61,439 nucleotides of DNA from Candidatus Acidiferrales bacterium (GCA_050014735.1 JBEKCU010000003.1:1-61439), one strand, 5' to 3'; numbered from the stretch's first letter, positions 1 through 61,439 are shown. Translations and numbers: made by a program. The notes: generated from the letters alone by a model not told the origin.

Positions 1-552
1 CATGTACACCTGCATCCCGGCGCGGTGGGCGGCGATTACACCGGCCTCGGCGTCTTCGAGCACGAGGCACCGGACAGGGTCGATACCAAGCCGTTCTGCC
101 GCCAGCAGAAACAAGTCCGGCGCGGGCTTGCCGTTGGCCACGTCGTCTCCGGTGGCAACGACGTCGAAACGATTGAGCAATCCTGTTGCGAAAAGTTCGG
201 AAACGGCTACTTTCCGCTGGGTCGAGGTTGCAACGGCCTTCGACACGCGTCGGGAATCGAGCAGGTCCAATAGCTGATCGAGCCCGCGCTTCTTCGGCAG
301 AGGCGATTTCTGGAATTTCGACTCAAATTCTCGATACCGCTCTCGAAAGGCGTCAATAGGGAATTCGGGCCCGAACTCATCGAACATCACATGTTCCCCA
401 TCCTGAGTCTTCCGGCCAATCATTCGCGAGTAGGCGGTTTCTGACAAGACATACCCGAGTCCGATCGCAGCCTGTTGCCACGCCGCGCGGTAAAGTGGCT
501 CAGTATCCAATATCAATCCATCCATGTCGAAAATTACAGCTCTAATTTGCAT
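1..552 (-). CDS. HAD-superfamily phosphatase / beta-phosphoglucomutase-like hydrolase (C-terminus cut by window edge)
   Basis: Not in the ORF track because there is no stop inside the window. My reverse translation from ATG (552-550) reads MQIRAVIFDMDGLILDTEPLYRAAWQQA...GDDVANGKPAPDLF...LVLEDAEAGV. These match HAD motif I (DxDGxxxDTE) and the later HAD motifs. The frame stays open to nt 1. Confidence 0.75.
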   Translation of the reverse strand, partial: MQIRAVIFDMDGLILDTEPLYRAAWQQAAIGLGYVLSETAYSRMIGRKTQDGEHVMFDEFGPEFPIDAFRERYREFESKFQKSPLPKKRGLDQLLDLLDSRRVSKAVATSTQRKVAVSELFATGLLNRFDVVATGDDVANGKPAPDLFLLAAERLGIDPVRCLVLEDAEAGVIAAHRAGMQVYM

Positions 553-771
553 ATCGTGTGGTGGAGACCTAAGTCCGCTTGTCAGGCACGGCAATTTTGC
601 CGATTAACTCAGCCGCGTCAATCACTCCAGTGCCGGAATCCATAAATTAACTTGGTTGTGCGGCAAATATTCGCAAGTCTCAATTGCGAGCTTGCCGATT
701 TCCAACCAAAATTCTCTCCTGCCCCAAACATTTTAGGCCATAATGCCGGGCGACCGTTCTGGAGGTGATTA

Positions 772-2952
772 TTGCCCGAGAAGCCACCCGATAAGTCATC
801 CGACAAACCTTGGAGTTCGACGGCGCCGCCCACTGAATTTCGTCCCTACGTCGATGAATTCAGCACGCTCAAGGAATTCAGCTGGCGCGCGGTTATCCTC
901 GGCGCGATTTTCGGGGCGCTGTTTGGCGCGGTCTCGGTGTATGTCGGTTTGCGCGCCGGTCTGACGGTGTCCGCGTCGATTCCCATCTCCGTGCTTTCGA
1001 TTTCGATCCTGCGCGCGTTCGGAAAATCCACCATCCTTGAAAACAATATCGTGCAAACCACAGGCTCGGCGGGCGAGTCGGTTGCCGCCGGCGTGATTTT
1101 CACGCTGCCTGCGCTGATTTTCATGGGCTTTTCTTTGAATACCGAATATTGGCGCGTCTTTTTTCTAGCATTGATCGGCGGATGGCTCGGCGTGCTGATG
1201 ATGATTCCGCTGCGGCGACAATTGATCGTCAAAGAGCATGGCAACCTGCTTTATCCCGAAGGCACGGCTTGCGCCGACGTGCTGGTCGCGGGGGAAAAGG
1301 GCGGTTCCTTTGCAAGCAGCGTGTTCTGGGGGCTCGGCATCGGCGGCGTTTACACTTGGCTGATGAACTCGATGCAGATGTGGCCGAGCCAGCCGGAATA
1401 TCAGCCGAAATGGCTGCCGGGAGCTTCGTTTCGCGCCGCGATCACATCCGAATATCTCGGCGTTGGCTACATCATTGGACCGAAAACGGCCGGCACGATT
1501 TTCGCGGGTGGCGTATTTTCATGGCTCGTTCTGATTCCCGCCATCCGGTTTTTCGGACAGGGCATGGCCGGTCCGCTCTATCCTTCAACGATTCCAATCG
1601 CCCAGATGTCGCCCGATCAGTTATGGTCCAGTTACATTCGGCCCATCGGCGCGGGCGCGGTGGCTGCGGCGGGGCTCATTACTCTCATTCGAACGACGCC
1701 GACGATTCTGAGCGCGCTCACGGCCGGACTGAAAGATGTGCGTGCTCAGCGGGCGGGGACCGCCAAGCGGGCCGGACGGCTGGACCGCGATTTGCCGATC
1801 AGCTTCGTGTTGATTGGGTCCGTCGTGATTGTGGCGATGATGTGGGCATTGCTGACGTTTAAACCGATTCCTGGGGCGAGCACGGGAATCGTTTCGAATC
1901 TGATCGCGGCGCTGTTCGTCATTGTTTTCGGCTTCTTGTTCGTTACGGTGTCATGCCGCATTTGCGGGCTGATCGGCACTTCGTCGAATCCGGTGAGCGG
2001 CATGACGATCGCAACGCTCATGGCCACCTGCGCGATGTTTCTGGTGGCGGGCTGGACCGGCGGTGCGTACGCGGCGCTTGCGATCACCATTGGCGGAGTC
2101 GTTGCCATTGCGGCGGCCAATGCTGGAGCGACTTCGCAGGACTTGAAGACGGGCTATTTGGTTGGCGCTACGCCCGTGAATCAACAGATCGGGTTGATCG
2201 TCGGTGTGCTCGTGGCGTCGTTCGTCATCGGACTCACGCTGATCGGAATGAACAAGGGCCTGGAAAAATATACGCCGAACGCCATTCCCATTAGCATCTC
2301 GCAGCTTCCCGAGGGCGTGCAGGTCGAGTCCCAGAATTACGAGCACGCTGGCAAGACATACGTGCTGGTAAATGCGCTGGGCTCGCAGGAAATTCCCGAC
2401 GGAAAATATCTTTACGATCCTGGAACGCAGCGGATTGAAATTCAGTGGGTGCAGGGCATTGGCAGCGAGGCAGCTCCGGCCCCGCAAGCGCGCTTAATGG
2501 CCACGGTGATCAACGGAATCCTGACGCAGCGGCTGCCGTGGAGATTGGTGCTGCTTGGAGTCTTCCTGGTGATCGCGATTGAATTGCTCGGTGTTCGCTC
2601 TCTTTCGTTCGCAGTGGGCTCGTATCTTTCGATCGCAACAACCATGGCAATTTTCGCGGGAGGTGCGGTCCGATGGCTGGTCGAGCGCAACAAGTCCGCG
2701 ATCGCCGGGTCCGAAAGCGAAGTCAGCCCAGGGGCGCTGTATTCCAGCGGATTGATCGCAGCGGGCGGCGTCGTGGGCCTGCTGGCAATTATCATCAAAC
2801 TGATGGAAATTCGAGGATGGGTGACGCCCGATAAATTCAACGTCGGCCAGAAATGGATTGGAAGTCTCGCGGTGAACGACTGGCTCGGCGTTGTGATGTT
2901 TCTGCTGCTTGCGTCGTCGCTATTTGTGTTTGCGCGCAGAAAGCTGGAATAG
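772..2952 (+). CDS. OPT-family oligopeptide transporter
   Basis: 726-aa polytopic membrane ORF with a TTG start preceded by GGAGG (761-765). Blocks GLRAGLTVSASIPISVLS, TGSAGESVAAGVIFTLPAL, NPVSGMTIATL and DLKTGYLVGATP are as I recall for the OPT superfamily. Confidence 0.85.
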   Translation: MPEKPPDKSSDKPWSSTAPPTEFRPYVDEFSTLKEFSWRAVILGAIFGALFGAVSVYVGLRAGLTVSASIPISVLSISILRAFGKSTILENNIVQTTGSAGESVAAGVIFTLPALIFMGFSLNTEYWRVFFLALIGGWLGVLMMIPLRRQLIVKEHGNLLYPEGTACADVLVAGEKGGSFASSVFWGLGIGGVYTWLMNSMQMWPSQPEYQPKWLPGASFRAAITSEYLGVGYIIGPKTAGTIFAGGVFSWLVLIPAIRFFGQGMAGPLYPSTIPIAQMSPDQLWSSYIRPIGAGAVAAAGLITLIRTTPTILSALTAGLKDVRAQRAGTAKRAGRLDRDLPISFVLIGSVVIVAMMWALLTFKPIPGASTGIVSNLIAALFVIVFGFLFVTVSCRICGLIGTSSNPVSGMTIATLMATCAMFLVAGWTGGAYAALAITIGGVVAIAAANAGATSQDLKTGYLVGATPVNQQIGLIVGVLVASFVIGLTLIGMNKGLEKYTPNAIPISISQLPEGVQVESQNYEHAGKTYVLVNALGSQEIPDGKYLYDPGTQRIEIQWVQGIGSEAAPAPQARLMATVINGILTQRLPWRLVLLGVFLVIAIELLGVRSLSFAVGSYLSIATTMAIFAGGAVRWLVERNKSAIAGSESEVSPGALYSSGLIAAGGVVGLLAIIIKLMEIRGWVTPDKFNVGQKWIGSLAVNDWLGVVMFLLLASSLFVFARRKLE

Positions 2953-2999
2953 ACGCAGCCAAAATGAAAATTGAATGGCACGAAAGGATTGTGCCGAGG

Positions 3000-3157
3000 C
3001 CGGGTGCCGCACCTTTCACGTCTTTTGTGAAGGGTGCGGGTTTAGATGCAAGTACAAAGTCATCTGTGAAGAACGGGTTGCGACCGGGCCGCATAAATTG
3101 CGGATGGCCTGGACATTAAACCCGCACTCTTGAAAATCGCAAGGATGCGGCACCCGG
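3000..3157. repeat. ~160-nt nested palindromic intergenic element
   Basis: Outer arms are CCGGGTGCCGCACCTT (3000-3015) and AAGGATGCGGCACCCGG (3141-3157). Inner arms are AAGGGTGCGGGTTTA (3030-3044) and TAAACCCGCACTCTT (3117-3131). A central hairpin CCGCA-TAAAT-TGCGG lies at 3089-3103. Confidence 0.55.
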
Positions 3158-3211
3158 GGGCATGGGAAGATTGGGTGGACCGATGAGATTTTCTTACAAC
3201 GGTAAACAGCG

Positions 3212-4768
3212 ATGAAAAAAACTGGATTCCTGGTTGCGATTCTACTCGTAGGAACCGTGCGCTCGCTTGCCGCGGCGAATTGCGAGAACCTTTCCTCTGT
3301 TTCTCTGCCGAATACCACGATTTCTGCGGCGGTTTCAATAGCAGCGGGCGCGTTCACGCCAAGTGTTGCCCCAACGCCTGCCAACGCGGCGAAATTCAAG
3401 GATCTTCCCGCATTCTGCCGAATTCTCGGAACCATTCGGACCAGCGACGTCTCAAGCGTCAAGTTTGAAGTCTGGATGCCCTCCGACAAGTGGAACGGCA
3501 ATTTCCGCGCTGACGGCTTCGCATTTTATGGCGGAACGATGGACCCGGTGGTCCTTGCTACCGCGATGCGCGACGGTTACGCAACCGCTACGACAGACTT
3601 GGGGGGTGACGGAACGCCGAGCGCGAACTACTTGATGGGACATGCGGAAAACCTGAAGGATTGGAACGACAGGGGCTGGCACGAAACCACGCTGACAGCC
3701 AAGGCGCTGATCGCCGCGTATTACGGTAGAGGGCCGAAACTCTCCTACCTGGACACAACAGGCGGTGGCACGAGGCAAGGGCTGAAGGAAATTGCGCTGC
3801 ACCCTGCGGATTACGACGCGCTTGCCGCGGGCGGATTGACGAACTACACGACGCACTTCGTCTTCGCGATGATTTGGGCGTGGCAGGCGACGCATGAAAC
3901 CGAAGCCAGCCTGATCTCGCGAGATAAATTGAAAGTGCTTCACCAGGCTGCGCTCGACGCCTGCGATGCGAATGATGGTGTCCGGGATGGCATGATTCAG
4001 GATCCGGAGCACTGCAAATTCGATCCGGGAGTGCTGCTTTGCAAGAATGGCGACGCGGCCGATTGTTTGACGGCGCCTCAGGTGGATGCGGCGCTCAAGA
4101 TTTACAGCCCAGTATTCAACTCGCGAACCAAGGAACAAATTTACGGCCCGCTGATGCCAGGCAGCGAGCTTACGTGGCAATCGATTGTCTCGGCTCCGGG
4201 TACAGTGCCCACGGGATATCCGGCTGATTTTTTCAAGTACCTCGTGTTTAAGGATCCGAATTGGGATTACAAAACCCGGCCGATCGATTACGACAGGGAC
4301 TTCGATTTAGCCAACGCGCCGGATATTGCGGCCGTGAACGCGATCGACACGAATTTCAAAGCCTTTTTCGATCGAGGCGGCAAAGTTCTCTTCTACGTCG
4401 GTTGGGGCGACGACAACTCGCCGCTGGATTGCATCGAGTATTACAAGAAAATTGTGGCCGGGCTGGGATCGAAAGCGAGCAGCGTCATACGCTTATTCAT
4501 GATCCCGGATGTGGGGCACTTGCTCGCCAACGGAAATATTGCCTATTCCAAAGTCTGGCCCCCACCCAACGGATACTCATTCGATCCGATGGAAGTATTG
4601 ACCCAATGGAAAGAGAAGGGTAAGGCGCCCGCGCAAATTGTCGTGTCCCATAAAACGAATGGCGCCGAGGACCGCCAGATGCTGGTGTGCCCGTACCCGC
4701 AGCTGGCTGTCTATAAAGGAAAAGGTAGCACTGGTGACGCTGCGAATTTTGTGTGCAAGAAACCGTAA
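3212..4768 (+). CDS. Secreted tannase/feruloyl-esterase-family protein (nucleophile motif degenerate)
   Basis: 518 aa with an N-terminal signal peptide (MKKTGFLVAILLVGTVRSLAA). Family-typical blocks: FCRILGTI...FEVWMP..WNG, YYGRGPKLSY, RQGLKEIALHPADYDALAAG, CDANDGVRDGMIQDPEHCKFDP, CLTAPQVDAALKIY. Confidence 0.8.
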   Translation: MKKTGFLVAILLVGTVRSLAAANCENLSSVSLPNTTISAAVSIAAGAFTPSVAPTPANAAKFKDLPAFCRILGTIRTSDVSSVKFEVWMPSDKWNGNFRADGFAFYGGTMDPVVLATAMRDGYATATTDLGGDGTPSANYLMGHAENLKDWNDRGWHETTLTAKALIAAYYGRGPKLSYLDTTGGGTRQGLKEIALHPADYDALAAGGLTNYTTHFVFAMIWAWQATHETEASLISRDKLKVLHQAALDACDANDGVRDGMIQDPEHCKFDPGVLLCKNGDAADCLTAPQVDAALKIYSPVFNSRTKEQIYGPLMPGSELTWQSIVSAPGTVPTGYPADFFKYLVFKDPNWDYKTRPIDYDRDFDLANAPDIAAVNAIDTNFKAFFDRGGKVLFYVGWGDDNSPLDCIEYYKKIVAGLGSKASSVIRLFMIPDVGHLLANGNIAYSKVWPPPNGYSFDPMEVLTQWKEKGKAPAQIVVSHKTNGAEDRQMLVCPYPQLAVYKGKGSTGDAANFVCKKP

Positions 4769-4780
4769 TCGAAATATGCC

Positions 4781-5914
4781 TCAATAATTCAGCACCGGCC
4801 CGGACTTACCCGACCACTCCGCGTAGTGCTGTTCGATTGTGCGGCCCACACAGAAGCCCCATGAAAACTGGCGCATATCTTTCCATTTTGCTGGGACAAC
4901 GTAACGCTCAGTGGCTTCTTCGACGGGCACGCCGGCCTTGTATAATTTTTGCGCTTGATCGGCCATGTCATCGAAAAGTGCGAGCATTAGAGCGACGGCT
5001 TCCTGGCCGCAGACCTGGCCGTGTCCCGGAACAAAAATTGTGTCCTTATCGAATTTTGCGAACTTGGCGACGTTCGCGCGCCACTTCGTCGGATAGCCGT
5101 TGATATTCGTCGGATACTGGCCGTAGACGAGCAAATCGCCCGCGTAGACGACGTTTCGCTCGGGAATGCGGAAAATCAGATCGGTGTCCGTGTGGCCGAT
5201 ATAGAACTCGATCACGACGGTGAGGCCGCCGAGGTCGATCTTCATGGGCATTTTTGCGGGATCGAGCGGGCGGCTCGGCACTCCCAGGACGGACTGCATA
5301 GCGAACGTAAACAAGCTGGTAACGCCTTCGATGTCGGACTGGGCATGCTGGCGTTGGACGTCCGTTTTTGCTTCTTTCACGCGCTTTTCGAATGGCGCCA
5401 GAAACCTGGGGAGGTCTTCCTTCTGAAATCTCAGGAAACAGGAAGTCATTCGTGTAGCAGCATCGGCATGAGCCCAGACGGGGATACCCGCGCCTCCATA
5501 GTAGGTATTCCCTAGCGTATGATCGAAGTGCCAGTGCGTGTTGAGCGCGGCCTGAATCGGTACTTGCGTTACGCTGCGCAGAGTCTCTAATTGGAAAGAT
5601 GCGCCGATGGGCGTCTGAAATCCTTCGATCAGTACGGCCGAGTCTTTTCCGACGACGAATCCGCCGTTCGAACGAGTCTGCATGCCCTTGGTGCGGTCGG
5701 AGATTGTGGCATAAACGCCGTCCCCGATCTTTCGAACCAGTGCAAAACCCTTGTCGACGATTGGCTGTTGTGCGATGCGCGGATCGTTCGGCAGGGATTG
5801 GCTTTGAGCCAGCGCCGCCAGCGGCGCGAATTTATTGGCGGCATATAGCGCACCCAGGGAAGTTGTATCCGCGAGAAAGCTCCGCCGGGAAAATGGCTTC
5901 GAAAAGTTTTTCAT
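4781..5914 (-). CDS. MBL-fold metallo-hydrolase with Tat-type signal
   Basis: HWHFDH (HxHxDH) motif and an N-terminal SRRSFLADTTSLGAL twin-arginine signal. I place the start at ATG 5914 (GGAG 5 nt upstream) rather than the ORF-track start at 5965. Confidence 0.8.
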   Translation of the reverse strand: MKNFSKPFSRRSFLADTTSLGALYAANKFAPLAALAQSQSLPNDPRIAQQPIVDKGFALVRKIGDGVYATISDRTKGMQTRSNGGFVVGKDSAVLIEGFQTPIGASFQLETLRSVTQVPIQAALNTHWHFDHTLGNTYYGGAGIPVWAHADAATRMTSCFLRFQKEDLPRFLAPFEKRVKEAKTDVQRQHAQSDIEGVTSLFTFAMQSVLGVPSRPLDPAKMPMKIDLGGLTVVIEFYIGHTDTDLIFRIPERNVVYAGDLLVYGQYPTNINGYPTKWRANVAKFAKFDKDTIFVPGHGQVCGQEAVALMLALFDDMADQAQKLYKAGVPVEEATERYVVPAKWKDMRQFSWGFCVGRTIEQHYAEWSGKSGPVLNY

Positions 5915-5977
5915 GGGATCTCCACTAAGCTTGGGGAGCATAGTGGATTCGCATCCACGGAGCAACGGAATTCTACG

Positions 5978-6170
5978 TTTGGTAGTGTCCTAATTTAGAG
6001 GAATGCGTTCGAAGAAATGTGAAGCTGCGACTTCGGAGTTTACCCCCGGGAACGCTAATCGCCCGATTGGCGACGGTACAGAAGCACAAAACGCCAATCG
6101 GGAGATTGGCGTTCCCAGGGTTCGCCCCAGGCGACATCCGAACTCAAATTTAAATTAGGACGCTATGCTA
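5978..6170. repeat. ~190-nt nested palindromic intergenic element (MITE/REP-like)
   Basis: Outer inverted repeat is GTCCTAATTTA (5987-5997) with TAAATTAGGAC (6151-6161). The inner long imperfect hairpin pairs CCGGGAACGCTAATCGCCCGATTGGCG (6046-6072) with CGCCAATCGGGAGATTGGCGTTCCCAGG (6092-6119). Confidence 0.5.
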
Positions 6171-6497
6171 CGCCTTATGCGGCTTTTTGATCCCGTCATA
6201 CATGATGATTGACAGCACGACGAGAACCCACACGGGAAAGACGCCCATGCCGGGAATTGCTTCGACGATCAGGCCCGGAAGCAGAGCCCATCGCCGTCCT
6301 AGAACGAGAAAGAGGGCCAGAGCCGTTGCCGCGTCGAGCGCGATTTGTAAGGGCGGGGCGATTACGGTGGCCATGGCGAGGACGTCGGAGACGGCGGCGA
6401 CTCCGAATGCAAACGCCATTTGTGCCCGGGAGTGGCGCTTGAATGGGGCGATCGGTTCTATTGAGGTGACAGTTATCGGCTTGCTGGTTGTTTCCAT
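6168..6497 (-). CDS. Small integral membrane protein, unknown function
   Basis: About 110 aa from ATG 6497 with hydrophobic helices (FAFGVAAVSDVLAMATVIAPPL, ALALFLVLG, VFPVWVLVVLSIIMY). No family recognised. Confidence 0.5.
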   Translation of the reverse strand: METTSKPITVTSIEPIAPFKRHSRAQMAFAFGVAAVSDVLAMATVIAPPLQIALDAATALALFLVLGRRWALLPGLIVEAIPGMGVFPVWVLVVLSIIMYDGIKKPHKA

Positions 6498-6643
6498 GCG
6501 CCTGTTCAACCCAATATTAACTGTGCCATGAAGCGAGTTTATCCGCAAGCGCGCGTGAAGATATGTTGCTAGAGCGATAAAAGTATGAGTATTTTAGAAA
6601 AGCATGCGCAACCGCGAGGTCAGCTCGGTCATAAATTTGGATT

Positions 6644-7552
6644 TCAAGCAGGCACGAGATTTGCGAGTTCGACCCGATTACGCCCGCCTCTCTTTGCACG
6701 ATAGAGCGCTTCGTCCGCCAATCGCAGAACGGATTTAGCGGATTTGTCGGACCCAGGCGAAACGGCAATTGCACCCAAGCTTAAAGTGACCGGGAAATTG
6801 CCCTCCGATGTTCGCACCGGGCTAATGCTGATTTCGGTTCGCAGCAATTCAGCGCGCTTCATGGTAGTTGCCGTATCGCATCCGGGGGCGATGATCAGAA
6901 ACTCCTCGCCGCCGTATCGGCCAAGGATATCGTACGGTCTAATGCCGCGTTTCAGCCTGCAGGCAATCTCTTTCAACACTTCGTCGCCAGCCGGATGTCC
7001 ATACGAATCGTTGATTTCCTTGAAGTGATCCACGTCGGCCATGATCAATCCGCATGGTTTCTTGTCGCGGTTGACCCGATCGATTTCGCGAGCCAGAGCG
7101 TTCAGTGTTTCTTTCCGGTTCCAGAGCTCGGTCAAAGCATCGTGGGTTGCTTGCTCGCGAAGCTCTTCCCGTATCGTGATCAGTCGGTCCTGCAAGTCGA
7201 GGATCCGTTTTGCCACGGCAAGCTTCGCCCTCAATTCGAAGCCGTCGAAAGGTTTGACCAAGTAATCGTCGGCTCCTTGGTCAAAGGCAGTCAGTAATTC
7301 ATCTTTCTGAGATTTATTCGTTAGAAGAATGATGTACACATAGTGTTCAATCGGCTCACTTCTGACAATCTTGCAGACCTCCGAACCCGGCAAACCGTCC
7401 ATTTCCCAATTGAGAATACCGATCTTGGGCGGGTCGTGCTGCAAGAAATACTTCAATGCGTCCTTGCCATCCTGAGCAGTCACAACTTCAAATCCAAAGC
7501 GAGCCAGCATTTTGTTAAGCAGTTGTTCGCCTGCACTTACCACTATTTTCAT
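6644..7552 (-). CDS. Receiver-domain diguanylate cyclase (REC-GGDEF)
   Basis: N-terminal CheY-like fold, a coiled linker, then a GGDEF domain with GGEEF and an RxxD I-site (RPYD) 5 residues upstream. Confidence 0.9.
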   Translation of the reverse strand: MKIVVSAGEQLLNKMLARFGFEVVTAQDGKDALKYFLQHDPPKIGILNWEMDGLPGSEVCKIVRSEPIEHYVYIILLTNKSQKDELLTAFDQGADDYLVKPFDGFELRAKLAVAKRILDLQDRLITIREELREQATHDALTELWNRKETLNALAREIDRVNRDKKPCGLIMADVDHFKEINDSYGHPAGDEVLKEIACRLKRGIRPYDILGRYGGEEFLIIAPGCDTATTMKRAELLRTEISISPVRTSEGNFPVTLSLGAIAVSPGSDKSAKSVLRLADEALYRAKRGGRNRVELANLVPA

Positions 7553-7584
7553 TTGGGGCCTCTGTGCCGTATTGCCGAATTCGA

Positions 7585-8790
7585 TTATCTTCGCGAAGTG
7601 GACGGAGTCGCAAAATGCCTAAGTCCCTCCATTTCCGCTAACACTTTCCATCTTGGGAGTTCATCGGAAACTCCCATCTCCTGGAGGAAGCGATGGTCCC
7701 ACAAGCTCCTGGTATCGATTGTGGAGCCGTCATGTTCGAGAGCCAGCAGATTGGCTGCGTAGACCGCTCCCAAAGCGTCAAAATGGCAATGAGGAACCCG
7801 GGCCGGAGTGTGATGATAGGCAATCGCTTCCGTGATGGAAGTGGGCAGCCCCCAAAGACTTAGCAAATAGGCCCCGATTTCGGCATGAGTGATTCCCCAA
7901 AGCTCTTCCTCAATTTGATAGAGAGGCCGCTCTTGATCGGCCGCGGTTGAGATCAGCCAGTTCAATCGCACCGGAACTTTCCAGGCGAGCACAAGCTTCC
8001 CGACATCGTGAAGCAGAGACGCCACGATTGCGGCATCACGCACCTCGCGCGACAAATTCATGCTTCTTGCAATATCGGCGGTCAGCCGGCTGTGAACTTG
8101 CAAGTGTTCGATCGAAAATCCAGGCACGGCTGGCGCTTTCTCGAATCGGCTGTAAACCTCGGCGGAAAGCACAAGATTCTTGATGATATTCAAACCGAGA
8201 TAGCTGGCCGCCATCTGCACGGTGGCAATTTCCTGGCTCGTCCGAAATAAGGCGGAGTTCACCAGCCGCAGCAGCTTGGCTGAAATCGCCACGTCGTTTT
8301 CAACAATTTCAGCAATTTCCTCGATTGACGTGTCAGGTTGGTCGAGTTTTTCGACTAGCTTCATATAGACGGTGGGCGCGGAAGGCAAGTCTCCCAAATC
8401 GCCCACAGTACGAGACATGAGCTCACCGTCTAGAAGATCCCTTAATTTGCAGGATCGTTCCACTGCCACCGACAGCTCCTCCAGCCTGAAGGGCCTCATC
8501 AAAAATTGATGGACGAGAGACGCAACAGGAAGGGAGGACCGAGTTTGATTGACAAGGCCGATTCGGACGACGGCAGGAAACGCCTCCCGGACCGTGAAAA
8601 AAAAGGATTTATCATTGTCTGACTGCAGATTGCCAATCACGATGTCCCAAGGGCTGGACTCCATCTCTGCGAACGCCGCCACTGGGCCCACGACGAATGC
8701 TGTATGCCATTGATTCAATTGATGATGTAGGCTTGACTTTAGAGCGTCACAGTGTCGCTGGTCGGGCTGAACGAACAGAATCTTCCTCAT
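7585..8790 (-). CDS. REC-like + HDOD domain signalling protein
   Basis: N-terminal receiver-like domain followed by HDOD-type blocks (LPSAPTVYMKLVEKLDQPDTSIEEIAEIVENDVAISAKLLRLVNSALF; LLHDVGKLVL; HAEIGAYLL). Confidence 0.85.
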   Translation of the reverse strand: MRKILFVQPDQRHCDALKSSLHHQLNQWHTAFVVGPVAAFAEMESSPWDIVIGNLQSDNDKSFFFTVREAFPAVVRIGLVNQTRSSLPVASLVHQFLMRPFRLEELSVAVERSCKLRDLLDGELMSRTVGDLGDLPSAPTVYMKLVEKLDQPDTSIEEIAEIVENDVAISAKLLRLVNSALFRTSQEIATVQMAASYLGLNIIKNLVLSAEVYSRFEKAPAVPGFSIEHLQVHSRLTADIARSMNLSREVRDAAIVASLLHDVGKLVLAWKVPVRLNWLISTAADQERPLYQIEEELWGITHAEIGAYLLSLWGLPTSITEAIAYHHTPARVPHCHFDALGAVYAANLLALEHDGSTIDTRSLWDHRFLQEMGVSDELPRWKVLAEMEGLRHFATPSTSRR

Positions 8791-9002
8791 TAGGGACCCA
8801 CCCCATAAAGTATATCGGCAGAATGAGCCAAATACTTGAGTCCCGGCGCACCGCTTTGGAAGGGGCCCGGGTCAACCCGGCACACTATGGTTCATGAGTA
8901 GCTCAGCTTTATATAAGTGTTTTAAAAACATGGACTTGCTGTAATATTGAGGGTCCCTTGCTCATCAGGCCTCACTCACGAATACACAAGCACTTTCCAC
9001 CC

Positions 9003-10283
9003 TCACGGAACTTCGGACGAAGACGGTGCGCCGGAGCCCGATCCATGCGTGGGTTCAGCCGGAATCGGTATTTCCGCCCGGGCCATGCGCTGTAATCGAA
9101 CGCTGCCGAACACGAGGATCAGATTCGTAAGAAGGATTACGGCAAACGACATCGCGGGAAGGAACGCCATGGAGCTTCCTCTGACGTCAACGACCTCAAG
9201 CGCCAGAACGATTGTGATTAGCCCGCGCGGCAGCATCCAGAGTATTTTCTCGCGGTCGGCTGTGCCCAGGCCGCGCCAAGTCCATCGGCAAAGCTGAATG
9301 GAAAGCCAGCGCGCCAGATAAATTGCACCTATTACACCGAGCATCAGAGGCCAAATGGGACGCAGTCCGGATAGCTGGACAATCACGCCAATCAAAACAA
9401 AGAAAAATGTGCGAACCAGAAACGAAAGTTCGGCATGGAAACTGAGAATCCGCTCATGTGGCTGGGAATCAGGCGGTGAAAATTGAAACAAAGCAGGAAC
9501 GATCCTTCGCCGCACGCCGGGGATATTGGATAGCGCGAGCCCAAATCCGAGTACGGCGAGCAGTCCGCTGCCCCCCAGGCGTTCGGTTCCCGCATACAAA
9601 AGCAGGACCATCGAGAACGTCAGAACCTGCCAGAACTGCTGCTCGGAAAGATAAGGCAGGAGCCGTGACCAGCCAAATCCAATCAGGAACGCTACGCCGA
9701 GGGAAATCGCCACCTGGGAAAAAAAGCCGGTTAAGAAATCTCCCACGATCGAGCCGCCCGGTTGATGGTAGGCAATCAGATAACCTACCGTAAGCACTCC
9801 TAAGATGTCTCCGAGTGTGGACTCGATCAGCAGAATTATTTTGACGGCCTTTTCCGATTTCCATTGTTGAAGAACGGGAAGTACGATCGTGCTGCTCGTG
9901 CAACCCACGACGGCTCCGGCCAGCAATCCGTCGCGTCGTGACATTCCTAAACTGGCGGATGCGACGAAGCCAACTCCAAACGTTGTGACCGCATAGCTCA
10001 CCACGCCAAACAGCAGACCGCCTGGAAAATGACCCAGCGTCTCACGAATGTCCAAGTCAAGCCCGCCCTCAAACAAGATCAGGATGAGTGCGAGCGTGCC
10101 GAAGGCGTGCGTGACGTCTCTGAATTGATCGGCGCGCGCCCATCCCAGCACCGGCCCAATCACCACTCCGGTGGCCATTAAAACCACGACGTCCGGAATG
10201 CGCGTCCACCGAAATAGCCGGTTGGCGCCAAAGGCCAGAACAAGGAGGCCGCCGAGCAATCCGAAGAGCGAAGTCAGATTCAT
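9003..10283 (-). CDS. Cation:proton antiporter (Na+/H+ exchanger family)
   Basis: 426-aa polytopic membrane protein. The helix pattern and blocks (LILILFEGGLDLD, GCTSSTIVLPVL) are typical of CPA-type exchangers. Confidence 0.85.
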   Translation of the reverse strand: MNLTSLFGLLGGLLVLAFGANRLFRWTRIPDVVVLMATGVVIGPVLGWARADQFRDVTHAFGTLALILILFEGGLDLDIRETLGHFPGGLLFGVVSYAVTTFGVGFVASASLGMSRRDGLLAGAVVGCTSSTIVLPVLQQWKSEKAVKIILLIESTLGDILGVLTVGYLIAYHQPGGSIVGDFLTGFFSQVAISLGVAFLIGFGWSRLLPYLSEQQFWQVLTFSMVLLLYAGTERLGGSGLLAVLGFGLALSNIPGVRRRIVPALFQFSPPDSQPHERILSFHAELSFLVRTFFFVLIGVIVQLSGLRPIWPLMLGVIGAIYLARWLSIQLCRWTWRGLGTADREKILWMLPRGLITIVLALEVVDVRGSSMAFLPAMSFAVILLTNLILVFGSVRLQRMARAEIPIPAEPTHGSGSGAPSSSEVP

Positions 10284-10385
10284 CCTGTCCGCACTTTATA
10301 TGCTGCGCATTGGAAAACCAAGTCATCGTGGTTTAACTTTTCCGGTACAATTCCAAACGTACAGATTCGGCGCGGGAGACAAGGG

Positions 10386-10853
10386 ATGGACAACGCTTTT
10401 ATGCACGAGGCGGTACGGCTGGCAGTCGAGAATGTACGCTCGGGACGTGGTGGGCCGTTTGCGGCGCTCGTGGTGAAGGATGGTCATGTCATCTCAACCG
10501 GCACAAATACAGTGACTTCCACCGACGATCCCACCGCCCATGCGGAAGTGGTTGCCATCCGCGAAGCTTGCCGGGCGCTGAGCACGTTTCAACTGACCGG
10601 ATGTGAAATTTACACCAGTTGCGAGCCGTGTCCGATGTGCCTGGGCGCGATTTATTGGGCGCGATTGGATCGTGTGTATTTTGCGGCGACTGCGAAAGAT
10701 GCCTCCGATGCCGGCTTCGATGACTCTTTCATCTATGAGGAATTGAAAATTACGCCGACCCAGCGGCGGATCCCGTTCGAGCCGATCATGCATGAAGCGG
10801 GGCTTGAACCCTTTCGCGAGTGGAAACAGAAAGACAACCGCGTCCAGTACTGA
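10386..10853 (+). CDS. CDA-fold zinc deaminase, guanine deaminase type
   Basis: Zinc motifs HAEVVAIREA and CEPCPMC, 155 aa. It is the first gene of the purine-catabolic operon, which fits a small GuaD-type guanine deaminase; substrate is inferred from context. Confidence 0.75.
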   Translation: MDNAFMHEAVRLAVENVRSGRGGPFAALVVKDGHVISTGTNTVTSTDDPTAHAEVVAIREACRALSTFQLTGCEIYTSCEPCPMCLGAIYWARLDRVYFAATAKDASDAGFDDSFIYEELKITPTQRRIPFEPIMHEAGLEPFREWKQKDNRVQY

Positions 10854-10907
10854 ACGCCGCCAGTACTAAACGCCGGAAGTAACACGAGTTCAGGCGAGGC
10901 TTTGCGA

Positions 10908-13181
10908 ATGGAAGAAAAGTTTTTTGGACATTCCGTCGTCCGGAAAGAAGGACGCGATAAAGTCACTGGCCGCGCGCGGTACGTGGACGACCTTTCCTTC
11001 TCGGACGAACTCCCGGAAACAATTTACGGCGTGACCGTGCGCAGCAGTGTTCCGCGCGGCCGGATCCGCGGCATCCGATATGGCGACGGCATTGCGTGGA
11101 ACGAATTCACGATTGTCACGGCGGCGGATATACCGGGCAAGAACGAAATCGCTCTAATCGAACACGATCAACCGTGCCTTGCCGCCGAATTTATCAATCA
11201 CCCCGAGGAACCGATCGTTCTGCTCGCTCATCCCGATAAATATTTGCTGGAGGATGCGCGGCGCGCCGTGCAGATCGATGTCGAAGCGCTACCGGCAATT
11301 TTCACGATTGAGGACTCGCTGGCAAAACGCGAAATCATCTGGGGCAAGGACAATGTGCTCAAGTCCTACCTGATGGAAAAAGGCGACGTGGACAGCGCCT
11401 GGGCCCGCGCCGATGTGATTTTCGAGGACGAATACCGAACCGGCGCGCAGGAACAACTCTATATTGAAAACCAGGGCATGGTCGCGGTGGCAAATCCGGC
11501 TGACGGAGTGACCGTGTGGGGTTCGCTGCAATGCCCTTACTATGTGCACAAGGCGCTCATGCCTGTGTTCGGGCTGCCCGCCGAAAAAATTCGTATCATT
11601 CAGGCGGAAACGGGCGGCGGATTCGGCGGCAAGGAAGAATATCCTTCGATTATTGCGGCGCACGCGGCGCTGCTAGCGTGGAAATCCGGCAAGCGCGTCA
11701 AAATTGTGTATGACCGCGCCGAAGACATGGTGGCGACAACCAAGCGGCATCCTTCACGCACGAGGCACCGCACAGGGGTCACGCGCGACGGCAAGCTGGT
11801 CGCGATGGATATCGACTTCACGATCGACGGCGGCGCGTACGCCACGCTTTCCGCCGTGGTGCTCTCGCGCGGCACGATTCACGCAACGGGGCCCTATTTC
11901 TGTCCCAATGTGCGCGTCCATTCGCAAGCTGTCGCCACAAACGCCCCTCCTCATGGCGCGTTTCGCGGCTTCGGCGCGCCCCAATGCCTGTTTGCCGTGG
12001 AACGCCACATCGATCATGTTGCGCGCGCCGTGAATTTGACGCCCGGGGAATTTCGCCGGCGTAATTTCATTCGCAAGGATCAAACGACAGCGACCGGACA
12101 AACGATTCACGAAGATGTAGACCTCGGTGGATTGCTCGACCGTGCGTTTAGGGAGAGCGACTATCATGCCAAGCTCGAAAGGTTCGCGCGCGAAAATCCG
12201 GGCGCGGCGATCAAGCGCGGAATCGGCTTTGCTGCTTTTATGCACGGCGCGGGCTTTACCGGATCCGGCGAAGTCTATCTGGCTTCCGTCGTCGAGGTCG
12301 AGGCGACTCCGGAAGGGTGCATCCGGGTGCTCGCAGGCAGCACGGAGATCGGCCAAGGCGCCAATACGATCTTCTCCCAAATTGCCGCCGATACTCTTGG
12401 CATCGGCTATGACCTCATCGAAATTGCGCAGCCCGATACAGGCACGGTTCCAAACAGTGGACCGACTGTCGCGTCGCGTACCTCGATGGTTGTTGGCAAA
12501 CTCGTTGAGGAAGCGGCGCTTGGGTTGAAGCGAACGCTCGTGGACAGTGGCTTGCTTTGCGATGCGTGTACCGAAGATGAATTCGTGCGCGCGTGCAAGC
12601 GCTACATCGACACACGCGGCCCTCTTCGTACTCGCAGCCAGTACGAGCCGCCGCCCGGCTTGATCTGGAATGACAAGACCTACAGTGGTGACGCTTACGG
12701 AACTTATACCTGGGCCGTCTATGTAGCCGAAGTTGCCGTGGATACGACCACCTACGAAGCGCGCGTCACCGATTTCGTCGCAGTGCAGGAAGTCGGCAAG
12801 GTCATCAATCCATTGCTCGCGGCCGGACAAATTGAGGGCGGAGTAGCGCAGGCGATCGGGATGGCGCTCTACGAAAATGTTGTGTGGCGCGACGGTCGCA
12901 TGGCCAACGGTCAAATGACGAATTACATCATGCCTACCGCCGCGGATATTCCTCCCATCCGTGTGTTTTTTGAAGAGCATCCGTATCCATTCGGTCCCGG
13001 AGGAGCCAAAGGAATCGGCGAACTGCCGATGGACGGTCCCGCGCCGGCAATTCTGAATGCCATCGAAAACGCGATCGGAATCTCCGTGAACGAAATTCCA
13101 GCGACGCCGGAAGTGTTGATGGACGCGATGACGGACGGATTCGCCAAGACGTCGCGCGAGAAGGTTGGTGCGCTTGACTGA
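10908..13181 (+). CDS. Xanthine dehydrogenase-family molybdopterin-binding large subunit
   Basis: Blocks TGGGFGGKEE, AFRGFGAPQ and GAKGIGELPMDG are as in XDH/aldehyde oxidase large subunits. I prefer ATG 10908 (GAGG 8 nt upstream) over the ORF-track TTG at 10902. Confidence 0.85.
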   Translation: MEEKFFGHSVVRKEGRDKVTGRARYVDDLSFSDELPETIYGVTVRSSVPRGRIRGIRYGDGIAWNEFTIVTAADIPGKNEIALIEHDQPCLAAEFINHPEEPIVLLAHPDKYLLEDARRAVQIDVEALPAIFTIEDSLAKREIIWGKDNVLKSYLMEKGDVDSAWARADVIFEDEYRTGAQEQLYIENQGMVAVANPADGVTVWGSLQCPYYVHKALMPVFGLPAEKIRIIQAETGGGFGGKEEYPSIIAAHAALLAWKSGKRVKIVYDRAEDMVATTKRHPSRTRHRTGVTRDGKLVAMDIDFTIDGGAYATLSAVVLSRGTIHATGPYFCPNVRVHSQAVATNAPPHGAFRGFGAPQCLFAVERHIDHVARAVNLTPGEFRRRNFIRKDQTTATGQTIHEDVDLGGLLDRAFRESDYHAKLERFARENPGAAIKRGIGFAAFMHGAGFTGSGEVYLASVVEVEATPEGCIRVLAGSTEIGQGANTIFSQIAADTLGIGYDLIEIAQPDTGTVPNSGPTVASRTSMVVGKLVEEAALGLKRTLVDSGLLCDACTEDEFVRACKRYIDTRGPLRTRSQYEPPPGLIWNDKTYSGDAYGTYTWAVYVAEVAVDTTTYEARVTDFVAVQEVGKVINPLLAAGQIEGGVAQAIGMALYENVVWRDGRMANGQMTNYIMPTAADIPPIRVFFEEHPYPFGPGGAKGIGELPMDGPAPAILNAIENAIGISVNEIPATPEVLMDAMTDGFAKTSREKVGALD

Positions 13182-13689
13182 AACCGTCGCGAAAATCAAC
13201 ATCGCATGCACGGTTAACGGCAAACCGCGCCGCGCGCAAGTCTACCCGATGGCGCGCCTGCTGGATGTGATTCGCGAGGAAATGCAGCTGACCGGCACAA
13301 AGGAAGGCTGTGGCGAGGGAGAATGCGGCGCCTGCGCGATCCTGCTGAATGGCATGATCGTTAACAGTTGCCTAATACCTGCGGTCGAAGCGGATGGCGC
13401 GAGGATTCACACCATCGAAGGCGTCGCGAACGGCGACCGGCTCCACGCAGTGCAGGCAGCTTTTCTGGAGTGCGGCGGCGCGCAGTGCGGCATCTGCACG
13501 CCCGGCATGGTGATCGCAGCAGTTTCGCTGCTCGGGAAGCATCCGAATCCCAGCGACGCTGAAATTCGGGAGGGGCTTGCCGGGAATCTGTGCCGCTGCA
13601 CGGGTTACCAGAGAATCTTTGCGGCCGTCGTAAGAGCGTGTGAACCGGCGGCTGAAGGATCTCCCGGGCAAATTACCGGAAAACGATGA
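13165..13689 (+). CDS. Xanthine dehydrogenase-family (2Fe-2S) small subunit
   Basis: Two Fe-S cysteine clusters: CGEGECGACA, and CGICTPG...CRCTGY. The start (TTG 13165) is uncertain. Confidence 0.85.
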   Translation: MVRLTETVAKINIACTVNGKPRRAQVYPMARLLDVIREEMQLTGTKEGCGEGECGACAILLNGMIVNSCLIPAVEADGARIHTIEGVANGDRLHAVQAAFLECGGAQCGICTPGMVIAAVSLLGKHPNPSDAEIREGLAGNLCRCTGYQRIFAAVVRACEPAAEGSPGQITGKR

Positions 13690-14549
13690 GAGCCAACATC
13701 CGTACCTACGACTTGCGCATTCCGGTGAGTCTCTCGGAGGCGCTCGCCCTTCTGAATAGTGAGCCGGGAACCTGGCAACCGTTTGCCGGGGGCACCGACC
13801 TAATGGTTCTTCTCGAAGCGGGCAAACTCTCTCATAAGCGATTTCTGAGTCTGGCGAAACTGGATGATTTGCGCGGAATCGAAGTAACCCCCGATACGAT
13901 AACGCTGGGAGCGCTGACGACATATACCGAAATCAGAAACCATCTCGCGCTGCATGCGGAATTTCCCCTGTTGTGCGAGGCGGCGAGCCAAACCGGGAGC
14001 ATTGCCACGCAGAATCGTGGAACGCTGGGAGGCAACATCGTAAATGCTTCGCCTGCTGCGGATTCCCCTCCTGCGCTGCTGGTTTACGATGCTGAAGTCG
14101 AATTCATTTCCAACCGCGGCGTTCGATGGGTGCCCTATCATGGATTTCATACCGGGTATAAAAAAATGCGGATCGCACCGGATGAATTGCTGCGTGCGAT
14201 CCGGCTGCCGCGCCGGACAAAACCTTGGCGGCAATACTATCGGAAAGTGGGCACACGAAAGGCCCAGGCGATTTCGAAGGTGTGCTTTGCGGGTGCCGCA
14301 TCGATGGAAGCGGGAACGATTCGCGATGTGCGCATTGCGATGGGCAGTATCGCGCCCGTCGTGCTGCGCGCGGTGAAAACCGAAGACACTCTGCGTGGCA
14401 AGCGCGTCGATGCTGAAACCATTGCAGCAGCCAGGGAAACTCTGTCGGATGATATTGCGCCGATCGACGATATACGTTCCACTGCGCGGTACCGCTCGCG
14501 CGTCGCGGAAAATCTGCTGGGCGAATTTCTATCGCAGCTCGCAAAATGA
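13686..14549 (+). CDS. Xanthine dehydrogenase-family FAD-binding subunit
   Basis: CoxM/XdhB-like FAD-binding blocks (FAGGTDLMV, TLGGNIVNASPAADS). ATGA start/stop overlap with both neighbours. Confidence 0.85.
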   Translation: MRANIRTYDLRIPVSLSEALALLNSEPGTWQPFAGGTDLMVLLEAGKLSHKRFLSLAKLDDLRGIEVTPDTITLGALTTYTEIRNHLALHAEFPLLCEAASQTGSIATQNRGTLGGNIVNASPAADSPPALLVYDAEVEFISNRGVRWVPYHGFHTGYKKMRIAPDELLRAIRLPRRTKPWRQYYRKVGTRKAQAISKVCFAGAASMEAGTIRDVRIAMGSIAPVVLRAVKTEDTLRGKRVDAETIAAARETLSDDIAPIDDIRSTARYRSRVAENLLGEFLSQLAK

Positions 14550-15907
14550 AAACCATTCAAGCGATTCGCAGTAAACGTGTTGTGACTCCGGAAGGAACGA
14601 AGCCTGCGACCGTGCATATCCGCGACGGCGTGATCGCGGCTATCGCTGGATATGAAGACATATCCTCAGGAAAAAATGTTTATGATGCGGGCGATCTCGT
14701 TGTCATGCCCGGCCTCGTTGACACGCACGTACATATCAATGAGCCGGGGCGCACGGATTGGGAAGGCTTCGAAACTGCAACACGCGCGGCAGCAGCGGGA
14801 GGCGTGACCACGCTGACTGACATGCCGCTTAACAGTATTCCCGCGACCACGACGGCGGCAGCGCTCGAAATCAAGCGCGCGGCGGCCAGCAAGAAATGCC
14901 GGGTGAACGTCGGCTTTTGGGGCGGCGTCGTTCCGGGCAACGTGGGTGAATTGGCCGCGCTTCATCGCGCCGGTGTCTTTGGCTTCAAATGTTTTCTTGT
15001 GCCGTCCGGCGTGCCTGAATTTGAGAGTGTCGGCGAGCGCGATCTTCGGCTCGCATTGCCGGAACTTGCATCCTTGGATGCTTCGTTGCTGGTCCACGCG
15101 GAACTTCCAGGACCGATCGAGAAAGTAGTGGGCAAGCTCGCCAAAGCCGATCCAAGAAAGTACAAGACGTGGTTAAGGTCAAGGCCGCCTGCCGCGGAAA
15201 CCGAAGCGGTTGACATGATGATTCGTCTGGCGCGTGAATTCAAAACACGGGTTCATATCGTTCATTTGTCGTCCGAGCGCTCCGTGCGATCGATTCGTCG
15301 CGCGAAAAAGGACGGCTTCCGCGTCAGCACGGAAACATGTCCGCACTATTTATTTTTTTCCTCAAGCTCCGTTCGGAGCGGACGGACCGAGTATAAGTGC
15401 GCGCCGCCCATTCGCGATTCGCAAAATAAGAAGGGTCTATGGGCCGCACTGGATAAAGGCACGATTGATTTTATTGTTTCCGATCATTCCCCTTCGCCAC
15501 CGGCGATGAAATGTCAGACGACTGGTGATTTTTTCAAGGCCTGGGGCGGGATTTCCTCCTTGCAGCTTGGTCTTCCTGTTATATGGACGAAATTAAGAGC
15601 GCGAAAAGATTCTCTCGAGAGCATTGTGCGGTGGATGTGCAGTGGTCCCGCGCAATTCATGGGCCTCGAAAAACAAAAGGGCACGATTGCGGCTGGATAT
15701 GACGCTGACATTGTCGTATGGGATCCCGAGAAGCGTTTCATCGTGCGCCCCAAAATGCTGCATCATCGCCATAAGTTGACGCCCTATATGAACGCGCCGC
15801 TGCGCGGCGAAGTGCAAGCGACATTTCTGCGAGGCGAGATGATCTACGATCATGGGCGATTTCCGGGCGCGCCGCGCGGCTCCCTGCTGCGGCGAGGGGA
15901 ACGCTGA
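14546..15907 (+). CDS. allB: Allantoinase
   Basis: Cyclic amidohydrolase with DTHVHINEPGRTDWEGFETATRAAAAGGVTT, HAE and VSDHSP blocks. Context is the purine operon. Confidence 0.85.
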   Translation: MKTIQAIRSKRVVTPEGTKPATVHIRDGVIAAIAGYEDISSGKNVYDAGDLVVMPGLVDTHVHINEPGRTDWEGFETATRAAAAGGVTTLTDMPLNSIPATTTAAALEIKRAAASKKCRVNVGFWGGVVPGNVGELAALHRAGVFGFKCFLVPSGVPEFESVGERDLRLALPELASLDASLLVHAELPGPIEKVVGKLAKADPRKYKTWLRSRPPAAETEAVDMMIRLAREFKTRVHIVHLSSERSVRSIRRAKKDGFRVSTETCPHYLFFSSSSVRSGRTEYKCAPPIRDSQNKKGLWAALDKGTIDFIVSDHSPSPPAMKCQTTGDFFKAWGGISSLQLGLPVIWTKLRARKDSLESIVRWMCSGPAQFMGLEKQKGTIAAGYDADIVVWDPEKRFIVRPKMLHHRHKLTPYMNAPLRGEVQATFLRGEMIYDHGRFPGAPRGSLLRRGER

Positions 15908-16843
15908 TGGATTTTACCGAGCACATCGATCTTGCCGCGGAACGGCTCGGTGGGCGCGTGCTCTCCGCGAATGATGAATTCTTCGCGCCTAAAGAGAATT
16001 TGCTAAAAGCCGCCGCGCCAGTCTGGATGCCAGACAAGTACACCGAATTCGGCAAATGGATGGACGGCTGGGAGACGCGGCGGCGGCGCACGCCCGGCTA
16101 CGATTGGTGCATCGTGAAACTGGGGTTGCCGGGAATCGTTCAGGGCGTGGTGGTGGATACCGCAAACTTCAAGGGAAATTACCCGGAGCAATGCGAACTG
16201 GAAGCCTGCACGGTCGATGGCGACCCTGATATGACGAAGCTTGAGCACGTGACGACCCGGTGGGAGTCGTTGCTGCCAAAGTCGCAGCTCGCGGGCGACA
16301 CGTTAAATCGCTTTCCGATTTCTCATGGCGACCGTATCACACACCTTCGATTTAAAATTTATCCCGACGGGGGAGTTGCGCGGCTGCGGGTACATGGCGA
16401 AGTCATGCCCGACTGGGCATCCATCGAACGCAAGGGCGGTGAAATCGACCTTGCGGCTGTCGAACACGGTGGGAATGCACGACGGCTGGGAAACACGCCG
16501 GCGGCGCGGTCCGGGCCATGACTGGTGCGTCGTGCGGCTGGGCGCGGCGGGCACGATCCGGCGCATCGAAGTGGATACGTCTTTCTTTAAGGGAAATTTT
16601 CCGGAGAGCTGCCAGCTCGAAGTCTGCACCGCGCCACGCGATGTTACCGATCCAAGCGCCCTTGCATCCCTCCCGTGGCAGGAAATTCTGGCCAGGACAA
16701 AACTGAAAGCAGATTCGCTGCATGTCTACGAAAAGGAAATTCTGGACGTGGAAGCAATCACGCATGCCCGCTTTCACATCTATCCCGACGGCGGAGTGGC
16801 GAGGCTGCGCCTGTTCGGAACCCTTGCTCTAAAGAGGCCGTAA
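15907..16843 (+). pseudogene. alc: Allantoicase, reading frame broken between its two repeats
   Basis: ORF 15907-16521 carries repeat 1 (DGWETRRRRTPGYDWCIVKL...FKGNYPE). ORF 16325-16843 in another frame carries repeat 2 (DGWETRRRRGPGHDWCVVRL...FKGNFPE). The frames switch near 16471-16476 and sequence seems missing there. Confidence 0.75.
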
Positions 16844-16845
16844 CA

Positions 16846-17358
16846 ATGACCCTCGATGAATTCAACGCGCTGCCGCCGGCGAAAGCGGAATCGACGCTGA
16901 TGGATTGTTGCGGATGCGCACGGTGGGCGGCAAACATGGCGGCGCAGCGTCCGTTCAATAATGTCAATTCCATGTTCGCCGCTGCGGATACGGTTTGGCA
17001 AAATCTGGAACGCGCTGACTGGCTCGAAGCTTTCAGTCACCACCCGCAAATCGGCGAGAAAGCCTCTGTCGGTTCCGCATCCGCCCGCCAGTGGGCGGCA
17101 GGAGAACAGTCCGGCGCGCGCGCCGCAACTGAAGATTCGAAGGCGCGCCTGGCTCGCGGGAATCGCGCCTACTACGATAAATTCGGCTATATCTATATCG
17201 TCTGCGCGACCGGGAAATCGGCGGACGAGATGCTTGCGCTTCTTGATCGGCGATTACAGAATGACGCGGCGAGCGAGCTGCCGATTGCGGCGGAACAGCA
17301 GCGGCTGATTACGCGCATACGTTTGGAGAAACTCTTGTCCAGTGAGTTTGCCCGATGA
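16846..17358 (+). CDS. uraD: OHCU decarboxylase (2-oxo-4-hydroxy-4-carboxy-5-ureidoimidazoline decarboxylase)
   Basis: From ATG 16846: MTLDEFNALP...WLEAFSHHPQIGE...YDKFGYIYIVCATGKS..., typical of OHCU decarboxylase. The ORF-track upstream extension overlaps alc. Confidence 0.85.
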   Translation: MTLDEFNALPPAKAESTLMDCCGCARWAANMAAQRPFNNVNSMFAAADTVWQNLERADWLEAFSHHPQIGEKASVGSASARQWAAGEQSGARAATEDSKARLARGNRAYYDKFGYIYIVCATGKSADEMLALLDRRLQNDAASELPIAAEQQRLITRIRLEKLLSSEFAR

Positions 17359-17705
17359 GCGAGGTGACGAGCGCCATTACAACTCATGTTCTGGATACTT
17401 CGCGCGGCCGCCCGGCAATCGGCATCCAGGTTGGATTGCAAATGAAGTCCGGCGACACATGGAAAACACTGGGTGCAGGGCTAACCGATGCGAATGGGCG
17501 TTGCACAGGACTGTTGGGAGGTAGCCGCTTGGAGGCGGGCACGTATCGACTGCTCTTTAATGCAGCCGAATACTTTCGGGAGCAGCATACGGAAACTCTT
17601 TATTCGGAGATCTCAGTCGTTTTTGAAGTTCTCCATCCTGAAACGCACTACCACGTGCCGCTGTTGCTTAGTCCTTTTGGATACGCGACCTACCGAGGCA
17701 GCTGA
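17355..17705 (+). CDS. uraH: 5-hydroxyisourate hydrolase (transthyretin-like)
   Basis: 116 aa, ITTHVLDTSRGRPA...HYHVPLLLSPFGYATYRGS, with the characteristic C-terminal Y-x-T-Y-R-G-S. Confidence 0.9.
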   Translation: MSEVTSAITTHVLDTSRGRPAIGIQVGLQMKSGDTWKTLGAGLTDANGRCTGLLGGSRLEAGTYRLLFNAAEYFREQHTETLYSEISVVFEVLHPETHYHVPLLLSPFGYATYRGS

Positions 17706-17713
17706 TCTTTCTT

Positions 17714-19222
17714 TCACTTCGTCCGATTTTTCAAAATTTTCAAGAAAGAGCCCATGTGCAATTCTTGGGCAGTTACTCCAGTCAGGCGTTCCGCTTCTGC
17801 TTCACCGATCGCCCTGCAATTGATTGCCCGCAAGAAATAATTCAGCAGGCCTTGACCCGTGGCGGCATCGTCAAACACGTCTCCGACGAGCGTGGCTTTG
17901 GCCGCTTTCTCGACGAAATTTTTCAGACGAGCGGCTGCGGAATCCAGCCCTTCCAGAAAAAACGAATACACCGCGGCGTACCGCGTCGGGAGCTGCGCGG
18001 GGTGCAGGTCCCATCCCTGGTAATACGCCGTAACCAGCGAATGCCAAATGTGGCCGTAGTGCAGACGCCATGCACGGTGGACGGCTTCGCGATTTTCCTG
18101 GAGTTGAACGCGCGTTAGTCGCCCGCCCTTTTCCGCGCGATGCGGCGCGGCGGGGAGAATATTCGTGGCGCCGTCGGAAAGCCAGATCCCTGTGCCCGCG
18201 AAGGCGACCTGCATCATGTGCTTTGCAAAATCGCACGCGGGATGATCCATCGTTTGGTAGGCAGCCGTGATGCTGCAACTCGCCGTGTAATCGTACGTCC
18301 CAAAATGCGCGGCGACACATCGGCCCGCCGAAGCCTCCAGCAGCAGCGGCAAAGTCGACTCTCCGCGGTGGTCCATGATTGCTTGGGTGGTTTCGATCAT
18401 GATCTCGAACCGCAGCGATCCTTTTTCAAGGTCCAGCGCGGGCTCCATGGCATCGAACAATTTGGCCAGGGCCGCCGGCTGCTCGGGGATCACGACTTTC
18501 GGCAACGTGACAACGAAGTTCCGAGGGAGGCGGCCACTCGTCGCCTGACCGAGCGTGCTCAGAAAAAGATCGAGTGTTCGAATGCTGCGGTCGCGCAGGT
18601 CCGGCGAGAACGGCTTGATTCGGATTCCAATGAACGGCGGAAGCGAGCCTTCGGCCATGCCTCGCGCCACCTCTTCGGCGGCAACTTTCGCGTGCTGGTC
18701 CTCTTCCGCGTCGGGGCGATTTCCGTAGCCGTCCTCAAAGTCGATGCGAAAATCTTCGACTGGCTCTCGCCGTATTTTTTCAAGCACGCGCGCGTAAATC
18801 GTTTGGGCCAGCCAAGCCGCACGGTTTTCGTACCTGAGCTTTTCCGGCGATTTGGCGAATCGCCGCCCGGCCGCTGCTGTTCGTGCCGCGGATTTTGGCA
18901 GAGTTTCGGCTCCAGGCAATCCCGCAGCGCGCGCAAACGTGAATGCGTCGGGAGCATACTCTTTCAGCGACGCTAGCGCCAGCTCGCCCAGCCGTCTTGC
19001 GGTGTCCGCCCGGAAGAGATGCGCACCGCCGTAGACAGTGTGAACGGGCTGGCGGCGTCCCGTCTCACCCGGATAGCGCCGTGTGAATTCGTTGGATGCC
19101 TCCTCCAAGTTCCCGATTGCCGTGCGCACCGCCGCGCCGGAGAGAGAAGTTTTCATCATTTTCACTTCTTGCTCCATTCCTTCGCGTCCATTTTCGGCGC
19201 TGTCTTCGGTCGCGGTCCTCAA
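17714..19222 (-). CDS. Malate-synthase / HpcH-citrate-lyase-superfamily TIM-barrel enzyme, function unknown
   Basis: Blocks RIDFEDGYG, VVTLPKV, RFEIMIETTQAI and AAHFGTYDYTASC resemble the xDFEDx, LPKxE and GxNxGRWDYxFS blocks of malate synthase and related lyases, at low identity. The start is uncertain (TTG 19222; ATGs at 19177 and 19159). Confidence 0.6.
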   Translation of the reverse strand: MRTATEDSAENGREGMEQEVKMMKTSLSGAAVRTAIGNLEEASNEFTRRYPGETGRRQPVHTVYGGAHLFRADTARRLGELALASLKEYAPDAFTFARAAGLPGAETLPKSAARTAAAGRRFAKSPEKLRYENRAAWLAQTIYARVLEKIRREPVEDFRIDFEDGYGNRPDAEEDQHAKVAAEEVARGMAEGSLPPFIGIRIKPFSPDLRDRSIRTLDLFLSTLGQATSGRLPRNFVVTLPKVVIPEQPAALAKLFDAMEPALDLEKGSLRFEIMIETTQAIMDHRGESTLPLLLEASAGRCVAAHFGTYDYTASCSITAAYQTMDHPACDFAKHMMQVAFAGTGIWLSDGATNILPAAPHRAEKGGRLTRVQLQENREAVHRAWRLHYGHIWHSLVTAYYQGWDLHPAQLPTRYAAVYSFFLEGLDSAAARLKNFVEKAAKATLVGDVFDDAATGQGLLNYFLRAINCRAIGEAEAERLTGVTAQELHMGSFLKILKNRTK

Positions 19223-19504
19223 ACCGAGCGGGCGTCATGCGCCACTTGGGCCGCGCCTATGTTAAACGTGCGGTGGGTAAGATTCAAATGCCAAGCGGGG
19301 ATCGGATGCAGGCACTGAAAAAAGCGAACCTGATAGATCTAACCGGACTGGAAAGCCGCCAAGCCGAACTGCGGACGGCTGGAATGAGCCGTTAAGGACA
19401 CAAGCCAATCCGTTAGCATAGGGATAGGGATGTGACGACATGACCTCATCGCGCTCATTTTAAGAGCGGCGACGAGCATCCCTCGGCTTCTCGTTCTCCC
19501 TGCG

Positions 19505-19813
19505 TTATGCCGGTGAACCCATGGACCGCCTCTGCTGGAAACATTCCCGGCAGAATACGGGCCGACCCTGCGTCGGGCGGAAAGGAACCGTGGTTTCCTT
19601 TCCGCACTGCGAGCAGGTAGTTTTGGTCTCCGACCGCTGGAAACTGCTGCTGCTGCCTTGGCCCGGGTTCTGAGAGCGCTTGGACTTGCAATCCTTACAC
19701 CGCTTGGGCTCATTTTTGAAGCCCTTGTCGGCGAAGAACATCTGCTCGCCGGCGGTGAAAACGAACTCCGAACTGCAGTCCGAACACTTCAGGACCTTAT
19801 CGTGGTATTCCAT
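19505..19813 (-). CDS. Small double CxxC zinc-ribbon protein
   Basis: From ATG 19813: MEYHDKVLKCSDCSSEFVFTAGEQMFFADKGFKNEPKRCKDCK...CSQCGKETTVPFRPTQGRPVFCRECF. This gives two CxxC...CxxC ribbons. Confidence 0.7.
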   Translation of the reverse strand: MEYHDKVLKCSDCSSEFVFTAGEQMFFADKGFKNEPKRCKDCKSKRSQNPGQGSSSSFQRSETKTTCSQCGKETTVPFRPTQGRPVFCRECFQQRRSMGSPA

Positions 19814-19971
19814 ACGCTGCTCCGTGGCTCCGCGCTGGTGAGGAGCCCGCAGTATCTTCGTTTGAGTCAGATTTTGCTTGGGATTCACCGGGGTTGAGCC
19901 TGGGTCCCATTTCCGACTCTTTCGAAGGTGCTTAGGAAATCCCGTGGGTCGTGTTGCTGGCCTGGCGGAGC

Positions 19972-20169
19972 TTAATCCAGCTCCCGACGCTGCTTCTTGC
20001 GCAGCCGCTTACGCGATAACGCCTGCTTCGCGCGACGCTTTTCTCCAGGCTTCATGTAGTAGCTGTGCTTCTTTATTTCTTTAATAATGTCTTCCTGTTG
20101 CACTTTGCGCTTGAACCGGCGCAGCGCATTTTCCAGAGACTCACCTTCCTGAATGCTTACTTCAGCCAC
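19972..20169 (-). CDS. rpsU: 30S ribosomal protein S21
   Basis: 65 aa: AEVSIQEGESLENALRRFKRKVQQEDIIKEIKKHSYYMKPGEKRRAK... GTG start. Confidence 0.95.
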   Translation of the reverse strand: MAEVSIQEGESLENALRRFKRKVQQEDIIKEIKKHSYYMKPGEKRRAKQALSRKRLRKKQRRELD

Positions 20170-20430
20170 CTAGACTTCACCGTCCTTCCGATGCATGCGG
20201 CAATTATTGCGGTTTGTCATTATAGGTACGAGAGGTACATCCTATATATGCGTATTGGCACTCACTTCTATCGGACCCGTTCATCGATGTCAAGCTTTGT
20301 TTTTCGACGCTGAGGACACGTTCCCGGCCACCCGGATAGGCCGTATAAGACTTATCGCTTTCCCTGTTAGAATATCCGGGCGGAAAATACCTTCCCGGGC
20401 ATTCCGGGATGCAGACAAAAGAGATGCCTC

Positions 20431-21657
20431 ATGATGCGTGATGCGATCGGTGTTCTATTGGCTGGCGGACAGGGTGAACGCCTGTGGCCTTTGACGCGAG
20501 ACCGCGCGAAGCCGGCCGTACCGTTCGGCGGCGTTTATCGCATCATTGATGTCACGCTTTCTAATTGCATTAACAGCGATCTACGCCGCGTCTTCGTTCT
20601 GACCCAGTACAAAGCGCTGTCGCTCAACCGGCACATCCGCCAGGGATGGTCGCAACTGCTGGGGTTGGGCGAATTTATCGAAGTGTTGCCGCCCCAGATG
20701 CGTGTTTCCACGAATTGGTATTTAGGCACGGCCGATGCCGTCTATCAGAACATCTATTCGATCGGCAGCGAGCACTCGCGATACGTCATCATTCTTTCCG
20801 GCGACCACATCTATAAAATGAACTACCAGAAAATGCTCCAGCAGCATGTGGACTCCGGCGCGGATGTGACCGTGGCCACGCTGGAAGTCAGCGCTCCGGA
20901 AGCGGCGGGACGATTCGGGGTGATTGAAACTGACGCGAACTGGCGCGTCAATGGATTCGAGGAAAAGCCCGCTTCACCGAAGCGCTCGCACCTGCATCCG
21001 GACATGGTGAACGCGTCGATGGGCGTCTACGTGTTCAATACGCAACTCCTGATCCCGGCTCTGCTGGCCGATGCCGAGGACCCGAATTCAAAACATGATT
21101 TCGGACGCGATATCTTGCCGCGCATCTTTTCAAAATACCGGGTGTATGCCTACAATTTCATCGATGAAAATAAAGTAGGCCCGCAATACTGGCGCGACGT
21201 TGGAACGGTGGAAGCTTATTACGAAGCCAACATGGACCTTGTTTCCGTCTCTCCCATTTTCAATCTCTACGATAAGACGTGGCCGCTGCGCACGTGGCAG
21301 CATCAATACCCGCCGGTAAAAACTGTGTTTGCGGATCCCACGCGCATGGGCTCCGCGCTCGATTCCATCGTGGCCGGCGGTTCGATCATCTCCGGGGGAC
21401 GCGTGAATCGCTCCGTTGTGGGATACGACGTGCGGATCAATAGCTACAGCGAAGTGGAAAGTTCGATCTTGTTCAATCACGTGAACATCGGTCGCCACGC
21501 CCGCATTCGCAATGCCATCATCGACCGCCACGTCACGATTCCAGAGCGGGCGCAAATCGGTTATGACTGCGATGCGGACCGCCAGCGCTATCACGTAACC
21601 GAAACCGGCGTGGTTGTCGTTGTCCGGGAAGAATCCATGATCGAGGAACCGGAATGA
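20431..21657 (+). CDS. glgC: Glucose-1-phosphate adenylyltransferase
   Basis: LAGGQGERLWPLTRDRAKPAVPFGG.YRIIDVTLSNCINS, GTADAV and the C-terminal left-handed beta-helix region. Confidence 0.95.
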   Translation: MMRDAIGVLLAGGQGERLWPLTRDRAKPAVPFGGVYRIIDVTLSNCINSDLRRVFVLTQYKALSLNRHIRQGWSQLLGLGEFIEVLPPQMRVSTNWYLGTADAVYQNIYSIGSEHSRYVIILSGDHIYKMNYQKMLQQHVDSGADVTVATLEVSAPEAAGRFGVIETDANWRVNGFEEKPASPKRSHLHPDMVNASMGVYVFNTQLLIPALLADAEDPNSKHDFGRDILPRIFSKYRVYAYNFIDENKVGPQYWRDVGTVEAYYEANMDLVSVSPIFNLYDKTWPLRTWQHQYPPVKTVFADPTRMGSALDSIVAGGSIISGGRVNRSVVGYDVRINSYSEVESSILFNHVNIGRHARIRNAIIDRHVTIPERAQIGYDCDADRQRYHVTETGVVVVVREESMIEEPE

Positions 21658-21816
21658 GGAAGCCAGTCAGAGCCGAAAGATGAGAGTCAAGACCAAGAGA
21701 TCCCGTGGCTAAGTTTTGCCCATAGCAGTTTGCGCTTACCGATCGACTCCGGGCTGTCTTTCGATCTGAGTTCATCGGTATTCATCTGTGGTTCCATCTC
21801 GGTTTGAAATTCTTGA

Positions 21817-23130
<1,314 letters not shown>

Positions 23131-23268
23131 TTGGAATTTTTGCACGACTGTCTTCGCAAACTAAAATGGCGAGAAAGGTGAGTCTATGCGATCACCAACG
23201 AGCCTTACACCAACTCGGGGTTCGCGCGGCGCTCACAAGAGGCGGGAGTCAAGTACGCAATCCCAATT

Positions 23269-23892
23269 GGTAGTGTCTCAGTTTGAAGTTGCGCCGTCCG
23301 CGGTGTAATCTCCAGCAAATGGTACCCCTGCCGATCCCGGTGGCCTTGGTTCCTTACGACCCCGAATGGCCGAATCTGGCAAAAATGCATTCAGCACGGT
23401 TGTCGATGCTCGGTTCGGTCCTTGTGATCGTTCATCATATAGGCTCGACTTCGGTGCCCGGCTTGGCCGCCAAACCGATCATAGACTTGATGCCATTGGT
23501 AGTCAGTTTGAGTGATCTGGATCGAGAACGGTCGCGTATAGAGACGCTCGGGTACGGTTGGCATGGGGAACTGGGGATACCGGGGCGTCGTTATTGCACC
23601 CTTTCGGACGAATTGGGTAACCGCATCGTTCAGCTACATTTCTTCTTGGCGAATTCACCGCAAGCAACGCGGCATCTTGCTTTCAGAGACTACTTGCGCG
23701 CCCATCCGGAGGAGCTGAAGGCTTACGAAAAGGAAAAGCAGAGGGCGCGCGACCTCTATCCAAGCGATTCCCATACTTACTCAGATGAGAAAGCCGCATG
23801 GATTCGGGCTACGGAAACCAAAGCATTGAGGTGGCTCGACTTGCAACAATCCGAGCATCATCACTAACCGAAAATCAATCTGAGACACTACC
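23269..23892. mobile_element. Transposase-less passenger cassette (MIC/MITE-like) carrying GrpB
   Basis: Perfect 13-bp terminal inverted repeats: GGTAGTGTCTCAG (23269-23281) and CTGAGACACTACC (23880-23892). They are directly abutted on the outside by perfect 8-bp direct repeats TCCCAATT (23261-23268 and 23893-23900). Confidence 0.6.
23319..23867 (+). CDS. GrpB/UPF0157-family (nucleotidyltransferase-fold) protein
   Basis: VALVPYDPEWPNLA...HHIGSTSVPGLAAKPIIDLMPLV...FRDYLRAHPEELKAYEKEK, typical of GrpB. I prefer ATG 23319 over the ORF-track TTG at 23283. Confidence 0.8.
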   Translation: MVPLPIPVALVPYDPEWPNLAKMHSARLSMLGSVLVIVHHIGSTSVPGLAAKPIIDLMPLVVSLSDLDRERSRIETLGYGWHGELGIPGRRYCTLSDELGNRIVQLHFFLANSPQATRHLAFRDYLRAHPEELKAYEKEKQRARDLYPSDSHTYSDEKAAWIRATETKALRWLDLQQSEHHH

Positions 23893-23944
23893 TCCCAATT
23901 ATTTTAGAGGCAATTCACACGAAATTCGCGTACACTAGTTTCGT

Positions 23945-24163
23945 ATGAAAAATGTCACCCTCAGTGCTGACGACGAACTAATCGAACGCGCTCGCCAAGT
24001 GGCCCGTTCCCAAAATAAGACACTCAATTCCGTCTTTCGCGAATGGCTACTGCAATTTACGCAGCAGGCCGGAAGCGCCCAGGAATATTCTTCCCTCATG
24101 AAGCGTCTGCGCCACGTGCGGCCCGGACGCCGCTTCACTCGCGACGAAATGAATGAGCGGTAA
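23945..24163 (+). CDS. vapB: Type II antitoxin (VapB-like)
   Basis: 72 aa, MKNVTLSADDELIERARQVARSQNKTLNSVFREWL. Overlaps the downstream PIN gene by 11 nt. Confidence 0.7.
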   Translation: MKNVTLSADDELIERARQVARSQNKTLNSVFREWLLQFTQQAGSAQEYSSLMKRLRHVRPGRRFTRDEMNER

Positions 24164-24575
24164 ATACTTTCTCGATACAAATATCTTCGTCTACTCATTC
24201 GACGTGGATGCACCCGCGAAGGCTGAGCGTGCGACCGAGTTGATTACCGACGCCGTCACCACTCGGAAAGGGATGGTCAGCTATCAAGTCGTTCAGGAAT
24301 TTTTCAACGTCGCGCTGCGGCGTTTTCGAAATCCTCTAAGCGCTGACGAGGCCCAGCAGTATCTGAGCGCGGTTCTTCGTCCCTTGCTGGTCGTGCATTC
24401 TTCAGAGGCATTGGTCAGGGAAGCCCTGGAAATCTCCGCACGCTATCAAGTTCCATGGTACGACGCGTTGATCATCAGGGGAGCCATACAGGCTCAATGT
24501 GAGATTCTCTACTCCGAAGACTTTCAACATGGCCAGAGATTTGACACGGTCAAAATCCAGAATCCATTCCTCTAG
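24153..24575 (+). CDS. vapC: PIN-domain toxin (VapC)
   Basis: 140 aa, YFLDTNIFVY...E...WYDALI...SED, the PIN acidic residue pattern. Confidence 0.85.
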   Translation: MSGKYFLDTNIFVYSFDVDAPAKAERATELITDAVTTRKGMVSYQVVQEFFNVALRRFRNPLSADEAQQYLSAVLRPLLVVHSSEALVREALEISARYQVPWYDALIIRGAIQAQCEILYSEDFQHGQRFDTVKIQNPFL

Positions 24576-24657
24576 ATAGGATCAATCGCTTTTTATGCGA
24601 CGGGATCTACCGCTTACATTCGCATTTATTCGGAGTATTCGTGTAATCTAAGTCGCC

Positions 24658-26220
24658 ATGCGAAAACGACCGAAACCAATTGTACTGACCGTGCTCGATG
24701 GATGGGGCTACCGCGCCGAAACCAAGGGAAACGCAATTGCCCTCGCCCGGAAACCGAATTACGACCGCCTGCTTAAGGATTTTCCCAACACGCTGATCCA
24801 AACCTCCGGGCCGTTCGTTGGACTGCCCGAAGGGCAAATGGGTAACAGCGAAGTGGGCCACATGAACATGGGCGCGGGCCGCATCGTTCACATGGATATC
24901 ACGCGCATCGACCTGATGATCGCGAACGGGGAATTTTTCAAGCAGCCGCTGCTGGTCGAGGCCATGGAACGCGGCCGCGCTCGGAACCTGCACTTGCTGG
25001 GCCTGCTTAGCGATGGCGGTGTTCACTCGCACTTGCAGCACCTTTACGCGCTGCTGCGGATGGCGCGCGAGCAGCACGTCGAGCGTGTCTTCATTCATTG
25101 CTTCATGGACGGGCGCGATACTCCTCCGCACAGCGGCGTTGAATTCACTCAGCAATTGCAGCAAAAAATTCGTGAGATCGGTTGCGGGCGCATCGCGTCG
25201 CTGACCGGCCGCTATTATGCGATGGACCGCGACAATCGATGGGAACGCGTCGAGCGCGCCTATCGCAACGTCGTTCACGGCGAGGCCCCAGTGAAAGCGG
25301 CGGACCCAGTCGAAGCCGTGCGCCGCAGCTACGAACGCGGCAAGACGGACGAATTCATTGAACCCATCGTGATTACCGCAGGCGCTTCGCCGTCCGCGCC
25401 TCCTGTCGGACCGATTCGCGACGACGATGCCGTAATTTTCTTCAATTTCCGGGCCGACCGCGCCCGGCAGATGACGCGCGCCATCGCCGAACCGGGATTC
25501 AAGGAGTTTGCCGATCCGAAGCGCCCAACGAACCTTTGCTACGTCGCGATGACGCAATACGACAAGGCTTGGCCGTGGCTGCGGTACGTGATTGCTCCCG
25601 AAAAGATCGCGCACATTCTGGCCCAAGTGTTTGCAGAGCAAAACCTGAAAAATCTTCGCTGCGCGGAAACCGAAAAATACGCGCACGTAACATATTTTTT
25701 TAACGGCGGAGTCGAGAAGCCGTTTGGCGGCGAGGAGCGCGTCATGGTGCCCTCGCCCAAAGTGCCCACCTACGACCTGAAACCGGAAATGAGCGCCGCC
25801 GGAGTCGCCGACACAATCGTCAAGGCCGTCGAAAAAGGAGACTTCGACGCCATCGTGATGAACTTCGCCAATGCCGACATGGTAGGCCACTCTGGAAAAC
25901 TTGAAGCCACAATCAAAGCGGTCGAAACCGTGGACGAGTGTTTGGGCCGCATTCGGCAGGTTTTACATCCGCGCGGCGGCGCATGGATCATCACCGCGGA
26001 TCACGGCAACGCCGAAACCATGATCGATCCGGTCACAGGCGGCCCGCATACTTACCACACAACGAATCCCGTACCGTTGATCATTGCGACCGAAGATGGC
26101 ACCGGGCCGCTGGCGCCCGGCGGTTCGCTGCGCGATATTGCACCGACGCTGCTGGGAGTGCTGGGACTTCCCGTGCCTGGAGAAATGACGGGGCACGATT
26201 TGAGGCTGAAGAAGGCGTGA
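24658..26220 (+). CDS. gpmI: 2,3-bisphosphoglycerate-independent phosphoglycerate mutase
   Basis: [52 protein letters not shown]. Confidence 0.95.
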
Positions 26221-26292
26221 TTGGTGACTGGTGACTTGTGATTGGTGACCCGCGCCTGGCGTGTTGTGACGAATTCGTCGTGACGGGTGACG
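26221..26292. repeat. Degenerate tandem (T)TGGTGAC array plus GACGAATTCGTC palindrome
   Basis: TTGGTGAC TGGTGAC TTGTGAT TGGTGAC, then three further GTGAC copies. Lies immediately after the gpmI stop. Confidence 0.4.
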
Positions 26293-26399
26293 GCTCGCAT
26301 CCCCATCATCCACGCTCGCGCGATTTCAAATCTCACATTTCAAATTTCAAAACGTAAAGTTCAGATTTTGTTCTTCACATTCCCTGGCGGCTTTCCACG

Positions 26400-27590
26400 T
26401 CAAGTCGATGCGCGCATGACATCGGCCAGAAATTTCACCAGACGAAGTTCCTCGCGCCACGAAGCGGCCTTCTCTGGGTCGACATGGGAGAATGCGGGAG
26501 TGATTAAGGCCTCTCGCAGGTATGGCTGTGGGATTTCTCTTTCCAGCCAGAGGCTTTCCGTGGACGGGATGATATCGTCCGTCAATCCGTGCAAGATGAA
26601 GACTGGCACGTGAAGCTCGCTCAGGTGTCTCTGCGGCGAAAGCGCGGCCAATTGCGATTGGTCCATCTGAATCGCGTCCAGCAATCTGGGACGCAATCGG
26701 GCGATCTGACGCTCCATCAGCAAATCCATCGTGGCCCGGCCCCCGGGACTGAGGCGCGCGAGCAGCGGCTGCGCTTTTTGCGGCTGTTCCCATAGCCAAT
26801 ACCGGAGCGCGTCGTGCGCAACGCTTAGGTCGCTTGCGTCGAAGAACTGGTCCAAATGCGAGTAAACAAAAACGGCCGCCCCGTAATCATGCGCAGTGTA
26901 GGGTTCGAGCCGTCCGCCGGGGAGTTCGGCCTGGCTGGTCGCGAGAAAGCGCGAAACCCGTCCAAGATCATCGTAGGCGCCCATCAGTAGCAATGCTCGA
27001 ATATGTGGCCCGTAGCGAGGATCGCAAGCCGCCAGGAGCGCGAGACCGCCGGCAAAACTGATTCCCACGACGGTCACAGGACCGCCGCCAAGCCGCTTCT
27101 GCAGCCATGCCGGCGATTCCCCAATCGTCGCAACCGAAGCGCTGTCGACGCGGTAGTCGGCCAAGGCCGCAACTTCTGGGGTGAGCACGGCGAAGCCACT
27201 TCCAGCGGCCGCGCGCGCAAAACTCACCAGGCGAGGTTCATCGATGCCCAGGTGATGGATGCCATGAACAAGAACCATGCCAGCCGGATGCGCAACACCG
27301 CTAGGCATGTAAAGGCGCGCCCGCACCGAATTGTTTACCTGAGGCAGCGTGATCTCTTGCGCCTCCACCGAGTGAGTTTCCAAGCGCAGGAACACGCCGG
27401 ACGCTTGAGGATCCAGAAAATGGATTAATACGGCATAGCTGCGAAGATCATAGCGAAGGCCGTAAAAAACAATCGTCAACAGAAATACCACGGACAGACA
27501 CATCCACCACGCGCTGACGCAGTTTCGCGAACGACCCCGATTTGACGTCTCCCCTGTCGCCGTCTTGTTCTGGATTACGTCGAAGTTCAT
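26400..27590 (-). CDS. Membrane-anchored alpha/beta-fold hydrolase
   Basis: From ATG 27590: N-terminal TM (WWMCLSVVFLLTIVFYGL), HG oxyanion region (MVLVHGIHH), nucleophile elbow VVGISFAGG, and a C-terminal HG...D...H region. Confidence 0.7.
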   Translation of the reverse strand: MNFDVIQNKTATGETSNRGRSRNCVSAWWMCLSVVFLLTIVFYGLRYDLRSYAVLIHFLDPQASGVFLRLETHSVEAQEITLPQVNNSVRARLYMPSGVAHPAGMVLVHGIHHLGIDEPRLVSFARAAAGSGFAVLTPEVAALADYRVDSASVATIGESPAWLQKRLGGGPVTVVGISFAGGLALLAACDPRYGPHIRALLLMGAYDDLGRVSRFLATSQAELPGGRLEPYTAHDYGAAVFVYSHLDQFFDASDLSVAHDALRYWLWEQPQKAQPLLARLSPGGRATMDLLMERQIARLRPRLLDAIQMDQSQLAALSPQRHLSELHVPVFILHGLTDDIIPSTESLWLEREIPQPYLREALITPAFSHVDPEKAASWREELRLVKFLADVMRAST

Positions 27591-27790
27591 GAGATTGCCG
27601 CGAAGTGCCGCATCCGTGCGGGTCTCGTCCGCGAGAATATCCAAGCACAGCCACAAAAGCAAAAAGGGTTGAGGTCCCGGTCGAGGTGAGGCAGGAACAA
27701 GTTGTGGCGCGGGCATCTTGCCGGCGATTCGCCTATCCTGGCCACCGAAAACCCGCCGGGACGATGCCGGCGCTACTGTCCCAGGGATTT

Positions 27791-28879
27791 CTAGTTGGTG
27801 TCCATACTCGATTTCGGCGCCACGTAGCCTTGCCGCGCGTATACCTGGAATTTAACTTTCTTGCCTTTTTGATCGGTCACCGTCAGCGGCCCGCCGTCCG
27901 GCGCCACCAGTTCTACTTTGATCTTGCGGTACTTGCCGTCGAGTGCCGTATTGGACGGGGAGTACGCCATGCTGTACTGGTTGCGCAAACTCGTGGCCAC
28001 ATCTTGCATGATGGAAGGGATTTCGCCGTCAAAGCGCGGTTCCCAGGAACGTCCGCCGGTCATCGAAGCGAATGTCTTCAACTGATTTTCGGCTTGAACG
28101 AAATTAAGTTGCCCAACCGGTCCAAGCCTGCCGCTTGCGTCCTGTTGCAAGTAAAGGCGGTCGCCGACGCCCACGGTAAAAATCGTCGCGTCGGTTTCGC
28201 GAATCCGTTTCATCACCTGATCGAGAGTCATTTTGCTGAATGTGTCGATTCCGGACGCGAGCACGAGCACGGATTTCTTGCCTTTGACGTCCTTAATTCG
28301 ATCCAAAACGTCCGCGAGCGCGTCGAAGATATTGGATTCGCTGAATGGCGGAAACACCATTTGACGGAGTCCATCCATGATTTCCTGGCGGTTATGCGTG
28401 AAATCGACCTCGATTTCCGAACGCATGTTAAATGTTTCCAGCGCCACCCAATCGTTCGGCTTCAGATTATTCAAAAATGCCACGGACCAGTTGCGTGCGT
28501 TATAACTGAAAATCTGGTACCCCAATTTGCTGAATTCGAGCAACAGGACAATCGTAATGGGCGCCTCGCTAGGAGCAAAATTTGTAATCGTCTGGACCGT
28601 TCCATCCTCGCTAAGCCGAAAATTTTCCTTCTTCAGCCCCGTTAAATAATTTCCATTGTTGTCGGTCACCACGACGTCGACACTCACGACGGGCACCGTA
28701 ACGGCAATCGAGAATCCGGGCGCCGTTTGAGTTTGAGGCTCCTGAGAAGATTGAGGCTTACGCGATGCCGATGGCGGCGTGTCCGATGTCTGTGCTGCGG
28801 CAGCGAATTCGCCCGCCGGAGACAGCAGCGTGAGCGCAAGCACGCATAGGATCGATCCGCGAAAACGATTGGTCCGCAT
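27791..28879 (-). CDS. Secreted VWA-domain protein (acidobacterial VWFA-related type)
   Basis: From ATG 28879: signal peptide, then FRLSEDG..Q.I..F, VLLLEFS, KSVLVLASGIDTFS, IFTVGVG and YRKIKVEL. This is the layout I recall for the VWFA-related acidobacterial domain. Confidence 0.8.
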   Translation of the reverse strand: MRTNRFRGSILCVLALTLLSPAGEFAAAAQTSDTPPSASRKPQSSQEPQTQTAPGFSIAVTVPVVSVDVVVTDNNGNYLTGLKKENFRLSEDGTVQTITNFAPSEAPITIVLLLEFSKLGYQIFSYNARNWSVAFLNNLKPNDWVALETFNMRSEIEVDFTHNRQEIMDGLRQMVFPPFSESNIFDALADVLDRIKDVKGKKSVLVLASGIDTFSKMTLDQVMKRIRETDATIFTVGVGDRLYLQQDASGRLGPVGQLNFVQAENQLKTFASMTGGRSWEPRFDGEIPSIMQDVATSLRNQYSMAYSPSNTALDGKYRKIKVELVAPDGGPLTVTDQKGKKVKFQVYARQGYVAPKSSMDTN

Positions 28880-29169
28880 GGTTGCTAATCCTCCCGGAAT
28901 GGATGTCTCTTCCCGGCCGGGGGAGTTCCCCCCTCTGTCAGTCGTTTGGGCGAGTATCCGCTCATTCGATGCTGCCACGAAGTGCCGGGATGTTCAAATA
29001 TTTCAAGGGGCACAGCATGTCATCCCGCTCGCAGCAAAGGATGAACCTGGACCTCTCAAGTTTTCCATCGAGGCACATTTCCCCGTATGGCCAGGTTTGT
29101 ACCCCGCAATCGCATGTTACGATAATTCAGCCGAAAGTTTGGCTTACCTGGCCCTTGGAGGAAAGCGTA

Positions 29170-30597
29170 ATGTTTCGTCGTATAAGGATAATCGCCCTCG
29201 CCTTTGGGTGGGCCATGTTGGCCGTCGGAAGCGCCCGTGCACAGGCGCCGGCGTCGCAACCGGACTTGGGAAAGCTTGCCGATGAAGCCCAAGGCTGGCT
29301 CGCGGACCTGGTACGCATTAACACCGTGAACCCTCCCGGCAATGAGGCCGCCGTCGCTAAATATCTTTCAACGATTTTTCAAAAAGAAGGCATCTCGAAC
29401 GAGACGATCGAGATCGCTCCCGGCAGGAGCATTGTCATTGCGCGCCTGCAGTCCGGTCCGCTGCCTGACCCTGCCAATGCCCTGATGCTCGTCGCGCATC
29501 AAGATACGGTCGGCGTGGATCCGAAGAAATGGACGGTGGATCCGTTCGGCGCAGTTATACAGGAAGGGTATCTCTATGGCCGGGGATCGATCGACGACAA
29601 AGCCATGCTCGCCGCGAATCTCGCCACGATTGTTGGCCTAAAGCGCGGCAAGGCGCGCTTGGCGCGTGACGTGATTTTCCTGGCCACGGACGACGAAGAA
29701 CAGCAAGGCGCGGCCAGCATCAAGGTCGTCATCGAAAAATATTGGGACAAGATCGCCTGCGCCTACTCGCTAAACGAAGGCGGCCGCGTCATCGTGAAAG
29801 ATGGGAAGGTCCAATACGTAGGGATCCAGGCAAGCGAAAAAGTCCAATACAACGTCATCGCAACCGCGACGGGCACTTCGGGACATGCATCGATGCCGCG
29901 TCCGGACAATGCGGTGGTGCATCTTGCGGCGGCCATCGCAAAACTTGGAACGTATCAGGTGCCGGCGGCCCCGAACACGATAACGCTGCGGTATTTCGAG
30001 CAACTCTCGAAAATCGAAGACGACGAAGTCGCAAAATGGATGCGCGCGCTCGAACAGCCCGAACGCGCCGATCTTGCGGTCAAGCATCTCACCGAAGCCA
30101 GTCCCATGTGGGGGTCGATGCTGCGCGATACGATCGCGCCCACGATACTCCAGGCCGGCGTCCGGGTAAACGTTATTCCCTCGGAGGCGACCGCCAACTT
30201 GAATGTGCGAATGCTTCCGGGACATTCCATTGAAGAACTGATTGCGCAGTTTGGGAAAATAGTCAACGACCCGCAAATCCGGTTCCAGCTTGGGCCTGAC
30301 CCAGGCGAAAATGCGCCCCCTTCGGACATCGCATCTCCGTTGTACAAAGACATCGAACGCCTGACGTCCCAGGATTTTCCGGGCGCGATTGCGGTGCCGC
30401 TTCTTGGCACGGGAGCCACCGACTCGGCGAGCCTGCGGCTGCACAAGGTTCAGGCGTACGGACTGGAGCCCTTTCCACTTACCGAAGCAGATAACCAGCG
30501 AATCCATGGGGACGATGAGCGGATTCCTGTTGAAAGTTTTCACAAAGGTGTCGCGTTCCTATATCATGTCGTGAGCGACTTCGCCTCCACGAAGTAG
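29170..30597 (+). CDS. M20/M28-type metallopeptidase (secreted)
   Basis: From ATG 29170: signal peptide MFRRIRIIALAFGWAMLAVGSARA, then LVAHQDTV, GRGSIDDK, TDDEE, HASMP and ERIHGDDERI. Confidence 0.85.
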   Translation: MFRRIRIIALAFGWAMLAVGSARAQAPASQPDLGKLADEAQGWLADLVRINTVNPPGNEAAVAKYLSTIFQKEGISNETIEIAPGRSIVIARLQSGPLPDPANALMLVAHQDTVGVDPKKWTVDPFGAVIQEGYLYGRGSIDDKAMLAANLATIVGLKRGKARLARDVIFLATDDEEQQGAASIKVVIEKYWDKIACAYSLNEGGRVIVKDGKVQYVGIQASEKVQYNVIATATGTSGHASMPRPDNAVVHLAAAIAKLGTYQVPAAPNTITLRYFEQLSKIEDDEVAKWMRALEQPERADLAVKHLTEASPMWGSMLRDTIAPTILQAGVRVNVIPSEATANLNVRMLPGHSIEELIAQFGKIVNDPQIRFQLGPDPGENAPPSDIASPLYKDIERLTSQDFPGAIAVPLLGTGATDSASLRLHKVQAYGLEPFPLTEADNQRIHGDDERIPVESFHKGVAFLYHVVSDFASTK

Positions 30598-30648
30598 GCT
30601 GAAGTAACCTCATCCCCTTCCACGTAGAATGGGCCCGGACGAAAAACC

Positions 30649-32094
30649 ATGGATTTTCGCAGCGCTAAAATTGTATGCACCCTCGGTCCCGCCAGTAATT
30701 CCCTCGAAATGATCGAGAAATTGATGCGCGCCGGAATGGACGTGGCGCGGCTCAACTTTTCTCACGGGACGCACGAGGATCACTTGGGGACGATCAAGCG
30801 GCTTCGCGAGGTTTCGGCAAAGCTGACCAGACCGATTGGCATTCTGGCCGATCTGCAGGGACCCAAAATACGCACGGGTTTGCTTGTGGATAAAAAACCG
30901 GTTCAATTGATCGCTGGGCAGCGCTTTACGATTTCCAATGTCGCGATCGCTGGAAATAGCGCCGGTGTGAGCACCACCTACAAACGAATGCCACGCGAAG
31001 TCAAGCGCGGGGATCGCATTCTGCTCGGCGACGGACTCATCGAATTGCGCGTTCTTTCCACGACCTCAAATACGGTTGTCTGCCAGGTGGTCAATGGCGG
31101 ATTGTTGGGAGAGCATAAAGGCATCAATTTGCCAGGCGTCAAGCTGAAGATTCCAGCGCTCACTCCGAAAGATCATGCGGACCTGAAATTCGCACTGGCG
31201 AATGGAGCGAATTTCGTGGCGGTGAGTTTTGTTCGGCGGGCGGAGGACGTGGTGCTGGCCAAGGCGGCAGTCAAACGGGCAGGCAGCGACGCTCCGGTGA
31301 TTGCCAAGCTGGAAAAGCCCGAGGCGATTGACAATCTCGACGCCATCCTCAGCGTGACCGATGGCGTGATGGTTGCGCGCGGCGATCTGGGCGTGGAGAT
31401 GAACCCGGAGAAGGTGCCCGTCGTGCAAAAGCAGATCATCGCCAAGGCCTGTGAAGCACGCCGTCCAGTGATCACGGCGACGCAAATGCTCGAATCGATG
31501 ACGCAGAATCCGCGCCCCACGCGCGCGGAAGCTTCCGACGTGGCCAATGCCGTGTTCGACGGAAGCGATGCGCTGATGCTATCCGCCGAAACCGCTTCCG
31601 GGGCCTATCCGGTCGAAGCGGTGCAGATGATGGACCGCATTATTCGCGAGGCCGAGGCCAACAATCACCACGTCCTGCGACCGCACCCTGCTCAATTCAA
31701 TATCGCGGAGACCGCGTCCGAACTGATTTGTCATGCGTCCGAAGAACTTAAAATGAAAGTGATTGCTGTATTCACCGAGTCCGGTTTCACGGCGCGTCTG
31801 GTTTCAAAACACCGTCCCCGCCGCCCGATTATCGCGTTTTCCACGATTCAGGAGACGCGCCGGCGCCTCTCGCTCTATTGGGGCGTTGTGCCCCGAACCA
31901 TCGCCAAAGTGCAGGACATCGAGGAACTCGTCCAGGTTACCGAGAAGCGTCTTCTGGAAGAACAACTGGTCAAGCGCGGCGACGTCGTGGGGATCGTGGC
32001 AGGAACGCCGCTGTTCGTGGGCGGCACGACAAACTTCATGAAATTTCACGTGATCGGCAGCAACGAGGAGAAAATCCGCAAGGCCAGTCTGTAG
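30649..32094 (+). CDS. pyk: Pyruvate kinase
   Basis: KIVCTLGPAS, MDVARLNFSHG, LADLQGPKIR, MVARGDLGVE, ATQMLESM. Confidence 0.95.
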   Translation: MDFRSAKIVCTLGPASNSLEMIEKLMRAGMDVARLNFSHGTHEDHLGTIKRLREVSAKLTRPIGILADLQGPKIRTGLLVDKKPVQLIAGQRFTISNVAIAGNSAGVSTTYKRMPREVKRGDRILLGDGLIELRVLSTTSNTVVCQVVNGGLLGEHKGINLPGVKLKIPALTPKDHADLKFALANGANFVAVSFVRRAEDVVLAKAAVKRAGSDAPVIAKLEKPEAIDNLDAILSVTDGVMVARGDLGVEMNPEKVPVVQKQIIAKACEARRPVITATQMLESMTQNPRPTRAEASDVANAVFDGSDALMLSAETASGAYPVEAVQMMDRIIREAEANNHHVLRPHPAQFNIAETASELICHASEELKMKVIAVFTESGFTARLVSKHRPRRPIIAFSTIQETRRRLSLYWGVVPRTIAKVQDIEELVQVTEKRLLEEQLVKRGDVVGIVAGTPLFVGGTTNFMKFHVIGSNEEKIRKASL

Positions 32095-32260
32095 TTTTTA
32101 GCTGGCACGGCCTTCAGCCGCGGGGTTTAGACTTTTGATGTCAATTTTCAAATTCAAAATTTCAGATTTTTGATTTTACGATTACAAGAAAATCACAGTC
32201 TCTTCAGGCTGCGTGGTTTGATCTATATGACTTCTAAAGTATAAAACGCCGAAAATATCC

Positions 32261-32290
32261 ATCGAAAAGTCAGACAGGCTGAAGCCTGTC
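32261..32290 (-). terminator. Hairpin GACAGGCTTCAGCCTGTC + T-run, 3' of the rhomboid gene
   Basis: Perfect 7-bp stem with a TTCA loop (32273-32290). On the minus strand it is followed by TGACTTTTCGAT. It sits 11 nt after the stop. Confidence 0.6.
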
Positions 32291-32300
32291 CGACCTAGAC

Positions 32301-33095
32301 CTAATTCACCCAGCGGTCGTCGGAGCTTCTAGGGGGCTCGTTTTTGTGGTCGCGCATATAGACTTCAAACTTTCGCCTGGCGCGCTTGCGTTTCCAATCG
32401 AGATAGTCATTGCGAACCCGATAAAGAAATAATCCCCTGCGAAGGTATAAGTAACCCACCAGCGCGCCACCCAGGTGCGTCACATGGCTCACGTTATCGC
32501 CGCCGGTGCCGAGCGTGGAAAAGAATTCAATGGCAATAGCCCCAGCCACATAAATCTTCATCGGAATCGTGACTGGAAACGGAATCAGCCAGATCTGCCG
32601 GTCGGGAAACATGATCGCCGCAGCCAGCAGCACTCCGTAAATCGCGCCCGACGCGCCAATTGTGGGAATCGCCACCGACATTCCCCGCCCATGTGGATCA
32701 AGGGCCGTCTTCACCAACACATTGATCAGTCCCGCCCCGATGCCCGTCAGAAAAAAATAAACGTAAAATCGATGCGTGCCCCATGCGCGCTCCAGATCGG
32801 CGCCGAACATCCAGAGGAACAGGAGATTGAATACAATGTGCCAGATGCCATCGTGGAGAAATATGTAGGTGACCGGCTGCCAGATGCGCAACCCATGCGT
32901 AACGGCCAGAGGAACAAGTCCAAATTCCCCCTGAAACCAGTATGTCACCGAGGGCGGAAAGAAAAGTTTCAGCAGCGTTTGCAACAGGAAAACAGCCGTG
33001 CAAGCGATTATGATATTGCGAATGGCCGGCGTCAGCATCCCGCCCCAACTGATGCGGGAACCCGACGATCGCGGGTATCGTGGAAATGATCCCAT
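32301..33095 (-). CDS. Rhomboid-family intramembrane serine protease
   Basis: From ATG 33095: six TM helices, IFLHDGIWHIVFNLLFLW, GASGAIYG (catalytic Ser) and HLGGALVG (catalytic His). The ORF-track start at 33398 would add 101 unsupported residues. Confidence 0.85.
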   Translation of the reverse strand: MGSFPRYPRSSGSRISWGGMLTPAIRNIIIACTAVFLLQTLLKLFFPPSVTYWFQGEFGLVPLAVTHGLRIWQPVTYIFLHDGIWHIVFNLLFLWMFGADLERAWGTHRFYVYFFLTGIGAGLINVLVKTALDPHGRGMSVAIPTIGASGAIYGVLLAAAIMFPDRQIWLIPFPVTIPMKIYVAGAIAIEFFSTLGTGGDNVSHVTHLGGALVGYLYLRRGLFLYRVRNDYLDWKRKRARRKFEVYMRDHKNEPPRSSDDRWVN

Positions 33096-33809
33096 TATCG
33101 TGAGTGTAAGCGCGGAAAGGCTGGGAGTCAAAGTATCCGAGGACAGATGGTACACCGTTGCTTCTAGCCCGACCTTGGCTGCATCTTTGTCAACTTTGCC
33201 CGCCGCAGCTGGTGGCAATGTTAAAGTGAAGTTTGCGGTGCATCGGTGTCGAGAAATCGCTGCGATTGCGACAGTGCACGGCGTAATCTTGAAATCCATT
33301 GGGACGGATTTCTCAACTTGCGCTCTGATGCATGCTGTAGGCGCCCCAGGAGACGATACGTGAACTTTTTTATCAAACCTTTCAACGTCGATCGTCATCT
33401 GTATCTATTCGCGTTTGGATGCGGTGGGTCTTGAGGTGTGCGCCCCTGGGGCGAGATACAATATCAGCCTTTTCAGGTCGTCTTAAGAGCTTCCTTGAAT
33501 GCCGAATTTCCAGAGGGCACCGGTGACTTCCTGTGGCTGTCTGATTCTAATCCTGACTCGCGAGTCGGATCAGCGCGTGGGTCTCGGCAGGCTCGTCGAG
33601 GAAGACGTGAGCGATCCATGGCGAGGCTTAAAAAATTAGTCCGCGCCGATTGATCTCCGGCGGCGCTCGGTCTACAGTGCCTGTTGCGTTGCGCGGGCCG
33701 GAGATCTAAGTCGGGACTTCCGGATCGGTTCTTAAGGCTGCTCGACAGAACATGGGTTGAGCAACTGCGGCAAGTGTGCGAATCCATAGGCGAGAAATGG
33801 AGATTCAGG

Positions 33810-35804
33810 ATGGAGGCAAGGACGAAGATGAAGTGGTTCCTGATGGTACTGACAGTTGTGGTTTCGTTCCTTGTCGTTTCCTGTGGTGGCTCGACTTCGA
33901 CCGTGACGACCTACTCCATCGGCGGCACGGTTTCGGGCCTGTCCGGCACAGGTTTGGTACTGCAAGACAATGGCGGTGACAACCTCCCGGTCACCACAAG
34001 TGGAACCTTCACGTTCGCCACGCCGATCGCCAGTGGTTTGACTTATTCGGTCACGGTTCTTACGCAGCCTTCCAATCCGGCGCAGACCTGCGCGGTAACA
34101 TACGGCGCCAGCGGTACGGTAAATGGCACGATTACGTATGTCCAGATCACCTGCAACGACAGCTCATTCTCCATCGGTGGCACGGTTTCGGGTCTTTCGG
34201 GAACGGGACTTGTATTGCAGGATAATGGCGGCAATAACTTGTCGATCAGCGGAAATGGGAGCTTCACGTTCAGCTCGCCGGTGTCCCGGGGCAGCTCTTT
34301 TAACGTTACGGTGCTTACCCAGCCATCCAGCCCGGCGCAAATCTGCGGGGTGACAAATGGTTATGCAGCGGACGTCCTCGGCAACGTTGCGTATGTTCAG
34401 GTGGTTTGCATCACCACCACCGTTACTTACGCGATTGGGGGCACGGTTTCCGGTTTGTCCGGCGTCGGTCTCGTATTGCAGAACAATAGCGGCAACAATC
34501 TTCCGGTCAGCGCAAACGGGGGCTTCACGTTTACCACGCCCATCGCCAGTGGCAGCAGTTATAGCGTCACGGTCTTAACACAGCCTTCTAGTCCATCGCA
34601 GAACTGCGTCGTGACCGGCGGCAGCGGAATCGCCAATTCGAATATAACGAGCATTCTGGTGACCTGTGGCGGAACAGTAGCGGCAGGCCAGGCGCATAGC
34701 TGTGTTGTTACAAGTGCCGGGGGAGTTCTTTGCTGGGGTGCAAACGAATACGGCCAACTCGGCGACGCGAATACCCTCAACTCGAACACACCAGTGAATG
34801 TAACCGGGCTGTCCAGCGGCGTGGCCGCAATTTCCGCAGGATACGAACACACCTGCGCCTTGACCACGGCCGGCGCTGTTTGGTGCTGGGGCTACAACGC
34901 CACCGGCCAGCTTGGCAATGGCACCTTGACCCAATCCAGCATTCCGGTGCAAGTCCTGGACTCGTCCGGGACCGCTCCGCTTAGCGGCGCGGTCGCGATT
35001 TCCGCGGGCCAGTACCACACTTGCGCCGTGACCAGCGCCGGTGCGGCACTGTGCTGGGGCGACAATACCGTTGGTGAGCTCGGCAACGGAACCTACACAG
35101 GGACCAGCATTCCGGTGCCGGTTTCGGGACTATCGCTGGGCGCGGTCGCAATTGCCGCAGGCTCCCACTTCACATGCGCAGTGACGACCACGGGTGCAGC
35201 GCTCTGTTGGGGGGAGGGCGACTCAGGTCAGCTAGGCAACGGCTACGCCACCAACTCTGCCACCCCAGCCGCAGTTTTGGACCCGACCGGGAGCGCACCG
35301 ATTAGCGGTGTGGTTGCAATCTCCGCCGGTTTTGAGCATACATGTGCCTTGACGAGCGGCGGATCGGCCTTTTGCTGGGGAACCGACGGCACAAACCAGC
35401 CTGGCAGCGGTACGTTGTCGCAATCCAATATCCCGGTGCAAGTGTTGAACCCGGCCGGAACCGCACCGATTAGCGGCGTGGCAGCAATTTCGGCCGGACA
35501 GTTCCACACCTGTGCTGTAACCAGCGGCGGGGAGCCATTCTGCTGGGGGGACAACGCCGAGGGTGAACTCGGCGACGGCAGCACCTCTAGTGTCACCATA
35601 GCATTGCCAGTCTCGGGGCTGTCGGGCGGTGTGGCCGCAATTGCCGCAGGCTACCAACACACGTGCGCGTTGACGAACGCAGGGGCCGTTTGGTGCTGGG
35701 GATCCAACGCTACCGGCCAACTCGGCAACGATAGCACCGATAGCTCGTCCCTCCCGGTGTTGGCAGCGGGCGCAGGCAACAAAGGTTTCTTGCAGATTTT
35801 CTGA
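33810..35804 (+). CDS. Lipoprotein with three tandem ~85-aa repeats and a 7-bladed RCC1-type beta-propeller
   Basis: Signal peptide with lipobox (FLVVSC). Three GGTVSGLSG.GLVLQ.N.G.NL repeats, then seven H(S/T)C.(V/L)T..G...CWG.N..GQLG units. Confidence 0.85.
   Translation: MEARTKMKWFLMVLTVVVSFLVVSCGGSTSTVTTYSIGGTVSGLSGTGLVLQDNGGDNLPVTTSGTFTFATPIASGLTYSVTVLTQPSNPAQTCAVTYGASGTVNGTITYVQITCNDSSFSIGGTVSGLSGTGLVLQDNGGNNLSISGNGSFTFSSPVSRGSSFNVTVLTQPSSPAQICGVTNGYAADVLGNVAYVQVVCITTTVTYAIGGTVSGLSGVGLVLQNNSGNNLPVSANGGFTFTTPIASGSSYSVTVLTQPSSPSQNCVVTGGSGIANSNITSILVTCGGTVAAGQAHSCVVTSAGGVLCWGANEYGQLGDANTLNSNTPVNVTGLSSGVAAISAGYEHTCALTTAGAVWCWGYNATGQLGNGTLTQSSIPVQVLDSSGTAPLSGAVAISAGQYHTCAVTSAGAALCWGDNTVGELGNGTYTGTSIPVPVSGLSLGAVAIAAGSHFTCAVTTTGAALCWGEGDSGQLGNGYATNSATPAAVLDPTGSAPISGVVAISAGFEHTCALTSGGSAFCWGTDGTNQPGSGTLSQSNIPVQVLNPAGTAPISGVAAISAGQFHTCAVTSGGEPFCWGDNAEGELGDGSTSSVTIALPVSGLSGGVAAIAAGYQHTCALTNAGAVWCWGSNATGQLGNDSTDSSSLPVLAAGAGNKGFLQIF
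33912..34680 (+). repeat. Three in-frame tandem repeats (periods 255 and 261 nt) inside the RCC1 lipoprotein gene
   Basis: Repeat starts at 33912 (YSIGGTVSGLSG), 34167 (FSIGGTVSGLSG) and 34428 (YAIGGTVSGLSG). The DNA is also clearly similar. Confidence 0.8.
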
Positions 35805-36246
35805 TGGACCGCACACGGCAACTTTTTGCGAACAATGTGTCTTGAGAGCTAAATCAAAATTCTTCCGCGAGCCGACGAGTGCTGGCTGCCGCTGCTGGGT
35901 TCGGGTCTCAGCATCTCCAAAGCAAAGAAATACCCGACCTGATTTGCCTCCGCACAAATGCCATTTTTGCCTGCTGCGATAATCTTTAAGAAACAGACCT
36001 TGAAGGTATGATCGGAGGCGCAACGGCCCGGCCGACGCGCAACCTCAAGACGCGATATCCCATTTCCCATCAATTAATTACAGGGGCAGTGCGCCGTGCT
36101 GACATCCTTGAAATTGTTTATCCTAATCGTAAGAATTGATTTATGCCTCTCTTAGAAAATCCGCGTAGCCTTGAAATTGACAATGCGGCCGAGCGCTTGT
36201 CCTGGAACAGGTTTAGACGCTCTAGAAGAGCCCCAAGGAGGTAAGC

Positions 36247-36561
36247 ATGTTAAAGCCAATCGATGCTATACGGATGATCGTAGTGACCGCCGTGTTGGTT
36301 GTGAGCGGCGCAGTGTCAGGAACTGCTCTCGCACGAGAGGATGCACCCAAGAAGGTGCCGGAACAATTGGTACTCGCGCAGGATCAGGGGAAGCAATCGG
36401 TGCTCCATGTAAGTCCGTACAGGAACGGCGAGGTCCCCAGACAAGTGCTCATGAACCCTGCGGGATCCGGGATCGCGAGACCGGACCAAGATATAAATGA
36501 TGGCTCCGCGCGAACGCAATCGAACTCGCGTGTACCCAGATTCGCGTTTTATGGAAAGTGA
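36247..36561 (+). CDS. Hypothetical small secreted protein
   Basis: 104 aa with a strong RBS (AAGGAGG 6 nt upstream) and signal-like N-terminus (IVVTAVLVVSGAVSGTALA). No family recognised. Confidence 0.45.
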   Translation: MLKPIDAIRMIVVTAVLVVSGAVSGTALAREDAPKKVPEQLVLAQDQGKQSVLHVSPYRNGEVPRQVLMNPAGSGIARPDQDINDGSARTQSNSRVPRFAFYGK

Positions 36562-36667
36562 CAGCGGGCCGGTCGTCCATCCGAGATGCCGCTGTGGGCC
36601 GCTAATCTGATGCAGGTATCGCAGGGCGAGGCGCAGTGCGGCGTCGCCCTCGATTGCCTTTCCCGGA

Positions 36668-37231
36668 TTATGGAGACACTGAAAAAGGAATCGATGCTTC
36701 CGTCGTCTCCCAAAGTAGCGCTAGCGTTCCTTTGTTGCCGCCATCGGATCGCAATTCAATCTTGAATGTCTCCACTGGCGCGGTCAGAGTATTCAAATTC
36801 ATCTTCGTTCGGCCAAAATCGAGGGAAGCATCGTAATCGAGATGGAATTGACCTGTCTGCTTGTTGATGATGAGGGTCCATTCATTTAGATTCGGAAGCG
36901 TCCAGATGCTGTAGCTTCCGGCAGGAAGTTTTAAATCGCCAATCCGCAGATTGGCTTCGGTCGTTATTTTGGTCGCCCAATTTGCGCCAGTGCACCAGAC
37001 GTGGCCAAACGGGACAAGTCCACCCATTACTTTTCGCCCGTGCATCGAGGGCGCGTAGTAGTCGACGCTGATTTTCCTGCCTGCAATTGTGGTTGCAACG
37101 TTCTCAGGGGGGCTCTTGTATCTGGAATATCCGAACTGGCCGTAGGAGGTCCACGCAAATGCCCCAATCAGTGCGGCGATCGTCACGAAGCCCGAGAAAA
37201 CAAGAAATGGTTTCCTTGAGTGAATCGACAT
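36668..37231 (-). CDS. DUF2911-like secreted protein
   Basis: From ATG 37231: TM/signal, then GRKISVDYYAPSMHGRKVMGGLVPFGHVWCTGANWATKI...LPAGSYSIWTLPN..EWTLIINK. This matches my memory of DUF2911. Confidence 0.8.
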   Translation of the reverse strand: MSIHSRKPFLVFSGFVTIAALIGAFAWTSYGQFGYSRYKSPPENVATTIAGRKISVDYYAPSMHGRKVMGGLVPFGHVWCTGANWATKITTEANLRIGDLKLPAGSYSIWTLPNLNEWTLIINKQTGQFHLDYDASLDFGRTKMNLNTLTAPVETFKIELRSDGGNKGTLALLWETTEASIPFSVSP

Positions 37232-37463
37232 CGCCACAATCCCCCGCTTGCACGTCATTCGCAGCGCCTCAATCATGAGAATCGTACTCCTAAATTCGTA
37301 GTTATGGCCAGCCTTGTCGATTGTTGGTAGTGCATCACTTTCCGTGCACTTTGAATGTGAGATCGATTCCGGTGCCACCAGCTCCGCCGAACTTGGCAAA
37401 ATCCGAGCCGAGGCCCTACTATGGTTTCTATCTACGATCGTCGAGCGAGATTCTCCTGCGCCT

Positions 37464-37940
37464 ATGAGTCGCAATCCCAAAACGGTCGGACTGATCTCGG
37501 ACACGCACGGATTATTGCGCCCGCAAGCCTTGCGCGCGCTCGATCGCTCGGACCTGATCATTCATGCGGGAGATGTGGGGGATCCGGAAATTCTTGACGA
37601 GTTGAAGACGCTCGCGCCGGTCTTTGCGGTGCGCGGGAATATCGATTCAGAACCGTGGGTGCTGGCGTTGCCGGAGACCGAAATTGTGGATACAGGCACC
37701 GCCTCGATTTACGTTCTCCACGATGTGCATGCGCTCGACCTCGATCCCGCCGCGGCGGGCTTCCATATCGTGGTTAGCGGACACTCGCACAAACACTCAC
37801 GCACGGAGCACGGCGGCGTCCTATTCCTTAATCCTGGCAGCGCGGGTCCACGAAGATTCAATCTGCCGGTAACAGTGGCGTGTCTCTATCTGGATGAAAT
37901 TCCCTGGAAAGTTGAATTCGTGGATTTGCTTGGCATCTAG
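37464..37940 (+). CDS. YfcE/MJ0936-type metallophosphoesterase
   Basis: From ATG 37464: GLISDTHG, HAGD, VRGN.D, GHSH, NPGS. Confidence 0.85.
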   Translation: MSRNPKTVGLISDTHGLLRPQALRALDRSDLIIHAGDVGDPEILDELKTLAPVFAVRGNIDSEPWVLALPETEIVDTGTASIYVLHDVHALDLDPAAAGFHIVVSGHSHKHSRTEHGGVLFLNPGSAGPRRFNLPVTVACLYLDEIPWKVEFVDLLGI

Positions 37941-37943
37941 TAG

Positions 37944-37968
37944 AACAGGCTTCAGCCTGTTTGTTTTT
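37944..37968 (+). terminator. Rho-independent terminator AACAGGCTTCAGCCTGTT + TGTTTTT
   Basis: Perfect palindrome 3 nt after the phosphoesterase stop, followed by a T-run. Confidence 0.7.
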
Positions 37969-37990
37969 GACTTCTGCCAGCGCAGAGAGA

Positions 37991-38018
37991 ATCAAAAGCA
38001 GACAGGCTGAAGCCCGTC
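37991..38018 (-). terminator. Hairpin GACGGGCTTCAGCCTGTC + TGCTTTTGAT, 3' of the DEAD-box helicase gene
   Basis: Same GGCTTCAGCC-core hairpin as at 32273 and 37944, read on the minus strand and followed by a T-rich run. Confidence 0.65.
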
Positions 38019-38089
38019 CTACTTGGAAAGAATGAGGAGCCCGCTTACGGGCCGAAGCAGATTCGGCCCCTAGGCAAGCTCAAAAACAG

Positions 38090-39334
38090 TTAGTCGCCGG
38101 AATGCGCCTGGAAGACTTCGCCGGGCAAGCGTGCCATCCTTGAAGAATGACCGGTTTGAGAAGTACGACCGGAATGAACGCGGTCGAATTCAATCGGAGG
38201 CCGTTCCGGCTTCGCGGAGAACTCGATATCGGCCTGCATCCTCTCCATTCGGATGCCCAGCGTGCGCTCCAACAAGAGCAGGTCAGACCGCTGGTCCCGT
38301 CCGAAGAGCGTGGACGCGACACCCATCTTGCCTGCGCGGCCTGTGCGGCCAACGCGGTGGATGAAATTCTCCGCAATCTCCGGTAAATCGTAGTTAATGA
38401 CGTGGGCGATATCCTGCACGTGGATGCCACGCGACGCCAGGTCGGTCGCGACCATCACGCGGTAGCGGCCCTGCTGAAAACCAGTCAATGCTGCCGTTCG
38501 CTGGGATTGCGACCGGTCACCGTGAATCATGGTGGCGGTAAATCCTTCGCGAGCCAGGTTCCTGGCAAGTTTTTCGGTTCCGCGCTTGGTGCGCGCGAAT
38601 ACGAGGCAGCGGCCCGTCTCCTTGGCGAGCAGATGTTGCAGCATTTCCTGCTTGCGATCGCCGGAAACTTCGTACGCATGAACGCGCACGTTTTCCGATG
38701 GCTTCAGTGTGGACCCGAACGCGAGACGCACCGGGCTCCGCATGTAATCGTTCACGAGATGGACCACCGAAGCTTCCAGCGTTGCGGAAAAGCACAGCGT
38801 CTGGCGATCCTTCGGCAGGATGCTGGCAATTCTGCGAATCGCCGGAAGGAATCCCATGTCCAGCATGCGATCGGCCTCGTCGAGGATGAGCACGCTGAGC
38901 GCCTTGAAATTGAAAAGCTTGCGGCCCAAATAATCTTCAAGCCGGCCCGGAGTGGCAACCACCAGGCGCGCTCCGTCTCGAATGGCGGCGAGCTGTTTTG
39001 CTTCGGGAAGGCCACCCACCACCAGCGCAGCTGGTGGCAGTTGCTTTCCGCGCAATGCGTTGTACTGATCTAAAACTTGCATCGCGAGTTCGCGCGTGGG
39101 AACGAGCACAAGGGCTTCAATCCCTCGCGCTTTCTGCTGAAGCAGCCGTTCGATGACTGGAATCAGGAAGGCGAGCGTCTTGCCGGTTCCCGTCTGCGCG
39201 GTCGCAAGCACGTCCTTGCCTTCAAGCGCCTGCGGGATCGCCGCCGCTTGTACTGGAGTCGGGATCGCAAAACGTGCCAGCGACAACCGCTCCTTCGTGT
39301 AATTGGAAATCTGTAATTCCGAGAAATTCTGCAT
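38090..39334 (-). CDS. DEAD-box ATP-dependent RNA helicase (RhlE-like)
   Basis: Q-motif, AQTGTGKT, PTRELA, DEAD (LILDEADRMLDMGF), SAT, ARGIH and HRVGRTGRAG. Confidence 0.9.
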   Translation of the reverse strand: MQNFSELQISNYTKERLSLARFAIPTPVQAAAIPQALEGKDVLATAQTGTGKTLAFLIPVIERLLQQKARGIEALVLVPTRELAMQVLDQYNALRGKQLPPAALVVGGLPEAKQLAAIRDGARLVVATPGRLEDYLGRKLFNFKALSVLILDEADRMLDMGFLPAIRRIASILPKDRQTLCFSATLEASVVHLVNDYMRSPVRLAFGSTLKPSENVRVHAYEVSGDRKQEMLQHLLAKETGRCLVFARTKRGTEKLARNLAREGFTATMIHGDRSQSQRTAALTGFQQGRYRVMVATDLASRGIHVQDIAHVINYDLPEIAENFIHRVGRTGRAGKMGVASTLFGRDQRSDLLLLERTLGIRMERMQADIEFSAKPERPPIEFDRVHSGRTSQTGHSSRMARLPGEVFQAHSGD

Positions 39335-39829
39335 GTTTCTACTTTGTCTTTTCTGCTGGCAGTGGCCGTCGCTGCGCGCACACGAATGTTTTTTCGACGG
39401 GCCCCACGATTCACCTTCAGCCCCATTGGGGCAAAGTGTTCAGTGAAAAAGCAGAGTCCGCACCCGGTGCGGGCACACAACTGGCATGACCAGTCCTAGT
39501 TTAAATTACGCTGAAAACGTACGGAGGAGATCAAAGGCGGGGTTTTCTCAAATCGAACCAATCGAACCAGAGCAACCACACCAAACAACCGATGTATTAG
39601 CGCAAGTACAGTATACCACAGATCGAGCCAAATTGGCGGAACAAATTATGACAGGGCAGAGTTACCGATAGGCCCCATTGTTTCGGGTGCACAAGACAAG
39701 CAATGAATACCAATTCCGTATTCTAGTGTCGCACACTCTCAAACTTCGATTCTCGCAGTATTCTTTGCGGTGACTCGCGCCGCTTCGTGGCCGAGTGCGA
39801 ACCTAGTTGGTAAAGCTTACACGACGGAT

Positions 39830-40513
39830 TTACCGAATGTCCACTTCGTGGAAGCCGAAGCCTTTTAACATACCCGAGATCGTGCTTCGCGCGTTATCGC
39901 CAGCGGTCTTGAGGATGCCATCGTGCACCGCGTCTTGTTGGAGCTGCCGCTCAGCTTCTTCGCGGACTTCGCTTTCGAGGTTGGGATCTGGAGAAGAGAA
40001 TAGGCCGGTGTCGCGGGAATATACCTTCGTCTTCGCATTATCGATGCGAGTGCTGAAGACTTCCGCTGAAGGCAGGTGAATCGACACTTTCTGCCCCTGG
40101 ATCACGACATCGCCGGACTGCAAGCCCGCCAGATTAATTCCTCCAATCACTTCGCCGTGTACTAATAGCAGCAGCCGGTCACCCGCGAGGAATTTCGGCA
40201 GGTAAGCATTGGAGCGCTCGCCCGTAATAATCTTATCCATCGTATAGCTCACGGTTTCCAGCCGCTGGAGTTGCTGAATTTGACGAACCACAGTAGGCTG
40301 ACCGATATTGATCTGAGTGCGACCTCCGCGCAAAATGCTCATCAGGCTCAACAACCCAATCCCAGTCGACAGCCACACGAGCGCCCCTACAAAAACAACC
40401 GTAGTTACCGCACCCAAGAACGTGCCCAGAATCCATGAGTATAAATTCCGAGGCTTTCCTCGCGTGCCGTCGATTTCCTGTACTTTCGCGAGAGGAGCAT
40501 TGTCACTTGTCAT
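39830..40513 (-). CDS. DUF4230-like membrane-anchored protein
   Basis: N-terminal TM, then VVRQIQQLQRLETVSYTMDKII...LLLVHGEVIGGINL...VSIHLPSAEV. This matches my memory of DUF4230. Confidence 0.7.
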   Translation of the reverse strand: MTSDNAPLAKVQEIDGTRGKPRNLYSWILGTFLGAVTTVVFVGALVWLSTGIGLLSLMSILRGGRTQINIGQPTVVRQIQQLQRLETVSYTMDKIITGERSNAYLPKFLAGDRLLLLVHGEVIGGINLAGLQSGDVVIQGQKVSIHLPSAEVFSTRIDNAKTKVYSRDTGLFSSPDPNLESEVREEAERQLQQDAVHDGILKTAGDNARSTISGMLKGFGFHEVDIR

Positions 40514-40719
40514 CGGTTAGCCCAGCGATTCCAGTGTAGACCAAGCCAAAAGTCATTGCTCGAAATCGTTAACGCGACTTCCAGTCGGCGCTCCACTCCG
40601 CTGGAAGCCCACTGTGCTTTCCAAGAAGCGATTGATCGGGCACCACCCTGGCAGGGACGGATGTTGGTTATCTTTTGTCGCTGAAGATTGTGAAGGTTGC
40701 GCCATAATGGGTCACTCGA

Positions 40720-41976
40720 ATGAACCAAGCTGCGGCTAACTCAACTCTACCCCAGCCTCAAACATGGCGGGAAACCGGGCTTCGCCGGGATTTTCTGGAG
40801 GGCCTCGCGCTCAAGATTTTGTTCCTGCACGGTGAGTTATTGCTTCGAGATCTCGCGGCCGAAATGTGTCTCAATCTGGCCATTATTGAGGAAATTTTTC
40901 AAATTCTGCGACGAGAACATCTGATTGAAGCGAAAGGCGTGACAGCTGGAAATTACCAGATCGTGCCCTCCGACCAGGGAAAAACACGAGCTCTTCAGCT
41001 ACTTGCGTTGAATCAATACTCAGGTCCGGCTCCGGTGCCCTTGAGTGAATATACGAAACGCGTTCGCGAGCAAAGTGTACAGGGGGTGCCGGTAGATCCG
41101 GCGGACCTAAAGCGGGCTTTTTCTCATCTGGTTGTGTCCGACGACGTGCTCAACCGGATCGGAACCGCGGTCGTATCGGGTACTTCCATTCTCTTTCATG
41201 GCCCGACCGGTACGGGAAAAACGACACTGGCCGATCTGATTCCCGATATCTATCCAGATACCGTTTGGATTCCGCATTGCGTGGAAGTGGATAATCAGAT
41301 CATCTCGATCTTCGATGCCACGATCCACCGGCCAACCGAACAGCCCGCTTGGGATACGTCGGATTCGCGCTGGGTGCGATGTCGCCGTCCGCGCGTGTTG
41401 GCCGGCGGAGAACTAACGGCAGAGATGCTCGAATTGCAAGTCAACTCCTTCACGAAGTTTTATTCCGCGCCGCTTCAGTTAAAAGCAAACAACGGCGTTC
41501 TGGTTATCGACGATCTCGGACGTCAACGAATTCCTCCCGAGGTGCTGCTGAATCGGTGGATCGTCCCACTCGATCGGCGGATTGATTTTCTCACGCTGGG
41601 AGGAGGGAGAACTTTCGAAGTGCCCTTCGATTTGTTTCTCGTTTTTTCAACGAACCTCGATCTAGCTGAACTGGCCGACGGAGCGTTTCTCCGCCGAATC
41701 CCCAACAAAATCAAGGTTAAAAATCTGACCGTCGAGCAGTTCCACGAGATCGCCAAGAACGTGTGCGGCGCTTCGCAGGTTGCCTACGATGCTGCGGTCA
41801 TCGATCGTCTGGTTAAACTCATTTCCGATGACCTCAAGCAGCCGCTTCGTGCGTGCCACCCCAGAGACATCGTCGCGCAAATTTGCTGGGCCGCGAAGTA
41901 CAAAGGAATGAAGCCCGAACTGGATGCGAGCGCGATCGAGCAGGCATGCCGAAATTATTTCGTCGAATCGGAATGA
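40720..41976 (+). CDS. AAA+ ATPase with N-terminal winged-helix-like domain
   Basis: Walker A GPTGTGKTT, Walker B VLVIDDLG, FLRRIP sensor/arginine region. The N-terminal ~90 aa look wHTH-like (LRDLAAEMCLNLAIIEEIFQILRREHLIEAKG). Confidence 0.75.
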   Translation: MNQAAANSTLPQPQTWRETGLRRDFLEGLALKILFLHGELLLRDLAAEMCLNLAIIEEIFQILRREHLIEAKGVTAGNYQIVPSDQGKTRALQLLALNQYSGPAPVPLSEYTKRVREQSVQGVPVDPADLKRAFSHLVVSDDVLNRIGTAVVSGTSILFHGPTGTGKTTLADLIPDIYPDTVWIPHCVEVDNQIISIFDATIHRPTEQPAWDTSDSRWVRCRRPRVLAGGELTAEMLELQVNSFTKFYSAPLQLKANNGVLVIDDLGRQRIPPEVLLNRWIVPLDRRIDFLTLGGGRTFEVPFDLFLVFSTNLDLAELADGAFLRRIPNKIKVKNLTVEQFHEIAKNVCGASQVAYDAAVIDRLVKLISDDLKQPLRACHPRDIVAQICWAAKYKGMKPELDASAIEQACRNYFVESE

Positions 41977-42353
41977 GGCCTCGCATTGGCGGTGAGTTCG
42001 TGTTCCAATGCACCCGTTAATCGCCTCTTAGATCGGGGCGGTTCCAATGGCTAGTTTCCGATAAGAGATCCTATCGAAGGCTGGACCACCATGTGCTTCA
42101 ACTTCGATTGGACTTTCCAGAATTTGCATGTAAAATCTGTAATTCTGTTCACGGTTCCGCAGGAAGCAGGGTGGGTGGCTACCGATTAACGACGCTGTTT
42201 GCGCGGAAGTCAGGCCGTTTTTTTTGAAGCCACGCGGGGCCGTTGCGTGGCCCTCTCGAAGGAACTTTCGACTTTGGGTGCCTTGGGACATTCAATTTTG
42301 ATGAATGACGCTGTGTGTGTGTCACGCGGCTGGTGCAAGAGGGAGGCAAGTTC

Positions 42354-43538
42354 ATGATTGTTGGCATTCCCCGAGAAAGCTATCCGGGGGAGCGGCGTGT
42401 GGCGCTGATTCCCGCCGTCATTCCCAGTCTGGCGAAGGCTGGTCTGGAAGTCGTTGTCGAAGCCGGGGCAGGCATCGAGGCGGGCTTCCCGGACGCCGAA
42501 TACGTTGCCAAAGGCGCCAAGATCATTGCGGATCGAGCGGAAGTATTTCGGCTCGCGGACATCGTGATTCAGGTGCTTTCTTACGGCTCAAACGATCAGA
42601 CGGGCGCGGCCGACTTGCCGCTTTTTCGACCCGGTCAATTACTCATTGGATTTCTCCGGCCCATGGGGTCCGTGGAAACGATTCAAGCGATTGCCGCGAC
42701 CGGCGTAACCTCGTTCTCAGTTGAGCTGATGCCGAGGACCACTCGCGCGCAAAGCATGGATGCCCTTTCCTCAATGGGCACGATCTGCGGTTATAAAGCC
42801 GTACTGATTGCGGCGGATACGCTCCCAAAAATTTTCCCGATGCTGACAACGGCGGCTGGTACGATCACCCCGGCTCGCATTCTCGTTATCGGCGCGGGTG
42901 TAGCCGGCCTCCAGGCGATCGCTACTGCGCGACGGCTCGGAGGAGTTGCTTCCGCGTATGACCTCAGGCCCGCGGCGAAGGAGCAGGTACAGAGCCTTGG
43001 CGGGCGATTCGTCGAGCTTCCCATCGAAGCCAAGGATGCGCAGGACGCGGGCGGCTATGCGAAGGCGCAGGACGAGGAATTTTACAGGCGGCAGCGCGAA
43101 TTGCTGGGCAAGGTGGTAGGGGAAAGCGACGTTGTGATTACTGCGGCCGTCGTTCCGGGCAAGAAATCGCCCGTGCTCGTGACAAAAGAAATGGTTGCAG
43201 GCATGGCGCCGGGCTCGGTGATTGTGGATTTGGCGTCGGAACGCGGCGGAAACTGCGAACTCACGAAGCCAGGCGAGATATTCATCGTGAACGGCGTCAC
43301 GATCATCGGCCGCTTCAATCTTGCTTCCGCTGTACCGTACCACGCGAGTCAGATGTACTCGAAGAATATCTCCGCGTTTCTCATGCTGATGGTCAAGGAA
43401 GGTAAGCTACAGCTCAATCTCGACGATGACATTATCAAGAGCACACTGGTGACGCAGGGAGGGGCGGTGGTCAACAGCCGCATTCGTGAATTCTTCGCGC
43501 TACCGCCCCTGGTCGCGGCACAGAAGGGGACAACATAG
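42354..43538 (+). CDS. pntAA: NAD(P) transhydrogenase alpha subunit, part 1
   Basis: From ATG 42354 (GGGAGG upstream): MIVGIPRESYPGERRVAL..., and VIGAGVAGLQAIATARRLGG. Confidence 0.9.
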   Translation: MIVGIPRESYPGERRVALIPAVIPSLAKAGLEVVVEAGAGIEAGFPDAEYVAKGAKIIADRAEVFRLADIVIQVLSYGSNDQTGAADLPLFRPGQLLIGFLRPMGSVETIQAIAATGVTSFSVELMPRTTRAQSMDALSSMGTICGYKAVLIAADTLPKIFPMLTTAAGTITPARILVIGAGVAGLQAIATARRLGGVASAYDLRPAAKEQVQSLGGRFVELPIEAKDAQDAGGYAKAQDEEFYRRQRELLGKVVGESDVVITAAVVPGKKSPVLVTKEMVAGMAPGSVIVDLASERGGNCELTKPGEIFIVNGVTIIGRFNLASAVPYHASQMYSKNISAFLMLMVKEGKLQLNLDDDIIKSTLVTQGGAVVNSRIREFFALPPLVAAQKGTT

Positions 43539-43540
43539 CG

Positions 43541-43837
43541 ATGAGAATGGATCTGATTACGAGTGTTTACGTTTTCATGCTGGCGGCTTTCATTGGTTTG
43601 GAAGTGATCCGCCGCGTGTCTCCCCTTCTGCATACCCCCCTAATGTCTTTGACAAACGCCCTCGACGCCATCGCCGTCGTCGGCGCAATCATTCTGGCTG
43701 GGGAGCACAAGACAACGCTTTCCACCGTGCTTGGCACCATTGCAATCGTCGCCGCCACCAGCAACGTTGTAGGCGGTTTTTTCATCACGGACCGGATGCT
43801 CAAAATGTTTAAAGCGAGCAGCAAACCGAAACCATGA
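43541..43837 (+). CDS. pntAB: NAD(P) transhydrogenase alpha subunit, part 2 (membrane)
   Basis: 98-aa protein with three TM helices, located between the alpha-1 and beta genes. Confidence 0.9.
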   Translation: MRMDLITSVYVFMLAAFIGLEVIRRVSPLLHTPLMSLTNALDAIAVVGAIILAGEHKTTLSTVLGTIAIVAATSNVVGGFFITDRMLKMFKASSKPKP

Positions 43838-45234
43838 CACCTTTCCCAGCGACCGACACGATTATTGAAATTACATATCTGATCGCCACGGCATTGTTCA
43901 TCCTGTCTCTAAAGTGGATGAGCTCGCCCACCACGGCGCGTCACGGCGTTTGGGCCGGCGAAATTGGCATGCTGCTGGCCGTGGCGGGAACTCTGCTGAA
44001 CCGCGGAATCGTGGACTACAAGTGGGTCATGATCGCCCTGGTGCTTGGCACCATTATTGGCGTCCCTCTCGGCAAGGTCCAGATGACGGCGGTTCCCCAG
44101 CGGACCGCGCTCAGCCATGCCTTCGGAGCGTTGTGCGTTACGCTCGTTGGAACGGCCGAATTTTACCTCCGCGCGCCCAACGTGCCCAAATTCATGATGT
44201 CCGTGTTGTCGATGGAAGTCATTCTCGGCTCCCTGACCTTTACCGGCAGCCTGATGGCGGCGGGAAAATTACAGGAAATATTGCCCCAGCGTCCCATCAC
44301 GTTTAAGGGCCAGAATATCGTCAATCTGGGAATGCTGGTGGGTGCCGTCGGTGTGGCCGGATACCTGGTGCTCCATCCGGACCAGATGTTTCTGTTTCCG
44401 ATTATTATCGTGATTCCTCTTTTATTTGGCGTGATGATGATTATCCCCATCGGTGGCGCGGACATGCCCACTGTGATTTCCCTGCTGAATTCGTACGCCG
44501 GGCTCTCTGCTGCGGCGATGGGATTTGTGCTCGATAGCAAGCTTCTGATCGTTGCCGGCGCGTTGGACGGAGCTTCAGGGTTGATTCTGTCCGTGAACAT
44601 GTCGAAAGCGATGAATCGCTCGTTCTCGAACGTGCTGTTCGGTGCGTTCGGCCAGGAAGCGGTCTCCGCGAAAGGTGGCGCGGACGCCAAGCCGGTTCGC
44701 AGCGCGAGTCCCGAGGAGGCCGCTGGGATTCTGGCGGTTGCAAGCAAGGTTGTCATCGTGCCCGGCTATGGCATGGCCGTGGCGCAAGCGCAGCATAAAG
44801 TGCGCGAACTATACGACAACCTGACCAAGCGCGGGATCGACGTGAAGTTCGGCATCCATCCGGTCGCAGGACGCATGCCGGGCCACATGAACGTCCTGCT
44901 TGCCGAGGCCGACATTCCGTACGACAAGCTTCTCGACATGGATGAAATTAACGGCGAATTTCCTCAGACCGACGTAGCCCTGATTATCGGCGCGAATGAC
45001 GTGACCAATCCCGCCGCGCGCACGGACTCCAGCAGCCCGATTTTCGGTATGCCCATACTCGATGTCGACAAGGCTCGGACTGTCATGGTGATTAAGCGCA
45101 GCATGGGCGCGGGCTTCGCGGGAATCGAAAACCCCCTGTATTGTCTCGATAAGACCTTGATGCTCTTCGGCGATGCAAAAGGTTTCGTCGGCTCTATCGT
45201 CCGCGAACTTTCCGGCGGCGGGAGTCACGGGTAG
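43834..45234 (+). CDS. pntB: NAD(P) transhydrogenase beta subunit
   Basis: Polytopic N-terminus plus the dIII domain (VIVPGYGMAVAQAQH, HPVAGRMPGHMNVLLAEA, GANDV.NP). Confidence 0.95.
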   Translation: MTPFPATDTIIEITYLIATALFILSLKWMSSPTTARHGVWAGEIGMLLAVAGTLLNRGIVDYKWVMIALVLGTIIGVPLGKVQMTAVPQRTALSHAFGALCVTLVGTAEFYLRAPNVPKFMMSVLSMEVILGSLTFTGSLMAAGKLQEILPQRPITFKGQNIVNLGMLVGAVGVAGYLVLHPDQMFLFPIIIVIPLLFGVMMIIPIGGADMPTVISLLNSYAGLSAAAMGFVLDSKLLIVAGALDGASGLILSVNMSKAMNRSFSNVLFGAFGQEAVSAKGGADAKPVRSASPEEAAGILAVASKVVIVPGYGMAVAQAQHKVRELYDNLTKRGIDVKFGIHPVAGRMPGHMNVLLAEADIPYDKLLDMDEINGEFPQTDVALIIGANDVTNPAARTDSSSPIFGMPILDVDKARTVMVIKRSMGAGFAGIENPLYCLDKTLMLFGDAKGFVGSIVRELSGGGSHG

Positions 45235-45380
45235 TTTCTCGAGATTTCGTTCTGAAGATTCGCGCCACGAATTTCAGCGCAATTGCAGGGGCGCGGCAGG
45301 CCTTGCCCACGCGCCTGAACTCTTGGAATTCATCGATTGAATTGGCGAACGATCTCGGTTGAGTTCGTGCTGAATCCAAG

Positions 45381-46961
45381 TTAGCGCAGTCGGAATGAGA
45401 CAATCAGCGTGGTTACCACGGCCGCTGGCCTGCCATTTATCCGCAAGGCTCGATACTGCCATTGCTGCACCGCTTCCGTTGCAGCGCGGGCGAGAATTGG
45501 AGGGCCTTCGAGAACTTTCATGTCCGTCACGCGACCCTCGCTCGACACCATGACTCGCAGAATAACGTCGCCTTCGATTCCAGCTTTTCGAGCAACGTCC
45601 GGATACTCGGGCACCACTGAGTGCTCGAGATGTCTTTGCATTTCGGCGGCATCGACTGGAACGCCGCCCCACCAGGACTCCAGAATTCTTCTGCGGGCCT
45701 CCGCAAAAAATCCGTCGGCATCGATGTCGGTGTCTGGCTCGTAGGGGACACCTCGGGAAATCGAGGATTGCGCCCCGCCGAGGGCGCCGGTTTCCATCCA
45801 TGTTGCGGGGGACGCCACGCGCATTTCCGTTCGGGGCTCGGCAAACTTTAGCAGGATGTTGCCGGAGGTGGCTTTCAGGTGAAGAGCTGAGCCACCTCCA
45901 TTCAAGGCGCCCTCAAATCGTATCGTCCGTGGGCTGGAGCCGGAATTTCCGTCGCTGATTTGCAGTGGCAGCGAAGAGTCCGCAACGATCCTGTGGCCGC
46001 CGTCGCGGTCGATCGCGGCATCGATGGTCGCGGCCATCTGGCGCGGAAGATACACGATAATGTCACCCTCGCTCGAAAATAATTGCGACGTTTCGCTGAA
46101 TTTGCCCGCGCGATTTGCATCCAGACCCGCCCGGGTCGGCCGGTAGTCGAGCCACGCGGTGATGTTGCCGCCGCCAGTGGCAAGGTCGGCTACTCCCGAA
46201 ATACGGCCCGTCCGAATTTGTCCGCCGCCAGTGTGAAGGATGGCGTCGCCGTCGATACTGCCCGCGGTGATGTGTCCGCCGGAGGTGGCTGCCCTCAATG
46301 TGCCGTCAACTTCGCCGATCGTAATTTGACCGCCCAGCGTTTCAAGTCTTGCGGCAAGGTGTCCCCCGCGCGATGACCGGGAGAACGATTTCCTCGCGTC
46401 CACGCGGCCAACGGTGATATTTCCCCCGTCCGTGGATAACTCCGCGCGGCCGTCGAGATCCTGCAGTTCGATATTTCCACCCCGCGTGCGAACCTCGACG
46501 CTGTAGTGGCGCGGGATGTGAATTTCATATCTGACTCTGAAAGACCCGTGGAACTCCCGCCAAGGCAGACGGCCGTCGAGGGTAAGTCCCGATGAGCCGG
46601 ACCGGGCAGTAACCGTCAATTCATGGATGAATTCTTCAGCGCCGGGCTCGCGGGAATCGGCTTCCACCCGGACGCAGTAGGAAATCCGCGAAGTCTCATC
46701 GGTGAAGATCTGGACGTTCCCTGGATCGGCAATCAGTCGAAGGAGCAGGCCTTCCGTTGTGGCAACCGTGCCAGTTTTTGCCGCGGTGACGACTGGAATA
46801 TCCTCGGAAGGATCGAACGGTGCGAAACTTTCCAGGGAAATGAGGGCCAAATCGCGCACACCGGGGGCCGCAGCCGCGGCAGGCGCGGACGCAAAAATCA
46901 GCGCCGGCATGACTACCAGCGCCAAGGCTAGCGCACGAGCGATTCTTTGCAAATTCATCAT
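45381..46961 (-). CDS. Secreted DUF4097-like beta-strand-repeat protein fused to a TonB C-terminal domain
   Basis: Signal peptide, repeated GGNI/GGHI/GGQI strand units (DUF4097-like), and a C-terminal VPEYPDVARKAGIEGDVILRVMVSSEGRVTDMKVLEG...A.EAV.QW.Y (TonB_C). Confidence 0.75.
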   Translation of the reverse strand: MMNLQRIARALALALVVMPALIFASAPAAAAAPGVRDLALISLESFAPFDPSEDIPVVTAAKTGTVATTEGLLLRLIADPGNVQIFTDETSRISYCVRVEADSREPGAEEFIHELTVTARSGSSGLTLDGRLPWREFHGSFRVRYEIHIPRHYSVEVRTRGGNIELQDLDGRAELSTDGGNITVGRVDARKSFSRSSRGGHLAARLETLGGQITIGEVDGTLRAATSGGHITAGSIDGDAILHTGGGQIRTGRISGVADLATGGGNITAWLDYRPTRAGLDANRAGKFSETSQLFSSEGDIIVYLPRQMAATIDAAIDRDGGHRIVADSSLPLQISDGNSGSSPRTIRFEGALNGGGSALHLKATSGNILLKFAEPRTEMRVASPATWMETGALGGAQSSISRGVPYEPDTDIDADGFFAEARRRILESWWGGVPVDAAEMQRHLEHSVVPEYPDVARKAGIEGDVILRVMVSSEGRVTDMKVLEGPPILARAATEAVQQWQYRALRINGRPAAVVTTLIVSFRLR

Positions 46962-47146
46962 TCAGTTCATTCGACGTAAAGCTGCCTTCATAGTTTGCGA
47001 AAATAAAAGAAAAGAATAAAAAATAAAAGGAAAAAACGAAAAGATTGTCATCCCGAGCACATTTTCGCTGGCGAGGAATCGCTCTGTCTTCGATTTAAAC
47101 CGGGAGGAGTTTCTCGATTCGCAACTGCAACCGACTAAAGTCCGTT

Positions 47147-48196
47147 CTACTGTTCGCCAAGTTCGCGCAGCGCGGCAGCGCTTTGCAAGCGAACGTAATT
47201 ATTGGGATCGTTTCGCAGGCGGTCGCGCAGCACACCCAGTGTTTGTGGGTCAGCGGGACCGGATCCAGCTTCCAGGCGGAGGGAATTGACAAGAAGATTG
47301 ATGGCTTCGACGCGGACTCCCGCATTGCTGTCGCCTTGCAACACGTCCAGCAGGGTTTGCCGGACGGCGGGATCCTGCTCGAAACCTTCCAGGCTTTCCA
47401 GCGCTTTCATGCGCACGCCCGGATTCCGATCCGCGCGGCACGCGGCGCACAGCGCTCGGCGTACCTCGGGATCAGCGGCGCTGGCGCGAAGCACATCCAG
47501 CGAATCCAGACGGACGCCCGGATCGAACCGCTCGCCGTTTTGCAAAACAAAAGTCAGCGCGCGTTCGATGTCGGCATCGTTGGGCGCGCCCACGATATTG
47601 GTCGGTGTGGGCGACATCAACTGGACCTGCACAGTCGGAGTACGTGAGCCGGACGGCGTTACCCAGGCAATATTGGCGCTCCCAGCGCTTTGCAGTTGCT
47701 GGTCCGTCAATTTTGGAGCCGCTGAAACCGTAACAGCAGCGCGAGCGGAAACGGTTGCAGGAGCGACGCGTAACCTCTGGCCGGCCACGCCAGCCAAAAA
47801 GCTGGCGACCATCAGTGCGGCCATGCTCATCGCAGGGTGATAGACCAAGGTGTCGCGGAGCACCGTCCACCACGCGACTGGAGAGAAAATAGCGCGCCAG
47901 CCCGGCTGACTCGCCTTCGACTGCAGATCGTCGATCGATTCCGCAAACTGGCTGCGGCATTGCGCTAGAAGAAGACCGGATCGGTCCAGGGAATCGGCGG
48001 GCTGATCATGGGAGGCAATCGCATGACGCAGATGACCCTCGCGCGATAAAAAGGCCGCGCAAGCCGGACACTGCGCGGCGTGAGATTCAAGCGCTGAGCG
48101 CGCTGCAGAATCGAGTTCGTCGCACATATAGAGAATAGCGAGCGATTCGATTTCCTCGCAACGGATATTCACGGCATTGTTGGAATCGTCGGTCAC
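47147..48196 (-). CDS. Anti-sigma factor (zf-HC2) with a TM helix and C-terminal HEAT-like repeats
   Basis: H-x3-C-x2-C (ESHAAQCPACAAF), one TM (MSMAALMVASFLAGVAG) and repeated D.GVR..A...L helices. GTGA overlap with the sigma gene stop. Confidence 0.75.
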   Translation of the reverse strand: MTDDSNNAVNIRCEEIESLAILYMCDELDSAARSALESHAAQCPACAAFLSREGHLRHAIASHDQPADSLDRSGLLLAQCRSQFAESIDDLQSKASQPGWRAIFSPVAWWTVLRDTLVYHPAMSMAALMVASFLAGVAGQRLRVAPATVSARAAVTVSAAPKLTDQQLQSAGSANIAWVTPSGSRTPTVQVQLMSPTPTNIVGAPNDADIERALTFVLQNGERFDPGVRLDSLDVLRASAADPEVRRALCAACRADRNPGVRMKALESLEGFEQDPAVRQTLLDVLQGDSNAGVRVEAINLLVNSLRLEAGSGPADPQTLGVLRDRLRNDPNNYVRLQSAAALRELGEQ

Positions 48197-48879
48197 AGCA
48201 GCCCTTCCAGTTGCACGCGCAATTTGCGCGTCGCGCGAAATAAGGAGTTCTTTATGGTTTCCTCGGACGTACCAAGGGCTTCTCCTATGGCGCGTAATTT
48301 TAAGCCCTGGTAATGCTTCATTTCAAACACCATGCGTTCGCGCGGCGTCAGCAGTTCGAGCGCGGTGGAAATCCGTTTGTTAATTTCGATTCCCATCATC
48401 AGCCGCTCCGGATCGGACGACGCGCGCTGCTCTTGTTGCCGGTCGAAGAAATCCGTGGGGTTCGTGTCGCCCTGCGAATTCGTGGCGTGATCGGGGGCCT
48501 GGTCTTCCGGACGGCTGCTCCGGCGGCGAAGGTGATCGAGGCAAACGTTCGTTACGATGCGATACATCCACGTATAGAAACTGCACTCGAAGCGGAAGCG
48601 GTGCAGATTCTTATAGATCTTAATAAACGCTTCCTGGTAGACGTCTCGGGCATCTTCGGTCCTGTGCAGGACATTCATGGCGATTCGCAGGACGTCCCGG
48701 TCATACCGGTGGACCAGTTCCTCGAACGCTTCGCGGTCACCGCCCTGCGCGCGTTCGATCAGAACGCGGTCATCGGGAGCGGCCAAGGTTCGCCTCGAAG
48801 TTACGGTTGCGACCGACCCTTGTGCTCGGTCGCCGGAACCGTCCAAAGACCATGTGATCGTCACGCCGTCGGATGACAT
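48193..48879 (-). CDS. ECF-type RNA polymerase sigma-70 factor
   Basis: Region 2 (REAFEELVHRYDRDVLRIAMNVL...DVYQEAFIKIY) and region 4 (LTPRERMVFEMKHYQGLKLRAIGEALGTSEETIKNSLFRA). Confidence 0.9.
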   Translation of the reverse strand: MSSDGVTITWSLDGSGDRAQGSVATVTSRRTLAAPDDRVLIERAQGGDREAFEELVHRYDRDVLRIAMNVLHRTEDARDVYQEAFIKIYKNLHRFRFECSFYTWMYRIVTNVCLDHLRRRSSRPEDQAPDHATNSQGDTNPTDFFDRQQEQRASSDPERLMMGIEINKRISTALELLTPRERMVFEMKHYQGLKLRAIGEALGTSEETIKNSLFRATRKLRVQLEGLL

Positions 48880-49210
48880 CTGGCCATTCTCCCCGGGACC
48901 TTCGCCCGAAACCGTGCGGGCATTCCGGCAAAACTTTGGGGCAAGTCCATTTTATTAGACGCAGCAAGGTCCACAATGGTAAGCAGCGTAGGAAAAGGCA
49001 CATTTCCAGCCTCTGTGCCGAGCTAAATCGTTGATGTCTAGATACTTGGTCATTGGTCTTGCAGAAATAAAGTCCGCCATCGGATATCTGTAAGCATTTT
49101 GGATGAATCCACTCGCTCTTGGACCGAGGTATCCATTTGGGCATCTATAAAGCAGAGAGTCATCGTCTCGATCGGAACCAAACGGTTGGCGTCTCCAATA
49201 AAACTTGGCT

Positions 49211-49312
49211 TTCTCCGTTCCCCTCCGTGTTCTCTGCGCACTTTGTGTTAAAGCCTTGCCGTTAGGCGAAGAAACTCTTAACACAGAGCACGCGGAGAAC
49301 ACAGAGAAGCTC
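49211..49312. repeat. ~100-nt palindromic intergenic repeat, copy A (GTGTTCTCTGCG / GTGTTAAAGCCTTGCC family)
   Basis: Left arm TTCTCCGTTCCCCTCCGTGTTCTCTGCGCACTTTGTGTTAA pairs imperfectly with right arm TTAACACAGAGCACGCGGAGAACACAGAGAAGCTCC. A near-identical element lies in opposite orientation at 58915-59027. Confidence 0.6.
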
Positions 49313-49326
49313 CGATCGAAAGGCCT

Positions 49327-51018
49327 TCAGTGATACGCCCCTAGCGAAGTCATCTTCGTCTTGTCTGGATACATCACACCCACCGATTGAATATATGCGC
49401 TGCGGTTCGTGTACAAGATTGCCCCATCGCGCAAGATCTCAATCTTCGGCATATCCGTTCGCTGCGGACTCGGGAAGTACACGAATTTAGAGGTTTTTGG
49501 ATCGAAATGGATAAGAGCCCCACCCTGGCCGGAGTCGCTAATCCAGAGTTTGCCCTCGTGATCGGGTTGAATATCGTACGGGTAGGAGTACTTTACCGGA
49601 ATTGTGTACTCGACAATCTTGCCGGTCAGTGGATCGAGCTTGCCAATTTTTCCCCTGCTGTCCAGGGCGTACCAAACCTTGCCGTCAGAATCCACCGACA
49701 GCCGCCGCATGGTGCAGGGCCGGGTAAGCGGCGTGTACTCAATGAATGCCTCGGTTTCCTGATCGAACTTCGCTACTTTGCAGCGAGTCCATTCCGCGAT
49801 CCACAGGTTGTCTTGCTTGTCGATCGCCAGACCGTAAGCAAATCCGAAAGCGGTAGGAACCTTATATTCGGTGATCTTGCCTGTTTCGCGATCCCATTTG
49901 CCGAGCTGGTTTGGATAGCTCTGCGTGAACCAAACGTTCTGCTTCGAGTCCACAACCGGTGTATGCCCGTGGTTTTGCTTTGCGGTGGCCTGAACGCCAA
50001 AGGGATAGAGAGTCATCTCCCCGGTTTTGGCGTTCACCCGGCCCAGCGCCAAGTCTCCCACCCACCAGAGATCGCCCGCCCCGTCCAGCGTAATTCCGTG
50101 AGGGAAGGAGATCGTGTTGGGAATCGGATAATCCTTGAAGACGCCAGTGCGGGGATCGACCATACCGATGCTCGGGTGGCCAGCTGCTCGCTCCGTGAAC
50201 CAGATGTTCCCGTCCTTGTCGAAGTGGTCGTCGTGCATGGGACGTCCGTAACCCACCGGTATGGGGTACTCGACAAACATCGCCTTTGCCACGGAGGCCT
50301 CATCCACCGGCATTTCCGGGACGGCTAATGCGCGCGGTGTGCTGTTGGGACCATAATTCTGAACCAAGTAGGCAACCAGGTCCTGGCGTTCCTGTCCAGA
50401 GAACGTGCCCGGCACAATACGGCCAGGAATCATTGCTGTCGGATCGCTCATCAGATCGATGGCCGCATTCCACTGATCCGCATCCCATTGGTGGCTGGGA
50501 ACAAAATCGTAGCCGTGGCACAGCATACAGTTCTTTTCGATCAGGGTCCTGCCTGCGCCCGGCGGGTACAATTCTTCGTAGGAGACTGCGGGCACATTCG
50601 ATGGCCCATTCGGACCTTCTGCGCCGCGGGTGGTCCGGTTCACCTTTAGCGGAGCATCGCTGAGCGTGAAATCCGCGGTAGCGTTAGCACCGGCAGTTAT
50701 CGTTATTTTCTTGGGATTCGCCGAAAACCCGTTCTTCTTGACGCTGACTTCATAATTTCCAGGCAATAGATTCACTGCTTCGTACTTGCCACCAACGGTG
50801 TACACAACGAAAAGCATGTTGTTGTCCAGGTTCTTGGCATAGACCTGCGCGGCCTGGAACGGCTTGGAAGCCTCGACTTTTCCCGAGAGCGTTCCCGTAC
50901 CTGAAATCGCGGCCGCGCTTGCGGTGGCGCTCAGGAAGTACTCGCTTCCGATAAGAGCGAACGCAGCGGCAAGACTCGCAAGGCCCAATACAATGACGCG
51001 CGTGAGTTTCCTGTTCAC
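49327..51018 (-). CDS. Secreted CarboxypepD_reg-like domain + c-type cytochrome + beta-propeller protein
   Basis: Signal peptide, an Ig-like SGKVEA...NLLPGNYEVSV domain, CMLCH haem motif (50515-50529), then repeated propeller units (W.T...G.I.K.D..TG....Y). Confidence 0.7.
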   Translation of the reverse strand: MNRKLTRVIVLGLASLAAAFALIGSEYFLSATASAAAISGTGTLSGKVEASKPFQAAQVYAKNLDNNMLFVVYTVGGKYEAVNLLPGNYEVSVKKNGFSANPKKITITAGANATADFTLSDAPLKVNRTTRGAEGPNGPSNVPAVSYEELYPPGAGRTLIEKNCMLCHGYDFVPSHQWDADQWNAAIDLMSDPTAMIPGRIVPGTFSGQERQDLVAYLVQNYGPNSTPRALAVPEMPVDEASVAKAMFVEYPIPVGYGRPMHDDHFDKDGNIWFTERAAGHPSIGMVDPRTGVFKDYPIPNTISFPHGITLDGAGDLWWVGDLALGRVNAKTGEMTLYPFGVQATAKQNHGHTPVVDSKQNVWFTQSYPNQLGKWDRETGKITEYKVPTAFGFAYGLAIDKQDNLWIAEWTRCKVAKFDQETEAFIEYTPLTRPCTMRRLSVDSDGKVWYALDSRGKIGKLDPLTGKIVEYTIPVKYSYPYDIQPDHEGKLWISDSGQGGALIHFDPKTSKFVYFPSPQRTDMPKIEILRDGAILYTNRSAYIQSVGVMYPDKTKMTSLGAYH

Positions 51019-51164
51019 GGTTCCCCTCCAAAATCAATTCGAATCCCGGTTTCTTGTTATCGCCGATTGACCTGGCATGCAGCTTCCTTGTGAGTGTACA
51101 TATCGCCTGCAATTGCTTCAATGAGTTTCTTTTCACGAATCCAGATGCTATAAAGCACGGCGGA

Positions 51165-52511
51165 ATGACACTTTCGAAAAGCGGCGCCGCAAACGGCGGC
51201 CTAAAAACGCTCCGCAAAATCTCCGTGGTTCCCATGGTCACGGCGACGTATTTCATGGTCGCCGGAGGCCCTTATGGACTGGAAGACATCGTTCAAAAGA
51301 CAGGTTACGCTGCAACTTTATCGATTCTGCTCATCACGCCGCTGCTCTGGAGCCTGCCGACGGCGCTAATGGTCAGCGAACTGGCCACGGCGATTCCCGA
51401 GGAAGGTGGCTTTTATATTTGGGTGCGACGCGGCATGGGACGTTTCTGGGGTTTCCAGGAAACGTGGCTCACGCTGGCGGGCAGCGTGTTCGAGATGGCG
51501 TTGTATCCCAACCTCTGCATCGCTTACATCGGGCGGTTCATGCCGGGGCTGGTGGCCGGGCATCGCGGGCTAATTCTTGGTTTTGCGATGATCGCGCTTT
51601 GCACGGCTTGGAACATCATGGGAGTGCATTCCGTTGGAGAAGGCTCTATTTGGCTCAATATTGCGCTGCTCGCTCCGTTTGTCGCGCTGGTGATTCTTGC
51701 GCTGGGCGGCGGCAGAACCGGGGATGCGGCTCCTGTTCCACTTCGCCACGTCGATTTGCTTGGCGGAGTACTGATCGCCATGTGGAATTACATGGGCTGG
51801 GACAACCTGTCGACAATCGCGGGTGAAGTCGAAGCTCCCCAGCGCGCCTATTCGCGCGCTATGTTCGGCGCTGTCATCTTGGTCATCGTGAGCTACGTGC
51901 TGCCGGTAGCTGCGGTGGCGCGCACGGTAATCGATCCGAACAGCTGGACGACAGGGGGCTGGGTGGACGTCGGCGAATTGATCGGCGGCGAAACGCTGGC
52001 CATCGCCATCGCGCTCGCTGGCGTGATCGGCGCGATCGGCTCGTTCAGCACATTGATGCTCTCGTTCACGCGATTGCCCATGGTGATGGCGGAGGATGGT
52101 TATCTGCCGCGCGTTTTCGCCCGGCGCGACGCGCGTACCGGTTCACCCTGGGTTGCGATTGCTGTGTGCGCAATTCTTTGGGCTGTGTGCTTCCCTCTGG
52201 GATTTGAACGCAGCCTTATTTTGGATGTCCTGCTGACCGGGCTGAGCATCTTGTTGGAATTCTGGGCGCTTGCCGCGCTGAGAATTCGCGAGCCCGAACT
52301 TGCGCGTCCCTTCCGGGTTCCCGGCGGCACAGCTGGCGCGATTGCTCTGGGCGTGCCTCCACTGGTGTTGATGATCGCGGCGGCCGTGCGTAATCGCACT
52401 GAACTGGTTGGGTCCACGAATGAGCTTGCGATCGGGATCGGCATCATCGTTGCGGGAGTGGCACTGTATTTTCTCAGCCGGCGTTTCAGGGACAAACAGA
52501 AACGGCCATAG
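51165..52511 (+). CDS. APC-superfamily amino acid permease
   Basis: From ATG 51165: about 12 TM helices, GGPYGLEDIV, SELATAIPEEGGFY. Confidence 0.85.
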   Translation: MTLSKSGAANGGLKTLRKISVVPMVTATYFMVAGGPYGLEDIVQKTGYAATLSILLITPLLWSLPTALMVSELATAIPEEGGFYIWVRRGMGRFWGFQETWLTLAGSVFEMALYPNLCIAYIGRFMPGLVAGHRGLILGFAMIALCTAWNIMGVHSVGEGSIWLNIALLAPFVALVILALGGGRTGDAAPVPLRHVDLLGGVLIAMWNYMGWDNLSTIAGEVEAPQRAYSRAMFGAVILVIVSYVLPVAAVARTVIDPNSWTTGGWVDVGELIGGETLAIAIALAGVIGAIGSFSTLMLSFTRLPMVMAEDGYLPRVFARRDARTGSPWVAIAVCAILWAVCFPLGFERSLILDVLLTGLSILLEFWALAALRIREPELARPFRVPGGTAGAIALGVPPLVLMIAAAVRNRTELVGSTNELAIGIGIIVAGVALYFLSRRFRDKQKRP

Positions 52512-52532
52512 CGACGCTGAGGGTTGCACCTT

Positions 52533-53096
52533 CTACGAGGCCAGCGCGAGCCTGTAAAAGCTGAGCGCCGCATCGCCCTGTTCGACTAGGCGCACTCTCT
52601 CAAGTTTTCCAGCTCGTTCTGGCAACGCGTGTTTTCGCAGATGCTCGGCGATTAGATATCCGCCAGGGGCCAGCAAAGATGACTCGCCCAAAAAATCGAG
52701 TGCGCGTTCGTATTCGCATGCAGCCGCATACGGCGGATCGAGAAAAATTAGCTGGGCGTGTGCATGACGGGCTTCCAAGCGCGACAGACTGCGCAGAACA
52801 TCCATTCCCAGAATTTCCGCTTCGCCACCGATCGAAAGCGATTCCAGGTTGCGACGAATCAGCGCCGCGGCCGGTGCATGTTGCTCAACGAAGATCGCGC
52901 GCCGCGCGCCGCGGCTCAGTGCCTCGATGCCAACAGCTCCCGTGCCCGCGTATAGGTCGATGAACAGCGCGCCTTCGAGCGCCGGACGAATGATATTAAA
53001 AAGCGTCTCGCGCAGGCGGTCGCTGGTGGGCCGCAGCGCTTGCCCCTTCAGGCTGCGCAGCGTCCGGCTCCGGTATTTTCCTGCAATGACCCTCAA
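52533..53096 (-). CDS. rsmD: 16S rRNA (guanine966-N2)-methyltransferase
   Basis: (M)RVIAGKYRSRTL...RPTSDRLRETLFNI...DLYAGTGAVGIEALSRGA...FLDPPY. Confidence 0.9.
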   Translation of the reverse strand: MRVIAGKYRSRTLRSLKGQALRPTSDRLRETLFNIIRPALEGALFIDLYAGTGAVGIEALSRGARRAIFVEQHAPAAALIRRNLESLSIGGEAEILGMDVLRSLSRLEARHAHAQLIFLDPPYAAACEYERALDFLGESSLLAPGGYLIAEHLRKHALPERAGKLERVRLVEQGDAALSFYRLALAS

Positions 53097-53117
53097 GGCG
53101 AAATCCTTTGGAACGAC

Positions 53118-53213
53118 GGATGAACACAGATAAACACCGATGAAGAAGAAACCGAAGAGAGTAGGAAGGCTTTTTTTTTATTTTTATCGGTGTTCATCTG
53201 TGTTTATCTGTGG
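53118..53213. repeat. Palindromic intergenic element (ATCGGTGTTCATCTGTG family)
   Basis: GGATGAACACAGATAAACACCGAT (53118-53141) faces ATCGGTGTTCATCTGTGTTTATCTGTGG (53186-53213) across a purine-rich then T-rich loop. A half-copy lies at 21774-21802. Confidence 0.6.
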
Positions 53214-53224
53214 CTCCAATGGGT

Positions 53225-55342
53225 TTATCCGACCGACGCGAGCCGATAGCGGCGCTGCCATTCCTGCGGGAGCTGGGCGAGCAGGCGATGGCGGGTTTGT
53301 TCCGCTTCGGGAGATTCGACGAGCGAGAGCGCTTCACGGCGCGCGAGTTCCAGCAATTCAAAATCACGAAGCGGGTTGGCGATATGAAAGCCAAGTTCGC
53401 CGTGCTGTCGCGTTCCGAAAAATTCGCCGGGGCCGCGAATGTTTAAATCCGTTTCGGCAATTTCGAAGCCGTTGGTTGTGCGCAACATGGTTTCCAGGCG
53501 CATGCGCGCGTCGTCTCCCGGCGTTTTCGGAGCGATCAGGATGCATGTGCCCTTTTCGCCGCCGCGGCCGATGCGTCCCCTCAGTTGATGGAGTTGCGAC
53601 AGGCCAAATCGCTCGGCATGCTCGATCACCATCACCGAGGCGTTCGGCACGTCGACGCCGACTTCGATGACGGTCGTCGCCACCAGGATGTCGATTTCAC
53701 GATGACGGAATTGTTCCATGATATTTTCTTTTTCGTCGCTCTTCATGCGGCCGTGAAGCAGGCCGACTCTTCGATTCGGAAATATCACGCTCCGCAGCTT
53801 CTCGAATTCGACGATGGCGGCCTTCAACGAGCGCTGGGATTCAGCCGATTTCGATTGCTCGATCACAGGGTAGACCACGTAGGCTTGCCTGCCCGCTGCA
53901 ATTTCACGCCGCAGAAAATCCCACACGCCCGGCAAATGCGCCTCGGAAGACCACCGCGTTACGATCGGCACACGGCCGGGAGGCATCTGGTCGATCACGG
54001 AAATATCGAGATCGCCGTATACCGTCAGGGAGAGTGTCCGTGGGATCGGCGTGGCCGTCATTACAAGCACGTCGGGAGACACACCTTTGTCCATTAATTC
54101 CTTGCGCTGCAAGACGCCGAAGCGGTGCTGCTCATCCACAATCACCAGGCCCAGCCGCGCAAATGCCACCTGCGGTTCGAGCAGCGCGTGCGTCCCGACA
54201 ACGAACTGCGCCGCGCCGGATCGCACGCGCTCCAGAGACGCTTTTTTCTCCGCCGTTTTCAATCCGCTGATTAGCAGCTCCACGCCGTATCCGGCGCGCG
54301 AGAAAATCTTCCGCGCGGCCAGATAATGTTGCACCGCCAGAATTTCCGTCGGCGCCATCAGGGCGGCCTGATATCCGTTTTCGATCACGATCGTCGCGGC
54401 TTCCAGCGCGACGATCGTCTTCCCGCTGCCCACGTCTCCCTGAAGCAGGCGATTCATCGGCACGGGGCGTTCGAGGTCCGCGGCGATTTCGGCAAGGGCT
54501 CGTTTTTGAGCGTCGGTGGGCTTAAACGGCAGCACGCGCTTGATCGCTTCGCGGACCGCCGCTTCTCGCACGCGGAATGCGATGCCAGGCTGCTGTTGCG
54601 CAGACTTTTTCCGAATCGCGACACTTAGCTGGTAAAAAAAGAATTCCTCAAAAATCAATCTCTGATGCGCTTGCGAACGAAATGAATTCAGCGCCTCGAC
54701 CGATTCAGTCCGCGGAGGGAAATGGACAAAATGGATCGCATCGCGCCGCGACGGGAATTTATATCGATCGAGAAGTTCAGTGGGCAGCGGATCGGGCATC
54801 CGGCCGCCAAATGTTTCAAGCGCCTGATAGATGATTCGCCGCATGACGCGCGAACTAATGCCGCCGATGGCTTCGTAGATGGGAACAATCCGGCCTACTT
54901 CGGTCGAGTCCGCTTCTCCGCTGCCGAGCAGTTCGTATTCCGGATTGATCATCTCGATGCGGCCCGGCCGATTCGGGTCGAGTTCCGCTTTTCCGTGGAG
55001 AACGATTCGCTGGCCCGCCTTGAACGTTTTTTCGAGGTAACTCCCATGAAAGAATTTACAGGGCAGCGAACCTGTGCCGTCGCGAACCAGAAGGTGATAC
55101 ATGCCCCCTCGTGCTTGCGTATATCGCACGAGGCTGCCGCCGGAAACCTCCGCCTGCACGGTATAGATCTGACCGGGCGCGACTTCGCGAATCTTCGCGA
55201 ACCGGATGCGGTCTTCGTAGCGGAACGGCAAATAGCCTAGAAGGTCTTCGAAGGTGTGCAGGCCTCGCTTGGCAAGCAGCTCGGCGCGATGCGGGCCAAC
55301 GCCTTTGAGGTACATCAACTCGGTTGCGGGTATGGCCGACAT
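53225..55342 (-). CDS. recG: ATP-dependent DNA helicase RecG
   Basis: Wedge domain plus helicase motifs (GDVGSGKT, DEQHRFGV, MTATPIPRT, HGRM, QLHQLRGRIGRG). I prefer ATG 55342. Confidence 0.95.
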   Translation of the reverse strand: MSAIPATELMYLKGVGPHRAELLAKRGLHTFEDLLGYLPFRYEDRIRFAKIREVAPGQIYTVQAEVSGGSLVRYTQARGGMYHLLVRDGTGSLPCKFFHGSYLEKTFKAGQRIVLHGKAELDPNRPGRIEMINPEYELLGSGEADSTEVGRIVPIYEAIGGISSRVMRRIIYQALETFGGRMPDPLPTELLDRYKFPSRRDAIHFVHFPPRTESVEALNSFRSQAHQRLIFEEFFFYQLSVAIRKKSAQQQPGIAFRVREAAVREAIKRVLPFKPTDAQKRALAEIAADLERPVPMNRLLQGDVGSGKTIVALEAATIVIENGYQAALMAPTEILAVQHYLAARKIFSRAGYGVELLISGLKTAEKKASLERVRSGAAQFVVGTHALLEPQVAFARLGLVIVDEQHRFGVLQRKELMDKGVSPDVLVMTATPIPRTLSLTVYGDLDISVIDQMPPGRVPIVTRWSSEAHLPGVWDFLRREIAAGRQAYVVYPVIEQSKSAESQRSLKAAIVEFEKLRSVIFPNRRVGLLHGRMKSDEKENIMEQFRHREIDILVATTVIEVGVDVPNASVMVIEHAERFGLSQLHQLRGRIGRGGEKGTCILIAPKTPGDDARMRLETMLRTTNGFEIAETDLNIRGPGEFFGTRQHGELGFHIANPLRDFELLELARREALSLVESPEAEQTRHRLLAQLPQEWQRRYRLASVG

Positions 55343-55447
55343 CACTCTCTCTCTTTATATCACCGTACGGCTGTCTACGCCGATGCTTGCAATCGACTGC
55401 CGCATGGGAAAAGATGGATTGTTTGTGCCCGCGTATGGGAGGCGTGC

Positions 55448-58400
55448 TTGGCGCTGGAGCGACTCGACCGGAACGACGCCAAACTTCTTCTGATCTGGAT
55501 TCTCGCCGGACTGCTCGGCGCGGGCGTGGCGTATAAGTATTTCTTTCAGGCGTTCCCGGAAGCTTCCGTGGAATTCAAGGTTCCTCGTGCTGACGCACTG
55601 GAGCGAGCCAGGCAATTTGCCGGCGCGCAAGGCGCGCAACTCAGCGGCTACGATTCCAGCATAGTATTTAACTTGGATGACATCGCAAAGACGTACCTCG
55701 AACGCGAGGTAGGTCTTGCGCAGGCCAACCGGATCATGACGAACGATGTCCACATCTGGTATTGGCAGACGCGTTTTTTCAAACCTCTCCAAAAGGAAGA
55801 ATTCGATGTGCGTGTCGATCCCGCCGGCGGGATCGTGGGTTACGCGCACGTGCTCGAGGAAACCGCGTCGGGCGCGCACCTAGAACGTTCCGCGGCGCAG
55901 GCTACCGCCGAATCGTTTCTGCGGGATACGCTGCACGTCGATCTTTCCCAATACGATTTTCGCGAGCAAGAAGCGAATTCCACGGAACGTCCCAATCGCC
56001 GCGACTGGGGCTTTGCGTGGGAACGGCGCGGGTTTCGCGCCAAGGACGCGCCCTATCGCCTGAATGTGACCCTGGCGGGAGACCACATCAGCGGATACGC
56101 CGAATTCCTGAAAGTTCCCGAAGAGTGGAGTCTTGGTTTTGAGCGTCTTCGGTCGTCGAATAATCTTTATGAGTTCGTCGCTCTGCTCCCCTATGCATTT
56201 TTTCTTGGCGGCTGCCTTTTAATAATCGTCCAGCTGGGACGCCGAGGGCTGCTCGAGTGGCGCATGGGCGTCGCGCTCGGGATATTCCTCACAGCGCTGT
56301 ATTTCATCATGACGATGAACCAGTGGCCGCTGGACCGGGCTTCGTACAATACCAACACTCCCTATTCCAGCTTTATCGTGGATGAGATCGGCAAAGCCGC
56401 GCTCATGAGTATCGTTAGCGCGCTCCTGGTGGTGATTGCCATCGTGCCAGGAGAGCCACTGTACCGTGTATCTCAGCCCGACAAGATCAGGCTCGACATG
56501 GGATTGCGATTACCAGGTCTCCGTACAAAAGAATTCTTTCGCGCAAACGTGATTGGAATTTGCCTGGCCGCCGCGCACATCGGCTACATCACCATTTTCT
56601 ACATTATCAGCAGAAAACTGGGCGCGTGGGCGCCACAAGATCTGAACTACGAAAACGTGGTCAGCACTTCGTTACCATGGATCTATCCGCTCGCCATCGG
56701 AATATACGCCGCGACGAGTGAGGAGTTTCTTTTCCGCCTGTTCGCGATTCCGTACTTGATGCGCCTGACGAAATCGAGACTTGTGGCCGTCGTGGTTCCC
56801 GCGTTCGCATGGGGATTCCTGCACAGCAATTATCCGCAGGAGCCGGCGTACGTCCGCGGTATCGAAGTGGGCCTGATCGGGATTGTCGTCGGGCTGGTGA
56901 TGCTTCGCTGGGGGATCTGGGCGACTCTGATCTGGCACTACACGGTGGATGCATTTCTGATTAGCACTTCGCTGCTACGCTCGCACGGCGCGTATCTGCG
57001 CATCTCAGGAGCGCTTGTAGGAGGCGGGGCATTGATCCCGCTCGCCATTGCGGGCATTTTTTATCTGTCGCGCGGAGGATTTGAAATCGACGCATCGCTT
57101 TTGAACAGCGCGAAGCCACTCGGTGGCCCGCCCTCGCCTGCGACCGCAGTTGTCGAAGATACTTCCAGCCCGGAAGCAGTCATGGAGAGCGTTTCCGCCG
57201 AGATTTCGAGCGGCTACAACGGTATGTCCTCGCGCGCTCTCGCCGCTCTCGTTGTTTGCGGCGCGATGGGACTCGCGCTTCTGATTGGCGTGAAACGAGA
57301 GGCGATCGGAGATTTCGTCCGGTTCCAGATCGATGCAAACCAGGCTGTGGAACTTGGAAACCATGCGCTGCGCGACATTAAAATCAATCCTGCAACATAT
57401 CGTCACACCGCGACCCTTACCTACACGTTCGACGAATACACGAATGAGTATTTGCACCGAACCATCGGCATCGCCGCCGCAAATCGCATTTATCGCCAGC
57501 AGGTTCCTTCCGCGTTCTGGGCGATCCGCTACTTCCGCGATTCGCAAAACGAAGAGTACACGGTCGTCTTGCGTCCTGACGGGTCGATTCATTCGGTGCA
57601 TCACACGCTCGATGAAAAGGCCTCCGGCGCAAATCTTTCGAAGGAAGATGCGCTGGCGCGCGCCGAAACTTACTTGCGTGATTGGAAGAAGATGGACCTC
57701 TCAGGGTGGAACCTTGTCGATGCGCGTTCCGATAAGAAGCCCGCGAGGACCGATCACACATTCGAATGGGAACAAAATTCAGCGCTCGATCCTGGTCCAG
57801 GCCAGCAGGGCGCGCACATTCGCATGCAACTGCACGTTCAGGGCGATGAAGTTTCCGGCTATCGCGTGTTCGTCAAGATTCCCGAAGCTTGGCGCGACGC
57901 GGAGAGCCGCACCACCGGGGCTCAACTCGCCCAGACCTATGGCCGATGGATCGGACTTTTCGCGGTTCTGATCGGGGCGCTAGTGATTTTCCTCCGGAAC
58001 CTCAGGCATCCGGATGTCGCGCGCGTTCCGTGGCGGCGACTCGGCAAATGGTCGATCTGGATGCTGGCGGCTGCCGTCGTCACCTTTGCGAACCGGTTGC
58101 CGCAACTCTTGACAAATTACACGACCGTCATGCCCCTCTTGATGTATTACGCCATTCTTGCGATCACGATGATATTTGCGGTATCGCTATATCTTGCGGG
58201 AGCCTTCCTTTTGCTCGGCATAGCGTGGTTTTTTCTGGAGCGCGCTTTCGGCCCGGGGTGCATCCCCGGATGGGCTGGAATGAAGGCCGTGTATTACCGC
58301 GACGCCTTTTGCGTGGCAACATTCGGTTCGGCGGCGGTGTTGGGACTAAATCGGTTGCCGGCGCTGCTCGCTCGCTGGCCGGTGCAGCATCATATGCTGG

Positions 58401-58852
58401 GTTCGTCCGTCCCTGAGGGTCTGGACGTACTCAACCCCGCGGCGGGAGTAGCTGCGTCGGCGATTGTCGCAAGCTTCCTAACCGCCGGGATCATAGGTCT
58501 GGCCGCTGGAATCATTGCCATTTACGTTCGAGCTGTGTGGATACGGGCTGCGCTTTTGCTGCTGTATTCGGCCTTGATGGCCACGAATGTGGCGACACCG
58601 GGCTCGTTCGTGCACGATGCCGCGTTTCGTTTGCTTGCAGCAACGATCCTGTGGTTTGGCGTGACGCAAGTCGTGCGATTCAATGCGATGGGCTATTTCC
58701 TGGCTGCTTCAATGATTGCGCTGGTGACCGGAGCGGTCGAGTTGATCGAGCAACCGAATCTGTATTTCCGCGCGAACGGTTACGCCGTTGTGGCGGTTGC
58801 TGTCGCCCTGCTCGCTTGGCCGATATTTTATTGGCGGCGCCAAGCCGAGTAA
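55448..58852 (+). CDS. Giant polytopic membrane protein with one CPBP (CAAX/Abi) intramembrane protease core and an internally duplicated ectodomain+TM module
   Basis: CPBP motifs SEEFLFRLF (from 56719), FAWGFLH (~56805) and WHYTVDAF (~56933). Start proposed at TTG 55448 (GGGAGG at 55437-55442) because the ORF-track start at 55256 overlaps recG. Confidence 0.75.
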   Translation: MALERLDRNDAKLLLIWILAGLLGAGVAYKYFFQAFPEASVEFKVPRADALERARQFAGAQGAQLSGYDSSIVFNLDDIAKTYLEREVGLAQANRIMTNDVHIWYWQTRFFKPLQKEEFDVRVDPAGGIVGYAHVLEETASGAHLERSAAQATAESFLRDTLHVDLSQYDFREQEANSTERPNRRDWGFAWERRGFRAKDAPYRLNVTLAGDHISGYAEFLKVPEEWSLGFERLRSSNNLYEFVALLPYAFFLGGCLLIIVQLGRRGLLEWRMGVALGIFLTALYFIMTMNQWPLDRASYNTNTPYSSFIVDEIGKAALMSIVSALLVVIAIVPGEPLYRVSQPDKIRLDMGLRLPGLRTKEFFRANVIGICLAAAHIGYITIFYIISRKLGAWAPQDLNYENVVSTSLPWIYPLAIGIYAATSEEFLFRLFAIPYLMRLTKSRLVAVVVPAFAWGFLHSNYPQEPAYVRGIEVGLIGIVVGLVMLRWGIWATLIWHYTVDAFLISTSLLRSHGAYLRISGALVGGGALIPLAIAGIFYLSRGGFEIDASLLNSAKPLGGPPSPATAVVEDTSSPEAVMESVSAEISSGYNGMSSRALAALVVCGAMGLALLIGVKREAIGDFVRFQIDANQAVELGNHALRDIKINPATYRHTATLTYTFDEYTNEYLHRTIGIAAANRIYRQQVPSAFWAIRYFRDSQNEEYTVVLRPDGSIHSVHHTLDEKASGANLSKEDALARAETYLRDWKKMDLSGWNLVDARSDKKPARTDHTFEWEQNSALDPGPGQQGAHIRMQLHVQGDEVSGYRVFVKIPEAWRDAESRTTGAQLAQTYGRWIGLFAVLIGALVIFLRNLRHPDVARVPWRRLGKWSIWMLAAAVVTFANRLPQLLTNYTTVMPLLMYYAILAITMIFAVSLYLAGAFLLLGIAWFFLERAFGPGCIPGWAGMKAVYYRDAFCVATFGSAAVLGLNRLPALLARWPVQHHMLGSSVPEGLDVLNPAAGVAASAIVASFLTAGIIGLAAGIIAIYVRAVWIRAALLLLYSALMATNVATPGSFVHDAAFRLLAATILWFGVTQVVRFNAMGYFLAASMIALVTGAVELIEQPNLYFRANGYAVVAVAVALLAWPIFYWRRQAE

Positions 58853-58914
58853 GACAGTCTTGACACTTCGCGCGAAGGCGCTTCCGCCCCGGAAAATCCT
58901 TGCCCGCATCAACC

Positions 58915-59027
58915 GGAGCCTCTCTGCGCCCCTCTCTGTTCTCTGCGTCCTCCGTGTTGGGGATCTCCCAGCGCGATGGCAAGGCTTTAACACATATCTC
59001 GCAGAGAACACAGAGCGGCACGGAGAA
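58915..59027. repeat. ~110-nt palindromic intergenic repeat, copy B (inverted relative to copy A)
   Basis: The reverse complement reads TTCTCCGTGCCGCTCTGTGTTCTCTGCGAGATATGTGTTAAAGCCTTGCC..., collinear with 49211-49260. Confidence 0.6.
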
Positions 59028-59047
59028 AACCAACGTCGTCATTTGCG

Positions 59048-60820
59048 TTAGTGTTTCTTGAACAAGCTTTTGATCGTATCGGCCGCGTTTTGCGGCGTTG
59101 CTGACTGCCCGGAAGGTGTGGAAGCCGTCGAAGGCAAGGCCTTCCCGGGCCGCACTTTCGGGCTGTCGATCGTTCCCTCGAGATTGAAAGGCACCGTAAT
59201 CTTTCCTACTCGGCTGCCAATCAATCCTCCCACCAAGCTGGCCGCCGCGCCTGAACCGACCATCGCCGCAGGATTCACCTCGACCGTTCCCTGATAGTCC
59301 AGCGTGCTGTCCATGCCCACGCTGCCGCTTAAATTCACCACTCCACTCGGCGAATCCAAGTGAAGCTGCTTGCTTGAGACACGCTGGTTTGCAATAGCGA
59401 TGTCGCCTTCGAGAACCGTGAAAGTTGTGTCGCCGCCAATCGTGCCAAGGCCGGCTGATTTCGCGAGCGATTCCACCAGGCTGCCGAGGCTTACGCCGGG
59501 CAAATGTCCGTTGCGCACGGCAAATTTGCCCGTGCCGGACAGGGTTTTCTTCCATTCATCGTTCAGGTTTCCGAGAAGTTGAAGATCGAGTTCGCCTGTG
59601 CCGCTCACTTTTCCGCGCGCTGCTGGAGTGACGTCGAGGACCTTAGCGACGTCCAGATTGCGCATCTGAACATTCGCCGTGAAGCGCGGGGGATCGGTGG
59701 AGCGGTCAACTATGGACGATATTTGCAACGTCCCGCCGTACATTCCAATCGAGATCGGCCGCAATTCCGCACGATCCGTATAGACGTGTATCTCGACATT
59801 GGCGGGTCCCACTGTATAAGGCTTCGTTGTAATTTTCTCGACGTTAATGTGTCCGTGCGCTACCAGTTCGCTGGGGCCAGGGGGCGCCGTCGGCTTTGCC
59901 GGTGTGGGTGTGGCTGGCGCTGGCGCGCTGGATGATTGTCCCCCTGCCACGGCGATGAGCTTGTCGATGTCCATCTGCGAGGCGCTCAGTTCAAAATTGA
60001 CTTGAGGATGCTCGACGTCAGGAATACTCAGTATGCCCTTGATATCCGAAGCCTTCGCTAGATCGGCCACGAACTGCGCGTCCATTTTCCCGCCGGCGAG
60101 AGTCACCTGGCCAGACTTGAACGCCACCGGCTCGGTCCATCCTTCCAGCGTCAGGTTCACGCCCGTGAGAGTCGACTCCGCCTGCCAGTCGTGCACGCGC
60201 AGAGGCGTCAAGACGAACTTATGAAGCACAAAGTTAATGCCTTTTACGCCCACGCTTGAGAGCACTGCTCCTCGCACAACCGCGCCCACCATCACTTCGG
60301 CGCCGGTTAAATTGACGCTTTCGATTTCGTCGAGAGAGACGCTGGATGATTCGCCTGTTTGCGCAGGAGCCTTACTGGCGCTGGGAGCAGAGGGAGCAGG
60401 AGTAAACGTGTAATTATTCATGCCCGCCGCATCGGTCACCAGGGAGACCTTTGGATGCACCAGGTCGATTGAATTGATGTGAATGGTGCGGCTCAACAGC
60501 GGACCGAGCGCGACGTTCACGCGAATTTCATCCGCTGAAAGCAGATCGCCCTGCGGAAATTTATCCGGATTGCCGACGTGGAGGTCGTCCACCGTCAATG
60601 CCGCTCCCGGCAGCAAATGCAACCGAATGCCGCCGAGCGTGACTTTCCGGCCAGTCTGCTTCGCAATGGCGTCGGCGATGGTGTCTCGGTAGCGGTCAAC
60701 GTTCACGAAATAGGGAATCGCGAATGCGAGCAACAGCAGAACCACGACGACAGACAAAACGATCTTTGCCCAAAGAGGAAAACGGCGGGAAGACCAGTTC
60801 GAGGAATTCGTTGTGTTCAT
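59048..60820 (-). CDS. AsmA-family outer-membrane biogenesis protein
   Basis: N-terminal TM, DRYRDTIADAIAKQTGRKVTLGGIRLHLLPGAALTVDDLHVGNP, and a long beta-rich periplasmic body, typical of AsmA. Confidence 0.85.
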   Translation of the reverse strand: MNTTNSSNWSSRRFPLWAKIVLSVVVVLLLLAFAIPYFVNVDRYRDTIADAIAKQTGRKVTLGGIRLHLLPGAALTVDDLHVGNPDKFPQGDLLSADEIRVNVALGPLLSRTIHINSIDLVHPKVSLVTDAAGMNNYTFTPAPSAPSASKAPAQTGESSSVSLDEIESVNLTGAEVMVGAVVRGAVLSSVGVKGINFVLHKFVLTPLRVHDWQAESTLTGVNLTLEGWTEPVAFKSGQVTLAGGKMDAQFVADLAKASDIKGILSIPDVEHPQVNFELSASQMDIDKLIAVAGGQSSSAPAPATPTPAKPTAPPGPSELVAHGHINVEKITTKPYTVGPANVEIHVYTDRAELRPISIGMYGGTLQISSIVDRSTDPPRFTANVQMRNLDVAKVLDVTPAARGKVSGTGELDLQLLGNLNDEWKKTLSGTGKFAVRNGHLPGVSLGSLVESLAKSAGLGTIGGDTTFTVLEGDIAIANQRVSSKQLHLDSPSGVVNLSGSVGMDSTLDYQGTVEVNPAAMVGSGAAASLVGGLIGSRVGKITVPFNLEGTIDSPKVRPGKALPSTASTPSGQSATPQNAADTIKSLFKKH

Positions 60821-60981
60821 GTCAACTCACAGTCCCCGGCTTGCGAATTTCGGCAATGTAGTCCGGTCCTGATTCGAGGACCCTATCGTTGCAAATCGCG
60901 TCGCGTACGGCAAGCCATTCATTCGGAAAGAAAAGTCCGAACGGAAGCCGGAGGCGTATAATCCGTCCGGGGGTCATTCGT

Positions 60982-61439
60982 TTGCTCGGAACCGACAATT
61001 CGGAGCTGAGCCAGGAGCAGGTTCCGGTGGGCGGGTTCCCGGAAACGCCGCGGGTTCCGCAGCTTGCCTTGGAGAAAACCGACTGGATCGACCAACTCGC
61101 CTCCAGCATCACGGTTCTGGTGCGCGAACCCGCGCCGCCAAAGGAATTTCACGGCGACCCATACTTTCGAGATTGTTGGATCGATCAGCGCTTTCCAAAG
61201 ATTGCATTCGCCGCTGCTGTGATATTGCAAATTCTCCTGATTCGTTTCCCGCCCCCCATTTGGAGCACGCAACGCCCGCATATCGTTTCCGCGGCGCCTC
61301 GAAGGGAATTGACCTGGTACGGCCCGGTCAAAGATTTCCCGATCGTATTACCCAGGTCGCGCGAGCCGAAAGCCGCGCAGAAAAGGGACGCCTCGAAGGC
61401 ACAGCCCGATCGCGGTGCGAATGCGTATCATCCTCGACA
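60982..61439 (+). CDS. Hypothetical membrane protein, 5' part (possibly a TonB-like N-terminus); runs off the window
   Basis: My own translation, with no stop from 60850 to the window end: ...REPAPPKEFHGDPYFRDCWIDQRFPKIAFAAAVILQILLIRFPPPIW...ELTWYGPVKDFPIVLP... There is no ATG; a TTG at 60982 after GGGGG is a guess. Confidence 0.3.
   Translation, partial: MLGTDNSELSQEQVPVGGFPETPRVPQLALEKTDWIDQLASSITVLVREPAPPKEFHGDPYFRDCWIDQRFPKIAFAAAVILQILLIRFPPPIWSTQRPHIVSAAPRRELTWYGPVKDFPIVLPRSREPKAAQKRDASKAQPDRGANAYHPR

Follow-up and report, generated by a model that had tools for sequence, protein, structure and literature searches.

The segment at positions 23269-23892 of the window (the whole 61,439-nucleotide stretch of Candidatus Acidiferrales DNA that was analysed) is very probably a mobile insertion cassette (MIC). 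As such it would derive from an IS1-like transposon family, lack autonomy and carry the gene grpB as its cargo. The case for the cassette rests on the abutting geometry of its repeats, on the match of its ends to an external consensus and on family-level evidence. A mobile-insertion-cassette architecture had been proposed for this unit in the initial annotation, and it is borne out by the family ends, the 8-bp duplications, the autonomous relatives with a DDE transposase, the lack of a transposase in the unit itself and the repeated occurrence of GrpB cassettes. The kind of element is known; no description of the ends of this IS1-like family or of GrpB as a cargo was found in the searchable literature.

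The cassette between eno and gpmI

The insertion site is preceded by the enolase gene (eno, 21826-23130, + strand; Pfam Enolase_N and Enolase_C), which lies outside the element. Downstream, the context genes on the + strand are a DUF6364-like antitoxin (23945-24163) and a PIN-domain toxin (24153-24575). They are followed by gpmI (24658-26220, + strand), the gene of a 2,3-bisphosphoglycerate-independent phosphoglycerate mutase recognised by Pfam iPGM_N and Metalloenzyme. The antitoxin-PIN pair occurs with or without the cassette, and the order eno-antitoxin-PIN-gpmI without grpB was seen at three loci (L132, L134 and L137). Neither an Rfam family nor a tRNA was detected in the window.

The borders of the cassette were obtained by direct reading. 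The left terminal inverted repeat, GGTAGTGTCTCAGTTTGAAGT, occupies 23269-23289 on the + strand and has one mismatch to the 21-nt family consensus, and the right one, GGTAGTGTCTCAGATTGATTT, is read on the - strand at 23872-23892 and has three. The outer 13 nt of the left end are GGTAGTGTCTCAG (23269-23281), and their exact reverse complement, CTGAGACACTACC, is found at 23880-23892. When followed beyond this perfect 13-bp core, the inverted repeat is complementary at 17 of 18 nt. Two identical copies of TCCCAATT, at 23261-23268 and 23893-23900, touch the outer ends as left and right target-site duplications, and the cassette between them is 624 bp long (23269-23892). The perfect 13-bp repeats and the abutting 8-bp duplications therefore read exactly as they had been described from the sequence at the outset.

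The weight of this geometry was estimated by simple arithmetic. In 61 kb, chance is expected to give about 1.8 pairs of 13-bp inverted repeats less than 2 kb apart, and a second perfect 13-bp inverted pair (I21) is indeed present inside the same 4 kb of the window. Therefore, a 13-bp inverted repeat alone is unremarkable here. The octamer TCCCAATT has 4 occurrences in the window, where 2.3 would be expected. On the other hand, the chance of the abutting geometry is about 1.8 x 4^-8, or about 3e-5, and the earlier judgement that an abutting 8-bp duplication is improbable by chance was upheld. The consensus to which the two window ends show one and three mismatches was derived independently from other genomes; it was matched in 0 of 100 shuffles of the sequence, and 0 matches are expected by chance. 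No further copy of the cassette ends was found in the 61-kb window by a search allowing up to 3 mismatches. A tblastn search with the family transposases detected no transposase in the cassette or in the 61-kb window, and no transposase remnant inside the 624-bp unit.

The sole complete gene of the 624-bp unit is grpB (23319-23867, + strand; stop codon at 23865-23867). It encodes a GrpB/UPF0157 protein of 182 aa with a Pol-beta-like nucleotidyltransferase fold. Its start is likely ATG 23319 rather than TTG 23283, the start given by the ORF lister. The profile search that had been recommended for this ORF matched Pfam PF04229 with an E-value of 3.5e-44 and 151 bits (cut-off 25.5). The ORF, Pfam and tblastn results together agree with the description of the unit as one complete GrpB gene with no transposase. 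The AlphaFold model of the protein, with a pLDDT of 88.5, superposes on PDB 2NRK ('conserved protein GrpB' of E. faecalis) with TM-scores of 0.83/0.91, and the two proteins are also related by sequence (E 5e-25). The model superposes as well on the UPF0157 domain found at the C-terminus of CoaE from mycobacteria, and a fold search gave a distant resemblance to Pol-beta-fold nucleotidyltransferases. The cassette GrpB has its Pfam family and fold in common with PDB 2NRK and with the CoaE C-terminal domain (PDB 6N39, PMC2765170). Unlike that domain, it is a stand-alone protein on a transposable cassette. In the sequence and fold searches of the PDB, the matches were confined to GrpB without a characterised function, to the C-terminal domain of CoaE and to nucleotidyltransferases of the general Pol-beta fold. 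No PADLOC model matched the cassette GrpB, and no function for a stand-alone GrpB was found in the literature or PDB searches. The gene is under purifying selection, with a dN/dS of 0.27 against the sister lineage L136/L138.

A putative promoter was recognised by comparative alignment at 23283-23311 on the + strand. It is composed of a -35-like TTGAAG (23283-23288), which is located inside the left inverted repeat, a 17-nt spacer and a -10-like TAATCT (23306-23311), and ATG 23319 is 7 nt downstream of the latter. The layout of TTGAAT, 16-17 nt, TAnnnT, 6-8 nt and start codon was present in 12 of the 13 aligned GrpB cassettes, whose spacers differ in sequence. The same layout was absent from the other cassettes of the family and is specific to the GrpB cassettes. 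A generic consensus promoter scan did not call the putative grpB promoter because only 8 of the 12 consensus positions match. The overall arrangement suggests that the left end partly supplies a putative sigma-70-type promoter, the transcript of which would begin from or next to the start codon and give a leaderless mRNA.

A transposon family with the same ends

A search for further copies of the ends had been proposed in the initial annotation. With the pattern GGTAGTGTCTCAGNTTGA, one genome per prokaryotic species was scanned, and the same terminus was found in at least 120 loci, some of them with a transposase; the window's own locus is not among the matches listed. The hosts among the matches listed are mainly Acidobacteriota/Terriglobia, Alphaproteobacteria and Binatia. 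The family end consensus is GGTAGTGTCTCAGTTTGAAAT, with a length of 21 nt. In the 133 ends among the matches listed, conservation begins sharply at base 1 and fades past base 21-22, and the information content just outside base 1 is about zero. Position 14, which was left free in the scan pattern, is T in 96% of these 133 ends, so that the A found there in the right end of the window is a minority variant, and positions 19-21 are conserved as A, A and T. The T at position 14, the conserved positions 19-21 and the near-zero information outside base 1 show that the matches are real family ends and not chance.

At least 55 inverted end pairs among the matches listed enclose elements, the shortest 41 bp and the longest 4.8 kb in length. 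Perfect 8-bp flanking repeats were present in 24 of 55 such pairs, and repeats with one mismatch in 11 more. Bounded elements are also present on two complete plasmids from cultured strains. One element, of 4224 bp, is on a Hoeflea sp. IMCC20628 plasmid (NZ_CP011481) with the perfect duplication GATGATTG, and the other, of 2634 bp, is on an Acidiphilium multivorum JZ-6 plasmid (NZ_CP041717) with the perfect duplication AAGCCGAG. MAGs of Terriglobia and Acidobacterium also contain autonomous elements whose ends are identical (L026, L029).

The make-up of the 38 elements validated by duplications among the matches listed was then recorded. MITE-sized copies of 41-304 bp account for 11 of them, about 8 are transposase-less with one or two ORFs, two keep transposase fragments (L085 with 994 bp and L106 with 937 bp), and at least 17 contain a transposase plus other genes. 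A plain IS, with a transposase and no passengers, was seen in 0 of these 38. The transposase-bearing copies among the matches listed are 2066-4790 bp long, and all have passengers, with 1-5 extra genes between the ends of each autonomous member. The passengers of autonomous copies include HTH with M78 peptidase (ImmA/IrrE-like), SocA/Panacea, Fic and HNH proteins as well as DNA methylase, ClpP/SDH proteases and STAND NTPase. Some autonomous copies also contain nested IS66- or IS5-type transposases. Single-gene cassettes are exemplified by L015 (DUF4440/SnoaL, 817 bp) and L038 (RibD_C, 775 bp), and other transposase-less cassettes with the family ends carry DUF1232, methyltransferase and DUF1801 genes.

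All long elements among the matches listed share an ORF that extends up to one end and encodes 281-312 aa. The alignment of 13 of these transposases showed an N-terminal helix-turn-helix, invariant D78-E79, D150 and E214, and the block VERxNLxxRMxxRRFTRLTNAFSKK around the catalytic E, which we take to resemble the corresponding region of IS1 InsB. The family transposases matched Pfam DDE_Tnp_IS1 with E-values of 1e-8 to 1e-3, four of five proteins being above the 24.1-bit cut-off, and the matches to DDE_Tnp_IS240 were weaker. The best NCBIfam model was transpos_IS1, with E-values of about 6e-16 to 5e-21 and 59-76 bits, below the curated cut-off of 100. The IS6 model NF033587 was always weaker than IS1 (E 4e-7 to 1e-3, 18-30 bits, cut-off 125). 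Among four plasmid homologues at 61-67% identity, three are labelled 'IS1 family transposase' by PGAP, and the remaining one has the name 'helix-turn-helix domain-containing protein'. The result points to a parent family that is IS1-like and uses a DDE transposase. The candidates put forward earlier for the 8-bp duplication were IS256, ISL3, IS66, IS6 and IS1595; IS1, which gave the best profile, was absent from that list. As parent families, IS1595, IS256, ISL3 and IS481 gave only marginal profile matches and were rejected.

According to ISfinder, elements of the IS1 family are 740-1180 bp long with 8-9 bp direct repeats and GGnnnTG ends, and they transpose with a DDE transposase by a copy-and-paste or co-integrate route (PMC10425158, Table 8). 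The ends of the window cassette and of its family, GGTAGTG, fit GGnnnTG, the 8-bp duplication is within the range of IS1, and IS1 is the profile that the family's DDE transposase matches best. In contrast to classical IS1, with its insA/insB' frameshift fusion, the transposase is encoded by one ORF of about 300 aa and begins with a helix-turn-helix in its N-terminal part. The transposase-bearing copies among the matches listed are also larger than the classical 740-1180 bp, at 2.1-4.8 kb, all with passengers, and the transposases score below the curated NCBIfam cut-off for the IS1 model. ISfinder also holds a single-ORF IS1 subgroup (ISMhu11) with passengers, and the family may fit there.

It is unlikely that the parent family is IS6/IS26, or a new family between IS1 and IS6, instead of IS1. 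IS6/IS26 was kept as a minor rival because the GGnnnTG signature is shared with IS1; both the GGnnnTG ends and the 8-bp duplications are common to IS6/IS26 and IS1 (PMC6807381). The weak matches to DDE_Tnp_IS240 and NF033587, the single ORF with an N-terminal helix-turn-helix, as in IS6, and the IS1 scores under the curated cut-off are further points on this side. On the other hand, the E-values of the IS1 profile are far better than those of the IS6 model, and three of the four plasmid homologues are named IS1 family by PGAP. The block around the catalytic E also resembles IS1 InsB.

GrpB cassettes at other sites and the history of the locus

Thousands of GrpB relatives are present in soil and peat metagenomes, and 80 related grpB loci with their flanks were examined. 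At least one recognisable end, with up to 4 mismatches in 18, was found in 25 of the 80. Both ends, with up to 5 mismatches in 18, were found at 12 further insertion sites, where the units are 613-625 bp long and the end-to-start and end-to-stop distances are the same as in the window. Two closer homologues add L225 with both ends and L224 with a single end. Perfect 8-bp duplications flank the GrpB cassettes of L142 (GTTTCATT), L144 (CGCATTTA), L188 (GGATTACA) and L189 (GATCCCGC), and that of L150 has a duplication with one mismatch. The eno/antitoxin context of the window is shared by L143 only, and elsewhere the neighbouring genes are unrelated. Because cassettes with the same ends occupy at least 12 sites, four of them with their own perfect duplications, the GrpB cassette itself appears to have transposed repeatedly as a unit. 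No element with both a transposase and grpB was found in 120 + 90 loci among the matches listed.

The end-bearing copies encode proteins with 61-91% identity to the window protein. In a neighbour-joining tree they are scattered over most of the clade, among copies with one end or no end. The simplest reading of this distribution would be an old cassette lineage that is still transposing and whose ends decay after fixation.

The window copy itself has been in place for a long time. The exact GrpB protein was found in 13 metagenome contigs, all of which represent the same locus and are about 99.9% identical, and no sign of recent movement of the window copy was seen among them. The cassette occupies the same site in a sister lineage with about 10% divergence (L136/L138/L143), where the left junction is TCTCAGTT followed by GGTAGTGCCTAAG and the right junction is CTGAGACGCTACC followed by TCCCGATT. 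The ends and duplications of the sister lineage contain 6 substitutions, whereas the window lineage is unchanged at all 42 positions. Since a lineage with about 10% divergence has the cassette at the same site, the insertion is older than that split and vertically inherited, and not recent.

Another lineage (L132/L134/L137) encodes an identical antitoxin protein, with the antitoxin gene following eno after 42 bp and grpB absent. The difference amounts to 771 bp bounded by the 5-bp repeat CACGA, and besides the cassette it takes in flanking DNA, about 115 bp on the left side and about 16 bp on the right. The comparison shows a presence/absence polymorphism of the cassette at this locus, but the lineage does not provide a clean empty site. 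Exact-protein look-ups of the flanking antitoxin and enolase did not lead to AAGTACGCAATCCCAATTATTTTAGAGG, the empty site that had been predicted.

Two side observations were made at this locus. Near-identical contigs from different samples end at the cassette borders, L141 at 23281 and both L005 and L006 at 23896, and no sequence variant accounting for these stops was found. Besides, the synonymous divergence of grpB and of the PIN gene between the two lineages is about half that of eno. A later recombination of the grpB-PIN block is hinted at by this lower divergence.

Related elements, alternative origins and implications

Mobile insertion cassettes have been defined in general terms (PMC3129680), and they include the qnrS2 MIC on Aeromonas plasmids (PMC5444012) and the Tn3-family MICs of Xanthomonas (PMC4337579). 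The window unit resembles an MIC in that it is transposase-less and bounded by the inverted repeats of a transposon family, carries a coding sequence unrelated to transposition (GrpB) and is flanked by a duplication of the parent family's length, 8 bp. MICs are generally presumed to be moved by a transposase in trans, and the same is presumed for the window unit. The differences from the known MICs lie in the parent, which is IS1-like and not IS4/IS231, Tn3 or the IS with qnrS2 ends, and in the cargo, GrpB. The cargo has also diverged to about 63-91% identity with the size and the ends of the cassette kept, and the left end appears to supply the putative -35 element of the cargo promoter. Another example, MIC231, is known from the Bacillus cereus group. 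To our knowledge, no more than a few such cassettes have been documented, and they seldom appear in annotations.

Passenger-bearing insertion sequences are known as transporter IS (tIS) in IS1595 and other families (PMC3129680, PMC7986276). The autonomous members of the window's family are similar to them in carrying passengers. In contrast, the window element is without a transposase and hence a cassette derivative. It is non-autonomous like a MITE, with the same ends and duplication as the 41-304 bp copies of the family, and unlike MITEs it holds a complete, selected gene. No match to the end sequence or to ISMhu11 was obtained in the full-text literature, and no paper describing GrpB in a cassette was found in the literature searched. 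A GrpB family gene is listed inside plasmid resistance islands (PMC11137137).

The following course of events is proposed. The cassette would have retained only two transposase-binding ends of about 21 bp and one passenger, grpB. A DDE transposase of the family, encoded elsewhere and acting in trans, would have bound both ends, cut the DNA between eno and gpmI with a stagger of 8 bp and linked the ends to the cut strands, and gap repair would have made the TCCCAATT duplication. The cassette would be self-sufficient for expression, with the left end giving the -35 element and grpB carried on a leaderless mRNA. The window copy would now be an old, vertically inherited insertion with its gene under purifying selection, and its intact ends would leave it mobilisable if a matching transposase is in the genome.

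Other origins of the repeats were weighed against this reading. It is hardly conceivable that grpB is an ordinary chromosomal gene with repeats that flank it by coincidence or form a local regulatory palindrome. Chance alone can produce perfect 13-bp inverted repeats, another one being within 4 kb, and TCCCAATT is not rare in the window; however, dozens of elements elsewhere, each flanked by an 8-bp duplication of its own, end in the same terminus of 18-21 nt, both window ends match the external consensus where no match is expected by chance, and GrpB relatives at unrelated loci show the same ends and the same gene distances. A formation of the unit in place is very improbable as well. In that case, a larger transposon with both a transposase and grpB would have inserted and then lost the transposase by deletion, and the 624-bp unit would never have transposed. 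Derivatives with transposase fragments, such as L085 and L106, and the passengers in all autonomous copies among the matches listed are in line with such a course. In contrast, GrpB cassettes of 613-625 bp with constant gene distances occupy 13 sites, five of them with perfect duplications, and independent deletions would not repeatedly yield the same product. Besides, the unit contains no transposase remnant, and an element with a transposase and grpB was not found among the matches listed. The possibility that the window copy is an immobile fossil, that is, a domesticated host gene with ends that are non-functional for want of a matching transposase, is given slightly less than an even chance. 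It is favoured by the insertion predating the split of about 10% at the nucleotide level, by the same locus in all contigs with the exact protein, by the absence of a transposase within 61 kb, by the loss of one or both ends in many relatives across the GrpB tree, and by the purifying selection on grpB, which indicates that the gene is retained because it benefits the host. On the other hand, all 42 end and duplication positions are unchanged here against the 6 changes in the sister lineage, and autonomous elements with identical ends exist in the Terriglobia and Acidobacterium MAGs. The fossil alternative concerns present-day activity only and is compatible with an origin as a mobile insertion cassette.

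A broader reading with three parts was also considered, and as a whole it is put forward as a doubtful one. In its first part, GrpB would be more than passive cargo, and a self-expressing, single-gene IS1-like cassette would have been the main form in which a whole GrpB clade of soil and peat bacteria spread and was maintained. In the second, the nucleotidyltransferase would be immediately selectable, for example through the modification of an antibiotic or a toxin or by countering a host defence. In the third, the IS1-like family, with its many different one-gene cassettes, its MITEs and its passenger-laden autonomous copies and with no plain IS among the matches listed, would be a transposon-based gene-cassette system, functionally comparable to integron cassettes.

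The IS1-like family occurs widely across Acidobacteriota, Alphaproteobacteria and Binatia, and a description of it was not found by full-text searches. Among the matches listed, every autonomous copy has passengers, and the derivatives include many one-gene cassettes. The GrpB/UPF0157 proteins of the stand-alone type form a large family for which a structure has been solved, and the cassette would be a first concrete handle on them. The GrpB clade would travel as a self-contained, apparently self-promoted mobile unit of 0.62 kb, which argues for a function that pays off at once in a new host. Finally, there is a lesson for annotation, since what looks like a housekeeping gene in the eno-gpmI interval can turn out to be a transposon insertion of some age.

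Divergence and absence of the cassette at the eno-gpmI locus

The synonymous divergence between the window (21826-24575) and L138, a roughly 10% diverged lineage that carries the grpB cassette (23269-23892) at the same site, was 0.215 for grpB (23319-23867), 0.23 for the PIN gene, and 0.45 for enolase (21826-23130). The values of grpB and the PIN gene are about half of that of enolase. The block of grpB and the toxin/antitoxin genes may have been exchanged by recombination later than the split of the two lineages.

A lineage without the cassette (L132:3958-4001) is 771 bp shorter than the window at this locus. The difference is flanked by a 5-bp direct repeat, CACGA, at 23143-23147 and 23914-23918. 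It could be explained by a microhomology deletion, or else it could reflect an older and larger insertion.

In each of the three lineages seen, the interval from eno to gpmI contains a toxin/antitoxin gene pair (23945-24575), with a DUF6364-like antitoxin and a toxin of the PIN-domain type. The sequence of the antitoxin protein does not vary among lineages (100% identity) whose enolase genes show nucleotide differences of about 10-12%.

Repeats and contig ends at the cassette borders

A perfect 11-bp inverted repeat was found around the cassette. Its left arm, AAAATAATTGG, spans the eno stop codon (23124-23134) and its right arm, CCAATTATTTT, overlaps the right 8-bp duplication (23895-23905); both belong to a longer inverted-repeat pair (I8). 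In three cases a metagenome contig stops exactly at a cassette border; the three contigs are near-identical and each comes from a different sample. L141 ends at 23281, the final base of the perfect left 13-mer, and L005 and L006 end at 23896, 4 nt inside the right duplication. A sequence variant accounting for these stops at the cassette borders was looked for and none was found. Throughout the window (1-61439), no tRNA gene was detected and no Rfam family was present at the gathering threshold.

Passengers of the transposon family and possible carriage of GrpB by other elements

The survey of the IS1-like transposons sharing the ends of the cassette comprised 38 elements validated by their duplications (L011-L130, L222, L223). 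No transposase-only copy was present among the 38. Every transposase-bearing copy (2.1-4.8 kb) contained passenger genes, many of which are toxin-antitoxin-like or defence-like, and nested transposases of the IS66 or IS5 type lie inside some copies.

A GrpB homologue of Acidiphilium sp. AL (P0098; L227-L230) is 68% identical and has no inverted repeats. The neighbour of its gene is a serine resolvase gene in two or more contexts (L227/L228; L229), and in a further one (L230) the neighbour is HicB-like; RelB/ParE is also present in one of these contexts. A GrpB family gene has been listed among the contents of plasmid resistance islands (PMC11137137). Other mobile elements may also carry GrpB.
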